Origin: a virus
Lineage: Duplodnaviria > Caudoviricetes
Virus record (IMG/VR): IMGVR_UViG_3300033446_000002
Span: 1 to 52,784 of that record
DNA length: 52,784 nucleotides
Strand: one strand, 5' to 3'
Part shown: positions 1-52,784 of the stretch, in pieces
Layout: each line of letters starts with the position of its first letter
How positions within the stretch are numbered: the first letter of the stretch is position 1
Notes under the pieces: model-generated
The model's database searches: none
What the model was told of the DNA's origin: nothing
What the model saw: only the letters and a program-made list of their open reading frames with translations
Program-made: the position numbers and the translations under genes

Positions 1-36
1 AACAATAATGTTAATGATTTTTCTTGCTATTGACAT
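1..36 (-). CDS. 5' fragment of a leader-family protein (MSIARKIINIIV...), runs off the window
   Basis: ATG at 36, same leader and ttgctattgacatttt context as ORF 115-717. Confidence 0.6.
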   Translation of the reverse strand, partial: MSIARKIINIIV

Positions 37-114
37 TTTCATATTCATTTATAAATGTTTTTTAAGATATTCTCGCTTGAAAGGTTTCTCTTGTTTACTA
101 TATAAAAAAACAAC

Positions 115-717
115 TTATAATTTTAAATATTTAGGTTTATCAACAAACTTAGCAGGATTAACATCAAGTTCTAATGTACTAAAATCAACCCTTTCTTTAT
201 AACTTGTATATACGGGTCCATAATATTCTTGATCAAAAACATGTTTTAAAATACTGCCATAATTTCTGCCGTAATCTAGTTTACCACCTACCTTTTTACC
301 AACCCAATAGAAATCTTCAAGAGTAGTAAATTCATAATCCAACGGTACTTTTATTTTTTTTATTTGATCAAGATGACTATCATGACAATCTAACGCTCTT
401 TTTGGTTGATTCATTTTAAATTTCACACCACAAAAATCGCATATCAATTGCTTACCTATTTTTGAAACAGTTGTTTGATTCCATATCATTTTAGCTTCTT
501 CAGTCGTTTCATATATTAATACAAAATCACCATCTCTACTAACCATTGAAGAAGGTAGCAGATATCCATATTTAAAATCCTCACCCGGTTCTACTATAGG
601 GATTTGTTTCTCGTGATTGTCATAACCTTGATCACCCAATTCTCTATCTATATCATACCTATTTTTACTTCTTTCAGTTTCATTAATTTTATTAATTATA
701 TTTCTTGCTATTGACAT
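115..717 (-). CDS. leader-family protein (MSIARNIINKINE), putative internal head/cargo protein
   Basis: 200 aa ORF with shared leader; contains CxxC. Confidence 0.6.
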   Translation of the reverse strand: MSIARNIINKINETERSKNRYDIDRELGDQGYDNHEKQIPIVEPGEDFKYGYLLPSSMVSRDGDFVLIYETTEEAKMIWNQTTVSKIGKQLICDFCGVKFKMNQPKRALDCHDSHLDQIKKIKVPLDYEFTTLEDFYWVGKKVGGKLDYGRNYGSILKHVFDQEYYGPVYTSYKERVDFSTLELDVNPAKFVDKPKYLKL

Positions 718-774
718 TTTTATTCCTTTTGTTGTATGTTTTGATTAATTTAAAACCACATTTTACGAATGGTT

Positions 775-1143
775 TCATAATATTCTTGCTTGAAAAGTTG
801 ATTTTCTAACTAGAATTTTCAAATATGGTTTCTCTTGTTTACTATCTAACAACGTCAAAAAACCAGTATATTCAATATTTAAAAATTTTAAGTTTTCTAA
901 TTTAAATGACTCTTTTGATAAATAATTACCATCTTCAAGTTCATCAAATTCTGTGTCAACATAATTATGTAACTCCATTAATATTTCTGTTATATTATCT
1001 GTTTGAATAACCTCTGTCCAAAAAGGCAATATTTCATTGCTATCTTCTTTGCGTGTAATTACATCTATTACAATACACTTTTCTTCAATATAGTTTTCTA
1101 ACATTTTATCACCATTTAAACATAGGACATTGTGATTTTTCAT
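775..1143 (-). CDS. hypothetical protein
   Basis: 122 aa ORF; start may be the internal MLENY. Confidence 0.6.
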   Translation of the reverse strand: MKNHNVLCLNGDKMLENYIEEKCIVIDVITRKEDSNEILPFWTEVIQTDNITEILMELHNYVDTEFDELEDGNYLSKESFKLENLKFLNIEYTGFLTLLDSKQEKPYLKILVRKSTFQARIL

Positions 1144-1378
1144 ACATTACTTTAAAATCGACAAAACAACCACATTTTTTGCAATTCCCTGTGCCTGTTA
1201 TATTTAATGGCGCAGTCATTAATTGAGGACATCTTTTACAAATTAGAATTCTTTTATTCTTGACTTCTTCACTTGCATAAGAAGTATTGCCTGTAATAGT
1301 GTCTTTTATAACATCTACTAAATTATATTTACTACTCTCATTTTCTTGAGTTTTTCTTTTAGAGCAATTACAACCCAT
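1109..1378 (-). CDS. small Cys-rich protein (DUF6171-like)
   Basis: RILICKRC...CKKCGCF..K....QCP..KW pattern. Confidence 0.6.
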   Translation of the reverse strand: MGCNCSKRKTQENESSKYNLVDVIKDTITGNTSYASEEVKNKRILICKRCPQLMTAPLNITGTGNCKKCGCFVDFKVMYEKSQCPMFKW

Positions 1379-1401
1379 AATAAGCCTCTTATCTTCTATT
1401 G

Positions 1402-2703
1402 TTATTTAATCCATGAATCACGACTACCTACAACATAAGTATTTACTGATTCTGTGTCATATTCAAATGCGACATGAGTAACCATGTATTTACCAGATAA
1501 TTTTTTATTTGGTTCGGATTTTTCATCTTGCTTTCCTAATTCATATTCTATTTGACAAATATCAATAGGTGTGATATTAAAAAAATCACGCATAAAAGTC
1601 ATTTTTATATTGATTTTTCTAAGAGATAGCATTGTTGCTGCATATTGTACTTTTTGATCAACATAATATCGACTATACATATTGGTATTATAATTCTCAT
1701 GCTTCATTCTTTGTGTTGATCTAAAAATAGGCATTTCACTGGGAATTGTACCGTTTCCATCAAAATCCATTTGATCAGTGTAGGGTGCGCTATCCTCAAA
1801 TAAATAAGGGTGTCTGGTTTTTCTAAACCATTGTGTATTTTCTTCAATATCATAAGCAAATGAACTGCGTTGCCAATATTTAGCAGAATAATCCGCACCT
1901 TTTATATCTAATTGTGCATCACGATATACAATTGTGGGTGACTCACCTTTAAATGAAAAAAATGCTTTTCTGCCATCTTTAAAACTTTTAATTCCAAATG
2001 ATCTGGCACGCAATTTAACATCATAAAAATACACAACAGGCAAGCCTTCTTCAGTAAAATCTATACAAGAAGTATAAACCCATTCATTTGCATTTGTATT
2101 GTATTTTCCACCACCTCCACCTGATTCCGGTGTTTTAACAACTCTAGCAAGTGTTTTATTTACCGTTTCAATTCCTGTCTGATCATTTTGCATCCAAAAT
2201 TGTTTGTCATGTGCAGACGATGTTAAATTGTCTTTAATTTCTATTTTTATTGTACCAGTACCTCTAGCACCACTACCCTCACCTGAAGTTTTTGATAAAA
2301 AGACAGGTGATTTTTCCTCTGTTGATAATGCTTTAATTTCAGGACTACCTAAATATTTATAGGCATCTGTAATTCCAATAATTTCAATATATTCATCACC
2401 TGCTTTGGGCATTCCTTGCTGACCTTTTAAATAACTTTTTGCAAGAAAATACCTTCCAACTTTTTTATCAATAACTACATTCTTGTCATTAGTTATGCCT
2501 ATTTCAACATCTATTATTGACATTTCTACGATAGAATTTTCAATCACTTCCCTACGGTTAGAATTGATTTTTAGAATTAATTTAGACATAATATTGCCCA
2601 AATAGAATTCCATTAAAATATTTTTAACTTCTTCTTGTTTTAGCTCAACTTTGTTTATTTTAACCTTTGCATAAAATGCACTATGTCTTTTTATATCTGC
2701 CAT
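1402..2703 (-). CDS. putative baseplate hub protein (gp27-like)
   Basis: 433 aa, C-terminal LSGKYMVTHV motif; position after gp53-like gene. Confidence 0.5.
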   Translation of the reverse strand: MADIKRHSAFYAKVKINKVELKQEEVKNILMEFYLGNIMSKLILKINSNRREVIENSIVEMSIIDVEIGITNDKNVVIDKKVGRYFLAKSYLKGQQGMPKAGDEYIEIIGITDAYKYLGSPEIKALSTEEKSPVFLSKTSGEGSGARGTGTIKIEIKDNLTSSAHDKQFWMQNDQTGIETVNKTLARVVKTPESGGGGGKYNTNANEWVYTSCIDFTEEGLPVVYFYDVKLRARSFGIKSFKDGRKAFFSFKGESPTIVYRDAQLDIKGADYSAKYWQRSSFAYDIEENTQWFRKTRHPYLFEDSAPYTDQMDFDGNGTIPSEMPIFRSTQRMKHENYNTNMYSRYYVDQKVQYAATMLSLRKINIKMTFMRDFFNITPIDICQIEYELGKQDEKSEPNKKLSGKYMVTHVAFEYDTESVNTYVVGSRDSWIK

Positions 2704-2704
2704 T

Positions 2705-3001
2705 TTAATTCAACATGTTGTCAAAATCATCTTTTGGAATAAAATATATTTTATTTGGCACAACAAAAGGGTCTGTAATTTCATTATATATTGCTAGAAC
2801 AATCCATCTGTTCGTGTCTTTATATATATCAAAAGCAATAACTTCAAGTCGCCTGCTATTTGCAGATACCCATTTCTTCTTGGGATATGTGATTATTTTT
2901 TCATATAAATCAGATGATAATATTGCATCATGGATATTATATTGAAAATCGTACATAAAAAAACTATCTAAACTTAAATTGTCTTTTAAATGAGATTTCA
3001 T
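2705..3001 (-). CDS. baseplate wedge protein, gp53/LysM-like
   Basis: RLEVIAFDIYKDTNRWIVLAIYNEITDPF motif. Confidence 0.65.
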   Translation of the reverse strand: MKSHLKDNLSLDSFFMYDFQYNIHDAILSSDLYEKIITYPKKKWVSANSRRLEVIAFDIYKDTNRWIVLAIYNEITDPFVVPNKIYFIPKDDFDNMLN

Positions 3002-3702
3002 AATTTTTTAAACCATTTAAAATATTCAGTATAATCTAAAGCGCGACCAGTTTTAAATGCGTAAGTACATTTAATATATACAGGAGAACCATCTTCCCTT
3101 AATTGTTGCGATGGTGAATATGTGAAATTTTCACAAATCATGTGAGTTATTTCTAAATGTTCACCAATTACAATAGTACAAGTATTAGCAGGGCTTACAG
3201 CATCTTTCCCCGCCGCATCATTAGGTGCATATTTCATTGGTGCTTGAATATGAGTCATTTCAACTGTTGCAGGACAGGTTAGTTTAAGAGAATCCTCAAT
3301 GATTTTTGCATAACTTTTGCTGGGCGTAAATTCTTTCATGATAAATAAATCAACAGATAAAGGCACACTCGGCGAACTTTCATACTTAGTAATAGTATCA
3401 TTTAAAGTTTGAGAGCCAAAACCTGCCACTGATTTACCTACATTTGCTATTGTACCTATAGAACCAGAAGGTAATCCTGTCATTTTTTCAACACCACCTG
3501 CTGCACCTTCTACTGCACTTTTCATAGCATCACCAACAGCATTACCGCCGTATTGAGATGAAAAACCTAATGAAGTTGGTGCGCTTGATAAACCATCTAT
3601 TTTTATACCATCTGGGTGTATAATTGATATTAAATATTTACTATAAAAACCACTATTAAATACATAATTATGAATTAAATCTCGACCATGAAACTCTTCC
3701 AT
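2998..3702 (-). CDS. putative baseplate/tail-tube initiator (gp48/54-like)
   Basis: 234 aa; synteny between tape measure and gp53-like gene. Confidence 0.45.
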   Translation of the reverse strand: MEEFHGRDLIHNYVFNSGFYSKYLISIIHPDGIKIDGLSSAPTSLGFSSQYGGNAVGDAMKSAVEGAAGGVEKMTGLPSGSIGTIANVGKSVAGFGSQTLNDTITKYESSPSVPLSVDLFIMKEFTPSKSYAKIIEDSLKLTCPATVEMTHIQAPMKYAPNDAAGKDAVSPANTCTIVIGEHLEITHMICENFTYSPSQQLREDGSPVYIKCTYAFKTGRALDYTEYFKWFKKL

Positions 3703-3706
3703 TTTA

Positions 3707-6700
3707 TTATCCTACGTTAGCCGCACCAGTTAATAACAACATTATATTTAAATCATCAATTGATCGTTTTATACCATTATCTTTATCAAAATAATTACCG
3801 TTATCATAAGATGGGTTTTTACCTGATCCCATACTACTAGATTGTGTTACTGATGTTTGATTACTAGATATATTATTAATAACAGATTCAGATGTTTGAT
3901 CACTTATGGTATTTGCCATACTTTCATCTCTTGATATTTCAGGAATATTAAAATCATTTTCAGGAACTTCAATATTAGAAATAGGTTGCATAATATTTGA
4001 AATGCCTGAATATGCAGATGAAATTGTAGAATCGACCATATTACCAATATTTGAAATATCATTCATACCTGTATTTACTATAGAATCCATACTAGGTATT
4101 TTTATACTATGAATAATATCTGAGACATTTGGTAAATTAAGTTTATCTGTTAAATCTGAAATACTAGGTATATTGAATTGTTTTTTAATATCATCAAATG
4201 ATGGTAAATTTAATCCACTCGTTATTTTATCTAAAATACTCTCAGGCTTTATTTCTGTATTTTCTGTTTTGCCTATATTTTCATCGGTTTTTTCACTAGA
4301 AGATTCGTTTTGACAACAACAATTTGAACTAGATGTATTTGATGTATCTTGTTGCGTTACAATAGGTTCTGGTATTGTTGGCAATGTACCATTAATAACA
4401 GATGGTACAATAGATGGTGCAGTGGGATTATTTGGTGTTAGTTGAAAATTTTGTTGCGTTGGTTGATCAATTAATTGTTGTAAATTTGGTTGCGTCTGTA
4501 ATTGTTGTGTTTCATTTGTTGCTTGTTGAGCGTTTTGAGTTTTAGTATCTTTAGTATCTGTTGTAGGAGTCGGAATTGTTGCAACTGCTTCATTTGCAGA
4601 TGTTGTTGTAAGTGATTCAATTTTTTTTAATGCTTCAGGTGTTAAACCAACATGTAAATGCCCACCTGTAGCATGTTTTGCAGGATTTACATATTCATTT
4701 ATAAGTTGCACATCTTTTCTATCCTTACCTCTTCCTGAACCTACCGTTAAGCCTATACTCTGGTAATATTCAGTTAGTTTTCTCATTGCTTCTTTTGAGC
4801 CTTTTTTCCCAGATGCCAATGTCACATCAAATGCACGACCTTTATTATGCTCTGAACTTTTATTGGCTTTTTGATGATAAGCATCACTAAAAGCCGCTGA
4901 ACGTACAAATTCCTTACCAAGTAATTGCTTAGTAAGATACCCTAATTTATAAGTGCCATCTTGTGATTGAACGTTATCTGCATTGCTACGACCACCTTTA
5001 AATGGTATGTATTTATCACGATTTTCAATCAAATCTTTAGGAATGAAAACTTTGCCTGTTGGTGTTGTAATAGGTTGAGAAGTTTGTGGTACAGAAACAT
5101 CAGATGTTTGTTGTGTTGTATCTTGAACACTAGGCGAGCTAGGAGAGCTAGTGTAAGTAGTGCTTGAATCTGAAGCACCTGAATAATCTAAAGAACCAGA
5201 AGAACCAGCAGCAACAACGGTATTTTCCAATCCATTGAATCCGCCAATAAGCATATCTTTTATTGGATTTAAAGATTCTTGTAATTTCTTTATTGTCTCG
5301 TCAAATATTTCAGTTTGCTTTGTTACAATGCTATCCAATTTAACATTTAACAAATCCTTGTTGCTTATAATTGTACTTATAACAGCTTTTGTTTCAGGAC
5401 TATAATTTTGCAAAGAATTAACGTTAGTTAAATTGGTAGCAATAGGAACGGATTGAACTGTTTTATTTTCTTGTTCATTTTTATTTTCTGATTTAAAATC
5501 TTTAGTTTCTGTTATTGTTTGATTATTTTTATCAATTTTAACAGATACTTTTAATGCTTCTTTTGCAGATGATTCTATATTAATAACAGGGTTTATTTGA
5601 GATTGATTGCCTGTAGTTATAGGTGTTGTTGTTATAGGTGTTGTTGTTATAGATGGGGTTGTTATAGAAGATGTGGCAGATGTGGCATTTTCTTTTGCCA
5701 TTTCCTTCATTTTCTTAATTTCAGCAAGCGATTTAACCTTGCTTTTATCATATACTATTCCGTACTCATCTAATCGACTTGCAAGTATTTCAGAGATTGG
5801 CTCATTTTTAAGCATCTTTTCTTTTAATACATTAAAATATCCAATCTTCTCACTTAGTCTTATTTTATCATCTGAACTTGCGCCGACAATTGATAACCCA
5901 GCATCTATAACATTACCTGATGTTTCACTTACTTTTTCACCTACTTTTAACGCACTTGCTGCATATTCCCCTACTTTGTCACCCGCAAAATAACCAGCAG
6001 CACCACCAATAGCACCACCTACGAGAGTTCCCGCAACAGGAATAAAAGAACCTACAGAAGCTCCAATTGCAGCACCTCCTAAAGCACCTACTGTTCCAGT
6101 TGTGATTCCAACAGCTTTATCTACTTTATCTTCAGTTGTCTTCTTTTCATCGCTCATATTCTCGTACATTTCATACGCACCAAGAGCCACTGTGGCACCT
6201 GCCATCACTTTTGATAAAACAGACATATTCCCTGTAAAAGCACCACCTTTTGTTGTATTTACTTTAGCAGATTCGCCTGCTTTGGCGGACTCCCCACCTT
6301 TAGCAGATTCCCCACCTTTAGCAGATTCATTTGCTTTTGGTTTTGCTGATTCTTTTGGTGTGGGTTTTCCTTCTGTTAGTTTTGTTGGAATATCCGGTAA
6401 ATTACTTTGAGAAGAAGCATTTGCTAATATAAACTTTTTTAATTCTTTTTCTAATTTATCTTGTTCGTCTTGAGAAAATTCTTTTAAATTATATAATTCT
6501 TTTTTCAAATAAGAGAGCATTTCATCAACTTGATCGCCCATAAAATCCTTAATATGGACTTCTTGTCGATACATTAAATCATCTACTTTATTTGCTGAAC
6601 TTGTATTTTTATCATCTATTTCTTCTAACTTTTTTAATGTTTTGTTAGAAGTCGCCTCAATAGAATCTGCGGTTTTTTGAACTTCATCAATGGGTTTATC

Positions 6701-7357
6701 ATCACGGCTTTCTATTTCCAAAACACCTAGAAGACCAAGTATATTGCCAGCAGTTTTTAATAAAGTGTTTTTACCTTTTTTCTCTATTTGTTTTTCTTTT
6801 TCTTCTTTCTTTGAATTTTTATCTTCTTCTTCTTTGGATAGTTCAACAACACCCAAAATTTCAAGTATTTTTCCAGTTGTTTTTAATAAGGTATTTTTGC
6901 TTTTTTTCTCTACTTGTTTTTCTTTTTCTTCTTCTATTGTCTTTAATTTTGCAAATTTCTCATTGTTTTGATTATTAAACAGACCTGAATTTTTCTTTTT
7001 GTTTAATTTAGTTAAACTTAGAGTGAAATTGCCTATCGACTTACTTAAATCTTTTATCCTATTTAAAATACGAGCATCTGTTGTTTTAATCTTTTTTAAT
7101 CTATTAATTTCATCTGTATATTTATCAATTACACCTTTAATAGATTTTTTAACTTTATTATCGACAAGCTCTTCTTCTGGATTTTTTGAGTTTTTTTTTA
7201 ATATATCAAGCAATGATTTTTCAGGTGTTTTAAATGGTTTTTCTAATCTAGCAACATTTTCAACTTCTTTTCTTGTTGGATTAACAACAATCTTTGTTTG
7301 TTCATTTTCTTGATTATTTTTTTGTTCTTCTGTTGTTTCCATATTAGATTTTTCCAT
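3707..7357 (-). CDS. tape-measure/baseplate-hub-like protein with glycine zipper and peptidase M15-like domain
   Basis: 1216 aa; coiled coil, GAAIGASVG zipper, SEHNKGRAFD...HATGGHLH Zn motif, low-complexity repeats. Confidence 0.6.
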   Translation of the reverse strand: MEKSNMETTEEQKNNQENEQTKIVVNPTRKEVENVARLEKPFKTPEKSLLDILKKNSKNPEEELVDNKVKKSIKGVIDKYTDEINRLKKIKTTDARILNRIKDLSKSIGNFTLSLTKLNKKKNSGLFNNQNNEKFAKLKTIEEEKEKQVEKKSKNTLLKTTGKILEILGVVELSKEEEDKNSKKEEKEKQIEKKGKNTLLKTAGNILGLLGVLEIESRDDKPIDEVQKTADSIEATSNKTLKKLEEIDDKNTSSANKVDDLMYRQEVHIKDFMGDQVDEMLSYLKKELYNLKEFSQDEQDKLEKELKKFILANASSQSNLPDIPTKLTEGKPTPKESAKPKANESAKGGESAKGGESAKAGESAKVNTTKGGAFTGNMSVLSKVMAGATVALGAYEMYENMSDEKKTTEDKVDKAVGITTGTVGALGGAAIGASVGSFIPVAGTLVGGAIGGAAGYFAGDKVGEYAASALKVGEKVSETSGNVIDAGLSIVGASSDDKIRLSEKIGYFNVLKEKMLKNEPISEILASRLDEYGIVYDKSKVKSLAEIKKMKEMAKENATSATSSITTPSITTTPITTTPITTGNQSQINPVINIESSAKEALKVSVKIDKNNQTITETKDFKSENKNEQENKTVQSVPIATNLTNVNSLQNYSPETKAVISTIISNKDLLNVKLDSIVTKQTEIFDETIKKLQESLNPIKDMLIGGFNGLENTVVAAGSSGSLDYSGASDSSTTYTSSPSSPSVQDTTQQTSDVSVPQTSQPITTPTGKVFIPKDLIENRDKYIPFKGGRSNADNVQSQDGTYKLGYLTKQLLGKEFVRSAAFSDAYHQKANKSSEHNKGRAFDVTLASGKKGSKEAMRKLTEYYQSIGLTVGSGRGKDRKDVQLINEYVNPAKHATGGHLHVGLTPEALKKIESLTTTSANEAVATIPTPTTDTKDTKTQNAQQATNETQQLQTQPNLQQLIDQPTQQNFQLTPNNPTAPSIVPSVINGTLPTIPEPIVTQQDTSNTSSSNCCCQNESSSEKTDENIGKTENTEIKPESILDKITSGLNLPSFDDIKKQFNIPSISDLTDKLNLPNVSDIIHSIKIPSMDSIVNTGMNDISNIGNMVDSTISSAYSGISNIMQPISNIEVPENDFNIPEISRDESMANTISDQTSESVINNISSNQTSVTQSSSMGSGKNPSYDNGNYFDKDNGIKRSIDDLNIMLLLTGAANVG

Positions 7358-7374
7358 TTAAAATTAACATTCTA

Positions 7375-7512
7375 TTATTTCTTATAATGCTTAATAAATC
7401 TATCGTTATAACTAATGGCATCCGAATAAGGCATTGCAATAACATCACTATATTGAAGATGTAAATTAAATGTTAAATAAAACATAAATTCATTAAACTT
7501 TTTGAAATTCAC
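7375..7512 (-). CDS. small gp51-like hub assembly/tail chaperone (45 aa, absent from ORF track)
   Basis: GTG start 1 nt after the gp26-like stop; FNEFMFYLTFNLHLQYSDVIAMPYSD. Confidence 0.55.
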   Translation of the reverse strand: MNFKKFNEFMFYLTFNLHLQYSDVIAMPYSDAISYNDRFIKHYKK

Positions 7513-7513
7513 C

Positions 7514-8272
7514 TTAAAGATACAACCTTGTGAAATTTAATTCTAATGCAGAACTATATTCACGACCGCAGGGTTCAGAAGGACATTTAATGGCAATGTT
7601 TTTCAATCCTAAGTTAATTTTTTTATATACATCATTTAGTTTAGTTGAATAAGGTTTAGCAGGCAAAGCACTTAATTTATTATATTCTTCAATAAACATA
7701 GAAACAGCATCATCTATCTGATCTATATTTGCAATATTTTGGTTTTTACAAAATGTGAGTATTGATAATTCATCATCATATTCTTCATTAAGCTCATCAC
7801 CTAATCTTGTTTTAACAGCATCTAACATTAATAAATCACGTATTCTTATATGATTAAATACCATATCATCAATAATTATATTTTTTGACTCTAGGTCATC
7901 AAATTCTATATCTTCAAGTTTAATAGTAATTGGAAAGCTGTTTCCACAAGAAGGGCATTTACTTTCTGCTTTAATTGCAAAATCTGTATCAGTTATTTTT
8001 GCCACATAAAACATTAACGCTTTGAAATCAATAGGCAACAAATCTTCTATTTTAACTTCCTTAATAACATTTGCATATATTTTCACTAATGTTTTAAAAG
8101 AAACATCCGATGATCTGTTTAATGCTCTAACTTCCCCAACAGTTAATCCTCTAAGATAAACGCTTGTTGTGTTGTATGTTTTAAACCCACTTGGCAATTC
8201 TTTAACTTCTATTAATTCGTTGTAATTTTCTTTGGTTTTTGGTGCTGATTGTTCATCTACGATTTTAAACAT
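7514..8272 (-). CDS. baseplate hub assembly protein, gp26-like
   Basis: ELPSG...LRGLTV, two CxxC-type motifs, located before tape measure. Confidence 0.65.
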   Translation of the reverse strand: MFKIVDEQSAPKTKENYNELIEVKELPSGFKTYNTTSVYLRGLTVGEVRALNRSSDVSFKTLVKIYANVIKEVKIEDLLPIDFKALMFYVAKITDTDFAIKAESKCPSCGNSFPITIKLEDIEFDDLESKNIIIDDMVFNHIRIRDLLMLDAVKTRLGDELNEEYDDELSILTFCKNQNIANIDQIDDAVSMFIEEYNKLSALPAKPYSTKLNDVYKKINLGLKNIAIKCPSEPCGREYSSALELNFTRLYL

Positions 8273-8290
8273 TATAGTCTCTAAGGTAGG

Positions 8291-8845
8291 TTAAAATAAA
8301 ACATCTTTAATTTCATCATCTTCTTTAACGTCATCTATTAATGCTAATTTTTCTGTACGTTTTTTATATTCACTAGCCCAATAATCTAAAAATTCTTTTG
8401 TGGATTTTCCTTTGCCACCATTGGTATTCATATTTCTTCTAATACTAGCACTAACATCAAAACCATCTCTAGCAGATTTCAATATTTGAGAAATACCACC
8501 TGCACCTTGTTGATGTGCTAAATATGCTATTTCAGGGTTTTTCTTAATATCAATATCAAAGCCTTGACTTTTAAGATATTTAAGATTTTGCAATGTATAT
8601 CTAGCTGCTGCATCTGCATTTTTTTCTGCATCTAATCTATCATTGGGATTTAAACCCATCTCTATAGCAGTTGTTTTTCCAAACTGATATAATCCTGCAT
8701 ATCCTAAGTTATTGATAACTTTTTCATCACCGGCAGATTCTATTTCCGCCATTGAACGCATAAAATTTAAGGGCAATCCATGCTTTTGAGATGCTTTATA
8801 AATTGCTTTTTCAACATTTTCATTAAATTTTTTTGTATGTTTCAT
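8291..8845 (-). CDS. lytic transglycosylase (SLT domain)
   Basis: AEIES, GLYQF, AYLAHQQG motifs. Confidence 0.85.
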   Translation of the reverse strand: MKHTKKFNENVEKAIYKASQKHGLPLNFMRSMAEIESAGDEKVINNLGYAGLYQFGKTTAIEMGLNPNDRLDAEKNADAAARYTLQNLKYLKSQGFDIDIKKNPEIAYLAHQQGAGGISQILKSARDGFDVSASIRRNMNTNGGKGKSTKEFLDYWASEYKKRTEKLALIDDVKEDDEIKDVLF

Positions 8846-8909
8846 ACCAGATATCCTTTAAGTTTGACACTAAATTCATCTGTTGTGGATTTAAACATAA
8901 ATAAATGTC

Positions 8910-9701
8910 TTATAATAATTTATATGTTTTTTCATTTGTGTGCTTATCAATTCTTTCTCTAGCTATATCAAAATACTCTTGATTTATTTCAATACCAATA
9001 AATTTGCGATTTAGATTTAGTGCTGCAATAGCTGTTGTGCCACTTCCCATAAAAGGGTCAAGAATTACGTCATTCTCATTTGTTACCCATTTTATTAATG
9101 TTTCAATAACATTCACTGGTTTTTGTGTTGGATGTTTTGTTCTTTCAGAATGAGGCATACACGGCTTTGGATTGCCCAAAATAACATCTGTTTGATAACG
9201 AAAACCATCATTGCTACTCACATAATTATCTTCAGTCCAAGCAGATTGACATGCTCTATCTATCTGATCTTTGCCACCTCTCCTATAACCTGATTTTCTC
9301 TGTTTTTTGGAATAGGGTTCACCGACTACTTTCACATGATTCCAAGTTAAATTTTTTATTTTATGTTCGGGATGTGCGAAAACAGTGTATAATTCTGATT
9401 TACAACGTGGCTTTTTTGCTGAGTGTGTTCTCATTCCTGATAATGTTTTTAACCAAACACCGTTAAATCTAAAACTCCAAATAGTAGAGATATGTGCAGA
9501 CATTTCAATTGGGCAAAATACAATTAAATAACCATCAGGCTTAACAACCCTTAATAATTCATTTACCCATTGCATATTTAAATTATTTTTATCAAAATGC
9601 AAATCTGTAGTTAGATATGGTGGGTCTGTAATTATTGCGTCAATTGAATTTTCATCTAAATCTTTTATTGCATTTAAACAATCATCTTTAATTAATATCA
9701 C
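8910..9701 (-). CDS. DNA N6-adenine/N4-cytosine methyltransferase (beta class)
   Basis: DPPY, HPTQKP, LDPFMGSGTT motifs. Confidence 0.92.
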   Translation of the reverse strand: MILIKDDCLNAIKDLDENSIDAIITDPPYLTTDLHFDKNNLNMQWVNELLRVVKPDGYLIVFCPIEMSAHISTIWSFRFNGVWLKTLSGMRTHSAKKPRCKSELYTVFAHPEHKIKNLTWNHVKVVGEPYSKKQRKSGYRRGGKDQIDRACQSAWTEDNYVSSNDGFRYQTDVILGNPKPCMPHSERTKHPTQKPVNVIETLIKWVTNENDVILDPFMGSGTTAIAALNLNRKFIGIEINQEYFDIARERIDKHTNEKTYKLL

Positions 9702-9713
9702 TTTTATATCTCG

Positions 9714-10244
9714 TTATTTTTCGTTTTTTTGATGAACTCGTACAATGTTCATTGTGATACTAGCTACAACAAATTCCGCAGATGCTTGACCTTGAAAATC
9801 TGTTTTATCAGGTGGCAAGACATCATATTTACTTTGTAGCACATGACCGCCGCTATCTCTACTATATTTTCTAACTTCTATTGTTTTTACCATTTTAGCT
9901 ATATCAACAAAACCTTGATCTGTGTGAATAGACCTAGACCAATCCCTGAAGAAATTACGAACTCTTAATAAACGTCCTTTATTTCCATCATCATAAAAAT
10001 CCACAGTTAATTCACCTAAATAATTTACAGCTTTTGGAATTGGTAAATTCAAACCGGGTCCCACAGGAATAGTTTCATATTCTATATTGTAAATAGGCTC
10101 TGTCACACTCTGAGCAGGAATAACATCATTAATAGCACCACCACTTTGCAAAATATTGGGGGTGCTTTCCGTAAATCTTACCGACCATAAGTGACCTTGA
10201 TAAAATTCTGATGATTTATGGATTGAATCTAGGCTGAATTTCAT
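9714..10244 (-). CDS. tail tube-like protein (gp19/gp54 family)
   Basis: W-S-V-x-F start, LTVDFYD, FFRDW pattern. Confidence 0.6.
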   Translation of the reverse strand: MKFSLDSIHKSSEFYQGHLWSVRFTESTPNILQSGGAINDVIPAQSVTEPIYNIEYETIPVGPGLNLPIPKAVNYLGELTVDFYDDGNKGRLLRVRNFFRDWSRSIHTDQGFVDIAKMVKTIEVRKYSRDSGGHVLQSKYDVLPPDKTDFQGQASAEFVVASITMNIVRVHQKNEK

Positions 10245-10336
10245 ATTTTATTCTGCATTATTTAATTAAATTATATTTGTAAATAATCTCTTATTTATAG
10301 ATTAAGTCTAGTGCAACATTATAGTGTGGATTTTAA

Positions 10337-10852
10337 TTAAGCCATGCTTTGATTCAATAGTTTCGAGTCTTTATCAATAACTTCTATTTTTTTATTAATA
10401 ATTTTTCTTTCTTTTGCTAATTTTTTGGCTGTTTTTCTGATAATTTTATCTAATTTTGCAGGTTCACCATGTATATTTGCAAATGATCCACCTTGTATCA
10501 GGTCTGGTTTATGGTCGGGGTCTCCTGCCTTCTTACCTTTATTATCCTTGCTTTTGTTGTTTTTCAAAAGTGTGTGAATTAATTTACCTTTTGTCACATT
10601 ATCAGGATGATCTTTCTTTAATGCTGCTAAATCAATCTTATTGTCTTTAATGTATTTAGGGTCAATCGCACCATATTTAGCACCCTTTTTTCTTGTGCCT
10701 TTTGCTTTCCCAGTTGGAAGAAGTCCAAGTCCTATCATTTTGCGAACCCATGCCCATCTACCTGCTTCATGGATAGGTTCATATTCACTATCATAATTTT
10801 CTTCTGAATATGCTTCATGAATATCCATGAAATAATTAATTTTTTCGTACAT
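10337..10852 (-). CDS. basic putative internal head protein with acidic propeptide
   Basis: two IHEA sites in acidic N-terminus, then Lys-rich body. Confidence 0.5.
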   Translation of the reverse strand: MYEKINYFMDIHEAYSEENYDSEYEPIHEAGRWAWVRKMIGLGLLPTGKAKGTRKKGAKYGAIDPKYIKDNKIDLAALKKDHPDNVTKGKLIHTLLKNNKSKDNKGKKAGDPDHKPDLIQGGSFANIHGEPAKLDKIIRKTAKKLAKERKIINKKIEVIDKDSKLLNQSMA

Positions 10853-10896
10853 TTTATTTTCCTTTTGTTAATTGTTTTGTTATATTAATAAAATAA

Positions 10897-11499
10897 CTAT
10901 TCATCTCTATCCATCATAATTATTGCTTTCGTTGTTTTAATTTGCTTTATATTTTCGCACTTAATTAAATCTTTTTTATTAATTTCAGTATCTAATGATA
11001 TTTTTTTATTATCTGGTACAATAAACATATCCATATCATGATTGATAATCCATTTAAACATAAATTCAGAAACAGCTATAGGAATATCATACCAATAATT
11101 TTTAGAATCTGTATGAATAAAAACAGCATTTCCACGCTTATTTTTAGATATTTTTAACGGGACGGTTTCTGAATATATTTCTTTTAACTCATCAAATCTC
11201 TCTTTGTAATCAGATTCTAATTCTTTAATATCATCATTATATTGAGTAGTTAAACTTTTGATTGTGTTTGGTTCGGCAGCAGAAATATCTTGCTCATATT
11301 GAGATTTTCTCTGTGCTATTTCTGTTTTTTTATCTGTTTTTAATTTGTTTACTTTTGCTGTATATTCTTTGTCGCTTTTCAAATCTACCGTAGGAATACT
11401 ATATTCTCTTATAAAATCTAAATCCATATAGATTTTCATGGGTATTAGCTTTCCAATATCCTCATTAATCAACAATAATAATCTATATGCACGCGACAT
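10897..11499 (-). CDS. leader-family protein (MSRAYRLLLLINE)
   Basis: 200 aa ORF, coiled coil. Confidence 0.55.
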   Translation of the reverse strand: MSRAYRLLLLINEDIGKLIPMKIYMDLDFIREYSIPTVDLKSDKEYTAKVNKLKTDKKTEIAQRKSQYEQDISAAEPNTIKSLTTQYNDDIKELESDYKERFDELKEIYSETVPLKISKNKRGNAVFIHTDSKNYWYDIPIAVSEFMFKWIINHDMDMFIVPDNKKISLDTEINKKDLIKCENIKQIKTTKAIIMMDRDE

Positions 11500-11501
11500 A
11501 A

Positions 11502-12341
11502 TTACCTACTTTTGGCAGCGAAACCTTGTTTTTTATCTGTTAAACCTACTGAATTAGCCAATCTATCAAGTTTTCTAACAGCATCTTGTATTGTTTGAGT
11601 AGGATCAATCACTCTAAACAATTGTTGTTCTATCATATCACGCAGTTTGGCATACACTTTACTATTCATTGCAATATGTTTAATTATTTCGTCTGGATTT
11701 AAAATACCATTAAAAAAACCATTAAAAAAATCATTAACTTCTAAATATCTACAGTTTTTAATATGTGGTAAATATAACGCAATAGTATTCGATGATTTAG
11801 CTCTTGGGATTAGGAATGTATTGGCTTTATATCCAGCCTGCCATTGGGCGTTAATCCATAATCTTATTGTTTCTATCGAAGCCTCAAAATTCTCATTTGA
11901 TAGAATTGTTTTATTTCTACTATGACCATCTCCATTTTGCGTGAACAAAGGATACATACCATTTCTACCACTTACAATTAAATTCATTTCATTGTTATCC
12001 AATAAACCCAAATCAGCACAAAGTGTAATTATTTGAAATGCAAAATGATTTACTACATTGTATGCTGTATAACCACTCAATAAATCTTCAATTATAGGTT
12101 TTACTTCTTTTCGTTTAATATTTGGCTTGTTTTTTATAAATGTATATATAGACTCATATTGCTGTTCGTAAGATGCACCAATAGTATCTGCTATTGCGCT
12201 TAACACATCGTCCATAAACACTTCATTGTTTTTAATGTATCTAGTGAAATCTCTTTTATTCAACATATCAACTTCATTATTAAGTATTATACTAGAGACA
12301 AATGCCTCATTTACTGTATCTAATAATTTTATAGCTCTCAT
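11502..12341 (-). CDS. leader-family protein (MRAIKLLDTVNEA)
   Basis: 279 aa ORF. Confidence 0.55.
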   Translation of the reverse strand: MRAIKLLDTVNEAFVSSIILNNEVDMLNKRDFTRYIKNNEVFMDDVLSAIADTIGASYEQQYESIYTFIKNKPNIKRKEVKPIIEDLLSGYTAYNVVNHFAFQIITLCADLGLLDNNEMNLIVSGRNGMYPLFTQNGDGHSRNKTILSNENFEASIETIRLWINAQWQAGYKANTFLIPRAKSSNTIALYLPHIKNCRYLEVNDFFNGFFNGILNPDEIIKHIAMNSKVYAKLRDMIEQQLFRVIDPTQTIQDAVRKLDRLANSVGLTDKKQGFAAKSR

Positions 12342-12394
12342 AACTCTCTCTATATTTTGTTTTTTTATAAATACATATTTGGATAAAAAATCCT

Positions 12395-12518
12395 GCTAGA
12401 ATCAATTACAACACTATAGTTATAATTGATTTTAATCGTTTCTCTGTGCGTTAAATCCTAACCGCTTGCGTGCTTTAGCGGTCGCCGCACGCAGTGGAAG
12501 GATAAACGCTTGTGAGAA
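12395..12518 (+). repeat. structured repeat copy A (core 12439-12518)
   Basis: TTTCTCTGTGCGTTAAATCCTAACC...GCACGCAGTGGAAGGATAAACGCTTGTGAGAA. Confidence 0.9.
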
Positions 12519-12537
12519 TATTGCTTTATTTAGTATT

Positions 12538-12795
12538 TTAAAATGATTTACTTAGCATCTCAAAATTATTTTGTAATAAAAAATTCTCAAATTCGTCAAG
12601 CACTTTATTTCTGTATTTAGAAAGAAGATGTGGTAAATTGTTCTCAGCTTCCTGTATCATCCTAATTCCTTCAAATATTTTCGTATATTTTGCTGATTTT
12701 GTCCATACAGCAGCCAACAAATATGATTCTGTGTGATAATTATTATCCACCATTTCATAAATAAGTTCCGCTATTTCCTCAACCGTTTTCTTCAT
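12538..12795 (-). CDS. hypothetical protein, possibly C-terminal part of a frameshifted gene starting at 12914
   Basis: 85 aa; weak likeness to 18852-19196. Confidence 0.55.
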   Translation of the reverse strand: MKKTVEEIAELIYEMVDNNYHTESYLLAAVWTKSAKYTKIFEGIRMIQEAENNLPHLLSKYRNKVLDEFENFLLQNNFEMLSKSF

Positions 12796-12914
12796 GTGTT
12801 TTTACAATCTTCTATATTTTCAGGGAATGATGTTTCTTCATTAATTCTTATTCTACTAACACTTACGTTTGCTTTACCTATATTTCTATTTATTTTTTGC
12901 GCTAATTTTGTCAT
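12792..12914 (-). CDS. 40-aa leader-type ORF (MTKLAQKINRNIG...RINEE)
   Basis: ATGA overlap with next ORF; leader similar to MATLAQRIISKINE. Confidence 0.45.
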   Translation of the reverse strand: MTKLAQKINRNIGKANVSVSRIRINEETSFPENIEDCKNT

Positions 12915-12960
12915 AATTTATTTTTTATATACATTTATAATGTAATTTTAAATGATTAAT

Positions 12961-13116
12961 TTCTCACAAGCGTTTATCCTTCCGTAGCGGGCGGAACAAA
13001 CGCAAGCACGCAGACGGTTAGGATTTGACGCATAAGAGAAAGGCTAGATTTGATTATAATATCTAAATGATAGATTTATACATCTAAATCATAAAATTGA
13101 TTCTAGCCCTGTTTTT
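12961..13116 (-). repeat. structured repeat copy B, inverted (core 12961-13041)
   Basis: reverse complement of copy A/C core plus outer flank AAAACAGGGCTAGAATCAATT. Confidence 0.9.
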
Positions 13117-13150
13117 ATTGCAATAACGGCATATACAATAAAATATCTGA

Positions 13151-13678
13151 TTATACTTTTTTCCAGTTAAACCACGCATATTCTATTGTCATTACGGGTT
13201 CAAAAGCCGCAGGACTATCACCTGCTTCTAAATCACCACCTTGATCCATATCTGTCATAATACAACGATGTAGCTCATATATTTGTTTTGGTTTATCTTG
13301 TTTATCCAATAAAGTCATGGTTATTTCACCAAATAATGCAGCATGTGCTACTCCTTGTATGCCAGTTACATCATTTTGTGTCCAGTTGTATATGTCATTA
13401 TGCCATTTCATCATAGTTTCAACGATGTCAGCAGTAACACTTTCAAAAAATGTTAAAGTAATACTACCATTTCTTTGAACTATACCCGGACCCGGAAAGG
13501 TATAACCATGAGCAACAACATCTATTTTTGCATGAGTGGATTTGGGTAATCCCATTGTTTTTGCACGCATTCTCAAACCTTCAGCGTTAGCAAATGGTGC
13601 GCCACTAAAAGTTACATCCCAATGAAATTTCGTTTGAACTTCAGCAATTTTATGTAATTGATCAGCCGTGTATTTCAT
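13151..13678 (-). CDS. tail tube protein (gp19-like)
   Basis: 175 aa directly after sheath; typical WDVTF, ITLTFFE, MTIEYAW. Confidence 0.85.
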   Translation of the reverse strand: MKYTADQLHKIAEVQTKFHWDVTFSGAPFANAEGLRMRAKTMGLPKSTHAKIDVVAHGYTFPGPGIVQRNGSITLTFFESVTADIVETMMKWHNDIYNWTQNDVTGIQGVAHAALFGEITMTLLDKQDKPKQIYELHRCIMTDMDQGGDLEAGDSPAAFEPVMTIEYAWFNWKKV

Positions 13679-13690
13679 ATTCCTATATTC

Positions 13691-16600
13691 CTATATTCTA
13701 ACTTCATTAAAATTTGCGCCAGTTCTTGTTATTACAATTCGTGCTGTTATAAATTCCGCTGTTTTAATGGGTTGTAAATATATATCAACATACATTTGAT
13801 TTCTATCAATAATAGCAGGCGTATTATTTGTTTCATCACAAACAACATTATAATCATATAAACCACGTCTAGTTTTAATATCTTGTAAGAATATATTAAG
13901 GTCTGAACGCATTTTATTTCTTGTAAAATCATCGTTAAATTTAAAAACTTGATATTCGAGATAATCTCTAGCACCACGTTCAATAACAATTAACAAAAAT
14001 CTCACGTTTATTCTATCTAAAGCACTTGGTTTTGTTTGTAATGTTTTTTGACCCCAAATAACCAAACCCTTATTAGGCGCAAATCTTATTGTATTTATTT
14101 GATTATCATATAAAATATCACGCTCGCCTAGTGTATATCTACGAAATACATCTAAAGCAACGACACGCCCATGATCCCAACCTGCGGGTGCATACCACAA
14201 TTCCCTATTAGTAGAAATATATGAAATAGCACGAGATGCCCATGACTCAGGTGAAATCCAAATTTCAAAATCATTATACTTATCGTAAATTTTCGTCCAC
14301 GGGGTATAAATAGCACCATAAGAAGAATTAATCATTAATTCACTACGATATTTCAATACACCCAAAACAATATCTGGATTTGCTTGTGCATCAAAATCCA
14401 TTGACAATAAAGCAAAACAGTCTTGTCTTTTTTCGCAAATTTCAACAATTCTTTGTTGATAAGCCTTTGCTGTAACACCACTATCTAAAAACACAAGATA
14501 ATCACATTGTTCAGCATCTTGAAAAACAGAGTCCAATGCTATTAAATATTGACCAATTGTCGGATATCCTGCATCATTTCCGCCTGTAGCTTTATTAGCA
14601 CCTGCATCTCTAATTACATACGAATTACCAAGTAATTCTATTGTTGCATTTAAAGATACTTTTGGTAATATCGAACCGTTAATCCTTTCTAAATTATAAT
14701 TTGTATAAATTCTTGCATTTTCTTGTTTGATTATTGCTGTAATATTACTAGAAATATTTATTGTAAAATCAACACCCGCAACTTTAGCGTGTAGAAGTAG
14801 TTTTGTTCCTACGACATTAGCTGTTACACGGCTTGTAGTATCTGCATTAATTACACCTGCTATTCCCTGTAAAATGCTCGATATTGTTGAATTATCTTGA
14901 CCGGTATAACTGTATGTTTTACTATAATTAGTATAGGTAGTGCCTTTTATAATTATTTCATAAATTTCAGCGTTTGCCGCAACCAATGATAGTTCATAAA
15001 TCTTCGCACGATTAAAATATTGTTTTAATGGCGAATTGATGGGAATGTATCTATCCATTGGAGGTAAATAATCCATGCCTAAATATACTGGAGTTTGTAA
15101 TACAATAGTATCTAACGCACCTTCAGCTATACTAGGTGCAATAGTTGCTATTTTATATGTAGTTCCATTAATTTCTACTGGTTTTGTGACATCAATATTT
15201 ACAACTTCTTCAGTGTTAATTCTAATTCTATTATCGCCATCCCAAACAGATTCTACAATTGTAGCGTTTTTATTATAATTTGGTATTTTTGAAGGTTGTC
15301 TTATATAATATAAAGTTTTCAACGGCTCTACAGGTTCACCATTTTCATCAGTCATAAATTCATTGTTTTTAACACGAATATATGATGATTGTTGATTAAC
15401 CTTGTCTTCTAAAAACAATTGCCGACCATATCCATCTCTACTTTGCTTTCTGGCAACCTCCCATTCTTCAACTAAAATACCATCAAAATAAACATCAATC
15501 CAAAATGCTTCTTCATAATTTTTGCTATCTCTAACTGCAATTGCTAATTTATTACCCCATTCACCCGGAGTATTAGCATAAACCATAAAAGCATCATGAT
15601 GTTCAAAATCGCCTTTTACTACTTTATAAACTTCATTACCAATTGTTGCAGATATTTGATCTGCATATAACTTGTCAACTGTAATTGTATTCACATAATT
15701 GTGGGTTTGCCACTTAGATAATACCTTATATTGCGTATTATTTATTTCAATCCAATCCTCTTCTGCAATAGGATCGTTATTTGAAATTCTTATTGTATCA
15801 GTTGTACCCGGTATCAATTCTTTGGCTTTAACAATAGGTATGTAATTTGTAACCTGAGTGGATTTTAATTTTACATTTGTGCCTTTTGGAATATCAACAC
15901 CAATCTGAGAAGTAAACGAGATACTCTTATAATCAACTATTTGTTTTAAACCTGCAATAGATTTAAAACTATATGTAAATGGGACTCCAGCAACCTTAGC
16001 TTCAATAACTAAATTATTAGTATTTATTGTTGCAGTAACATCGGCATCACCCGACATTGCAGTCACAATTGCATTAATAATCGCTGTTCTCGTAGCATTG
16101 TTTTCTGATGTAATTGTATAATCATTTCCGTTGATTGTGATAGTATATTTAACATTTGATATTACATCTGGATATAATGTTATTTTTTGAGCAACACTCG
16201 CTCCTTCATTGGAGCTATCAATTATATTAGTGACATGCCATTTAGAAACAATAGGATTATTTAATAAAATTGTTTTTGGAGATGCAGTAGGATTAAATTC
16301 TGATACAATGTATGATTGATCATCTATTGATACTCTTAATCCAACAGTAATCGGTGCTAAATCATCTGTTGTTGTAATAACTGGAGAGCCATCAACACCA
16401 TTTATATTAATATCTGTGTTAAAATTTTCAGTAAAGATGACCGGAGTTATAGATGAAACTGTTAATTCATTAGAGCCATCAACACCAAATTTTAATTTAG
16501 AATTAACAACTATAGAATTATGTAGTGTTTTGGAATATATAAGAGAATCAGTAGAGACTGCTAACTTATCTGCATAGGTTATAGGAGATGTATTTAGATA

Positions 16601-17305
16601 GTAATGTCTAACAGCTTTAATTTCACTGTCATACGCCACTGCGTTTATTGCACCATCAATTCTTATGAAATCATACGGTGTTAAAACAGTATCTTTTTGA
16701 ATAACTGTATATGTTTGATAAATCATAGATTCTTCACGCGACATATCAGTAGTATCTTTAAATGTGACGCTATCACCTATTTCTATTGGTGCTGTGTTAT
16801 CAATATTAAATACATTGTCTCCTTCATACGGCTTATCTAATAATGCGATTGGAGGTAAGTACGAGCTAACTTCTCTGGTGGTTGGATATTGTGAAAATTG
16901 AAAACCTTCAATTTGTTCTGCTGTTAAAGACCCTAGCGGTTGAACTATCGGATCAATAACAGGATTTTCCAAAATATAACCATATTCATCAAACTCTGAA
17001 ATTGGATTTATCTTAGAACGTACTAATAATGATGAGTATGTTTGCCCTTTATCAACTCTAACAACATATAATTTATTACTTTCTTTCAAGAAATTTATTG
17101 CACTATAGATACCTAAACCGTATTTTTTTGGTAGTGGCTTTCCATAATTGTCAATTAGTTGTTTTTCATTGGTAACTAACATCTTATCATTAACTTTGCC
17201 TCGTTCAGAGTCAATAATAATTGCACCAATAACACCATTAAACGTGCTTACAACTTCAGATAGGTCGTATTCTTGAATATATACATTAGGTGAACCCATT
17301 CCCAT
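13691..17305 (-). CDS. tail sheath protein (gp18-like), enlarged
   Basis: SPNVYIQEYDLS start; WYAPAG, WGQKTL, RINVRFL, CDETNNT C-terminus. Confidence 0.95.
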   Translation of the reverse strand: MGMGSPNVYIQEYDLSEVVSTFNGVIGAIIIDSERGKVNDKMLVTNEKQLIDNYGKPLPKKYGLGIYSAINFLKESNKLYVVRVDKGQTYSSLLVRSKINPISEFDEYGYILENPVIDPIVQPLGSLTAEQIEGFQFSQYPTTREVSSYLPPIALLDKPYEGDNVFNIDNTAPIEIGDSVTFKDTTDMSREESMIYQTYTVIQKDTVLTPYDFIRIDGAINAVAYDSEIKAVRHYYLNTSPITYADKLAVSTDSLIYSKTLHNSIVVNSKLKFGVDGSNELTVSSITPVIFTENFNTDININGVDGSPVITTTDDLAPITVGLRVSIDDQSYIVSEFNPTASPKTILLNNPIVSKWHVTNIIDSSNEGASVAQKITLYPDVISNVKYTITINGNDYTITSENNATRTAIINAIVTAMSGDADVTATINTNNLVIEAKVAGVPFTYSFKSIAGLKQIVDYKSISFTSQIGVDIPKGTNVKLKSTQVTNYIPIVKAKELIPGTTDTIRISNNDPIAEEDWIEINNTQYKVLSKWQTHNYVNTITVDKLYADQISATIGNEVYKVVKGDFEHHDAFMVYANTPGEWGNKLAIAVRDSKNYEEAFWIDVYFDGILVEEWEVARKQSRDGYGRQLFLEDKVNQQSSYIRVKNNEFMTDENGEPVEPLKTLYYIRQPSKIPNYNKNATIVESVWDGDNRIRINTEEVVNIDVTKPVEINGTTYKIATIAPSIAEGALDTIVLQTPVYLGMDYLPPMDRYIPINSPLKQYFNRAKIYELSLVAANAEIYEIIIKGTTYTNYSKTYSYTGQDNSTISSILQGIAGVINADTTSRVTANVVGTKLLLHAKVAGVDFTINISSNITAIIKQENARIYTNYNLERINGSILPKVSLNATIELLGNSYVIRDAGANKATGGNDAGYPTIGQYLIALDSVFQDAEQCDYLVFLDSGVTAKAYQQRIVEICEKRQDCFALLSMDFDAQANPDIVLGVLKYRSELMINSSYGAIYTPWTKIYDKYNDFEIWISPESWASRAISYISTNRELWYAPAGWDHGRVVALDVFRRYTLGERDILYDNQINTIRFAPNKGLVIWGQKTLQTKPSALDRINVRFLLIVIERGARDYLEYQVFKFNDDFTRNKMRSDLNIFLQDIKTRRGLYDYNVVCDETNNTPAIIDRNQMYVDIYLQPIKTAEFITARIVITRTGANFNEVRI

Positions 17306-17309
17306 AGTA

Positions 17310-17504
17310 TTATCCCTTTATTTTAAACTGCAATTTTGTATTCTTCAATTTCTCTATTTGAGCATCTGTAAGTTTTAAAGTCATAGTGCCTTTAGGTGGC
17401 ACAACTATTGTATCTCTTTCATCAATAGACATAGGTAAATACGTTGGAGAATTATTTGTATTTACTATTTCAACTAATTTAATTATTTGGTTATTCATAA
17501 TCAT
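17310..17504 (-). CDS. small hypothetical virion protein
   Basis: 64 aa, in operon. Confidence 0.5.
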   Translation of the reverse strand: MIMNNQIIKLVEIVNTNNSPTYLPMSIDERDTIVVPPKGTMTLKLTDAQIEKLKNTKLQFKIKG

Positions 17505-18271
17505 TCATCCAGCGTAAAACGAGATATAATTACATTTACATCTCTAATTTTTTTATTGTCAATTCTTGTGATTTTACCTTCCTCATCTAATATATATTCT
17601 GTATTGAAAGTTGATATATAATTATCAAGGCAATACAATTCTTTTGTGCTATCAGTTACAAAGAAATTTGTTTTTATATTTAATAATCTAGGATACATAT
17701 AACTTTCAGGCGATATAAATATACCCTGAATATCTACAGAGAAATCACATGACCAAAAAGCACCATATTTATTAAAATCAACTAATTCAAAACTACTGAT
17801 ATCAGGAAAATTCAAATTATACACAAGTTTTATTGTATCAATTGTATCTTCAAGTTGAACTGAAATCTCTATATCAGTATTTCTGCGTAACTTTATTGCG
17901 TGAAGTATTTCAAATACTTCATTTACTTCCCTATAATTAGTAATCAACTTATAATTTAATGTAATTTTTCCAAAAACAAATTCTTTTAATTGCGCTGTCT
18001 TTATATCGTTTTTGGAAATAGCATACATTTTTTCGGTTGAATGTCTAAATAATTCATTACCAGTAAAAGGACTTCTGTTATATAACAGATAAACCCTGCC
18101 ATCTTTATTATTTAATAATTTAATATTCTGTTGATTTGTTGTTTCAAATAATTTTGGAATATCATTATTAGGGTCTAATGAAGGACTAAAATAAGGGTAG
18201 ATAAAAAAATAGTCCTTAAATAAATTGATTAAACAATTATTTAAAGACTTGGTAATTACATCAGTTATCAT
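17501..18271 (-). CDS. putative tail terminator/neck protein (gp15-like)
   Basis: 256 aa immediately upstream of sheath. Confidence 0.45.
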   Translation of the reverse strand: MITDVITKSLNNCLINLFKDYFFIYPYFSPSLDPNNDIPKLFETTNQQNIKLLNNKDGRVYLLYNRSPFTGNELFRHSTEKMYAISKNDIKTAQLKEFVFGKITLNYKLITNYREVNEVFEILHAIKLRRNTDIEISVQLEDTIDTIKLVYNLNFPDISSFELVDFNKYGAFWSCDFSVDIQGIFISPESYMYPRLLNIKTNFFVTDSTKELYCLDNYISTFNTEYILDEEGKITRIDNKKIRDVNVIISRFTLDE

Positions 18272-18843
18272 TTTTCTATTATTCTCGAAATAAACAAAGG
18301 TCGATTGGACTCGCTATCAACACTGTTTAATTCTGGTTTTTTCTCAAATTGATTTATTTCAACTTGACTTGATAAATTCGTTACTATTTCATCATGAGAA
18401 ATCTCTGTCTCTGAAAGAGCATCATTATGATTAACCACACTATTTGTCAATGTGTATGTGGTAAGTACATATTTATAAAAATACACTTCGTCATTATCTA
18501 CTATCTTTTGAATGTTATTAACTTGATAATTTTGTATTTTTTGACTCAAACGCAGAGCAATAAGTGAGCCTATTGGAAACTCTAGTGTTGAATATATAGC
18601 ATTTTCATCGTCAATTGGGGTAAATGGTAATATTGATAGATTGGTACTTTTATTTTTAAATACACTATTAATTAATACTTTGCCCTCGTAATCGGGTGTA
18701 TCATTATAATTAATTAAATCATAATCAGCCCGAATTGTTACCATGTTGACAGGAAAATAAACACTTGTCATTGTTCCGTATATTTCAATACAATATAGTA
18801 GATTTGATCTGGATACCCTATTTGCACTTTGTGAAAAATACAT
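18268..18843 (-). CDS. putative head-tail adaptor (gp14-like)
   Basis: IEIYG...YFP motif; synteny. Confidence 0.45.
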   Translation of the reverse strand: MYFSQSANRVSRSNLLYCIEIYGTMTSVYFPVNMVTIRADYDLINYNDTPDYEGKVLINSVFKNKSTNLSILPFTPIDDENAIYSTLEFPIGSLIALRLSQKIQNYQVNNIQKIVDNDEVYFYKYVLTTYTLTNSVVNHNDALSETEISHDEIVTNLSSQVEINQFEKKPELNSVDSESNRPLFISRIIEK

Positions 18844-18851
18844 ATAAAATA

Positions 18852-19196
18852 TTAATGATAATTTATGTAATTCTTACAAAGTTCATTACCAAATTTCTTT
18901 TTAGCTACTTTCACCATTTGAGCGAAAATCTCATTAGCTTTATTATGTTGTTCCATATTTAAACCACCATTATTTTCTCTTGCATCTCTTATTAAACTCA
19001 ATTGTTTTAACATATTACTTACATCTTCATTGTATTGAAGTAAAAATTTAGCAACCTCAATATATGCTGTCAGTTTATCACCATTCATATACAGTGGACT
19101 TGTTTTCTTCTTTAACTCAGCTAATCCTTTTCTTTGCACTTTATCAGGTTCAGCTTCATTTATTTTGCTTATTATTCTTTGTGCTAATGTTGCCAT
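18852..19196 (-). CDS. leader-family protein (MATLAQRIISKINEA)
   Basis: 114 aa. Confidence 0.6.
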   Translation of the reverse strand: MATLAQRIISKINEAEPDKVQRKGLAELKKKTSPLYMNGDKLTAYIEVAKFLLQYNEDVSNMLKQLSLIRDARENNGGLNMEQHNKANEIFAQMVKVAKKKFGNELCKNYINYH

Positions 19197-19467
19197 TGTT
19201 ATTTTCCTTTGATTAATATTTTTTAATTTAATGATGAAAATAAATTTTGTACAGTTTTATTTCTTAAATTTTCATCTTTAATTAGATTGCATAAAGATAT
19301 TAATAGTAAAATGCCTTTATCGTCACCTTCTTCTTTGTAATGCCTTAAATTCTTTCTTATATTAGATGCTACCTGTACGTCGATATCCATAATTTAATAT
19401 CACATTATTATGATAAATAGAACCAATTTTATTATTTAAATTTATAATATTGATTCTAATATTTAAA

Positions 19468-19965
19468 TCAATTTAACAAACCTGACTTTTTCGCTTTCCT
19501 CCGACCCAACACTTGTTTTCTTCTAAAGAAATAATGTTCCATAGAGCTATCATCGCCTGCTTCACGCTTACCAACGTTAAACAGTCGGGAAGAAACTAAT
19601 TTCATTTGTCCATCCTCTATTGCATCAAACTTGTCATCTAAAAACGTTTTGGAATTAATTAATTCTTGAATAACTTCATTTGGTTTCCTCTTGGGGTATT
19701 CAAAGTCGTTATCATTCAACTGTTTTAAAAAAAGCGATGGATTATTTTGAATTTCGCATAATTTATCTTTGCAATATACCAAAACCACATCCTCATTATC
19801 TTTTATACCTGCATACAAGGTTGCGTTTCGTGGCATTTGTTTTTTAATTTTGCCGACTTGTATTTTCACTTTTTGAGGTACTGTAATTTCATAACCACCT
19901 ACAGAAAACATTAATTTTTCTTCATTAATACTAAGCAAATTAATAATATTTCTCGCTAACGACAT
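19468..19965 (-). CDS. leader-family protein C', paralog of 21051-21509
   Basis: shared ATLYAGI...LVYCKD.LCEIQ.NPS. Confidence 0.75.
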   Translation of the reverse strand: MSLARNIINLLSINEEKLMFSVGGYEITVPQKVKIQVGKIKKQMPRNATLYAGIKDNEDVVLVYCKDKLCEIQNNPSLFLKQLNDNDFEYPKRKPNEVIQELINSKTFLDDKFDAIEDGQMKLVSSRLFNVGKREAGDDSSMEHYFFRRKQVLGRRKAKKSGLLN

Positions 19966-20004
19966 AACTTCTCCATATATTGTTTATGGTTTATGGTTTT
20001 TATA

Positions 20005-20478
20005 TTACATTAATTTTTCAAAGAGCTTTTCACCTGTTACATAAAATATTTGACTTTTATCGCAGTGTTTCATTATGGTATTAAACGTTTTTTCTGGTGT
20101 GTTTTCTGGTTTAAATTCTTGATAGTAACTACCCCAACGATACTCAAATGGGTTATGACCATTCACGTTATACTCCTTTATAAGTTTATTAAAATTTTTC
20201 GTATCTGTATAAACACAAGAATATAATCCAGAACCACTATCTTTACCACAAAAAGCAACAGCAATAGGATTCGTTTCACTACAACCATAAATAATATATG
20301 CAGTCAAACCCTTTTTTTTACCACATTCTGTTTCTGCTTTGTTAAAAGCATTTATACCTTTTATTCCGAATTCCTTTTTTGTACCATCAATTGCTGTTTT
20401 TATTTCTGTTTTTGCTTCATTAATAGTATATCCATCATCATTATTAATTATTCTAATAATATTACTTGCTAACGACAT
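20005..20478 (-). CDS. leader-family protein B' (MSLASNIIRIINNDDGYTINEA)
   Basis: 157 aa. Confidence 0.7.
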   Translation of the reverse strand: MSLASNIIRIINNDDGYTINEAKTEIKTAIDGTKKEFGIKGINAFNKAETECGKKKGLTAYIIYGCSETNPIAVAFCGKDSGSGLYSCVYTDTKNFNKLIKEYNVNGHNPFEYRWGSYYQEFKPENTPEKTFNTIMKHCDKSQIFYVTGEKLFEKLM

Positions 20479-20553
20479 AAATTCCCTATATATTATTTAT
20501 TAATTTTTAAGATCATATTGCAAAAGTTGGTTTTCTATGACTATCTATCAACA

Positions 20554-20975
20554 CTAAGTGGCTTGATAATTCTTGCATATCTCAATGATGGTATTTTTGA
20601 GATATGATTTCATTCTTTTCAACCCTAAATCGTTTAATTTTACATCACCTTTAGTAGTCATGTAACTGCTATTACCGAATAATATCGAGTAAATCTCCCA
20701 ACATAATCGCATCATTTCTTCTGTACTGCTGACATCTCGTAATTTCTTTACCCCATCTTGTGGTAAATGATTAACTAGATTGATGCAATCTTGCAGATAT
20801 TTCAATTTCTGTTTCGTAAATTTAATATCCATTAAAAAAACTTTTCACATATATCTTTAAATGCGTGACTTCTGGTTTTGATAAACATATCCTTCACATA
20901 AAATGGTGATGGTATGGTTTTTTCAGTGTTATCTTCATTATTAATTATTCTAATAATATTTCCTGCTAACGACAT
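20554..20975 (-). pseudogene. leader-family protein A', split by a frameshift at a T7 run (20832-20975 plus 20554-20832)
   Basis: adding one T gives KDICEKFFLMDIKF, collinear with paralog KDILTIFFSLDDKY (22098-22520). Confidence 0.7.
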
Positions 20976-21050
20976 AGTTTTTCCAATATATTATTTATTA
21001 TAAATCATTATGCTTCATATAATTTAATCTATATCACTACCAACGTAGAA

Positions 21051-21509
21051 CTACCATAAATTCATTGCGTCTTCCAAAAAGTTAGCCTCGCCTGCAACAT
21101 ATCCTACTCTGATCAGCCGATGAGCTACCAATTTTTTTTGCATGTTTTCTGTGTAATCGTCATCTATGAACACTTTAGACTTTGCTAAATTTACAAAGAT
21201 TGTCTCTGGTTTCATGGTGGGTTCTTTAAAGTCGCCACTTTTCAACTGTTTCTCTAAAATTGATGGATTATCTTGAATCTCACATAATCCATCTTTGCAA
21301 TACACCAAAATTAGTTTACCATCTTCGTCTTTTTCACGACCTGTTATACCTGCATACAATGTCGCACCTTTCGGCAGGTTTTTCTTAATTCTATTGGTTA
21401 TCCGTTTTACTTCTGTTGATATTTCAACTTCAACACTACCTATAGAGTAAATAGTTGTATTTGCTTCATTAATACTAAGTAATTTGATCACATTTCCTGC
21501 TAACGACAT
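21051..21509 (-). CDS. leader-family protein C
   Basis: MSLAGNVIKLLSINEA; paralog of 19468-19965. Confidence 0.75.
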   Translation of the reverse strand: MSLAGNVIKLLSINEANTTIYSIGSVEVEISTEVKRITNRIKKNLPKGATLYAGITGREKDEDGKLILVYCKDGLCEIQDNPSILEKQLKSGDFKEPTMKPETIFVNLAKSKVFIDDDYTENMQKKLVAHRLIRVGYVAGEANFLEDAMNLW

Positions 21510-21559
21510 AATCTCTCCATATATTGTTTATGGTTTATGGTTTTTATATTACATACCAC

Positions 21560-22030
21560 TTACCGATATTTGATTATTTTTTGAATCATCTCAGGTGTGG
21601 TTGTATCATCAAGATAAATCAGACTAACATTTTTATCTTCAAGTCTGTTTTGTAATTTTACTGGAATTTCGTCGAACTTCTTTCCTTCTAAATCATCAAC
21701 ACCAATTAACGCAAACTCATTGTTCAAATACTTACAAATACTGAACAAATCCAATTCACCTGCTACCACTTTAGAAACTATACTTGATTTATTATCTATT
21801 AAGTAAATGGGTTTCAATAAATGCTTTTCCAATATCAATTCGATGATAGCTGAAGCATCTTCGATATCGTAATCTTTTAATTTGAACCAGCCCTTATTAT
21901 ACAAGTTCTTTAATCTAATTGCACTCATTTCATCATTACGTGAGTTAATTGGTGCTTTATATGACATTTCATTAATGGTATATCTGCTATCACTGTTAAT
22001 TATTTTAATAATATTTCCTGCTAACGACAT
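21560..22030 (-). CDS. leader-family protein B with degenerate DUF262/GmrS-like domain
   Basis: SAIIELIL...KPIYL...VVAGELDL...LEGKKFDEIP..LQ pattern; DGQQR replaced by AGELD. Confidence 0.55.
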   Translation of the reverse strand: MSLAGNIIKIINSDSRYTINEMSYKAPINSRNDEMSAIRLKNLYNKGWFKLKDYDIEDASAIIELILEKHLLKPIYLIDNKSSIVSKVVAGELDLFSICKYLNNEFALIGVDDLEGKKFDEIPVKLQNRLEDKNVSLIYLDDTTTPEMIQKIIKYR

Positions 22031-22097
22031 AATCTCTCCATATATTGTTTGTGGTCTTGTATTGCAAATGTTGTTTTTTTATGACTATCTATCAATA

Positions 22098-22520
22098 CTA
22101 AGTGTCTTTACAATCATTAGTTACCTTATTGATAGCACTATAAAACCAAACTAGGCGTTCTCTCTCCTTACTCTTGCGTAACCAATCGTTGTCGTTGTAC
22201 ATATACTCTAATTTCTCTTTAATCTGCGACCATAACAACATTATTTCTTCTCCACTGACAACTTTTTTCCTTTTTAATTGATTTGCAGCATTTACTATAG
22301 ATGATATTTCATCTTTTGGTAAATCCGCAATCATTTCTATATAAGCGTTCAAGAGACTCAACTTGTTTTTTTTGTATTTATCGTCCAATGAAAAAAAAAT
22401 CGTAAGAATATCTTTCTCTGATACTCCTTTTTTTGTCATGTTTTTTAAATCGCATGGTGAGGATTTATTGATGTTACCCTCATTCTCAATTATTCTAATA
22501 ATATTTCCTGCTAACGACAT
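22098..22520 (-). CDS. leader-family protein A
   Basis: MSLAGNIIRIIENE. Confidence 0.7.
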   Translation of the reverse strand: MSLAGNIIRIIENEGNINKSSPCDLKNMTKKGVSEKDILTIFFSLDDKYKKNKLSLLNAYIEMIADLPKDEISSIVNAANQLKRKKVVSGEEIMLLWSQIKEKLEYMYNDNDWLRKSKERERLVWFYSAINKVTNDCKDT

Positions 22521-22534
22521 AATCTCTCCAAAAT

Positions 22535-23017
22535 TTATTGATGTAATTTACCTTTATGCTCAAGAATAGTGGTTAATTCTGTTAGGTGTTTACATAAACC
22601 AATTTGATGTTTTGCATTTCTTGGTTTACCTCTACCTGTTACAACGAATTTATCTACACTACCATAATGAGCATCTTTCGCATTATTAGCATTTGCCCAT
22701 GTATATTTATAATCATCACATGAACACTTTACTTTTACGGGTGTTTTGTGAATTGACGGCATTGTTGCAAAAAAAGGAATGCTTTTAATATACGTCAACA
22801 ATTGATGGTCGGCATCCTTTTTTTCTGCAAAAGAAATATTATCAAAAAATATCTCCACTTCATATTGACGTTTTGCACCAATGGCAACCGCTCTAAATAA
22901 TAATGTTTTTTCATCTGCTGAAGATTTAATATCAGTAAAAGAAACCTTTTTTATTTCACCTGAATCATGACCTAGTTTGTCTTTACCATCAATTAATTGA
23001 ATTAATGTGGCGGACAT
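22535..23017 (-). CDS. SWIM-like zinc-finger phage protein
   Basis: VKCSCDDY...GLCKHL. Confidence 0.65.
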   Translation of the reverse strand: MSATLIQLIDGKDKLGHDSGEIKKVSFTDIKSSADEKTLLFRAVAIGAKRQYEVEIFFDNISFAEKKDADHQLLTYIKSIPFFATMPSIHKTPVKVKCSCDDYKYTWANANNAKDAHYGSVDKFVVTGRGKPRNAKHQIGLCKHLTELTTILEHKGKLHQ

Positions 23018-23018
23018 T

Positions 23019-23309
23019 TTACTTACCCTTTAATTCATCTAGTTCACCTAATATGCGTTCGCGGTCTAAAATATCTGCAAATATAGCATTTATAATTATT
23101 TCATATTCTTCTTTTGAAAGTTTCTGCTCTGCTATATATTTTTTTAGTATCACGCTATTGGGCATTAATTCATGTCCATGTGAAATCAACCATTCAGTAT
23201 ATTTATCTAATATTTCTTTTTTGTTTGAAGTTTTTTCTGAAGGTGATAATATAATATCTGTATTTTCTCTGATTTTTCTAATGTTGTAGTTTATCATGTT
23301 CCACGACAT
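23019..23309 (-). CDS. hypothetical protein
   Basis: 96 aa ORF. Confidence 0.55.
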   Translation of the reverse strand: MSWNMINYNIRKIRENTDIILSPSEKTSNKKEILDKYTEWLISHGHELMPNSVILKKYIAEQKLSKEEYEIIINAIFADILDRERILGELDELKGK

Positions 23310-23372
23310 TTAAGTTGTTTGTATTTAAATTGTTTGTAGTGTATGTTTTTATACTAATCATCAATTAAAGCT

Positions 23373-23780
23373 CTAGCTTTCAATTAAAGTTTCTAGCTTT
23401 CTCAGTAGCATATTCATTGTTTTTTTTGGTATATTTTTGTTACCTGAAATAACAAGAATTTCAAGAGAATCCTCCATAGACATAGCAATTAATTCTTCAT
23501 GTGGCAAATTAGTAAATAGATTATTTGAAATATCCAATTCTTTTAATTTGTCAAGCCCAAATACTTCAACAGGCAATTCACTTAGTCTATTATTTGATAA
23601 ATTAAGCTCGACTAAACCAGTTAATTTAAAAACTTCTTGTGGTATCTCAGTTAAACCAAGTTTAGATAAATCAAGTATTTTACCTTTTGTTTTAGTCAAA
23701 CAAGTTTCAATACGTGATAAAACCATATCGTCATTGTCTGCTTCATTAAGAATTCTAATTATATTTCGTGCTAAACTCAT
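23373..23780 (-). CDS. leader-family leucine-rich repeat protein
   Basis: MSLARNIIRILNEA plus 3-4 LxxLxLSxNxLxxLP repeats. Confidence 0.85.
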   Translation of the reverse strand: MSLARNIIRILNEADNDDMVLSRIETCLTKTKGKILDLSKLGLTEIPQEVFKLTGLVELNLSNNRLSELPVEVFGLDKLKELDISNNLFTNLPHEELIAMSMEDSLEILVISGNKNIPKKTMNMLLRKLETLIES

Positions 23781-23799
23781 ATTTTTCTCATTTAAATCA

Positions 23800-24465
23800 T
23801 TAAATTATAGTCCACCATGTACTGTTTTGTCTTAAAGTTTCCATAGTGCTGTCCCATAAATCCTTGCCTTCTGATACTAAATCAGAAGCATCTGTAGTAA
23901 TTGGTAAATCGTTTGCAGTAAATGCTCTTCTTTGCTTTCCTACTGTCATCAAAAATTTCGCCGCTAATAAATTTAGGAATTCTGTATTTGAATATGTAAT
24001 TTCAACTAAATCATAATCAATAATTGCCATTTCAGAATTATAAATGTTTCTTATAGTATAATCATAATTACCCATCACATATAATAAACCAACATAATTA
24101 ATATATAATTTTGGTCTATTATATTTCCAAGTAGGTAATGCTGGGATATGCTCAGTATCTCTGATTCTATTTGGCAATAAATTAGGTTCTAAATTAGGTT
24201 CTTGATATAAATTATTTAAAGTTATAAACCTATTAGAAATCTTGTCTATTGTAATCGGTGAGGACTCTTGAGGAAAGATATATTGTTGGCTTTCAACATA
24301 TATCGTGCTACTATCTCTTCTAGGTCTATAATTAGTGTATTCACCCAGCACAGACTTAGTTAAAATCAGGAATTTATTTAAATTTATCTCTGATTTAACT
24401 AAATCAGAGACTAGATAATTCCCTGTTTCAAGTAATATATAATCTATTATATCACTTAATTTCAT
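23800..24465 (-). CDS. putative neck/head completion protein (gp13-like)
   Basis: C-terminal GKQRR...DASDLVSEGK pattern. Confidence 0.6.
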   Translation of the reverse strand: MKLSDIIDYILLETGNYLVSDLVKSEINLNKFLILTKSVLGEYTNYRPRRDSSTIYVESQQYIFPQESSPITIDKISNRFITLNNLYQEPNLEPNLLPNRIRDTEHIPALPTWKYNRPKLYINYVGLLYVMGNYDYTIRNIYNSEMAIIDYDLVEITYSNTEFLNLLAAKFLMTVGKQRRAFTANDLPITTDASDLVSEGKDLWDSTMETLRQNSTWWTII

Positions 24466-24470
24466 AATAG

Positions 24471-24833
24471 TTAGAACTTACATTTACATTTACATTCATC
24501 ATCAGAGTCTTCATCATCAAATTCATCATCAGAGTCTTCATCATCAAATTCATCATCAGAGTCTTCATCATCAAATTCATCATCAGAGTCTTCATCATCA
24601 AATTCATCATCAGAGTCTTCATCAGAGTCTTCATCATCGAATTCATCATCTGAATCTTCATCATCAAATTCATCATCTGAATCTTCATCATCGAATTCAT
24701 CATCTGAATCTTCATCATCGAATTCATCATCTGAATCTTCATCATCGAATTCATCAGATTCATCATCAGAATATTCGTCATCGAAATATTGACTTGAATT
24801 TATTTTTTCTAAAATATTTTGAGCCTTATTCAT
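24471..24833 (-). CDS. hyper-acidic repeat protein (DDEFDDEDS)n
   Basis: 27-nt tandem repeat ~24495-24770; leader-like MNKAQNILEKIN. Confidence 0.75.
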   Translation of the reverse strand: MNKAQNILEKINSSQYFDDEYSDDESDEFDDEDSDDEFDDEDSDDEFDDEDSDDEFDDEDSDDEFDDEDSDEDSDDEFDDEDSDDEFDDEDSDDEFDDEDSDDEFDDEDSDDECKCKCKF

Positions 24834-24845
24834 TTCTTTATCCTA

Positions 24846-25235
24846 TTAAAGATGTTTCTTCTTTTTATCTGTATTTGGTTTTTCTGCAACATTAACAACA
24901 ACATCTTCTTTTTCTTGAGTTTTTTCAGCTATATCTAACTCATTATTTTCTTTTTCTTCTTGAACAGGTTGAACTGTTGGTGCTGTATTTTGTGTTACAA
25001 TTTTAGGTGGAATCACCACATGATTTACAGCTTTTTCTTTTTTATCAGTATCTTGTGCTTCATACGCTACAATAGGGTGCATTGATTGCAAAATTGCACG
25101 CCAATCATCTTTTAGTGAATTTAAATCTAATGTAATAGACTCATTAGGTTTAATTGAAATTTGTTTCAAATCTTTTGTAATTACACATTGCACAAGATTC
25201 TTACTTGAATTGTTTTTTATCTTAATTACTATCAT
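24846..25235 (-). CDS. hypothetical virion-region protein
   Basis: 129 aa ORF. Confidence 0.55.
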   Translation of the reverse strand: MIVIKIKNNSSKNLVQCVITKDLKQISIKPNESITLDLNSLKDDWRAILQSMHPIVAYEAQDTDKKEKAVNHVVIPPKIVTQNTAPTVQPVQEEKENNELDIAEKTQEKEDVVVNVAEKPNTDKKKKHL

Positions 25236-25275
25236 TTATGTACCTTTTTTACATATAGTTAATGTATTATTTAGA

Positions 25276-25701
25276 TTAATCTTCGTGATCATCATAATAA
25301 CTGGGTCGATATCTATTTTCTTTTAGAAATTCAGTAATAATTGTATCTGGGTCATACTTTTTATATGCTTTTACAACTTCATCACCATAGTCTTCATATT
25401 CTTGATACTGAATATCGCCTATGAATTCGAGACTATTCCTGTTTAGTCTTATTCTAAAATGTCGCTCACTATTATCAAGACTCTGATTTTGAGGTCGTAA
25501 AAATATTTGGCAAATATCTCTACCGCTATCAGCAAAAACAAGATTGTATTTTGCTTTATTTGCTTGCGATGTAAAAGTATTTATATATGGCTTTAGTTCT
25601 CTATTTTTTATTGAAGTTGTATTTATTTTTATATTTTTTGCTTCATTTGTTTGTAGTCTATTCTCAAACAGTATTCTTAATATATTATTTGATAAACTCA
25701 T
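25276..25701 (-). CDS. leader-family protein (MSLSNNILRILFE...TNEA)
   Basis: 141 aa. Confidence 0.6.
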   Translation of the reverse strand: MSLSNNILRILFENRLQTNEAKNIKINTTSIKNRELKPYINTFTSQANKAKYNLVFADSGRDICQIFLRPQNQSLDNSERHFRIRLNRNSLEFIGDIQYQEYEDYGDEVVKAYKKYDPDTIITEFLKENRYRPSYYDDHED

Positions 25702-26564
25702 TGTTTTTTTGCCTGTTTTGCTTTTAATTCCTTTATAGTTTCTTCAACCAGTTTTAAATTATTTTCTATATTTTCATCTTTTATACCTAACGCCACATAC
25801 AACTTCATTGCAGTCTTATAACGATTTTCTCTCGTATCTAATTTTCCATTTTGAGCTTCGCTTATTTTTCTTTTTATATTTGCTAATAGTTTCTGTATAT
25901 CTGGTGCAGCTTCAGCGGAAACTTTTGGTGAAACTTTATTAATAATATTCCCAAAAAAATTATACCATTCGGTTAATTCCATTTCTTTTTCTTGAATCAC
26001 AGATTGAGAGGTTGAAATCACACTCATGTTACCAGCCATTTGTCGTAAAATATACATTTGCTGTCTTTTTAATTTTGCTAACTCATTTTCAGTAGCTTCC
26101 AATGCTTTTCTACTTGGAAATGCAGTTGCGTTTCTTAATTTATTTTCAAGATTTGCAATACCTTTTGCGTATCCCGTTCCTGATTTTTCAGAATCATCAT
26201 AATTCGCTAATGCTACACCTATTTTTAAATCATATTGTTCAATTGATTTTGAAATTTTATCTATTTGTTTTTCGGCTTGTTTTAATATTACCTCAACTGT
26301 TTCAACAGAAAGATTGCTTAAATCATCTGATAGAGTATTTAACAACCCTATAGATTCACTATTTTGTTTAATAGTCTCTTGCATTTGTGCGATAATTTTT
26401 TTTGTCTTATCATCATCTGCGTTTTTAGATAGTTTTGCAATTTTACGATTTATTGTTTTATTGGCTTCAATCAATTTCTCTTGAAACCCTTTTATGGTAA
26501 AATCTTTTGGTAAATCTATACCATCCGCTTCTAACAACTTTAAAACTTTACTTGCTAAATTCAT
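25698..26564 (-). CDS. leader-family coiled-coil protein (MNLASKVLKLLEA)
   Basis: 288 aa, follows major capsid gene. Confidence 0.6.
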   Translation of the reverse strand: MNLASKVLKLLEADGIDLPKDFTIKGFQEKLIEANKTINRKIAKLSKNADDDKTKKIIAQMQETIKQNSESIGLLNTLSDDLSNLSVETVEVILKQAEKQIDKISKSIEQYDLKIGVALANYDDSEKSGTGYAKGIANLENKLRNATAFPSRKALEATENELAKLKRQQMYILRQMAGNMSVISTSQSVIQEKEMELTEWYNFFGNIINKVSPKVSAEAAPDIQKLLANIKRKISEAQNGKLDTRENRYKTAMKLYVALGIKDENIENNLKLVEETIKELKAKQAKKQ

Positions 26565-26592
26565 ATATATTGTCCTTTAATTGTATGGTTAA

Positions 26593-26628
26593 TGCCGTGA
26601 GGCAATAAAAAATATAATGCTCACGGCA
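26593..26628 (-). terminator. hairpin downstream of major capsid gene
   Basis: TGCCGTGAG...CTCACGGCA inverted repeat. Confidence 0.55.
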
Positions 26629-26636
26629 ATCATTAA

Positions 26637-27241
26637 TTATGCTACTATTTTAATCCGCACTAAGAAACTAGGTATAACCACTTTCAAACCAGACCAAACA
26701 GCGGCTACACGTTGATTTCTCAATGGATTGTTACCAGCAGACAATGTAGATGATACAAATAAAGGCATATATGGGGCATGAACTAAAGGTGCTTCAAAAT
26801 AAGACCCGCCTTTATATGCACACAAAATAGTGTCAGTATCAATGATTTGAGAAGCACGAATAACAGGAATGCCATTCAAATATCCATACAAACCAACGGA
26901 TTGATTTAAGCTACTATCTACAGTAGTAAATCCCGGCATTGCGCGCAATACAGCGGCAGCATTAGTACCTGCAATCATACGTGATATGTTACCACGACCG
27001 GCAGCAGCATTTAGCTTGTTTTCAGCGTTTGCAAATGCGTCAATAAACGTTAATTTATGTTCTGCATAACTAACACCTGCGGGTGCTGTTTTACTCCAAT
27101 TAACCACATTTAAACATGCAGCATCCATACGTCTAATAGCCACAGAATTGATAACTCTTGTCAATTCGCTTGTTAAATCTTGTGCAACTTCATCAGTTGC
27201 CATCCGTCCAAATCTTTTTTGGAAAGAATATTCTTGCAATA
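26637..27241 (-). CDS. major capsid protein (gp23-like), exon 2
   Basis: AYKGGSYFEAPLVHAPYMPL motif; in frame with exon 1 after splicing. Confidence 0.92.
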
Positions 27242-28037
27242 CATTATCTTTATTAGAATTCGTTACGTTCTAATTAATTTTGCCATTTATTTTATTTTTA
27301 TACTGCTACTGGTAAAGCATTATAGAGAATTGTTCTAGCTGTTAATTCAACTTCTAATTGAGTCGCCATATCAAACGCTCTTTTTACTATATTCTCCATA
27401 GATTCATGTGATGTAGTGGTGGTTAAAAACATACCGCCGTTTGTGGTTAATATGTTTTGAACTTCCGTTGTTACAAATTCGCTACATTCACGTCTTTTCG
27501 ATTCCATCAATACAAATTCAGCGCAATCACACATTTTTCGCGCCCTTGTTACATATATTTCACTAAGATAATCCATATTAGTTTCAGGTTGTATTTCACC
27601 CGCTACTGACGCACCCAATGAATATAATGTTGCTGTCATTTGTTCTAAATCTGCTGCTATTGGTTTATTTACTAGATATTTATTCGGCATTATTATTTTT
27701 CCAATAATTAGGTTGTTGTTGTTTTTGGCAAAATTACTCATGTTTTCACGATGAGATGGGACTATATCTTAAATGTTATTCACATTTTCCGCCACTTCCA
27801 TTCACTTGAATGTACAATTAGTCTCTGGACTTATACCCTTAAATTATTCCTATTTATCATTTTCATAAATCACTTTTTAAGTGGTAGGGTATTTAGCTGC
27901 TGATTATCCCAACCTATAGTCTTAATTAACGTTATTAAGAGTTACTTCACTTTTAAATTATTACTAATTTAATTAGCGTATAGTTTTTAACAGGATTTTC
28001 CAGCAATTCAACGGATTTATTCAGACCTATTCATTTA
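27242..28037 (-). mobile_element. group I intron (IA-like), 796 nt
   Basis: P AATTGCTGGAAA, Q AATCAGCAGC, R GTCCAGAGACTA (27819-27830), S AAGATATAGTCC (27758-27770), P1 with U.G wobble, terminal G. Confidence 0.93.
27298..27741 (-). CDS. intron-encoded ORF of unknown function (probable start 27690)
   Basis: lies in the P9 region; no GIY-YIG, HNH or LAGLIDADG motif seen. Confidence 0.65.
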   Translation of the reverse strand: MSNFAKNNNNLIIGKIIMPNKYLVNKPIAADLEQMTATLYSLGASVAGEIQPETNMDYLSEIYVTRARKMCDCAEFVLMESKRRECSEFVTTEVQNILTTNGGMFLTTTTSHESMENIVKRAFDMATQLEVELTARTILYNALPVAV

Positions 28038-28824
28038 AGCCTGATTCTGCTTTTAAAGAGAATACTTCTGCACGAATATTTGTCGATTCTAACGAACCAG
28101 ATATACCCAATAAATCATTATTGGCTTCCACATTGACACTGTATGATGCCACGATACTATGCACACCGGGATCGGATACAAATGCAATAGAAATAACACC
28201 TGTATCATAATTAATCGTTCCCGACATACCAGAACCCAATAATGCACCTTTACCATCATCAATAGCACGATAAGAAGTATCTGCTATTTTAAAATTCACA
28301 GTGAAGGGTCTTACAGGGACTTTTACAAGGTTAATAGTATAATCGGTTACACCTGCGACAGTAGCACCAATTGCTTCTTCTAGCACTTCATAACTGCCAT
28401 AACTACCACTATAATTAGAGCCTGTAGTTGCAGATGTTATGATTTCACCGGCTGTACGACCATAACCGGTAGTAGTTGCTTTAATTTGCTTAAAGTAAAT
28501 AATACCCGCTTCTTCTTCAATTGCTTGTGTTGATGCGATCAAAGGCAACACGGACGCACCATAACTGGCAGTAATTACATCTAAAGCCATATTAGGGATT
28601 TGCCCCAATTCTGCAAGCGTACCATTCGATTCTACGAATCGTTGATAATCTTCATATTGTTCAAGTTGTTTCCCTACTGCATATATATCACTAGGGTTTA
28701 CAGATTGACCAGACCGTGCAAGCAATGAATTTGATTCAAATGCTTCTAATTGTGGTCTATATTTTTTGTAATACAACTCAGCATCGCGTTCTACAAGTGA
28801 TTCATTTTGGCGTAACAAAGACAT
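28038..28824 (-). CDS. major capsid protein (gp23-like), exon 1; spliced product 463 aa
   Basis: STQAIEEEAGIIYF and RAEVFSLKA motifs. Confidence 0.92.
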
Positions 28825-28969
28825 TTTATTTATATTCCTTTTTTTGTATTTTACAAATCCTTATATTTATCAGATTTTATAGTGTAAAACAATAAAGTAA
28901 AAGAATTTAATTGGTTTTTTTAATACTAATAATTAAATCTATAGTGTAAATTTAATTATTTTATGCAAA

Positions 28970-30784
28970 TTAAGCGTTATTCATTAATCTACCAACTAAA
29001 GATTCATTTGCAGAAGCAGTTGGTTGTGGAATAACTTCACGGGATTGTTGACTCATTAAATACTTAGCACTATTCATGGCAGCTTTTACTTCTCCAAGAT
29101 TTTCATTTTGGAAAATTTCAGCTATTTCTGATTGTGATAATCCACTTTCATTCAGCTTCTCAATTGTGGTCGGTTTAGCACCTAATTTCTTTGCTAAAGA
29201 TATATTTTGGATACGTTTATGTTCTTCATTGATATGAGAAATTTTATCTTCTGCCTTTTCTAGTGCTTCTGCTACCATAGAAAAATTACCATTTTCATCT
29301 ATAAATCTATCGGCTTCTTCTAACACATAAGCAATTTCACTATAATTTCCATAGCTTTCTGTAAAGCCATCAGTTACTTCTAATATTGTTGATATTGTAT
29401 CGAAATCACCATTTTTATGTACAAATTGATTGGTTTCTTCTAACACATAAGCAATTTCTCGTAAATCGCCATATATATTAGTAAAATCTTCAACCATTTT
29501 CAATTTTTCTTTCAAGAAAGGATATCTTTGAATTTTATTTAGGTTTTTATCGGTAAATTCTAAAATTGCTTTTATTTCATCGAATGTACCAAATTCATCA
29601 ACAAATTCTTCAACTTTGTCAATAACTCTAGCGGCTTCGATTAAACTACCATATTCTTCTTCAAACTCAGCAATACGCTTGTTTGTCGAATTACCTTCAC
29701 CCATTTCATAAATGATTTTTTGATGTACTGATTCTAACGCTTCACGTATTTCAGACACACTACCTAATTCTTGGTATTTTTCTATTTTACTATTTAAATT
29801 TTCAATTGTTGCTTTTGTTTCATTTATATATGATTCTGTAGCACTCAACACTTCTCTAATTTCTGTAGGTGTACCTAACTCATTAGAGATCATTTTATAA
29901 GATTCGCCAACCTTTCTTGATTTTTCCAGAGCCTCTAAAATTTCAGCAGGCGTACCTAATCTTATATATTCTTTTATTAATTCTGATTTATCTTTGTTTT
30001 GTTCGTAACCAGATACACAATTAGCTAAAAATTCAGGTGAACCCAAACCTTCATATTGTGCCAAAGTTGCATTTGAATTAGCTAATTCTTTAACAGCTTG
30101 ATTGTATTGCGTTAATAGTGAATTACGTTCTTCTTTTATTGCTACGTGTTCAGTTTTTAAGTGATTTACAAAATCTTCAGTGAATTGTTCCATATTATTT
30201 AAACCTTTGTTTTGAGATTCTTTTGCTTCTATTATTGTAGGGCTTGCTTCGAGAAAACCCGGACTTGTGACGAAATCAACGGTAAATAACTTAAATCCAT
30301 CAGGAGATAAGATATTGGATTTGTCGCGTTCAAACTTACCAGCAGCACGAGTAGAAAAATATATCTTTCCTCCTGCTTTTAATATTGTATATAAATTTTT
30401 ACCAGCAGGAGTTCCCAATATCAGAAATTCCCCCATACCACAGTTTTTATCATCTAACCATAATTTAGAAACTATATGTGAAATTTTACCATCTAAAATA
30501 GCTTTATCATCTACGGGTTGCTCATGCCCTACAGTTCCATATACTGAGCGATTTTTTAGCCTTTCGACTAATTCCTCATCCTGTAATACCGTTTCCCATA
30601 ATTCTCTTGAATAATATCTCTTGTTTCTTGATTCTCTATTAGGAAAAAAACATTCACCTACTATTCGACCGATAATATGAGTTCCGTCAACAGGCGATTC
30701 CTTTCCTTCTTCAATTTCTATAATGTTTAAATTTGAACTTTCCCAAACATCATCTATCGTAACCAAAGTAGCAGGTTTTGCCAT
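28970..30784 (-). CDS. prohead protease (gp21-like) fused to scaffold
   Basis: SRNKRYY, GTVGH, ISH, GTPAGK, FSTRAAG, DFVTSPG, followed by coiled-coil repeats. Confidence 0.9.
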   Translation of the reverse strand: MAKPATLVTIDDVWESSNLNIIEIEEGKESPVDGTHIIGRIVGECFFPNRESRNKRYYSRELWETVLQDEELVERLKNRSVYGTVGHEQPVDDKAILDGKISHIVSKLWLDDKNCGMGEFLILGTPAGKNLYTILKAGGKIYFSTRAAGKFERDKSNILSPDGFKLFTVDFVTSPGFLEASPTIIEAKESQNKGLNNMEQFTEDFVNHLKTEHVAIKEERNSLLTQYNQAVKELANSNATLAQYEGLGSPEFLANCVSGYEQNKDKSELIKEYIRLGTPAEILEALEKSRKVGESYKMISNELGTPTEIREVLSATESYINETKATIENLNSKIEKYQELGSVSEIREALESVHQKIIYEMGEGNSTNKRIAEFEEEYGSLIEAARVIDKVEEFVDEFGTFDEIKAILEFTDKNLNKIQRYPFLKEKLKMVEDFTNIYGDLREIAYVLEETNQFVHKNGDFDTISTILEVTDGFTESYGNYSEIAYVLEEADRFIDENGNFSMVAEALEKAEDKISHINEEHKRIQNISLAKKLGAKPTTIEKLNESGLSQSEIAEIFQNENLGEVKAAMNSAKYLMSQQSREVIPQPTASANESLVGRLMNNA

Positions 30785-31344
30785 TACGTTTCCTCTGTAT
30801 AATTAATCACATCATTTAAAAACTCTATTTCATCATCATCCAAAATTAATTCAGTTTTATTGTATGATTCAATAGCATCTTTAATCTTATTTTCAATACC
30901 GCCAATATATAACAAAGCCTCATCTAAAAATAATTCATAATCAACCTCATCATCAATTGATGATGAGTATTTATTACTTATTAATAGATGCACCTTTAAA
31001 GAATTAATTGCAATAAGTGATTCTTGTAATGAACTTCTATAAGACGGTCTTATATTTCTTAATGATAGTTTTCTACCTATTTGGCGATGTATTTTTTTAC
31101 CTTTCATTGACCTATGAAATTTTTTAATTCCACGCATCATCTTATGTTTATTAACACGCCAATTTCTTTTCATTAAACTTCTTTGTCTATAGTTTTTTAA
31201 AGCTCTTTTTTTTCCAAGTCTTTCACATAATTTTTGCGTATCTATGAACATTTTATTATCTTCAAATGTTTCACAAACTATATCTTCTTCAAATGTGAAT
31301 TTTTGTTTATCATCAACGTTCTCAAATATTATATATTCATTCAT
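30784..31344 (-). CDS. prohead core protein (gp68-like)
   Basis: basic RSLMKRNWR...KKFHRS segment; position between portal and protease. Confidence 0.6.
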   Translation of the reverse strand: MNEYIIFENVDDKQKFTFEEDIVCETFEDNKMFIDTQKLCERLGKKRALKNYRQRSLMKRNWRVNKHKMMRGIKKFHRSMKGKKIHRQIGRKLSLRNIRPSYRSSLQESLIAINSLKVHLLISNKYSSSIDDEVDYELFLDEALLYIGGIENKIKDAIESYNKTELILDDDEIEFLNDVINYTEET

Positions 31345-31374
31345 ATATTTTCTTTAACGATAGTGTCGTTTATC

Positions 31375-32913
31375 TTATTCTTCATCTTCTTCATCATCTT
31401 TTTTGGGTTTTGGTGATTTCGTTAATGTAGTTTTAATCATATCTGCCGCTCTAAAACCAGCAGTATTAAATACCGCACCTAAATATTCTAAAAATTTACC
31501 TGTATCTATAAAGTCAATATCTTCCAGTCCCAATACTGGTGCTTCTTTTATAGCGGTTAATAAATCAGTTAAATCTTTAATTCCCTGTATAACTAACTGT
31601 ACGCTTTCTAGGTTTTCTATTTGATCAACGTTTGTATCTGCATACATATTAATATATATATCTTCAGCAGCTAATTCAGGATCACCGTATTTGGCAGCTA
31701 AATGATTTAAACAGATTTGTATAATTCCTTGTTTTACCGCACGTTGTACACTTTTAACTTTTTTAGAATATCTAATAAATTGTTTTAAAGATGATCTGCG
31801 TGAACCTTGAGTAACAGAGCCTTCGCCAAAAACCAATTCAGGTGGAATGCCTATTGTTTGCACTACTGAGTTTCTATAATCATTAATGGTTGGTAATAAA
31901 CCTTCTTTAATTTGATTATTAGAAAACACATCTACTTTTTCTAAAGCACCCTTATCACTAAATGATGGAATAACTTTGATTGACAGTGCGCGTGTAATTG
32001 CATTTAGTATTTGTCTTGAATCTTTCACATCAAAACTTGTTAATTTTGAATCATTCAATAACGATTCATAGCGTTGAGTTACCTTAAACATATCGTCTGT
32101 ACTCATTGTGGGCGGCAATCCAACAGACACAATATTTCCAGCAGTTAATCCATAAAAAGTATTTGCAGATGCGGCTTTTTCCAACATATATAATTCTTGT
32201 ATTTTTTCTAAAGCACCATAAAACAAAGACCTACCTACTCTTATTATAGGGCTTTTTAATGGTAAATCCATTCTATTTACAGCGTCTTTAGGTAATTCAA
32301 CACGCACTTTTCTTGCGTCTATACAAAAATGTGCATAACAATGAACTGATTTTGGTTCATAACCTAGTCCACTTTTTTTATAAAATATTTTTGGAACATT
32401 TGAATCATATAAAGCGATAATTGAATTTGTTGGCACACTATCTAATAATCCTGTAATACCTATTCCTTTTTCAACTGTCATTTCAAGACAGTATTCTCCA
32501 AACAACAATAAATCTTCCAAAATATCTTCTATTAAACTAGGCAGGCTAAATTTCTTTAATAATTGATTTAATTCGTTGGTATATAATAGATTGTTTATTG
32601 AGTCCTTTTTATTAACAATAACATCTATCAAAGTGCCTTTTAAAACATCTTCTGTAAATGCGTCATCGCTAACAACGTCAATACATAATTGAGTTAAATA
32701 GAATGAACGTAATTGTTCTAATTTAGCATAATAAGACTCTCTCTCCATATTGACACTTAACAGAGAGCCTACAATACTGCTAAGATATTCTCTGCGTTTA
32801 AAGTCATGTAAATTAACTTTTTGATAATCATTACCCAATAAATGATCTCTAGCATCTACAGTGTCAATATAATCTTTTGTTGTTGTTTCATTGATTTGAT
32901 CATCTATATTCAT
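31375..32913 (-). CDS. portal protein (gp20-like)
   Basis: 512 aa; LLFGE, GRSLF, IGIPPELV; after terminase. Confidence 0.85.
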   Translation of the reverse strand: MNIDDQINETTTKDYIDTVDARDHLLGNDYQKVNLHDFKRREYLSSIVGSLLSVNMERESYYAKLEQLRSFYLTQLCIDVVSDDAFTEDVLKGTLIDVIVNKKDSINNLLYTNELNQLLKKFSLPSLIEDILEDLLLFGEYCLEMTVEKGIGITGLLDSVPTNSIIALYDSNVPKIFYKKSGLGYEPKSVHCYAHFCIDARKVRVELPKDAVNRMDLPLKSPIIRVGRSLFYGALEKIQELYMLEKAASANTFYGLTAGNIVSVGLPPTMSTDDMFKVTQRYESLLNDSKLTSFDVKDSRQILNAITRALSIKVIPSFSDKGALEKVDVFSNNQIKEGLLPTINDYRNSVVQTIGIPPELVFGEGSVTQGSRRSSLKQFIRYSKKVKSVQRAVKQGIIQICLNHLAAKYGDPELAAEDIYINMYADTNVDQIENLESVQLVIQGIKDLTDLLTAIKEAPVLGLEDIDFIDTGKFLEYLGAVFNTAGFRAADMIKTTLTKSPKPKKDDEEDEE

Positions 32914-32914
32914 A

Positions 32915-33157
32915 TTATCTATGCTTAACCAATTCTTTTATTTGGTTCATTAATACTTCATTTGAACAATATTTTGAGATAGTGCGGTCTAAATTATTTG
33001 TGTTTTGAAACTCAAGAATAACTTGAGCGGTTACATTACCAAACTTTAATTTAACATCTTCATATATTAAAGTTTTAATAGCAGGCATATTTTTTTTTAT
33101 AATCATGGATGGGTTTTCATACCCTTGACCATATTGATATATATAATTAGGATTCAT
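32915..33157 (-). CDS. hypothetical protein
   Basis: 80 aa between terminase and portal. Confidence 0.55.
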   Translation of the reverse strand: MNPNYIYQYGQGYENPSMIIKKNMPAIKTLIYEDVKLKFGNVTAQVILEFQNTNNLDRTISKYCSNEVLMNQIKELVKHR

Positions 33158-34985
33158 TTAACATTCCATTTAATAGTAATTCATAAGTGTTTTGAGATGA
33201 CATTCTGTCAATCAATTTTCCATAATCCTCCACAGTAACACTAGCCCTGTATTTATTGCCTTTATATATTGATTGATAAACAGCACCACAAACAGCATCG
33301 GCTAAATCTTTGCTACCCGTTGACGGATGATCAACTTTCAATCTTGTCTCAATTAAAGAATTTAATTCTGTTTTTAATATTGGATGATTAACACAATATA
33401 ATCTTTGTTCTAATATCGTATTTCTTAAAGTAATATAAGGTTCTTTGTTTTTATCTACAGAAATTAATTCTGTATCTATTCCTATCAAAGAAATATCTTG
33501 TCTTAAATTTGTTGATTGATAACCATCAGTAGAAACAACCGCAATAGGGATACCATTTATCTTTAAATCTGCAATAAAATCTTTTAGTTTATATAATGCT
33601 ACTTGATGACCTCTTACCGGTTCTATTGCTAGAACCCACTCTATTTCGATAATAGGCTCTCTTGTTTTAAAATAATTTCCATTTAAATCTTGCTTTACTA
33701 TTTCCCTCATTTCCCTGATAAACGCGCAAGCTATTCCAGTTTTATCTGAAACCAGTCCTATATCAATATGTATAAACCTAGCTTTTCTATTACTTAAAAT
33801 AGATTGAATATCTATATAATCAATTATTTTTTGACTTCTATCAAAAAAATCTAATGTAATCACTTCTTTTGTAACTGGATTTATTTCATTTAAAGCGTCT
33901 GATATTTTCTCAGAAGATGAAATAAAATTAAACGCAGAAAGAGAACTTACACCTGCAATATCCCTAAGCGAATTCATTAAATCTTGTTGAAAAGACATCT
34001 CAAACTCGATAGGAACGTTTATTACTTTATTTTCAGGAATGTTTTTTAATTGATCTGTTTCTGTAACAATAAAAGCATCTGTATTAGCATCGCCAACAAA
34101 AACCCTAAAAGTTTTTCCACTATATAACCCCAAGTGTTTCTTCGCTTCCCAAATAGCATAATCGAAAACCCTAACAGATGGATCGTTTCTGCATTTTTCA
34201 ATATGTTGTTCAATAAAAGACCCTTCATCTGTTTTTGATGAATCAATCCATATATGACCGGGCATTGACCCGCCAGCTTGCATAAATCGTGATTGCATTC
34301 TTCGTAATACATTTGTGAAGTTATCTTTTGCTTGATTTGTGTTTTTATTTTGAAAATTAATCTCTGATAGAATTGCACCAACAACAGCAACACCTAAAAC
34401 GTGGGAAGGTCGCGAACCGAATCCAACTGATATTTTATTGCAAAACAATGATGAATCTAGTGATTTTTCTACTTTTTCTTTAAAAAAAGGCGATGTCATA
34501 ACCCAATCAATTAATTGGTTATATAAAACTGATTCTGCCAATGATTTATTAGTATTAATTAAAACATACTGGATTTCTGTGGATTTTATTAATTTAAAAT
34601 AATCATGAGGATTTTCTAAGTGCAAAATTTTACAAAGATCGTATAATGTTGCAGCTAAACTAAACGTTGATTTTCCTAGTCCAATCGCTCCAGTTATTAT
34701 AATTTGCAAATATGGTGAATAATATGGGTTGGGGAATATTTCTCGTAATGCTTCACGCCATATTGGATAAAGAATACTTTCACCTGTATTCTCGTTTTTT
34801 AATATTTTACCAAGATATTTTTCATCATCTAAAAATTCATCTATGTAAGGTGGAGGACTGGCATAACCGCTAGTCCTCGCCAATACATCCATAGCACCTT
34901 TATGACCATAATCTTTAACCAATGATTCTAAAACTGAAATATCATTGTATAATTTATTGTCAGGTAATGTCTTGATATTGTTCAT
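33147..34985 (-). CDS. terL: terminase large subunit
   Basis: Walker A GAIGLGKS, nuclease IHIDIG, STDGYQS, KVDHP...SKDLADA. Confidence 0.92.
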   Translation of the reverse strand: MNNIKTLPDNKLYNDISVLESLVKDYGHKGAMDVLARTSGYASPPPYIDEFLDDEKYLGKILKNENTGESILYPIWREALREIFPNPYYSPYLQIIITGAIGLGKSTFSLAATLYDLCKILHLENPHDYFKLIKSTEIQYVLINTNKSLAESVLYNQLIDWVMTSPFFKEKVEKSLDSSLFCNKISVGFGSRPSHVLGVAVVGAILSEINFQNKNTNQAKDNFTNVLRRMQSRFMQAGGSMPGHIWIDSSKTDEGSFIEQHIEKCRNDPSVRVFDYAIWEAKKHLGLYSGKTFRVFVGDANTDAFIVTETDQLKNIPENKVINVPIEFEMSFQQDLMNSLRDIAGVSSLSAFNFISSSEKISDALNEINPVTKEVITLDFFDRSQKIIDYIDIQSILSNRKARFIHIDIGLVSDKTGIACAFIREMREIVKQDLNGNYFKTREPIIEIEWVLAIEPVRGHQVALYKLKDFIADLKINGIPIAVVSTDGYQSTNLRQDISLIGIDTELISVDKNKEPYITLRNTILEQRLYCVNHPILKTELNSLIETRLKVDHPSTGSKDLADAVCGAVYQSIYKGNKYRASVTVEDYGKLIDRMSSQNTYELLLNGMLNES

Positions 34986-35442
34986 TGCTGTTTTTCATCT
35001 TCCCAAGCATTAGCAACAAATCTTTTGCTGCTTTTTTAGCTTCTTCATTGCCTTTGATTTCTTTATTTTCTATAATTAATGAACGCAATTGTAATTCTAA
35101 ATTATCCCAACCGATAAATGAACTTGTATTTTTTACATATTGTGCAGCACTATTTAAAGCATCAACACTTAATTTATATAACTCTAATACTTTTTTAGAT
35201 TCTAATTCTTGAATATATTCTGGACTAAATATTTCTTGTTCAAACAATGAAACAGCACCTATTAAATGCGCTATTCTTTTTACATTCACTTCAGCAAGAC
35301 CTGTAAGCGCAAGTCTAAAACCCAACTCTTTTGTTTTTATAGAATTTATTGGCTGAGAAGAGGAGTCATTAATTAGTTTTAATGCGTTTTCTATTGTTTT
35401 ATTTTTATAATCTTTTGATAAAATTAATTCTGTATTATCCAT
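34960..35442 (-). CDS. putative terminase small subunit
   Basis: 160 aa helical protein overlapping terL start. Confidence 0.45.
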   Translation of the reverse strand: MDNTELILSKDYKNKTIENALKLINDSSSQPINSIKTKELGFRLALTGLAEVNVKRIAHLIGAVSLFEQEIFSPEYIQELESKKVLELYKLSVDALNSAAQYVKNTSSFIGWDNLELQLRSLIIENKEIKGNEEAKKAAKDLLLMLGKMKNSNEQYQDIT

Positions 35443-35443
35443 A

Positions 35444-35971
35444 TTAATGAGTATTCATCTGTGAAATGGTTTTTTCTAGTTGACTTACACGTTTTGTTAA
35501 TTCTAATATTTGAGAATCTTTTTCTTTGATTTCTGAAACAAGTTGATTTATCTGATCGTTTCTTTTACTTAGAATATTGTCTTTTTCATCAAGTTTATCT
35601 CTAAGTCTTTTGTTTTCATGTTCAAAATCAATAACTTCTTGTAATCTTGTTTTGAATTCTAAAGTTTCATCTTGACATTCTTCTCTCGATTTTTCTAACG
35701 ATTTTACACGCTCTATCAACCTATCATGCTCTTTAGATAATTGCGAATAGAAATCTGTTTCGGCTTTATATATTTTGCTATCCCTATTGGAATATTTAAA
35801 ATATTGATAAACGGCAGCAATTAAAAGAGTTATAACAACAGAAATTGTAGCGGCAACATCAATATCAGTTGAAAATTGAAAATTAGATGTTGATTCATTA
35901 TTTGCCACTTCCACAACATGATTAGTGTGTGCATTAGAATTTAAATCGTTAGAAAGCGTTGTAGTTTCCAT
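35444..35971 (-). CDS. single-TM coiled-coil protein (possible holin/lysis)
   Basis: hydrophobic VAATISVVITLLIAAVY followed by heptads. Confidence 0.5.
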   Translation of the reverse strand: METTTLSNDLNSNAHTNHVVEVANNESTSNFQFSTDIDVAATISVVITLLIAAVYQYFKYSNRDSKIYKAETDFYSQLSKEHDRLIERVKSLEKSREECQDETLEFKTRLQEVIDFEHENKRLRDKLDEKDNILSKRNDQINQLVSEIKEKDSQILELTKRVSQLEKTISQMNTH

Positions 35972-36107
35972 ATTTTACCCTCTTCACGATACAATATTTA
36001 CATAGACTGATAAACCATATCCGAATTTACATCGAATATCTAAAAAAAACCTATTTAAATTGCATGTAAATTAGATTGTATAATTTATTTGTGCGTTGTA
36101 ACGTCTG

Positions 36108-36900
36108 AAAACAGGGCTAGAATCAATTTTGTGTTTTTGGATGTACAAATCTACCATTTTAGATTAATAGTTAAATTTAGCCTTTTCTCTGTGCGTTAAA
36201 CCCTAACCACCTGCGTGCTTTAGCGGTCGCCGCACGCTAGTGGAATGGTAAACGCTTGTGAGAAATTTTTCACTTTAAAGTTATATTGATAAATTTTTGT
36301 ATTAATAAATTAAGTTTGGGAAGAAATGTGTTGAAGTGAGAAAAAACTATAAATAATGACCTACCTAGTAACTAGCATATCTATCTCCTAACGCGCGCAC
36401 TTTTTTGTAATTTGCTGAAAATAAAAATCAAATTTCACGTTCTCATATTAATTTATCATTAAAAATATTAAATACAACACAATTTTAATCATGCTACTAA
36501 CAATTTCTAGGAAGCCTGTAAAAATGAAATTTGTTAATCACACATTTCTAGGTTTTTTTAATGATATTTTAATAAGAAAGTCGAGATTCGTTTTCAATTT
36601 CAAATAATTATAAAAGTTGCGCGCGTTAGGAGATAGATAGATAGAGTCTTTTACTTGGTAGGTCTAATAATATAATTTTTTTCTCACCTCAACACATTTC
36701 TTCTCAAAATTAATTTATCAATATAACTTTAAAGGTAAAAAATTCTCACGAGCGTTTACCATTCCACTAGCGTGCGGCGACCGCACAAGCACGCAGGTGG
36801 TTAGGGTTTAACGCATAGAGAAACATGTTAAAATCAATTATAAATTTAAAATGGTGTGTTTGTATCATTCATACCATAAAGTCGATTCTAGCCCTGTTTT
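36108..36900. repeat. ~790-bp imperfect palindrome with repeat copies C (core 36184-36264) and D (36743-36823)
   Basis: ~300-bp arms; AAAACAGGGCTAGAATC...GATTCTAGCCCTGTTTT termini. Confidence 0.92.
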
Positions 36901-36952
36901 TAGCAGCTACAACACATGACAGACGCAATGATGTGGGATGTGAATTATGACA

Positions 36953-36981
36953 TTGACACGATCCGACCGTCCCGTTATAAT
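36953..36981 (+). promoter_or_regulatory. consensus sigma70 promoter
   Basis: TTGACA-17-TATAAT. Confidence 0.85.
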
Positions 36982-37069
36982 GTTTCACACGCCACGATTG
37001 CATGTGACACGGTAAAAACATCCTGTGTCATCAAATCCATCAATCCCACCATGAAAATAGGTGATATAA

Positions 37070-37525
37070 ATGTTAGCTCAAGATATAGTTTGCGTTTATC
37101 AGTCGTGCAAAGGAAAGAGTTTAAAACAAAAATTTATTGCTTTGTGTTTTAAATTGGGGATTGCTGTAAAATTACAACAACGGGAGAATTTTGCATGTGA
37201 TTGTCTTATATCTTTGATGTCTCTAAAGACACGTTATGATTTAAATGTCGCATTCCACGAGTTAGCGCATATAATATTAAACCACAAAGAAAACTCAATA
37301 GCCAATGAAATTGAGGCTGATCTGTTGAGTGATCATATCATTGACTTATTGTATGGCGATGGCAAATCATATTTATTTGGAGGGAGAATATATAACGCTA
37401 ATCTGTATAGCGGTACATATAGTAGAAGTGAGTTGTTTGCATTTACAAATCATCATAGAATACCAATTGATGATGAAATTATTGAATACATAAAAGTATT
37501 CGCAAAAATGGATTTTTCTTCTTAA
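37070..37525 (+). CDS. ImmA/IrrE-family metallopeptidase
   Basis: AFHELAHIIL...NEIEAD. Confidence 0.75.
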   Translation: MLAQDIVCVYQSCKGKSLKQKFIALCFKLGIAVKLQQRENFACDCLISLMSLKTRYDLNVAFHELAHIILNHKENSIANEIEADLLSDHIIDLLYGDGKSYLFGGRIYNANLYSGTYSRSELFAFTNHHRIPIDDEIIEYIKVFAKMDFSS

Positions 37526-37549
37526 TTTAAATGCGAAAACGGTGCTAAT

Positions 37550-37783
37550 ATGAAATTATGTTTGCATGTCGGGATGACTATCTATACGGTAAAAAACAAA
37601 AAAGTGTACGGATTAACAATCCATACAATAAAAAAAATAGGTAATCACGAGTATGTAAAATGCGTTATGAATACAACTAATGAAAGTTTTACATTTGTAA
37701 ATCTTCAAGACGCAAGTGATGCGTATTTTTACAATATTGCAGGCGCGCTTGAACTGTTAAAATCTCTTCATGAAAAGCATTGA
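37550..37783 (+). CDS. hypothetical early protein
   Basis: 77 aa in plus-strand operon. Confidence 0.6.
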   Translation: MKLCLHVGMTIYTVKNKKVYGLTIHTIKKIGNHEYVKCVMNTTNESFTFVNLQDASDAYFYNIAGALELLKSLHEKH

Positions 37784-37784
37784 A

Positions 37785-37834
37785 GAACAAAGGGCAATAT
37801 TGCAAAGTGTTAAACGCAATATTGCCCTTTGTTC
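37785..37834. terminator. bidirectional terminator between convergent genes
   Basis: perfect 19-bp arms GAACAAAGGGCAATATTGC. Confidence 0.8.
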
Positions 37835-40284
37835 TAAATTTCAATTTCGCCTTCTACATAAGAAATTTCACGACCTATTGATAAACTATATACATTTTTT
37901 GGTAAGAACATATTATCATAAGGTACTTTTTTTGTGTATTTGTTGGTAATTTCTAATTTAGAAACACTCAATTTATCTAATAATAAATTTAATGCGTATT
38001 CTGTAGATTGTATCTTAAATTTATTGTCTTTAATTTTTTTAAATTTAACCAAGTCATATAAATTTACCCCTATTTTTAATTCAATATCGAGAGTCGGGTT
38101 TATTGGGTGTGTGTCATTATAAATAATTGAATTATATAAAACATTTAAAAATTCATTAAAATAATTAGCGTCAAACTCAATCTCACCTGCATCATGCGTA
38201 AATGAAATAGTTTTGTGTGGGATATTGTTTGCTTTTAACTCTATATCACAATAATATAAATTTAATGCTGCTAATTGTGATGCTGTATTTTGTATTCGAG
38301 AATTAACATATAATCTCTTTAATTTTTCAACATCTCCCTTTAAATAAATAACGTCACCAAATGCAGATGATATAGTTGCATTCGTAACTGCATTATTTTG
38401 CATTTCTAATATGTATTTATGGACATTCTTAAACGATGAATAAAAAGAATTAAATAGTGACTCTGCTTTTTCAATATCTCCATTTAAAAAATCCCTCGCA
38501 AAATTTTCTGCTTTTTTTCCATATAGCAGTGAAAAAGAAGCTATTTTCGCTAGGCTTCTCTCTTCGTTATCAACTTCATCTATATTTTTATTGAAAATAT
38601 AAGCGGCAATAAATTTATGGATATCCAGTCCATTTTTAAATGCTGTCAATAAATCATTATCTTTCGATAGTGCTGCTAACACTCTTAATTCAATTTGACT
38701 GTAATCAAAATGACACACTAAAAAATTGTTTCTAGGTGTGTATATCCTTCTAATTTCAGTATTTGAGGGGACTATATGAAAACCAGAGTCCCATCGTCTA
38801 GTTTCAGTAGAATTAGCTGAAAAACGCGTATTTAATAAATAAATATTTTTTTCATTTCCATTGTATTTTTCATAGCGAATTTGAGGAAATTCATTTGTTG
38901 AATTTGTTGTGCTATAAACATTATTTCTACCAAGATTTCCACTAATAAAAGTTGTTATTACATGGTCTATTTTTTTGTAAGCCTTTACAAAAAACAATAA
39001 TTTAAATCTATCATCCCATGTTTCTATCATGTCAATATCAAAATTATCTGCATATTTTTTATATGCCATATAAAAAAAGTATAGATTATCTTGAGATATT
39101 GAATCATAAAACGATTGATATTTACTGACTGAAGCCAACACTTTTTTTGTTATATGCGTATTTTCTTCACTAAGAAATGCGATAATATCTTGCAATGGCT
39201 TTTTTAGTATAAAACAATATTTTGAATAAACACCTTCATAAATTAATTGTCTTTCAATCCAATAAATTTTAGCTATATTATCTATATCTTCACACCTAAA
39301 AACAGAGTAAAATAATGCGGCACCATCTTTAGTATTTAAATTCAATATCCTTTTTAATTGTGAATGTTCATCGTAAACATCTGTTTTCTTTATTTCAATA
39401 TTAATCTTTAATAGATTTATTATCTGTAGCAAATACTCATTTCTTTTTTTGCAATATACTTTTTCTATTTTTGATGCAATACCCTCATCCCATCCAATTG
39501 CATTTGATTCTAAAATACATGACAAATATGATTGTTTGATAAAATACTGATATGGTTCACTGTGTTTTTCATATAACAGTTTTTTTAATTTCAAAATAGA
39601 AATGGGTGTTATTTGTTGACAATTACCAATGCTTAGATAAAGCATTAGTAATGTAGATATTTTTTCTTTTGTATTTGATGGGTTATCTATTGATAATAAC
39701 ACTGAAATATCTTGTAGTGGTAATTTCTTCTTTGTTAATCTCCAATAAATAGACATTTCTTTTTTTATGTCATGTATCCATACTTTACCTGTACTTAACA
39801 GGTTTTCAATTGCAGTAAGCTCATTGTCATAAAAATCCCTATCAACAATTATCTTGAATTCTTGTTTATGAGTAGCAAACCACAAACATTCTATTTTGAA
39901 TTTATCATCCCATGAATAAAATTCATTAGTGATTGTCACCAATGCAACATCTGTCTCTCTCATTAATTGTGAAACAATATTTAATAAACCATCTAATTTT
40001 AGCTCAATACAACCCTCTATCGAGTCATTATCTCCATTAATAACAGATATATTATCACATAGAATATATTGACTATCGTTTGATAGTGTATTATATATCT
40101 GCTTATCCAAAACAAAAACCTTTTTAAAAGGTCTTGTTTCGCTAAGATCATCTGTAACACAATAATTAACAATCTTTTTATTGGCAGAAATTCTAATATC
40201 TTTAAATTCTTCTGAAAACTGAAATTCTGAGACATCGCTACATAAAAAACATATCTCAGAATTTACACCGTGTTGTATTAACAC
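37834..40284 (-). CDS. polA: DNA polymerase family A
   Basis: DYSQIELRVLA, AKIASFSLLYG, THDA motifs. Confidence 0.92.
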   Translation of the reverse strand: MLIQHGVNSEICFLCSDVSEFQFSEEFKDIRISANKKIVNYCVTDDLSETRPFKKVFVLDKQIYNTLSNDSQYILCDNISVINGDNDSIEGCIELKLDGLLNIVSQLMRETDVALVTITNEFYSWDDKFKIECLWFATHKQEFKIIVDRDFYDNELTAIENLLSTGKVWIHDIKKEMSIYWRLTKKKLPLQDISVLLSIDNPSNTKEKISTLLMLYLSIGNCQQITPISILKLKKLLYEKHSEPYQYFIKQSYLSCILESNAIGWDEGIASKIEKVYCKKRNEYLLQIINLLKINIEIKKTDVYDEHSQLKRILNLNTKDGAALFYSVFRCEDIDNIAKIYWIERQLIYEGVYSKYCFILKKPLQDIIAFLSEENTHITKKVLASVSKYQSFYDSISQDNLYFFYMAYKKYADNFDIDMIETWDDRFKLLFFVKAYKKIDHVITTFISGNLGRNNVYSTTNSTNEFPQIRYEKYNGNEKNIYLLNTRFSANSTETRRWDSGFHIVPSNTEIRRIYTPRNNFLVCHFDYSQIELRVLAALSKDNDLLTAFKNGLDIHKFIAAYIFNKNIDEVDNEERSLAKIASFSLLYGKKAENFARDFLNGDIEKAESLFNSFYSSFKNVHKYILEMQNNAVTNATISSAFGDVIYLKGDVEKLKRLYVNSRIQNTASQLAALNLYYCDIELKANNIPHKTISFTHDAGEIEFDANYFNEFLNVLYNSIIYNDTHPINPTLDIELKIGVNLYDLVKFKKIKDNKFKIQSTEYALNLLLDKLSVSKLEITNKYTKKVPYDNMFLPKNVYSLSIGREISYVEGEIEI

Positions 40285-41954
40285 TAATTATCTTCCTTCA
40301 ACGCTTCTTGAATATATTTCGGCAAAAGATGCGTAATTTTATTAATATTGCCATCAATAACATGCGTTATTGCAGTATCATCTTTATGTCGCACACTGCG
40401 ACCACATGCCTGCGAGAATGTTCTCGCAACTTGAATCAAATACCACACATAAGATAGCTCCATTTTCTTTTTAATCCAATTATCACCTAAATTTGCAAAT
40501 GGGATTTTAAATATTACTTGAAATCTTGACAAATCATCTGCTAAATCAACTCCCTCTGTCATTGATGGGGATAATAAAACACCGTTTTTTGTTGACTTTA
40601 ATTTACCAACATCAAAAACCTCACCTCTTTTTGGTAAAATAAAACGCTTTGCATGTCTTGATTTTGATTCTATTAGTTTTTGATTTGAATATGAAACCGT
40701 ATGAATAATTCCACGATCATCATCATGACAATCAAGTATTTCATCTAGTTTTTCGATATATAAATCAACTAATTTAGAAAAATTACCATTGTTTAAACCT
40801 TCTAAATTATGAAGCATAATGAGTCGATTTTCGATAGGAAATGGACTACTCAAACAATCAAAACCATATTCTTTGATACCTAAATTTGCAGCAAATTCCT
40901 TAACACCGCAAATTGTCGCACTCATCAATAATACATATTTACTGCGGTCAAATAATATTTTTGCAATATGTTTGGGTTCTAATGGTTTTAATATTGCTTT
41001 TACAATGTCTTCACTGCCATTGTTTTCAACATTATACATCTTAATATAAGATGACGGATTTGCTCTAAAAATCTGCAATAAAACCTCTAATCTTTTCATA
41101 TATTCAATATATGATTTACATTTAGATAAATGCTCTTCCTTTCCTGTAAAGGTTAGCGTTGTTTTACTACCACGTTTATGTTTTAAAATTTCAGATGTTA
41201 AACGCTTATACATTAAGCCGATGTTATCAATAAAATTATCAAGAAAAGACAAATCTTCAGTCTGCCCTGAAATATAACTTTTCATCTCTAAAAATCCCCT
41301 ACGAATTTTAGATGAGGATTCATTATCAACATGAATTCTTTTCATATATTTAAACAAACCATTTACTTGCTCAGACTCCAATTCAATTGAATAATGTGTG
41401 CAAATTAAGCTCTCCATATTATGAGCTTCATCTGCTATCAATAAATTACTATTTATTTCTGCATTCATTAAATAGTAAGCATAATTTGTAATACCTGTTG
41501 GTGCGGTAATAAATGCGTTAAAAGCATTAAAATAAGCACAACTTCCTATTGATGGACATGATCTTCCGCCACAATCAATATCGTTATAATGAGTAGATGC
41601 AGCACCCTTAAATAAGGATATTGCACAATCGTAATGCTTTGAACTTTCAATATTTTTTATATCATTGAAATCAGAAGAATATTGTCGTTGTAAATAGCGA
41701 TTACAGGTAATGATTACACTATTTGCAACTGTGAAATAATTTATAACATTTGCGACTGTTTTTGCAATCACAGACTTTCCAATACCTGTTGGTGCTTCAA
41801 GTATATAGAATTTATTGCCGTCTATTAAGAAAGAAGATAGAATCTTCATGATAATTTGAAATTGACCGTCATTAAATTTTTTATGTGATGGAAACTTCAA
41901 TTTCACCTGTTCTTCAATTTCTTCTAAAGTGATAGGTTGGGCTAATTCAGTCAT
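40284..41954 (-). CDS. DinG/Rad3-like SF2 helicase
   Basis: EAPTGIGKS, DEAH, EGVD, QACGRSVR. Confidence 0.92.
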   Translation of the reverse strand: MTELAQPITLEEIEEQVKLKFPSHKKFNDGQFQIIMKILSSFLIDGNKFYILEAPTGIGKSVIAKTVANVINYFTVANSVIITCNRYLQRQYSSDFNDIKNIESSKHYDCAISLFKGAASTHYNDIDCGGRSCPSIGSCAYFNAFNAFITAPTGITNYAYYLMNAEINSNLLIADEAHNMESLICTHYSIELESEQVNGLFKYMKRIHVDNESSSKIRRGFLEMKSYISGQTEDLSFLDNFIDNIGLMYKRLTSEILKHKRGSKTTLTFTGKEEHLSKCKSYIEYMKRLEVLLQIFRANPSSYIKMYNVENNGSEDIVKAILKPLEPKHIAKILFDRSKYVLLMSATICGVKEFAANLGIKEYGFDCLSSPFPIENRLIMLHNLEGLNNGNFSKLVDLYIEKLDEILDCHDDDRGIIHTVSYSNQKLIESKSRHAKRFILPKRGEVFDVGKLKSTKNGVLLSPSMTEGVDLADDLSRFQVIFKIPFANLGDNWIKKKMELSYVWYLIQVARTFSQACGRSVRHKDDTAITHVIDGNINKITHLLPKYIQEALKEDN

Positions 41955-41971
41955 TGGTAATTACCTTTTAA

Positions 41972-42694
41972 TTAAATTGGGTTGTCAATAGAGTTGCATA
42001 TTGAACTATATGGGCAGTACATACAACTCTCATTTGCTCTGCCGACAATTATATCAGAAGGTGAAGTTGATTGCAAGATTTTATCGCATTTATTTATCAT
42101 AAACTTAACAAGAGTGGGTTCATATTCAACTGTTCTCACCTTAATATCAGATGTATTTTTATTGTAGGCTATAATAAATGATGGCTTATAATTATCCTCA
42201 TAATACATATACATGTTAAGTTGACACCAATAAGGAAAAAACAATGATTTGATATTCCCATCACAAAACATTTCAAACTTATTTTGGTTCATTGTTTTAA
42301 TATCAAATAAACGCCATTCACCATTAATCTTAACCAAACCATCACAATGTCCTCTAAATCTATTTGCAAAATCAGTATATGTATTTTGCTGTCCCGATAT
42401 TCTTAACCCTCCACTATCCATTAAATGAATAATTTCTTGCTCTAAGATATGCCCCATCCTAAATATTCGATGTAATTTATCAGAAGTATCTTTTTGTATG
42501 ACTTCAATTCCATTAAATTCTTTTATTTTGTTGAATTTAAACCACAGCAATCTAGGACATTGACCAATTTCAGACATCCCCAAATAATGCTCTCGCTCAT
42601 AAGAAAGTATCTTTATTTCTACAGGCTTATTTAACCTGCTACCTTCATCAATTGCTTTTTCAATAATATGCGTATCTCGATTTATTACTAACAT
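41972..42694 (-). CDS. Cas4-like PD-(D/E)XK exonuclease
   Basis: QCPR, GHCDG, DIKT, QLNMY, CMYCPYSSIC. Confidence 0.85.
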   Translation of the reverse strand: MLVINRDTHIIEKAIDEGSRLNKPVEIKILSYEREHYLGMSEIGQCPRLLWFKFNKIKEFNGIEVIQKDTSDKLHRIFRMGHILEQEIIHLMDSGGLRISGQQNTYTDFANRFRGHCDGLVKINGEWRLFDIKTMNQNKFEMFCDGNIKSLFFPYWCQLNMYMYYEDNYKPSFIIAYNKNTSDIKVRTVEYEPTLVKFMINKCDKILQSTSPSDIIVGRANESCMYCPYSSICNSIDNPI

Positions 42695-43679
42695 TTAGTA
42701 GCCATTTATTAGTGTTTTCTTTGTATTTATCATACAAATCTTGATTTAGTTTACTTTTATATCTTAAAAACTCTTCTGGGTCTGGTTGAATATCATCAAT
42801 TTTTTGAAAAATGATACTGTTATGCCGAGAAACAAAAGGAAATAAATTTATTATATTTTTTATATTCTCTTTGTTCAAATATTCATTATCAAATGCACAA
42901 TATATTTCATCAAATTCAAAATTCCTCAATATATCCATTTGATAATCTGTGATTATCGAACCCAAAACAGCGAATGGATTTGGATAACCCATTATCCTTA
43001 ATGCAATCGCATCAAATACACCTTCACACAGTGTTATCGCATTTAATGATTGTACACTGTTCACATCGAAAAGTAAATGATCGGGCGAATACGGTATTTT
43101 ATCACCAATACTTGTATAATGTTTTGGCTTTAATGAATCAGTAAAACGCAATTGAAATTGAAACACCTCGCCATTAAATAAAAAAGGAATAAAAATTGCA
43201 TCTCTATAGTATTTTGCACTTTTTAATCCCAAATAATCTACCATTTTTAATATAAAAGGATTTCTATTTTCCAAATAGATTTTATGATTATCACTTAAAG
43301 ATGTGATAATTATTTCTTTAGTTGACAATTCTTTTTTTGCAAACGATTGATGCGTTGTTTTTTGTGCAGTTTTTAATGTTTTTACATTGGTATTGGTGAT
43401 TATTGATAGTGTTTTCTGATTATCCGACAGATAGTCAGATGCTTCTTCTAATTCTTCTAATACACTTTTTCCTTGAGGGAAAAACGCAGTATGACAACGA
43501 TAGCACCATCCTTTTCCTAGAGAGTGATTAAACGATAGTGTACCTTCATCGTCTAATTTATTTATTTTTGTAATACAACTTGGGCAGTAATATCTAGTAA
43601 TATTATTTTCGTTGTTTGATTTTGATATTTTTAATAAATTTAAATCTATATATTTTACTGTCTTTTTTATCTCTTTCAT
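42660..43679 (-). CDS. DnaG-like primase (Zn finger plus Toprim)
   Basis: CPSC...CYRC, LCEGVFDA, CAFD. Confidence 0.85.
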   Translation of the reverse strand: MKEIKKTVKYIDLNLLKISKSNNENNITRYYCPSCITKINKLDDEGTLSFNHSLGKGWCYRCHTAFFPQGKSVLEELEEASDYLSDNQKTLSIITNTNVKTLKTAQKTTHQSFAKKELSTKEIIITSLSDNHKIYLENRNPFILKMVDYLGLKSAKYYRDAIFIPFLFNGEVFQFQLRFTDSLKPKHYTSIGDKIPYSPDHLLFDVNSVQSLNAITLCEGVFDAIALRIMGYPNPFAVLGSIITDYQMDILRNFEFDEIYCAFDNEYLNKENIKNIINLFPFVSRHNSIIFQKIDDIQPDPEEFLRYKSKLNQDLYDKYKENTNKWLLNVSNKSRYAYY

Positions 43680-43859
43680 AATTCAATTATTATATCACAT
43701 GTCTTATTCATAGTCAATAACCAAATCAAAAAGAATATATGAAGCGTTAAAAACACCCATACAATCAACTTAAACGTCAAAATGGTGTAAATATGCCACC
43801 TTAACTGAATAATTGATTCTAACTGTGTTTTTGTCGCAATAACAGATGGTATATACCAA

Positions 43860-43900
43860 AACACACTATTATTTATATACAATTAAAATAATAGTGTGTT
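43860..43900. terminator. AT-rich hairpin
   Basis: AACACACTATTATTT...AAATAATAGTGTGTT. Confidence 0.5.
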
Positions 43901-43905
43901 TGATA

Positions 43906-45081
43906 TTACAATGAATTTAAAATATGAATAAAATGATTTAGTTCTGAATATACCATCGTTTTAGATAGTGATTCATTTGTTTTATTATTTTCACCTTCTA
44001 TCACTGTTTTAACCAGTTTATAAAATATTTCTATCCAATATTGTTTTTTATCTATCAAGCCTTGTAATATTTCCAATGCAAACTCTCTATATTTTGTATC
44101 TTCATTAGGATATTTATCAAGCAATCTTTGTATTAACAAAGACTTACTATTTACATTTGTTTCTATAACTATAGGTAGAATTTTCAATAAACTACAAACG
44201 CACGAGACAGAATCCTTTTTACGAAAAAAAGACGGGTCAGCAGCATACCAATCGTTTTTTGTGGTCGATCTACACCCGCAACCACAATGCTCTTCTAATT
44301 TTTGTGGTTGTTTGTGTCCAAATAAAGCTCTTTTTATAAATTCTATTTCTTTTGGTAAATTAACATTTAAATTCATTATACCACAAACATGCTCCAAATT
44401 ATACTGTTGATTTGTTTTTTTTGCTTGGTTATATACCATTCTAATAAATTCTTTGTTTCTATTGGCTTCTTTTATATTATTAACATCATATTCCCAAGCG
44501 TGCAATATATATGACAATATAAGCTGTAATGATGGAAGTAATTCAGCTTGTTTTTCTGGATTAACTTCTCGTTTGACTTTTTCCATGTCTATGATATTTA
44601 ATTTTTTAAATAGTGCATTAACAACAAAAGCAAAATCATCATTTTTTTGTTTATTACAACCGTGTTGTTTGTGTGTTTTTATTTGAAAAAATCTCGGATA
44701 ATCTTGAGAATTAATTCCTTGAATTTGCTTGTCAATATTTTTTAGTAAATCTGAGTCTTGGTTTTTTTGTTGTGGTTGCGTATGATTTGCCAAAATATTG
44801 TCGTTGTTTTTTTGTGTCACCAATTCAATCAATTTATCTGTATTTATTTTCATACCCAACTTATATTCCCACTCTAACGTTACATCATATTTATTTTGAA
44901 ATCTATAAACATCAAATGTAGCATCAACTTCATTTGAGAGTTTATTGTAACTACCAAACAATGGTATTTCTAATCCCGTTGAATAATCAACATATACAAC
45001 GTAGTATTTAGTATCATCTATTGCTTTAATTGATTTTTTCAAAAGCAAATTTATTAATCTGGCATTATTTTTTATATTCAT
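43906..45081 (-). CDS. hypothetical protein
   Basis: 391 aa, HCGCGC motif. Confidence 0.65.
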   Translation of the reverse strand: MNIKNNARLINLLLKKSIKAIDDTKYYVVYVDYSTGLEIPLFGSYNKLSNEVDATFDVYRFQNKYDVTLEWEYKLGMKINTDKLIELVTQKNNDNILANHTQPQQKNQDSDLLKNIDKQIQGINSQDYPRFFQIKTHKQHGCNKQKNDDFAFVVNALFKKLNIIDMEKVKREVNPEKQAELLPSLQLILSYILHAWEYDVNNIKEANRNKEFIRMVYNQAKKTNQQYNLEHVCGIMNLNVNLPKEIEFIKRALFGHKQPQKLEEHCGCGCRSTTKNDWYAADPSFFRKKDSVSCVCSLLKILPIVIETNVNSKSLLIQRLLDKYPNEDTKYREFALEILQGLIDKKQYWIEIFYKLVKTVIEGENNKTNESLSKTMVYSELNHFIHILNSL

Positions 45082-45345
45082 TTGTTTTACCGTTTTTCTT
45101 GTTATTGGTTGCTGTTTTTTTATTATCTCCTTTACTATATTTTTAAATAAAAAAACTAAGATTAGGAAAATATTTCGAGATAATGCCTTATTTTATATGA
45201 ATTTATTATTTTTGTCAAATTTATATAAAAATCTTCAGTATAATGCAACTGAAAATTGTTGACACAATTAGTTATCAAAAAATTATATCAAAATTCATAA
45301 TAACTGCTGACTCATTTGCAATGTTGTTAGGTGTGAATTATAACA

Positions 45346-45374
45346 TTGACATGACACACACAACATGTTAAAAT
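45346..45374 (+). promoter_or_regulatory. sigma70-like promoter
   Basis: TTGACA-17-TAAAAT, same flanks as promoter at 36953. Confidence 0.75.
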
Positions 45375-45399
45375 GTTTCATACAATATGACACAAACAA

Positions 45400-45909
45400 A
45401 TGCGGGACAATAAACAATATTATGCGAAACAAGGTAAAATAATGAACAAAACTAATCATGTAAAAACTTGGATTTTTGGTGAAACAGGTACGGCTATTTT
45501 CCTACAAAATAACGTATATTATAAAGTATCGCGTCGCAAACATACACCTGAGACTTGTAGCGTAAGTGAAATCAATTTACAATTAGATATATGTAGTGAA
45601 CCCATTTATTTAACATACATTCCTCAATTACATGAATTATTAGAACAACTGCGTCAGTTATACGCAAAATACAACACACTTCAGTTTTTTATCAATGGCA
45701 TGGACAAAACGTTAGGTGAAAAATTACAACGTGAGTGTATTGGGCATGTAGATAAATTATTTGCTAAAGATGATGATGTATATCAATTCGTGCGTTATCG
45801 TGTACTCTACAACAAAACACCAAAAGAAGCTGATTTAGAAAATGCAATTATATATTCTAATACCAGCAAAACTAGGGAATTGTATACGCGAATTATGAAT
45901 AACTCATAA
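45400..45909 (+). CDS. hypothetical early protein, paralog 1
   Basis: KY..L.FF..G...DVY.F...RVL shared with next ORF. Confidence 0.7.
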   Translation: MRDNKQYYAKQGKIMNKTNHVKTWIFGETGTAIFLQNNVYYKVSRRKHTPETCSVSEINLQLDICSEPIYLTYIPQLHELLEQLRQLYAKYNTLQFFINGMDKTLGEKLQRECIGHVDKLFAKDDDVYQFVRYRVLYNKTPKEADLENAIIYSNTSKTRELYTRIMNNS

Positions 45910-45918
45910 AGTAAAATT

Positions 45919-46290
45919 TTGTTACTTGTGGAAGTAGGTCAAGCCTTTTATTGCGATAATAACCAATGGTTTAAGATTTCAGCGAGGAAGGATATATTGT
46001 ATGATGCTTGTTATGAAGCACCGTTTGTTTATAATTATTTAATACCACCAAAAAAACTATCAAAAATGTTATTTGATTTACACGAGAAATATACAGCATT
46101 AGAATTTTTTTTGGATGGGTTAAACACTGAGTATGATGACCAATTTCGCATTAATTGTATCCGTGAAGTTGAGGAAACATGCAGGGAGAATCCTGATGTT
46201 TATAGTTTTTTAGAATTGAGGGTTTTGAATAAACCGAAATTACCTGATTTTTGTGATAAAGATTTTGCTATTACATCACACACAAATTAA
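45919..46290 (+). CDS. hypothetical early protein, paralog 2
   Basis: same frame as paralog 1; TTG start. Confidence 0.6.
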   Translation: MLLVEVGQAFYCDNNQWFKISARKDILYDACYEAPFVYNYLIPPKKLSKMLFDLHEKYTALEFFLDGLNTEYDDQFRINCIREVEETCRENPDVYSFLELRVLNKPKLPDFCDKDFAITSHTN

Positions 46291-46293
46291 CTA

Positions 46294-46334
46294 GAAAAGG
46301 ATCGCAATACACATAAAATATTGCGACCTTTTTC
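46294..46334. terminator. bidirectional terminator
   Basis: AAAAGG(A)TCGCAATA...TATTGCGACCTTTT plus T run. Confidence 0.7.
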
Positions 46335-46343
46335 GTTTTTTTT

Positions 46344-46709
46344 CTAAAGCAAAATTTTCTTTATTGAATCATAGTTTTTTAGAAAATATTCTATATTATC
46401 TATTTTATATAGAATCTTATCTGATAAATTTATTATTCTACTAATATCAACAACTTCGGACTTTAAAAATCTATAGATTTGTTCTTTCAGTTCATCAATT
46501 TCTTTAATTACAACATCTAATAGATTCCCACCATTAAATCTTAATATTTCATCATTTTCTTGTGTAAAAACCGCAAAGCTGTTCTCTAATAAATCTATAT
46601 CTGCAAATGCAATTATTGCTTCGTCTTGATTCTCATAACCATTTTTGTATTGGAAAAAATAGTTATTTATCTTTCTCAGAATCGTTTTAATATTTTCTTT
46701 GTTTTTCAT
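46344..46709 (-). CDS. hypothetical protein
   Basis: 121 aa ORF. Confidence 0.55.
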   Translation of the reverse strand: MKNKENIKTILRKINNYFFQYKNGYENQDEAIIAFADIDLLENSFAVFTQENDEILRFNGGNLLDVVIKEIDELKEQIYRFLKSEVVDISRIINLSDKILYKIDNIEYFLKNYDSIKKILL

Positions 46710-46715
46710 ATTGTT

Positions 46716-47156
46716 TTATCGGTAAATTATTGATATATTTTCTCTTAAAGAAAATTTTGCATTCTTGCTTGCTAAAAATAATTTCATTTTACTATATAAA
46801 TCTTCTAACTCTGATATTAAAGAATTGTAATTTTTTGTAATGTAATCAATGTATTTAAAAATATAACCAGACACCAATTCAACATTAATAATATTCGAGT
46901 CAATAATCAAACTATCATAATTATTAAAAAGAGACTCATTATATTCTTTTTTTAATTGTAAATTATACAATTCCAACAAATTGTAATTAACAATCTTGCA
47001 TTTTTCAGCAAAATTTAAACTATGAATTTCATGTATATTTATATATGATATAACTGAACTGACAATATACAAAAAATCAGTATATTCTATATTACTTCTA
47101 TAACACATTAAATCCTCATAACTTTTTCTATATAAATTCATACAATTATTCTTCAA
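46716..47156 (-). CDS. hypothetical protein
   Basis: 146 aa ORF. Confidence 0.55.
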   Translation of the reverse strand: MKNNCMNLYRKSYEDLMCYRSNIEYTDFLYIVSSVISYINIHEIHSLNFAEKCKIVNYNLLELYNLQLKKEYNESLFNNYDSLIIDSNIINVELVSGYIFKYIDYITKNYNSLISELEDLYSKMKLFLASKNAKFSLRENISIIYR

Positions 47157-47328
47157 TTAATTTTAATTGTTTTAATTTTTCGATTGCCATATTAAGCATT
47201 TTACAATACAAATCCGACGGAACTTCTATACATGATTTATAATCAGATGTGCCTGTTATAGATGACAATTTATTATCTTCTTCTTTAAATAGCAAAAAAA
47301 AACAACCACTTGAAATTGGTATAAACAT
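47146..47328 (-). CDS. hypothetical protein
   Basis: 60 aa, AAGGG RBS. Confidence 0.45.
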   Translation of the reverse strand: MFIPISSGCFFLLFKEEDNKLSSITGTSDYKSCIEVPSDLYCKMLNMAIEKLKQLKLIEE

Positions 47329-47339
47329 TGCGTTCCCTT

Positions 47340-47894
47340 TTAAATAGTTTGAATAATTATATTAAACCCGCTTGATATATACTTGTTTAATAAGTGCGCT
47401 ATATCATCTTTAATTTTATCATTGAAAACTTCAACTATAATTTTAGTTTTTTCTTTGTTAAAGATTTTAACATTAAAATCTCGTTTAAAACAAGACCTTA
47501 ATTCTTTAGTTATAATATTTTTTATTATTTTTGCAGATGTATTGCCGCTGTTCAAAATGGTATATCTTAATTCTAAATATAAAAATGTACTCCTTACGCC
47601 TTCTTTGTAATTAAAAGATGTTATCTTAACTGGTTTTTGCAAACAACTCGATAATATTAACTCATACCATATTACAGAATATGGAGTGCAACCTGATTTT
47701 TCAGCATATTTTAAACCACTGTCAAAATTACATATAACTCCTATATCATCAGCCTCTATTCTTAATATAGCATCATTTTCTTCTTGTTTTTCAATATCAA
47801 CATTGTTTCTGATAACGACCGATTTTAATGGGATATTTCTATTAATATTTTTTTGTAAATACATGTATGTTGCAACAATAATTGAATTACACAT
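47340..47894 (-). CDS. hypothetical protein
   Basis: 184 aa overlapping ATP-grasp stop. Confidence 0.55.
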   Translation of the reverse strand: MCNSIIVATYMYLQKNINRNIPLKSVVIRNNVDIEKQEENDAILRIEADDIGVICNFDSGLKYAEKSGCTPYSVIWYELILSSCLQKPVKITSFNYKEGVRSTFLYLELRYTILNSGNTSAKIIKNIITKELRSCFKRDFNVKIFNKEKTKIIVEVFNDKIKDDIAHLLNKYISSGFNIIIQTI

Positions 47895-49344
47895 CTAATT
47901 TATATAGATAATCTAAAGTGCTTCGAGCTATACTACGTTGATTATCCGATGTCTTTTGATTTACATCTTCTTGTTTGTATTTGAAATTTACACCATATTC
48001 TATATCGTTAAAATAACCAAGAGAATGCAGTATTGGTATTTGATACTCCAGTCTATCTCCAATGTCAGTTCTATACATCAGTGAATTTGGTATTTCTATT
48101 GATTTCACTAATTTATATACTCTATCTTGAGATTCTTGAATAGAACCTCCTATTCCAATACAACACATAATAAAACCACCTGTTGTAGCAAACTCATTTA
48201 CATATTGAATTTTACCATCAATAATTTCAGGCACTTTAGTTTGCATTGCCAAAAACAATTTAATAAATTTTCTATTTTCTTTGGTTATCCCTAGAATTGG
48301 TATTCCTACCTGTTGCTCAACAGGTATTTTATCATAGGGATAATCTGGTTGTGATAAAACCACACATGTAGCAACACTTTCATCTACCCTCAATGTGTCT
48401 TTACCTTGTGTTAAATCCAATAAAAATTGGGCGGGATCGCCTTTATGTAAAGAGCTTTGTAAAGCAAATGTAGGATAACCAAATCTAGTTGTAAACTCTA
48501 ATGGATAGGGAATGCCTTCACCATCAATAATGCAATTAACATCTATATATCCCACGTATTTTATTTTCTTTAAATAACTTTCAATTTTAAATAAAACTTC
48601 TTGAGCTAATTTTGATTTAACACCTAAAATATATCTACCAACTGTTCCTTGCTCGTATGTTGCAACACCCAAATCATCATTCATGAGTTTTTTAAACTCA
48701 AAATTTTCAAAAACATATCTTGAAAAACCTGATTTATAACTAAACCAACCGCCAACTGCCATCTCAATTCCCTTGATGAATTTTTGCAAATAAAATTGAG
48801 GTGGCAATTTACCTAGCTTGTCCCAATGATTTAACATAAACAACAAATCGTTATTATTTCTACTGACATACGTCATAGATTTATCAATTGTTTCGCCGGG
48901 AGGTTTAAAGACAAACCTTTGATCTGAGTTATCAACAATATATTGTTCACATTCATATTTAGTGTTGAATTTTTTACATGGAATAGTATTGAAAATATTA
49001 TATTGTTTAAGAATCTCAATCCCAAATTCTCTATCAGACTCTAATTTACCACCCAAAGAACCTGTGCCAATTATAGGATAATTATCCTCTATCAATTTAT
49101 CTACAAGTTCGTCTTTGTAATTATTTGTAGCAAATAAGATTAAATCTTTCCCTTCTATTTTATCTTCCCATGATGAAGACATTTCCAACAAACCGCTACC
49201 TGTCAAATTATTTCTATCTGTACTGTCAATATAATAGGTAATATCATGACCAATAGCTATACAAGACAATGCAAAATCCAATAAATTATAATTTTGAGGA
49301 TCAATAATTAATATTTTCACTTTTTCTATTCCTTTATAGATCAC
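47887..49344 (-). CDS. PurD-like ATP-grasp ligase
   Basis: KLESDREFG, LQKFIKGIE, FEFKKL, YVGYIDVN, LEFTTRFGYP, YRTDIG. Confidence 0.85.
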   Translation of the reverse strand: MIYKGIEKVKILIIDPQNYNLLDFALSCIAIGHDITYYIDSTDRNNLTGSGLLEMSSSWEDKIEGKDLILFATNNYKDELVDKLIEDNYPIIGTGSLGGKLESDREFGIEILKQYNIFNTIPCKKFNTKYECEQYIVDNSDQRFVFKPPGETIDKSMTYVSRNNNDLLFMLNHWDKLGKLPPQFYLQKFIKGIEMAVGGWFSYKSGFSRYVFENFEFKKLMNDDLGVATYEQGTVGRYILGVKSKLAQEVLFKIESYLKKIKYVGYIDVNCIIDGEGIPYPLEFTTRFGYPTFALQSSLHKGDPAQFLLDLTQGKDTLRVDESVATCVVLSQPDYPYDKIPVEQQVGIPILGITKENRKFIKLFLAMQTKVPEIIDGKIQYVNEFATTGGFIMCCIGIGGSIQESQDRVYKLVKSIEIPNSLMYRTDIGDRLEYQIPILHSLGYFNDIEYGVNFKYKQEDVNQKTSDNQRSIARSTLDYLYKLDV

Positions 49345-49987
49345 GCGACATATAATCGTTATATATCTTTTCTAAATTTTCAATCATTCTACTATAATAC
49401 CATTTATAATAAAAATGCCATTGAAAATAATCAAACCATCCATTAAATATTTCTTCCATGCCCGAAATAGAATATGCGTTTATTTCATGTAAAAATATAG
49501 ATTCATGCTTCCCGCTAGCGGAAAGTAATTTATTAATCTTTTCTATATCATACTTACAGATTTCTCTATTAACCTCATCTCTATATTTATCGTAATTATA
49601 ATACATTGAATGCGCTATACCATGAGGAACAGTATCTTGTCTTTTTATTATATAAGCTATAATATATTCTACTTCAGTCATAGACCTTAAAAGCTCAACC
49701 AACATCTTCTCGCGATCATTTAAATTGTTACACTTTTCAGCAAAATAAAATACAATAGATTTAGGAATATTCAATCCATTCCAGTATCCAATATAATTTA
49801 TATTGTATTTGTTTTTATACAAATCTATTATTTGCTCTAAATTATCAACAATAACACCTTTAAAATCTTTAGATTTGTAATATTCTCTAATTCTAGCAAA
49901 AGCCTTCAGCATTTCTACATTATCTTTACAAAAGATAACAAGCGTTTTGCCATTGTGCAACGTGTATTTTTGTAGTCCACAATCCAT
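49334..49987 (-). CDS. zincin-like protein with altered HExxH (HGIAH...HEINAY)
   Basis: 217 aa; GLNIP, YIIAY, HGIAHSMY. Confidence 0.45.
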   Translation of the reverse strand: MDCGLQKYTLHNGKTLVIFCKDNVEMLKAFARIREYYKSKDFKGVIVDNLEQIIDLYKNKYNINYIGYWNGLNIPKSIVFYFAEKCNNLNDREKMLVELLRSMTEVEYIIAYIIKRQDTVPHGIAHSMYYNYDKYRDEVNREICKYDIEKINKLLSASGKHESIFLHEINAYSISGMEEIFNGWFDYFQWHFYYKWYYSRMIENLEKIYNDYMSRDL

Positions 49988-50568
49988 TAAAATTTCCTAG
50001 TTTTCTTCATTTTTATACAAGAACATCCGTCGTGATAATAATCTTTAACAATTTTGTATGATACAAAACCAACTTTTTCATAAAAGTCACGTAAATATTT
50101 TTTATCTTGACGCACTTCCAATGTCATAGTATTCACACCCATAAAAAGAAAAAGTTTCTCAGCGTTAATCATAAGTAATTTTGCAATGCCATTACTTCTA
50201 AATGAAGGGTGAACTGCTATTGATTCTATATTCATTTTATTAGAAGTTGATTTAAATGCCAATTGAATATAGCCAGCTAGTTTATTACTAATATGAATTA
50301 GTAATATAATTGCATTTGCATGATTTATTATATGGTAAATTTTTGATTTTGTAAGTAAAAAATCACCATATAACAAAGGATCGTAACAAATTCCTTCTAA
50401 TAACAAAAGCTCATCAGTATATTTTTTTTCAACCAAGCAGATACGTTGATCTATTCCTTTTTTCCATAATAAACTATTTGTTATTAATATTGGTTTTGTT
50501 TCTTTAATTTTTATTACTTTAATCATTGTATTTTCATTCTTGAAAATTAATAATGAATAACAATTCAA
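49987..50568 (-). CDS. GNAT (RimI-like) acetyltransferase
   Basis: SIAVHPSFRSNGIA, LEVR, FYEKVGF, DYY. Confidence 0.88.
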   Translation of the reverse strand: MNCYSLLIFKNENTMIKVIKIKETKPILITNSLLWKKGIDQRICLVEKKYTDELLLLEGICYDPLLYGDFLLTKSKIYHIINHANAIILLIHISNKLAGYIQLAFKSTSNKMNIESIAVHPSFRSNGIAKLLMINAEKLFLFMGVNTMTLEVRQDKKYLRDFYEKVGFVSYKIVKDYYHDGCSCIKMKKTRKF

Positions 50569-50582
50569 CTATTGTTTATAGT

Positions 50583-52573
50583 TTAAAAAACTACATTATA
50601 CATGCTTTTTTTATCAAAGTCAACTTTAATTAAAGAATCTGAATAAGGAAAATTTTGAGCATGGGATATAATAAAGACATGATTAGCATCAATTAATTTT
50701 ATTGATTGCAGCACTTGCTCTGTATCTGAATCTCCTAAAAATTTAAATGTTTCATCAAATGACAATACTCCAATTTTACCTAGAATTCCATATAACTTCT
50801 CTAATATTGAAATATCTATAATTGTTTGTTGTCCGCCGCTACACATATCATATTTTATCCATTCATCATTTACTTTAAAATCAATATCAAAATCAGGTCT
50901 TACATCACCATTTGTTAATTTTTTGATAGATCGAACATTAATTTGATTATTTGAAAATATTTGAGATAACTCATTTAAAATTGACAGTAGAATTTCACCT
51001 TTTGGAGAAAACAATTCTAAATATTTCAATAAATCCACTAAATTAGACTCTTTTATTGCAAGAGAATGCTGTGTTTCCTTTAGAGTTGCCTCATCTTTTT
51101 CTATTTTTTCAAGTGAAACCTGATACTTGTTTTTTAATATAAGCAACTGATTAAAACCTGCATTTTCTTCTTTCAATCTCATTACCTCTTGTGAGGCGTT
51201 TATCGGCTGAACATTATGCTCTTCACAAACAGCAAGGATTTTGTGTTGTAAAGCCTCTATTTGATTTTCAGATGTAGTTATAATATCTTTTGCAACAACT
51301 AACTTTCTTTGGTTGTTTTGTTGCTTTATAAAATTATCTTCTTCTGCAAGAATCAACGAAATCTTATTGTCAATTTCAGATATAAGTGATTTAATTTTGT
51401 AATTTTTTAATTCAACACTTTCTATATCAATACTTTCTACGGCTTTTTTACCTTTTTCCAATCTGTTTTCGTTTTCTGAAATACTCAAATCTGTTTTTTG
51501 TTTTAGAGATTCTATTTCTTCTGCATTTAACGAATGTCCGCAAGCATGACATTTTGATTCTTTTAAGACATCTCTTTGCTTTTTTAAACTATCAATATTT
51601 AAATGAATTTTATTGATTTCATTTTTATATTTTTCTAATAATTTTTGTCTGCGTATTAATTCAGAGGTCGATTCTTCAAGCAAAGACAATAAGTTATTTT
51701 TTTCTAATAGTAACGGTGTTTTATCCGTTGATTTTGATAATAATTGTGGTAAATCTGATAATGATTCAACAACTTTGCGGTTAATTTGTTGTTGTTTAGA
51801 ATATGATTCTGTTTTTTCGTTTAATTCTATTATCAAAGAATAGATAGAAATTAATCTCAAATTATCTGAGATTAACGATTGATAATCAACATTACTATTC
51901 CAATGCGCTATCTGTTCCTTTCTTGCATTTATTGTCGCTATTTTACTGTTTATTTCATTTGAAATTAAACCAATCTCATTTTTTAATTTAGCAACATCAT
52001 CAACAACTAATCCGTACATCTTGTCTAATATATCTAAGTTTAGAATGTCAGATATTAAAGAAACACGTTCTGAATAAGAATAGCTACTTAAAAAACCTTC
52101 TCTACGCTGATTAAAGAAAAAAACATTAAATAATTTCAAAAATCTCAAATTATTTGAAATGTGACTTTTTATACTTGATTGGTTTTCAGATTCTATGAGT
52201 TTATTATTAATCTTGTATATTAAATAACCACTGTTTTTAGCGTAACCTCGCTCAATATAATGTGTATGTCCTTGATATACAATTTCAACAGAAACACTCA
52301 TTGACTTTGAGTTTAATTTAACTAAATCTTTTAGATTAATAGAATCTTTTGCATCTAAAAAAACATATCTAATAGCATTGACCAATGTGGACTTTCCACT
52401 GCCAACATCTCCCTGTATCAAAGTAATGCCTTCTTTGGGAGCGAATCTTAAATATTCAACAGAACGAAAGTTTTTTAATTCTACATAATTAATAGTAAAA
52501 TTACAATCAATATGTGATTCAACTCCATCTTTTATTTTATTAAAATAATGTGAATGAAGATGTGACATATCAA
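50583..52573 (-). CDS. Rad50/SbcC (gp46-like) ATPase; probably the 3' exon downstream of a group II intron
   Basis: LKNFRS, GDVGSGKS, CHAC hook, CSGGQ, FDE, ISH. Confidence 0.9.
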
Positions 52574-52784
52574 GTTGAGTCAACGCCTACTATTATATAG
52601 GACGCTTCTCGATTAAATCCGTGCATGAGACTTTCACCTCACACGGCTCCCGAATTTGTTAGGTTTATCAGACCTTTGCTATACGTGGAGTGGATTTCTA
52701 TGTGACATGAGCGATGTATTGCTATTAAGTTTTTAGGCTTGTTGTCACTGTGATTTCCATTTATATGGTGTAATTCAACTGGTT
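52574..52784 (-). mobile_element. 3' end of group II intron (domains V-VI)
   Basis: GAGCCGTGTGAGGTGAAAGTCTCATGCACGG (DV), DVI hairpin, ends ...GACTCAAC. Confidence 0.88.
52639..52782 (-). CDS. C-terminal HNH domain of intron-encoded protein (partial)
   Basis: VELHHINGNHSDNKPKNLIAIHRSCHIEIH; stop inside DV. Confidence 0.85.
   Translation of the reverse strand, partial: PVELHHINGNHSDNKPKNLIAIHRSCHIEIHSTYSKGLINLTNSGAV

What the first reader, a model, noticed from the sequence alone, without database searches (positions are those of the whole stretch)
27242..28037. Group I intron interrupting the major capsid gene
P/Q/R/S core is intact. P1 pairs exon TCAGGCT with GGTCTGA (U.G at the splice site), P10 pairs exon-2 TATT with AATA, and the intron ends in G. 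Removal gives ...AESGLLQEYSFQKRFG..., a 463-aa gp23-like protein. Phage introns usually sit in DNA-metabolism genes; here the most abundant virion protein would depend on splicing.
Basis: partly seen in the sequence, partly recalled or inferred. Interest (0 to 1): 0.78.

Follow-up and report, generated by a model that had tools for sequence, protein, structure and literature searches.

The report
Self-splicing intron in phage capsid gene
The major capsid gene of this uncultured phage really is split by a 796-base self-splicing (group I) intron, which is a known kind of thing, but the intron carries a small conserved gene that does not look like the usual intron-spreading nuclease.

Summary
Rfam's group I model hits the minus strand at 28047..27737 over its whole length, 55.6 bits against a threshold of 50. 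Removing 28037..27242 gives a 463-aa protein that aligns without a gap across the junction to four uninterrupted capsid proteins.

Contigs of three public runs, two of them metatranscriptomes, carry a joint that skips exactly these 796 bases. This cannot separate spliced RNA from an intron-less DNA allele.

The intron ORF is really 130 aa, starting at 27690. It sits in the loop of an 11-bp P9.1 helix and is acidic. It is under purifying selection (7 synonymous against 2 replacement codon changes). It matches no homing-endonuclease family.

A sister contig is 4-5% diverged in the flanks but nearly identical from 16 nt upstream of the intron to 343 nt into exon 2. That looks like a recent gene-conversion tract.

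Capsid-gene group I introns are already published (LittleE, Tuc2009, crAss-like phages), and this scan has noted them on other DNA. Verdict: real, and a new member of a known kind. The passenger ORF is the only unusual part.

The parts
28038..28824 (-). Capsid gene exon 1 (787 nt, 262 codons plus 1 base). The last base, U28038, forms the U.G pair of P1.
   Evidence: ORF list. Full-length alignment to annotated capsid proteins. tblastn to 19 IMG/VR relatives.
27242..28037 (-). Group I intron, 796 nt, ending in G27242.
   Evidence: Rfam RF00028 at 55.6 bits. A joint skipping exactly 796 bases in 3 of 4 laid runs. Same element at the same site in sister contig L009.
27737..28037 (-). Ribozyme part. 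It holds the P1 guide, P3 to P9 and a P7.1 hairpin (27812..27799). There is no P2. The L5 extension runs 27990..27912.
   Evidence: cmscan alignment. MFE fold and helix coordinates.
28027..28029 (-). In-frame TAG stop, three codons into the intron. Unspliced RNA would give a truncated 265-aa product.
   Evidence: ORF 28824..28027 of 265 aa. Sequence.
27726..27736 (-). P9.1 5' strand (UAAUUUUGCCA).
   Evidence: An 11-bp perfect duplex with 27285..27275. 0 of 2000 shuffles reach 11 bp.
27298..27690 (-). Passenger ORF of 130 aa including its stop, lying in the P9.1 loop. It is acidic, predicted all-helical, and belongs to no known family.
   Evidence: - **Start codon.** A 2-nt indel in L009, the gene callers' 130-aa form P0001 and the alignment with P0003 all point to M at 27690.
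- **Selection.** 7 synonymous against 2 replacement codon changes.
- **Family searches.** No hits.
27275..27285 (-). P9.1 3' strand (UGGCAAAAUUA).
27252..27274 (-). P9.2 hairpin (AUUAGAA / UUCUAAU, 7 bp). Nine bases and the terminal G27242 follow it.
   Evidence: Fold of the ORF-deleted intron. Coordinates.
26637..27241 (-). Capsid gene exon 2 (605 nt). Its first four bases, UAUU, form P10.
   Evidence: Pfam Gp23 E 1.3e-10 and PHROG 138. 35 phage records match it by tblastn, 33 of them over at least 80% of its length.

Best explanation
**What it is.** A 796-nt group I intron on the minus strand (28037..27242) interrupts the only Gp23-family major capsid gene in this fragment. The fragment is from an uncultured tailed phage and is about 29% complete by CheckV.

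**How it works (inferred from the family, not tested here).**
- The late capsid transcript folds into the P3-P9 core.
- A free guanosine attacks after U28038, which is held in the U.G pair of P1.
- The freed exon-1 end then attacks after G27242, with exon 2 aligned by the short P10.
- This yields mRNA for a 463-aa capsid protein.
- Unspliced RNA stops at a TAG three codons into the intron.

**Structure.** The layout is IA-like: a P7.1 hairpin, no P2 and a large L5 extension.

**The passenger gene.** An 11-bp P9.1 helix bridges 450 nt and loops out a 130-aa gene. That gene is a real protein under purifying selection. It is acidic, is predicted helical and has no nuclease signature.

**Most likely reading of the passenger gene (inference).** It is a passenger or cargo gene, not a classical homing endonuclease.

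**How the intron reached or left capsid alleles (inference).** This probably happened by gene conversion between co-infecting relatives. The break was made either by a nuclease acting in trans or by ordinary recombination.

**Confidence.** The stated confidence is for the intron claim. The cargo reading is much less certain.
For: **Shown here.**
- The RF00028 hit covers the full model and is above threshold.
- P1 with U.G, P10 and the terminal G are present.
- The spliced product aligns without a gap over the junction to 4 of 4 uninterrupted annotated capsid proteins.
- All 21 relatives that could be aligned at the site, of 23 examined, are uninterrupted there. The other two are contiguous across it.
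- A joint skipping exactly 796 bases at the predicted borders occurs in 3 of 4 laid runs. These are X17 and X19 (metatranscriptomes) and X8 (labelled RNA-Seq, judged probably DNA by the tool).
- The X19 joined contig has 0 differences from the window's exons.
- Intron-bearing contigs occur in the same runs.
- The P9.1 helix is 11 bp, and 0 of 2000 shuffles reach that length.
- The ORF shows 7 synonymous against 2 replacement codon changes over 84 synonymous and 306 non-synonymous sites.
- A 129-aa relative, P0003, is 33% identical over its full length, E 6.4e-11.
- The tract 28053..26899 has 3 substitutions in 1155 nt against 144 in 3302 nt of flanks, Fisher p 1e-15.

**Inferred.** The chemistry of splicing, the timing of expression and the route of mobility.
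Against: - No raw-read or strand-resolved RNA evidence exists. All four runs were Logan contigs, so the joined form could be an intron-less DNA allele present in RNA libraries.
- X20 showed intron and exon pieces but no joint.
- P10 is only four A-U pairs.
- Only two near-identical copies of the intron could be fetched, so no helix is supported by covariation.
- The Rfam score is only 5.6 bits above threshold.
- The subgroup call rests on recalled criteria.
- The cargo reading of the ORF rests on negative searches, an acidic pI (4.75, and 4.29 for the relative) and a low-confidence fold (pLDDT 54.7).
- The low-divergence tract could come from a recombination event unrelated to the intron.
Confidence: 0.92

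Rival explanations
1. The intron is a classical mobile intron, and its 130-aa ORF is the homing endonuclease. The enzyme would belong to a family not yet described. It would cut intron-less capsid alleles near the insertion site and drive the gene conversion seen against the sister contig.
For: - The ORF lies where phage intron endonuclease genes lie, looped out of a peripheral helix.
- It is under purifying selection.
- One edge of the low-divergence tract lies within 16 nt of the insertion site.
- New endonuclease families are still being found (F-CphI, PMC6083498, abstract seen in the listing).
Against: - There is no hit to any nuclease family in Pfam, PHROGs, NCBIfam, PADLOC or PDB sequences.
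- The protein and its only relative are acidic, pI 4.75 and 4.29.
- It is predicted as four long helices with no beta element (both low confidence).
- The cysteines are not conserved in P0003.
- No conserved histidine is seen in the list of invariant columns.
Confidence: 0.12
2. The joined form seen in public runs is only an intron-less DNA allele. The copy in this window is a splicing-dead insertion that has inactivated the capsid gene of a defective phage.
For: - All evidence for the joined form comes from contigs.
- The tool marks X8 as probably DNA and warns that RNA libraries can hold DNA.
Against: - The core is intact and scores above the Rfam threshold.
- P1, P10 and the terminal G are all in place.
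- The ribozyme part is more conserved than the synonymous sites of its own ORF. In the X8 copy the ribozyme has 2 differences in about 270 nt and the ORF has 11 in 393 nt.
- Exons stay open and conserved on both sides in two contigs that are 4-5% diverged.
- The element is seen in about 12 runs holding at least half of the sampled words.
Confidence: 0.04
3. The ORF is an intron-specific splicing helper (a maturase-like protein) that keeps splicing of the very abundant capsid message efficient. On this reading it is neither a mobility nuclease nor cargo.
For: - The ORF is under purifying selection and placed inside the intron.
- The capsid gene needs near-complete splicing. This point is also made for LittleE (PMC3706429, passage read).
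Against: - Known maturases derive from LAGLIDADG proteins and bind RNA (recalled).
- This protein is acidic and has no such domain.
- Two other introns in this capsid family manage without it. L026 has no ORF and L018 has a GIY-YIG-like ORF.
Confidence: 0.08

Closest known systems
Capsid-gene intron of mycobacteriophage LittleE (Pope et al. 2013, PMC3706429; passages read)
   Same: A single intron of about 0.8 kb sits in the major capsid subunit gene of a tailed phage. Exon 1 ends in U and the intron ends in G. Related phages lack it at that site.
   Different: LittleE's intron carries a LAGLIDADG-like gene on the opposite strand, and its splicing was shown by RT-PCR and N-terminal protein sequencing. 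Here the ORF is on the same strand and matches no endonuclease family, and splicing is only suggested by environmental contigs.
Group I introns in MCP genes of crAss-like Delta and Zeta group phages (Yutin et al. 2021, PMC7886860; passages read); Tuc2009 capsid gene intron (known to me only as cited in PMC3706429)
   Same: Group I introns inserted in core structural genes, including the MCP gene, found by genome analysis of uncultured phages.
   Different: Those introns were recognised through their endonuclease domains, and several can sit in one gene. Here there is one intron in a Gp23-family capsid gene and no endonuclease domain.
T4 nrdD (sunY) intron and other IA-type phage introns (recalled, not checked in a call), and the IStron layout (Hausner et al. 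2014, PMC3984707; passages read)
   Same: [quoted passage not shown] The P/Q/R/S consensus and a P7.1 hairpin are present.
   Different: The T4 introns carry GIY-YIG or HNH genes and sit in nucleotide-metabolism genes. IStrons carry IS605 transposases. No P2 is seen here.
Trans homing of the T4 nrdB intron by the free-standing endonuclease MobE (PMC2790892; abstract only, listing)
   Same: An intron without a working endonuclease of its own is still spread by gene conversion with co-conversion of flanking exon.
   Different: No free-standing endonuclease gene was found next to this capsid gene. The only HNH signal in the window lies at 52687..52776 and belongs to a group II intron. Only about 29% of the genome is in hand.

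Membership tests
Group I intron (Rfam RF00028) | Conserved P3-P8 core with P/Q/R/S sequence blocks, scored by the covariance model | tested here: met
   55.6 bits against a gathering score of 50, model positions 1-253 of 253, E 1.8e-11. Helices located.
Group I intron (Rfam RF00028) | P1 formed by the end of exon 1 and an internal guide, with U.G at the 5' splice site | tested here: met
   UCAGGCU 28044..28038 with GGUCUGA 28027..28021, giving U28038.G28027.
Group I intron (Rfam RF00028) | Terminal G at the 3' end and P10 with the start of exon 2 | tested here: met
   G27242. AAUA 28031..28028 pairs with UAUU 27241..27238, four A-U pairs, which is weak.
Group I intron (Rfam RF00028) | Precise removal from RNA at the predicted borders | tested here: inconclusive
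   A joint skipping exactly 796 bases occurs in contigs of 3 of 4 runs, two of them metatranscriptomes. Contigs cannot separate spliced RNA from an intron-less DNA allele.
Group I intron (Rfam RF00028) | Guanosine-dependent self-splicing in vitro | not testable with these tools
   Needs a bench experiment.
Group I intron (Rfam RF00028) | Base-pair covariation supporting the helices | tested here: inconclusive
   Only one other copy could be fetched (L009). It has 3 substitutions in the intron, none compensatory.
Subgroup IA (criteria recalled from Michel and Westhof 1990; PMC3984707 names P2, P7.1 and P7.2 as class features) | Extra pairings P7.1 and P7.2 (or P7.1a) between P7 and P3' | tested here: inconclusive
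   One hairpin, 27812..27799, lies in that position. No second one is seen and P2 is absent.
Gp23-family major capsid protein (Pfam PF07068) | Match to the family profile, and full-length homology to annotated capsid proteins | tested here: met
   Exon 2 scores E 1.3e-10 over profile positions 179-329 of 376. Exon 1 alone has no Pfam hit. The spliced product aligns end to end with the capsid proteins of Vibrio phages Va2 and 1.031.O, Ralstonia phage RP13 and Escherichia phage IME392. A head maturation protease gene lies directly upstream.
[quoted passage not shown] | Match to a family profile or its conserved catalytic residues | tested here: not met
   No family at E <= 0.1 apart from chance-level rows in Pfam, PHROGs, NCBIfam and PADLOC. 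No PDB sequence at E <= 1. No Foldseek match at E <= 0.001 (poor model).

The most novel reading that the evidence does not exclude
The intron is a vehicle for a non-nuclease cargo gene. The cargo is a 130-aa acidic, helical protein of a two-member orphan family. It is kept by selection in the P9.1 loop and is expressed with, or released from, the most abundant late transcript. The intron itself still moves between capsid alleles without an endonuclease of its own, mobilised in trans or by plain recombination. That would make it a cargo-carrying group I intron rather than a selfish endonuclease carrier. It could also explain why the intron piece is four times deeper than the capsid exons in run X8 (several hosts or sites, or a stable excised RNA).
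Probability: 0.3. Interest if true: 0.65.

Novelty: new member of a known kind. Interest (0 to 1): 0.36.

Why it matters
- **Annotation.** The case is clean and precisely delimited, so it can be used to correct annotation. Gene callers split this capsid gene into two ORFs of 265 and 200 aa.
- **Intron load in this capsid family.** Two of 19 IMG/VR relatives carry different introns at two other sites. Together with the window's own lineage that makes three insertion sites, so capsid genes look like regular intron targets rather than exceptions.
- **The open question.** The conserved, acidic, non-nuclease-looking passenger gene, together with a conversion-tract signature, raises a testable question. 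Can phage group I introns carry and spread cargo genes, and how do they move without their own endonuclease?

Tried and rejected
- **Alternative 3' splice site at G27248.** It is in frame, but it adds two residues that are absent from all four aligned capsid proteins and it has no P10. Rejected.
- **147-aa ORF starting at 27741.** Rejected in favour of the 130-aa form. L009 has a 2-nt insertion in the A-run at 27727. Run variants carry 10-nt, 3-nt and 1-nt indels between 27690 and 27725. Seven of nine cluster members are 130 aa (one is 147, one 97). P0003 starts at the aligned position.
- **Similarity of ORF residues 17-52 to pre-peptidase C-terminal (PPC) repeats.** Seen in P0002, P0005 and P0006. 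P0004 hits the same stretch 12 times but scored no PPC domain. The match covers half a domain, the E-values are inflated by 4-13 repeats per protein, and the motif is not kept in P0003. I treat it as chance.
- **Structure prediction of the ORF.** The single-sequence model had pLDDT 50.3 and the 10-row alignment gave 54.7. Foldseek against the PDB gave only generic helical bundles, best E 0.28. Not usable.
- **ESM Atlas.** No usable hit for P0001 or P0003.
- **Where P0003 is encoded.** Not found in IMG/VR, JGI metagenome contigs or GTDB genomes. It is on one 5,568-nt Logan contig that I could not fetch.
- **More copies of the intron or its ORF.** Only the one sister contig was found.
- **Nucleotide similarity to INPHARED phages.** None at E 1e-5 for the 2.5-kb region. 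For the ribozyme alone there were only 23-29-nt core words at E 0.09-0.3.
- **Promoter and terminator scan, 26500..29100.** 11 promoter-like sites against 12.9 expected by chance. No information.
- **Run X20.** Intron and exon pieces, but no joint. No conclusion drawn.
- **Habitat.** No habitat is inferred from small-share runs.
- **Supplementary files.** Not opened. Those of PMC7886860 and PMC11878797 may list further capsid-gene introns.

Full report
**What is there.** The window is a 52,784-base IMG/VR virus record, estimated 29% complete. On the minus strand a 265-aa ORF (28824..28027) and a 200-aa ORF (27239..26637) flank a 147-aa ORF (27741..27298).

Rfam's group I model matches 28047..27737 (-) over its full length at 55.6 bits, against a threshold of 50, with E 1.8e-11. 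It is the only such hit in the record. Exon 2 matches Pfam Gp23 (E 1.3e-10, profile 179-329 of 376) and PHROG 138 major head protein. Exon 1 alone has no Pfam hit. A head maturation protease gene lies directly upstream.

**Borders.**
- P1 pairs UCAGGCU (28044..28038) with GGUCUGA (28027..28021) and ends in U28038.G28027.
- The four bases 5' of the guide (AAUA, 28031..28028) can pair with the first four bases of exon 2, forming P10.
- The intron ends in G27242.
- Joining 28038 to 27241 gives 1392 nt, or 463 aa.
- The product aligns end to end, and without a gap over the junction, with the uninterrupted capsid proteins of Vibrio phages Va2 and 1.031.O, Ralstonia phage RP13 and Escherichia phage IME392. 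The two Vibrio proteins share the ESGLL motif that is formed across the junction.
- An alternative in-frame acceptor at G27248 would add two residues that none of them has.

**Relatives.** Of 23 related loci examined, 21 could be aligned gaplessly at the site and all 21 are uninterrupted there. The other two, L027 and L028, are contiguous across it.

**Independent check of the borders.**
- The stretch was found in 20 run rows from 15 studies, covering microbial mat, wastewater, freshwater, plankton and sediment metagenomes.
- I laid four runs, all kept as Logan contigs.
- A joint that skips exactly 796 bases appears in three of them. It is listed as 27239 to 28036 with 2 bases fitting either side, which makes it identical to 27241|28038.
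  - X17 is a metatranscriptome: a 1085-nt contig at depth 33.3.
  - X19 is a metatranscriptome: a 151-nt contig at depth 2, with no difference from the window's exons over 55 + 96 nt.
  - X8 is labelled RNA-Seq cDNA but judged probably DNA by the tool: a 3696-nt contig at depth 63.6.
- X20 has no joint.
- Intron-bearing contigs are present in all four runs. In X17 one crosses the 5' splice site.

This fixes the element's borders to the base. It does not show whether the joined form is spliced RNA or an intron-less DNA allele.

**Architecture.**
- There is no P2. Four or five bases separate P1 from P3.
- P3 is 28015..28010 with 27793..27788.
- P4 is 28005..28000 with 27903..27898.
- P5 is 27995..27991 with 27911..27907, and has a 79-nt L5 extension.
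- P6 is 27892..27886 with 27839..27833.
- P7 is 27823..27819 with 27764..27760.
- A P7.1 hairpin lies at 27812..27799.
- P8 is 27786..27772 and P9 is 27755..27737.
- An 11-bp perfect helix pairs 27736..27726 with 27285..27275. It closes a 440-nt loop (27725..27286) that holds the ORF. 0 of 2000 shuffles give 11 bp.
- A 7-bp P9.2 hairpin (27274..27252) and nine bases precede the terminal G.

The whole core therefore lies in the first 300 nt, and the extra gene sits near the 3' end. The P7.1 hairpin suggests subgroup IA, but the criteria are recalled and only partly met.

**The passenger ORF.**
- *Start codon.* The real start is ATG 27690, giving 130 aa. The sister contig has a 2-nt insertion upstream of it. 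Run variants carry 10-, 3- and 1-nt indels in 27690..27725. The database cluster holds nine sequences, seven of them 130 aa, one 147 aa and one 97 aa. The only distant relative starts at the aligned position.
- *Relatives.* A full HMMER pass over 1.84 billion representatives found 7 proteins at E <= 0.001. One was the ORF itself. One was a full-length relative, P0003 (129 aa, 33% identity, E 6.4e-11). Four large repeat proteins hit residues 17-52 many times over, three of which carry PPC domains, and one hit only residues 69-108. I regard those five as chance.
- *Other searches.* No Pfam, PHROG, NCBIfam, PADLOC or PDB-sequence match, no Atlas lead and no Foldseek match.
- *Properties.* Predicted as four long helices at low confidence (pLDDT 50-55). 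Acidic, pI 4.75, and 4.29 for P0003. The three cysteines are not conserved.
- *Selection.* It is a real gene. The X8 copy differs at nine codons, seven of them synonymous, over 84 synonymous and 306 non-synonymous sites.

None of this fits a homing endonuclease or an RNA-binding maturase.

**Signs of movement.** Substitution rates between the window and the sister contig (IMG/VR, 12 kb):

| Region | Substitutions |
|---|---|
| Protease gene | 4.2% |
| Exon 1 | 5.2% (41 of 787; the last lies 16 nt before the splice site) |
| Intron | 3 in 798 aligned columns, plus a 2-nt indel |
| First 343 nt of exon 2 | none |
| Last 262 nt of exon 2 | 4 |
| Downstream | 3.8% |

The tract 28053..26899 has 3 substitutions in 1155 nt against 144 in 3302 nt of flanks (Fisher p 1e-15). 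One edge of the tract sits at the insertion site. That pattern is what intron transfer with one-sided co-conversion of exon sequence leaves, though an unrelated recombination event cannot be excluded.

Six-frame scans of the window found no GIY-YIG or LAGLIDADG signal. The only HNH signal lies at the far end, inside a group II intron. About 70% of the genome is missing.

**Other introns in this capsid family.** Among 19 IMG/VR relatives, 17 have an uninterrupted gene or gene part.
- L018 is split after about residue 105 by an insert of about 1.2 kb. It has an RF00028 hit (51.6 bits) and a 292-aa ORF with a weak GIY-YIG match (E 0.007, below the cut-off).
- L026 is split after about residue 325 by an ORF-less insert of about 310 nt. 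Its RF00028 hit is 50.9 bits. It was found only in the more permissive run, not in the gathering run.

With the window's lineage this makes three different sites in one protein family.

**Compared with what is known.** Capsid-gene group I introns are published.
- LittleE has one with RT-PCR and protein evidence, and the same paper cites one in Tuc2009 (PMC3706429, passages).
- MCP genes of crAss-like Delta and Zeta phages carry them (PMC7886860, passages).
- This scan's notebook holds 1178 notes with the words group, intron, major and capsid, including follow-ups on capsid genes with 5, 9 and 16 introns on other DNA (unchecked by me).
- Another first-stage note on this same stretch had already remarked that the ORF does not look like a homing endonuclease. 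My searches agree.

So the intron is a new member of a known kind. The part that is not ordinary is its conserved, acidic, orphan passenger gene, combined with evidence of recent transfer.

**Unexplained.** In X8 the 753-nt intron contig (27269..28012) has depth 252.9, against 63.6-69.4 for the joined exon contigs, and it stops about 25 nt short of both intron ends. Two readings are possible: copies of the intron in other contexts with different guide and 3' ends, or, if the library is RNA, a stable excised intron. I could not tell them apart.

Noticed in passing
window 52574..52776 (-): The window's end holds the 3' end of a group II intron. Rfam RF00029 domain V/VI scores 50.4 bits at 52651..52574. 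An HNH-like stretch at 52687..52776, presumably the En domain of the intron protein, lies just upstream (both below the curated cut-offs). The intron ends right at the start of an SbcC-like gene (50583..52583) and is cut off by the contig end. Group II introns in phages were reported only recently (PMC12350094, abstract seen).
   Followed up: partly
L018:109-1338: A capsid gene of a relative (about 41% identical) is split after about residue 105 by an insert of about 1.2 kb. The insert has a group I hit (51.6 bits, 986-1286) and a 292-aa ORF (277-1155) with a weak GIY-YIG-like match. The model's P1 alignment is poor, so the true 5' part of this intron is not defined.
   Followed up: partly
L026:2243-2552: A third relative has an ORF-less insert of about 310 nt with a group I hit (50.9 bits) after the AEHRL motif, about residue 325. 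It was missed by the gathering-threshold run and found only by the permissive run.
   Followed up: partly
window 27269..28012, run X8: The intron contig is four times deeper (252.9) than the joined exon contigs (63.6-69.4) and is not linked to them. A second 348-nt contig shares only 21-24 nt core words and then runs on unlike the window.
   Followed up: no
window 27691..27725 (-): The leader between P9.1 and the ORF start is an indel hot spot: 2 nt in L009, and 10-, 3- and 1-nt differences in runs X8, X17 and X19. The flanking helix strands are unchanged in L009.
   Followed up: partly
L003:3775-4518 (Ralstonia phage RP13): An annotated putative HNH homing endonuclease gene lies directly downstream of the uninterrupted capsid gene of this relative. 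It is a possible free-standing counterpart of the intron-borne elements in the family.
   Followed up: no
L010:5970-6042: A tRNA gene (69.3 bits) lies about 1.4 kb downstream of the capsid gene in the closest intron-less relative, whose capsid protein is 57% identical.
   Followed up: no
window 47887..49344 (-): A 485-aa ORF near the replication genes matches the phosphoribosylglycinamide synthetase (PurD-like ATP-grasp) domains GARS_A and GARS_C. A first-stage note also lists it.
   Followed up: no

What the first reader, a model, noticed from the sequence alone, without database searches (positions are those of the whole stretch)
52574..52784. Group II intron in a lytic-type phage, upstream of or within the Rad50-like gene
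Domain V with CGT/CCG-type start and GAAA loop, domain VI and terminal AC are present, preceded by an HNH IEP tail. The ORF track's TTG start (52583) lies inside the intron, so the true gene probably has a 5' exon outside the window. The ~25 aa before the ATPase beta-strand hint at an Mre11-Rad50 fusion (inference). Group II introns are rarely reported in phages, and this genome has both intron classes.
Basis: partly seen in the sequence, partly recalled or inferred. Interest (0 to 1): 0.75.

Follow-up and report, generated by a model that had tools for sequence, protein, structure and literature searches.

The report
Mobile intron splitting phage repair gene
The end of this phage contig holds the tail of a self-splicing, mobile group II intron that interrupts a single fused Mre11-Rad50 DNA-repair gene, a kind of phage intron first catalogued in 2025.

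Summary
Rfam RF00029 matches window 52651-52574 (-) at 50.4 bits (cut-off 40), just after an HNH-type ORF tail. The contig stops inside the intron. A related viral contig, L002, has 94% Rad50 identity and an identical intron end, and it carries the whole element. That element starts with GUGCG, encodes a 516-aa RT(YADD)-maturase-HNH protein, and has domains V and VI. EBS1/IBS1 and EBS2/IBS2 covary across cyanobacterial relatives.

The real 3' splice site is probably one base past the Rfam end (window 52573). In the closest relative, L009, an intronless paralog fixes that boundary. The candidate gamma base is A, which pairs with U and not C. Splicing there gives one 955-aa ORF that aligns end to end with fused Mre11-Rad50 proteins. 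Such long proteins are 141 of the 150 best homologs.

Phage group II introns were described in 2025 (PMC12350094), so this is a new member of a known kind. Splicing itself was not observed.

The parts
52573..52784 (-). Last 212 nt of a roughly 2130-nt group IIB-type intron; the rest lies beyond the contig end
   Evidence: Rfam RF00029 hit 52651-52574. Window 52574-52784 is 211 of 211 identical to L001 and L002. The end is moved to 52573 on the evidence.
52642..52782 (-). C-terminal 47 aa of the intron-encoded protein (HNH/En domain), with stop codon at 52639-52641 inside domain V
   Evidence: ORF list; identical to the end of the 516-aa ORF in L001 and L002; weak HNH family matches.
52616..52649 (-). 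Domain V (34 nt, AGC triad, GAAA tetraloop, G-A mismatch opposite the triad G)
   Evidence: Rfam alignment. The same G-A feature is present in Moorena relatives L005, L011 and L022.
52577..52610 (-). Domain VI with bulged branch-point A at 52580, 8 nt from the proposed 3' end
   Evidence: Rfam alignment; MFE fold of the identical L002:7918-7996.
50583..52572 (-). 3' exon: last base of the His codon, then 662 codons of linker plus the Rad50/SbcC ATPase (Walker A GSGKST, CHAC zinc hook, SGGQQ signature), then the stop
   Evidence: ORF; Pfam AAA_23, AAA_29 and SMC_N, and PHROG 77 positions 277-944 of 967; alignment to fused homologs.
52566..52568 (-). ATG formerly taken as the Rad50 start; most likely an internal Met
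   Evidence: In alignment A5 it falls in a column that is Leu in 13 of 13 fused homologs.

Best explanation
Window 52573-52784 (minus strand) is the 3' end of a mobile group II intron of the cyanobacterial IIB type. The intron encodes a reverse transcriptase-maturase-HNH protein. It interrupts a single fused mre11-rad50 (sbcD-sbcC-like) gene of an uncultured, roughly 29% G+C myovirus, within the linker between the nuclease and ATPase modules, after the second base of a His codon. The proposed mechanism is as follows. The gene is transcribed with the intron, and the intron-encoded protein is translated from domain IV. That protein helps the ribozyme splice by branching at the bulged A of domain VI. 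The exons are then ligated as ...GAT AAA CA|T GAT ATG... (AAT in L002), giving a fusion protein of about 955 aa. The freed lariat-protein particle can reverse-splice into intronless alleles. It would recognise them through EBS1 UGUUUA/IBS1 UAAACA, EBS2 CUAUA/IBS2 UAUAG and EBS3 A/IBS3 U, and the HNH domain would nick the other strand to prime cDNA synthesis.

Shown here: the intron anatomy, the covarying exon-binding pairs, the boundary in the closest relative, the in-frame collinear ORF, and near-identical copies in diverged alleles and in other contexts. Inferred: actual splicing, activity of the encoded protein, and retrohoming.
For: Anatomy:
- RF00029 scores 50.4 bits in the window and the same in L001 and L002.
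- L002 carries the whole element between an Mre11-like exon and the Rad50 exon.
- The encoded protein has RVT_N, RVT_1 and GIIM. Its best solved relative is 6me0_C, E 5.8e-69.

5' end:
- In an alignment of 8 introns, similarity begins exactly at an invariant GTGCG.
- A perfect 6-of-6 Watson-Crick EBS1/IBS1 match occurs in 6 of 11 own pairs against 5 of 110 mismatched pairs.
- A perfect 5-of-5 EBS2/IBS2 match occurs in 7 of 8 own pairs against 0 of 56 mismatched pairs.

3' end:
- The base R in GGGUA[R]GAUG pairs with the last intron base in 12 of 12 relatives where the motif could be read (4 A-U, 8 G-C). The phage has A, which pairs with U at +1 and not with the C at the Rfam end.
- L009 has the same GACUCAAC tail. 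Its intronless paralog matches exon 1 at 41 of 42 bases up to the G before GTGCG. It matches exon 2 at 24 of 33 bases only when exon 2 starts one base after the Rfam end (14 of 33 otherwise). The protein then reads RFYDA in both copies.

Coding:
- With the +1 site, L002 gives one ORF of 955 aa. With the Rfam end there is a stop at codon 294.
- That ORF aligns in a single full-length HSP with 10 of 11 fused homologs, for example P0013 (955 aa), 1-954 to 1-954.
- 141 of the 150 best homologs are 811-1227 aa long.
- 12 of the 13 aligned homologs carry Metallophos and 13 of 13 carry SMC_N.
- In A5, K-H-N/D-M fills the homologs' columns without a gap.

Mobility:
- The intron end is 211 of 211 identical between window and L002, while the adjoining Rad50 DNA is 90.2% identical (1796 of 1991).
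- Intron G+C is 37.8% against 28-29% in the flanks.
- Other flanks abut the same intron ends in four metagenome runs.
- A 93% identical copy lies in an unrelated contig, L004.
Against: - No RNA evidence of splicing was obtained. No RNA run was laid, and the four DNA runs that were laid showed no contig skipping the intron.
- No intronless allele of this phage gene was found.
- The proposed 3' end (...AACU) breaks the usual AY rule, and Rfam's model ends one base earlier.
- With the Rfam end, the sequence reads as a tidy stop-start junction (CAT TGA T ATG in the window, TAA in L002). That is what separate genes would look like.
- At two other insertion contexts, the base after the shared T is A. 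That would mispair with the candidate EBS3 A under the +1 reading.
- The candidate EBS3 column pairs in only 5 of 6 calibrating relatives.
- The gamma covariation rests on few independent changes.
- The 5' exon of the window's own allele is not in hand, so everything upstream is read from L002, whose exon DNA is about 90% identical.
- TIGR04416 scores 286 bits, just under its 300-bit cut-off.
- Rfam's D1-D4 models gave no hit at E up to 1.
Confidence: 0.85

Rival explanations
1. The intron ends where Rfam ends (window 52574, ...CAAC). It sits 4 nt before the stop codon of a separate mre11 gene and 5 nt before the ATG of a separate rad50 gene. Splicing would only restore a stop-start junction suited to translational coupling.
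For: - Rfam model end and the AY rule.
- In-frame TGA (window) or TAA (L002) followed by one base and ATG.
- All four insertion contexts have T at this position, as expected if it is IBS3 pairing with an EBS3 A.
Against: - L009, the closest relative with the same tail, demonstrably splices one base further on.
- The candidate gamma would mispair (A with C), which is seen in 0 of 12 relatives.
- 141 of the 150 best homologs have fused lengths.
- The ATG aligns with a Leu that is invariant in 13 of 13 homologs. The codon before it (AAT/GAT, N/D) falls in a column that is G, E, N, K or D in the homologs. A preceding intron U therefore makes an apparent TAA or TGA by chance.
Confidence: 0.08
2. 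The intron no longer splices, or splices poorly. The gene is in effect fractured: an Mre11 with a 7-residue intron-encoded tail (...DKQCDLLVA in L002) and a Rad50 started at ATG 52568 are made as two chains.
For: - The upstream frame closes 22 nt into the intron.
- There is a Met codon 5 nt after the intron where homologs have Leu.
- Phage Mre11-Rad50/SbcD genes fractured by selfish elements are on record (Dassa et al. 2009, PMC2677866, passages read; earlier scan notes).
Against: - The 516-aa ORF is intact, with YADD, maturase and HNH.
- The EBS1 and EBS2 complements to the exon are intact.
- Domains V and VI score above the Rfam cut-off.
- Copies are identical in alleles whose exons differ by 10%.
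- I saw no Shine-Dalgarno-like GGAG before ATG 52568 when reading, although one repeat family in the phage shows GGAG before an ATG.
Confidence: 0.05
3. The intron at the contig end is an assembly artefact: a repeat from another organism was joined to the phage contig.
For: - Three assemblies break inside the intron: the window, L001 and L004.
- The intron shows 2-3 times the summed contig depth of the exons.
- The 5' part of L001's intron carries different EBS loops.
Against: - L002 spans exon-intron-exon inside a 24-kb viral contig.
- In independent runs, exon unitigs run 29-30 nt into each intron end. In X8 and X10 this holds at both ends (pieces ending at 5895 and starting at 7967); in X9 the listed pieces show it at the 3' end only.
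Confidence: 0.02

Closest known systems
[quoted passage not shown]
   Same: A group II intron inside a conserved Caudoviricetes gene, found with Rfam RF00029, with an RT-maturase-endonuclease ORF. The boundaries are supported by EBS/IBS pairing, as in their curation. They report 20 curated cases and hits in 9,229 IMG/VR contigs.
   Different: The words Mre11, Rad50, SbcC, SbcD, cyanophage and cyanobacteria do not occur in their main text. In this case the 3' end lies one base beyond the RF00029 match and is not AY.
Group IIB introns of filamentous cyanobacteria, with the Scytonematopsis copy L009 the closest in RNA
   Same: The encoded proteins are 43-59% identical in 18 cyanobacterial loci. 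They share GUGCG, the EBS1, EBS2 and candidate EBS3 positions, the GGGUA[R]GAUG motif, and domains V and VI. L009 shares the GACUCAAC+Y tail, the GUAAUUG loop and the GUGCGAUU start. The best solved relative of the protein is 6me0_C. From memory, not from a call, I take that to be the Thermosynechococcus T.el4h IIB intron protein.
   Different: The host is a 29% G+C phage rather than a cyanobacterial chromosome, and the target is a phage repair gene. Assignment to a named Zimmerly class (CL1, CL2 and so on) was not tested.
Fused Mre11-Rad50 (SbcD-SbcC) proteins of phages, PHROG 77
   Same: The spliced ORF (955 aa) is collinear with proteins of 920-1004 aa that carry Metallophos plus SMC_N/AAA_23. 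PHROG 77 matches from profile position 277 onward.
   Different: The best identity is only about 35% (P0008). In this phage the gene is interrupted in the interdomain linker.
Fractured SbcD-like gene split by a free-standing endonuclease (Dassa et al. 2009, PMC2677866; passages read)
   Same: The same gene family is invaded by a selfish mobile element in phage-like metagenomic DNA.
   Different: That split lies inside the nuclease domain, has no intron or intein, and yields two polypeptides. Here a self-splicing intron lies in the linker and should restore a single chain.

Membership tests
Group II intron (ribozyme) | Domain V (34-nt hairpin, AGC triad, GNRA loop, 2-nt bulge) followed by domain VI with a bulged A | tested here: met
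   RF00029 at 50.4 bits against a gathering score of 40; fold with bulged GA. The G-A mismatch opposite the triad G is shared with three Moorena relatives.
Group II intron (ribozyme) | 5' end GUGYG | tested here: met
   Not in the window. GUGCG is at L002:5867, invariant in 8 of 8 aligned relatives, and similarity starts exactly there.
Group II intron (ribozyme) | 3' end AY | tested here: not met
   The Rfam end is AC, but the end supported by the L009 paralog and the gamma pairing is ...AACU (...AACC in L009). This is a departure in the tail only; the other features are met.
Group II intron (ribozyme) | EBS1/IBS1 and EBS2/IBS2 pairing with the 5' exon | tested here: met
   L002 has UGUUUA/UAAACA (6 of 6) and CUAUA/UAUAG (5 of 5). 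Perfect matches occur in 6 of 11 own pairs against 5 of 110 cross pairs for EBS1, and in 7 of 8 own pairs against 0 of 56 cross pairs for EBS2.
Group II intron, subgroup IIB | EBS3/IBS3 single pair and gamma-gamma' pair | tested here: inconclusive
   The candidate EBS3 column (GGCAAA[N]UGG) pairs in 5 of 6 relatives. The candidate gamma pairs in 12 of 12 relatives, and in the phage only with the +1 end. Both columns were found by covariation and not from a reference structure. Rfam D1-D4 models gave no hit.
Group II intron-encoded protein | RT domain with YADD, maturase (X) domain and, in mobile En+ lineages, a C-terminal HNH | tested here: met
   RVT_N 100.5 bits, RVT_1 134.7 bits and GIIM 37.6 bits. 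YADD and CxxC...HH...N...CH..H are visible in the sequence. HNH matches are weak. TIGR04416 scores 286.2 bits, just below its 300-bit cut-off.
Group II intron (function) | Splicing that yields ligated exons and a lariat | not testable with these tools
   No RNA run holding the locus was laid. Reads were laid on DNA runs.
Fused Mre11-Rad50 (SbcDC-like) protein | N-terminal metallophosphatase and C-terminal ABC/SMC ATPase with zinc hook in one reading frame | tested here: met
   Met for L002 after in-silico splicing at the +1 site: 955 aa with no stop, and full-length HSPs with 10 of 11 fused homologs. Metallophos is in exon 1; AAA_23 and SMC_N are in exon 2. For the window only exon 2 is available.

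The most novel reading that the evidence does not exclude
The intron may act as a splicing-dependent switch between two forms of the repair machine. Spliced RNA would give the single-chain Mre11-Rad50 fusion. Unspliced RNA would give a stand-alone Mre11 with a 7-residue intron-encoded tail and, from the Met codon 5 nt after the intron, a stand-alone Rad50. That Met replaces a Leu that is invariant in 13 of 13 homologs. The Leu-to-Met change would then be an adaptation of the host gene to its intron. In addition, this intron lineage uses a non-AY 3' end that RF00029 places one base short, so automatic annotation may be splitting fused genes into apparent stop-start pairs more widely.
Probability: 0.12. 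Interest if true: 0.7.

Novelty: new member of a known kind. Interest (0 to 1): 0.45.

Why it matters
This is a fully dissected example of a group II intron in a virulent-looking tailed phage, with single-base boundaries.

- The intron sits in a gene family that is central to phage recombination (from memory, the T4 gene 46/47 analogue).
- It shows that the Rfam D5/D6 hit can end one base short. That single base decides whether a reader, or an annotation pipeline, sees two coupled genes or one fused gene. The 94%-identical protein in the public collection (P0001) is 661 aa, the length of the Rad50 part read alone from the ATG.
- The identical intron end in alleles that differ by 10%, the extra insertion contexts and the cyanobacterial relatives suggest ongoing intron traffic between phages and cyanobacteria. 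The runs that hold most of the locus are labelled microbial-mat metagenomes.

It does not change the general picture, because phage group II introns were catalogued in 2025.

Tried and rejected
- Circular continuation: the start of the window does not continue the intron ORF, and no terminal repeat was found.
- blastn of window 52500-52784 against the phage collection found no match.
- tblastn of Rad50 against the phage collection found 23 records, all below 60% identity.
- Search for an intronless allele of this phage:
  - IMG/VR with Rad50 returned 2 loci, both with the intron.
  - IMG/VR with Mre11 returned only the L002 contig again.
  - The metagenome contigs scan with the Rad50 alignment gave 594 pattern hits, none a relative.
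  - The search for homologous proteins with Mre11 returned nothing; my reference included the stop codon, which may have spoiled that query.
  - The same tool with Rad50 returned 7 proteins, one close (94%, 661 aa) and the rest at 24-31% identity.
- Exact-word scans with the intron's 5' end and its D5-D6 stretch found only L002, L001 and the L004 contig.
- Read laying on four DNA runs:
  - No contig skips the intron. The tool warns that a hole proves nothing.
  - Intron bins have 2-3 times the summed depth of exon bins. The tool says this is not a copy number.
- The MFE fold of the 519-nt 5' part (z -2.5) and RNAalifold on the DII-DIV region gave no usable domain map.
- Rfam D1-D4 models gave no hit at E up to 1.
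- My first reading was separate genes with the intron 4 nt before the mre11 stop. I held it through and abandoned it.
- The 'IR' residues shared by two loose-end contexts under the Rfam end are too short to weigh. The shared upstream bases there look like IBS motifs, not homology.
- ORF continuity across the junction was uninformative for L011, L013 and L016.
- A DNA search for an intronless L009 exon in 60 related genomes found none. The protein search found the paralog in the same genome.
- Six relatives (L012, L014, L015, L017, L019, L021) had no readable gamma motif and were left out of the 12-of-12 count.
- Three loci (L010, L013, L016) lacked the AAAGU motif and were left out of the EBS2 count.
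- Supplementary tables of PMC12350094 were closed, so I cannot say whether these contigs are already listed there.
- Literature searches for group II intron with phage, Rad50 and Mre11 (5 papers hold the terms, 4 were listed, none relevant by title or abstract) and with cyanophage (15 papers, 10 listed, none reporting such an intron by title or abstract) are.

Full report
**What is in the window.** Rfam's group II intron model RF00029 (domains V and VI) matches window 52651-52574 on the minus strand at 50.4 bits (gathering score 40, E 5.2e-07). Rfam also finds a group I intron at 28047-27737 (55.6 bits, cut-off 50). Just upstream on the same strand, an ORF open at the contig end (52639-52782) ends with a CxxC...HH...N...CH..H pattern and gives weak HNH matches. 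Downstream lies a 666-aa ORF with AAA_23, AAA_29 and SMC_N hits. It also matches PHROG 77 (SbcC-like), and that match starts only at profile position 277 of 967. The genome record is this contig alone, so the sequence stops inside the intron. The start of the contig does not continue it. Tail sheath, tape measure, head protease, DNA polymerase and helicase hits show a myovirus. G+C is 29.5%.

**The whole element, seen in relatives.** Two IMG/VR loci encode a Rad50 that is 94% identical, and both give the same RF00029 score. L002 spans the complete region:
- a metallophosphatase (Mre11/SbcD-like) ORF;
- GTGCG at L002:5867;
- about 520 nt of structured RNA;
- a 516-aa ORF with RVT_N, RVT_1 (YADD), the GIIM maturase domain and the HNH tail;
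- domains V and VI;
- the Rad50 ORF.

The best solved relative of the encoded protein is 6me0_C (E 5.8e-69). The last 211 nt of the intron are identical in the window, L001 and L002. The next 34 exon bases already differ at 6 positions. Overall the Rad50 DNA of the window and L002 is 90.2% identical (1796 of 1991). Intron G+C is 37.8%, against 28-29% in the flanks.

**Relatives and the 5' splice site.** A scan of one genome per species found 19 loci encoding relatives of the protein. Eighteen have cyanobacterial titles (43-59% identity). One is a 6.7-kb contig binned as Chloroflexota, at 92% protein identity. That contig has a different 3' exon and three tRNA genes. In an alignment of eight introns, similarity starts exactly at an invariant GTGCG, and the upstream sequences are unrelated. 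The last six exon bases have a perfect Watson-Crick complement in the homologous hairpin loop in 6 of 11 introns, against 5 of 110 mismatched intron-exon pairs. A second 5-nt pairing just after a conserved AAAGUNNC motif is perfect in 7 of 8 introns, against 0 of 56 mismatched pairs. For L002 these pairings are UGUUUA/UAAACA and CUAUA/UAUAG. The 5' exon therefore ends ...GAT AAA CA.

**The 3' splice site decides the biology.**
- *Two readings.* If the intron ends where Rfam ends (...CAAC), the junction reads CAT TAA T ATG (TGA in the window). That would be a stop for mre11 and a start for rad50. I held this reading through.
- *Pairing evidence.* A base in a conserved GGGUA[R]GAUG motif pairs with the last intron base in all 12 relatives where the motif could be read (four A-U, eight G-C). 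Six loci with no readable motif were left out. The phage has A there, which fits the U one base beyond the Rfam end and not the C at that end.
- *Calibration of the Rfam end.* It is correct for five relatives with a 9-nt tail, because long ORFs join there.
- *The closest relative.* L009 is closest in RNA and has the same GACUCAAC tail. Its candidate EBS3 base fits the +2 exon base rather than +1. More decisively, an intronless paralog in the same genome matches exon 1 at 41 of 42 bases up to the base before GTGCG. It matches exon 2 at 24 of 33 bases only if exon 2 starts one base after the Rfam end (14 of 33 otherwise). Both proteins then read ...LRFYDA.... This tail type therefore ends one base later, in ...AACY, which is not AY.

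**The gene is a fusion.**
- A search of 1.84 billion representative proteins with the window's Rad50 gave 407 hits. Of the 150 listed, 141 are 811-1227 aa long. Where the best-matching stretch begins near our N-terminus, it begins at about residue 215-350 of the target, and often from our residue 2-5.
- Of thirteen that I aligned, 12 carry Metallophos and 13 carry SMC_N.
- In that alignment, the Mre11 exon of L002 ends at ...YIDK. The homologs then have two residues and an invariant Leu (13 of 13). Our 'start' Met falls on that Leu.
- Splicing at +1 supplies exactly His and Asn/Asp before the Met, so the fit has no gap.
- The column of the Asn/Asp residue is G, E, N, K or D in the homologs. 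AAT or GAT after an intron-final U therefore mimics TAA or TGA by chance.
- In silico, the +1 junction gives one 955-aa ORF in L002. The Rfam end gives a stop at codon 294. The 955-aa product aligns in a single full-length HSP with 10 of 11 fused homologs.

I put the fusion reading at about 85%.

**Mobility.** Runs holding most of the L002 region are labelled microbial-mat metagenomes. Four DNA runs were laid on L002:4900-9000:
- Exon unitigs run 29-30 nt into each end of the intron.
- Loose ends with other flanks abut the same intron ends. They share AAACA upstream and T downstream.
- Intron bins have 2-3 times the summed depth of exon bins, which the tool says is not a copy number.
- No contig skips the intron.

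The 5' part of L001's intron differs from L002 at the EBS1 and EBS2 loops, although its exon is 99.9% identical. That could be a retargeted sibling copy or a chimeric assembly. Together with the identity contrast, this suggests a recently active intron family. Retrohoming itself is inferred.

**What is known.** Merk, Jones and Eddy (NAR 2025, PMC12350094; abstract and results section read) report 20 curated phage group II introns and hits in 9,229 IMG/VR contigs. Dassa et al. 2009 (PMC2677866; passages read) describe an SbcD-like gene fractured by a free-standing endonuclease. Earlier notes of this scan report similar splits of fused phage Mre11-Rad50 genes in other genomes; I did not check those notes themselves. 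Two literature searches found no report of a group II intron in a phage mre11-rad50 gene.

**Verdict.** This is a new member of a known kind. It has two useful particulars: a non-AY 3' end that the Rfam hit places one base short, and a position in the linker of a fused repair gene.

Noticed in passing
window 27737-28047 (-): Rfam group I intron hit (RF00028, 55.6 bits, cut-off 50), next to the ORF at 28027-28824. I confirmed only the Rfam hit.
   Followed up: partly
L001:1-300 compared with L002:6110-6270: The intron copy in L001 has different EBS1 (UAAUCA in place of UGUUUA) and EBS2 (CAUCA in place of CUAUA) loops, yet its 3' exon is 99.9% identical to L002. It is either a sibling intron retargeted to another site and joined in by the assembler, or a mismatch with its own exon.
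   Followed up: partly
L004 (same contig as L025) 1-1734: A 93% identical intron copy (protein 92%) ends in an unrelated, higher-G+C 6.7-kb contig binned as a Chloroflexota MAG. It is followed by a non-homologous exon and three tRNA genes. That contig also starts inside the intron.
   Followed up: partly
L002:5862 and 7996-7997 (loose ends in runs X8-X11): At least two further insertion contexts for near-identical intron copies. Their upstream flanks end ...UAUAGAAACA or ...UACAGAAACA, and they have T as the first downstream base. Only 30-base consensus flanks were available, so the host genes are unknown.
   Followed up: no
L009:4616; possibly also L008, L016 and L020: The RF00029 match ends one base short of the true 3' splice site in the GACUCAAC-type tail, as shown by an intronless paralog at L028. 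L008, L016 and L020 have similar short tails followed by C and may behave the same way; this was not tested.
   Followed up: partly
L014 and L021: Two GTGCG..T.GTT motifs lie about 200 nt apart, and the distances to the D5/D6 hit are unusually long. These may be nested or tandem introns in a Chamaesiphon MAG.
   Followed up: no
window 47887-50568 (-): Downstream of the repair gene lie a GNAT acetyltransferase (Acetyltransf_10, E 1.4e-15), an ORF with no family hit, and an ATP-grasp protein resembling phosphoribosylglycinamide synthetase (GARS_C, E 3.5e-10). L002 lacks the GNAT ORF at this position.
   Followed up: no
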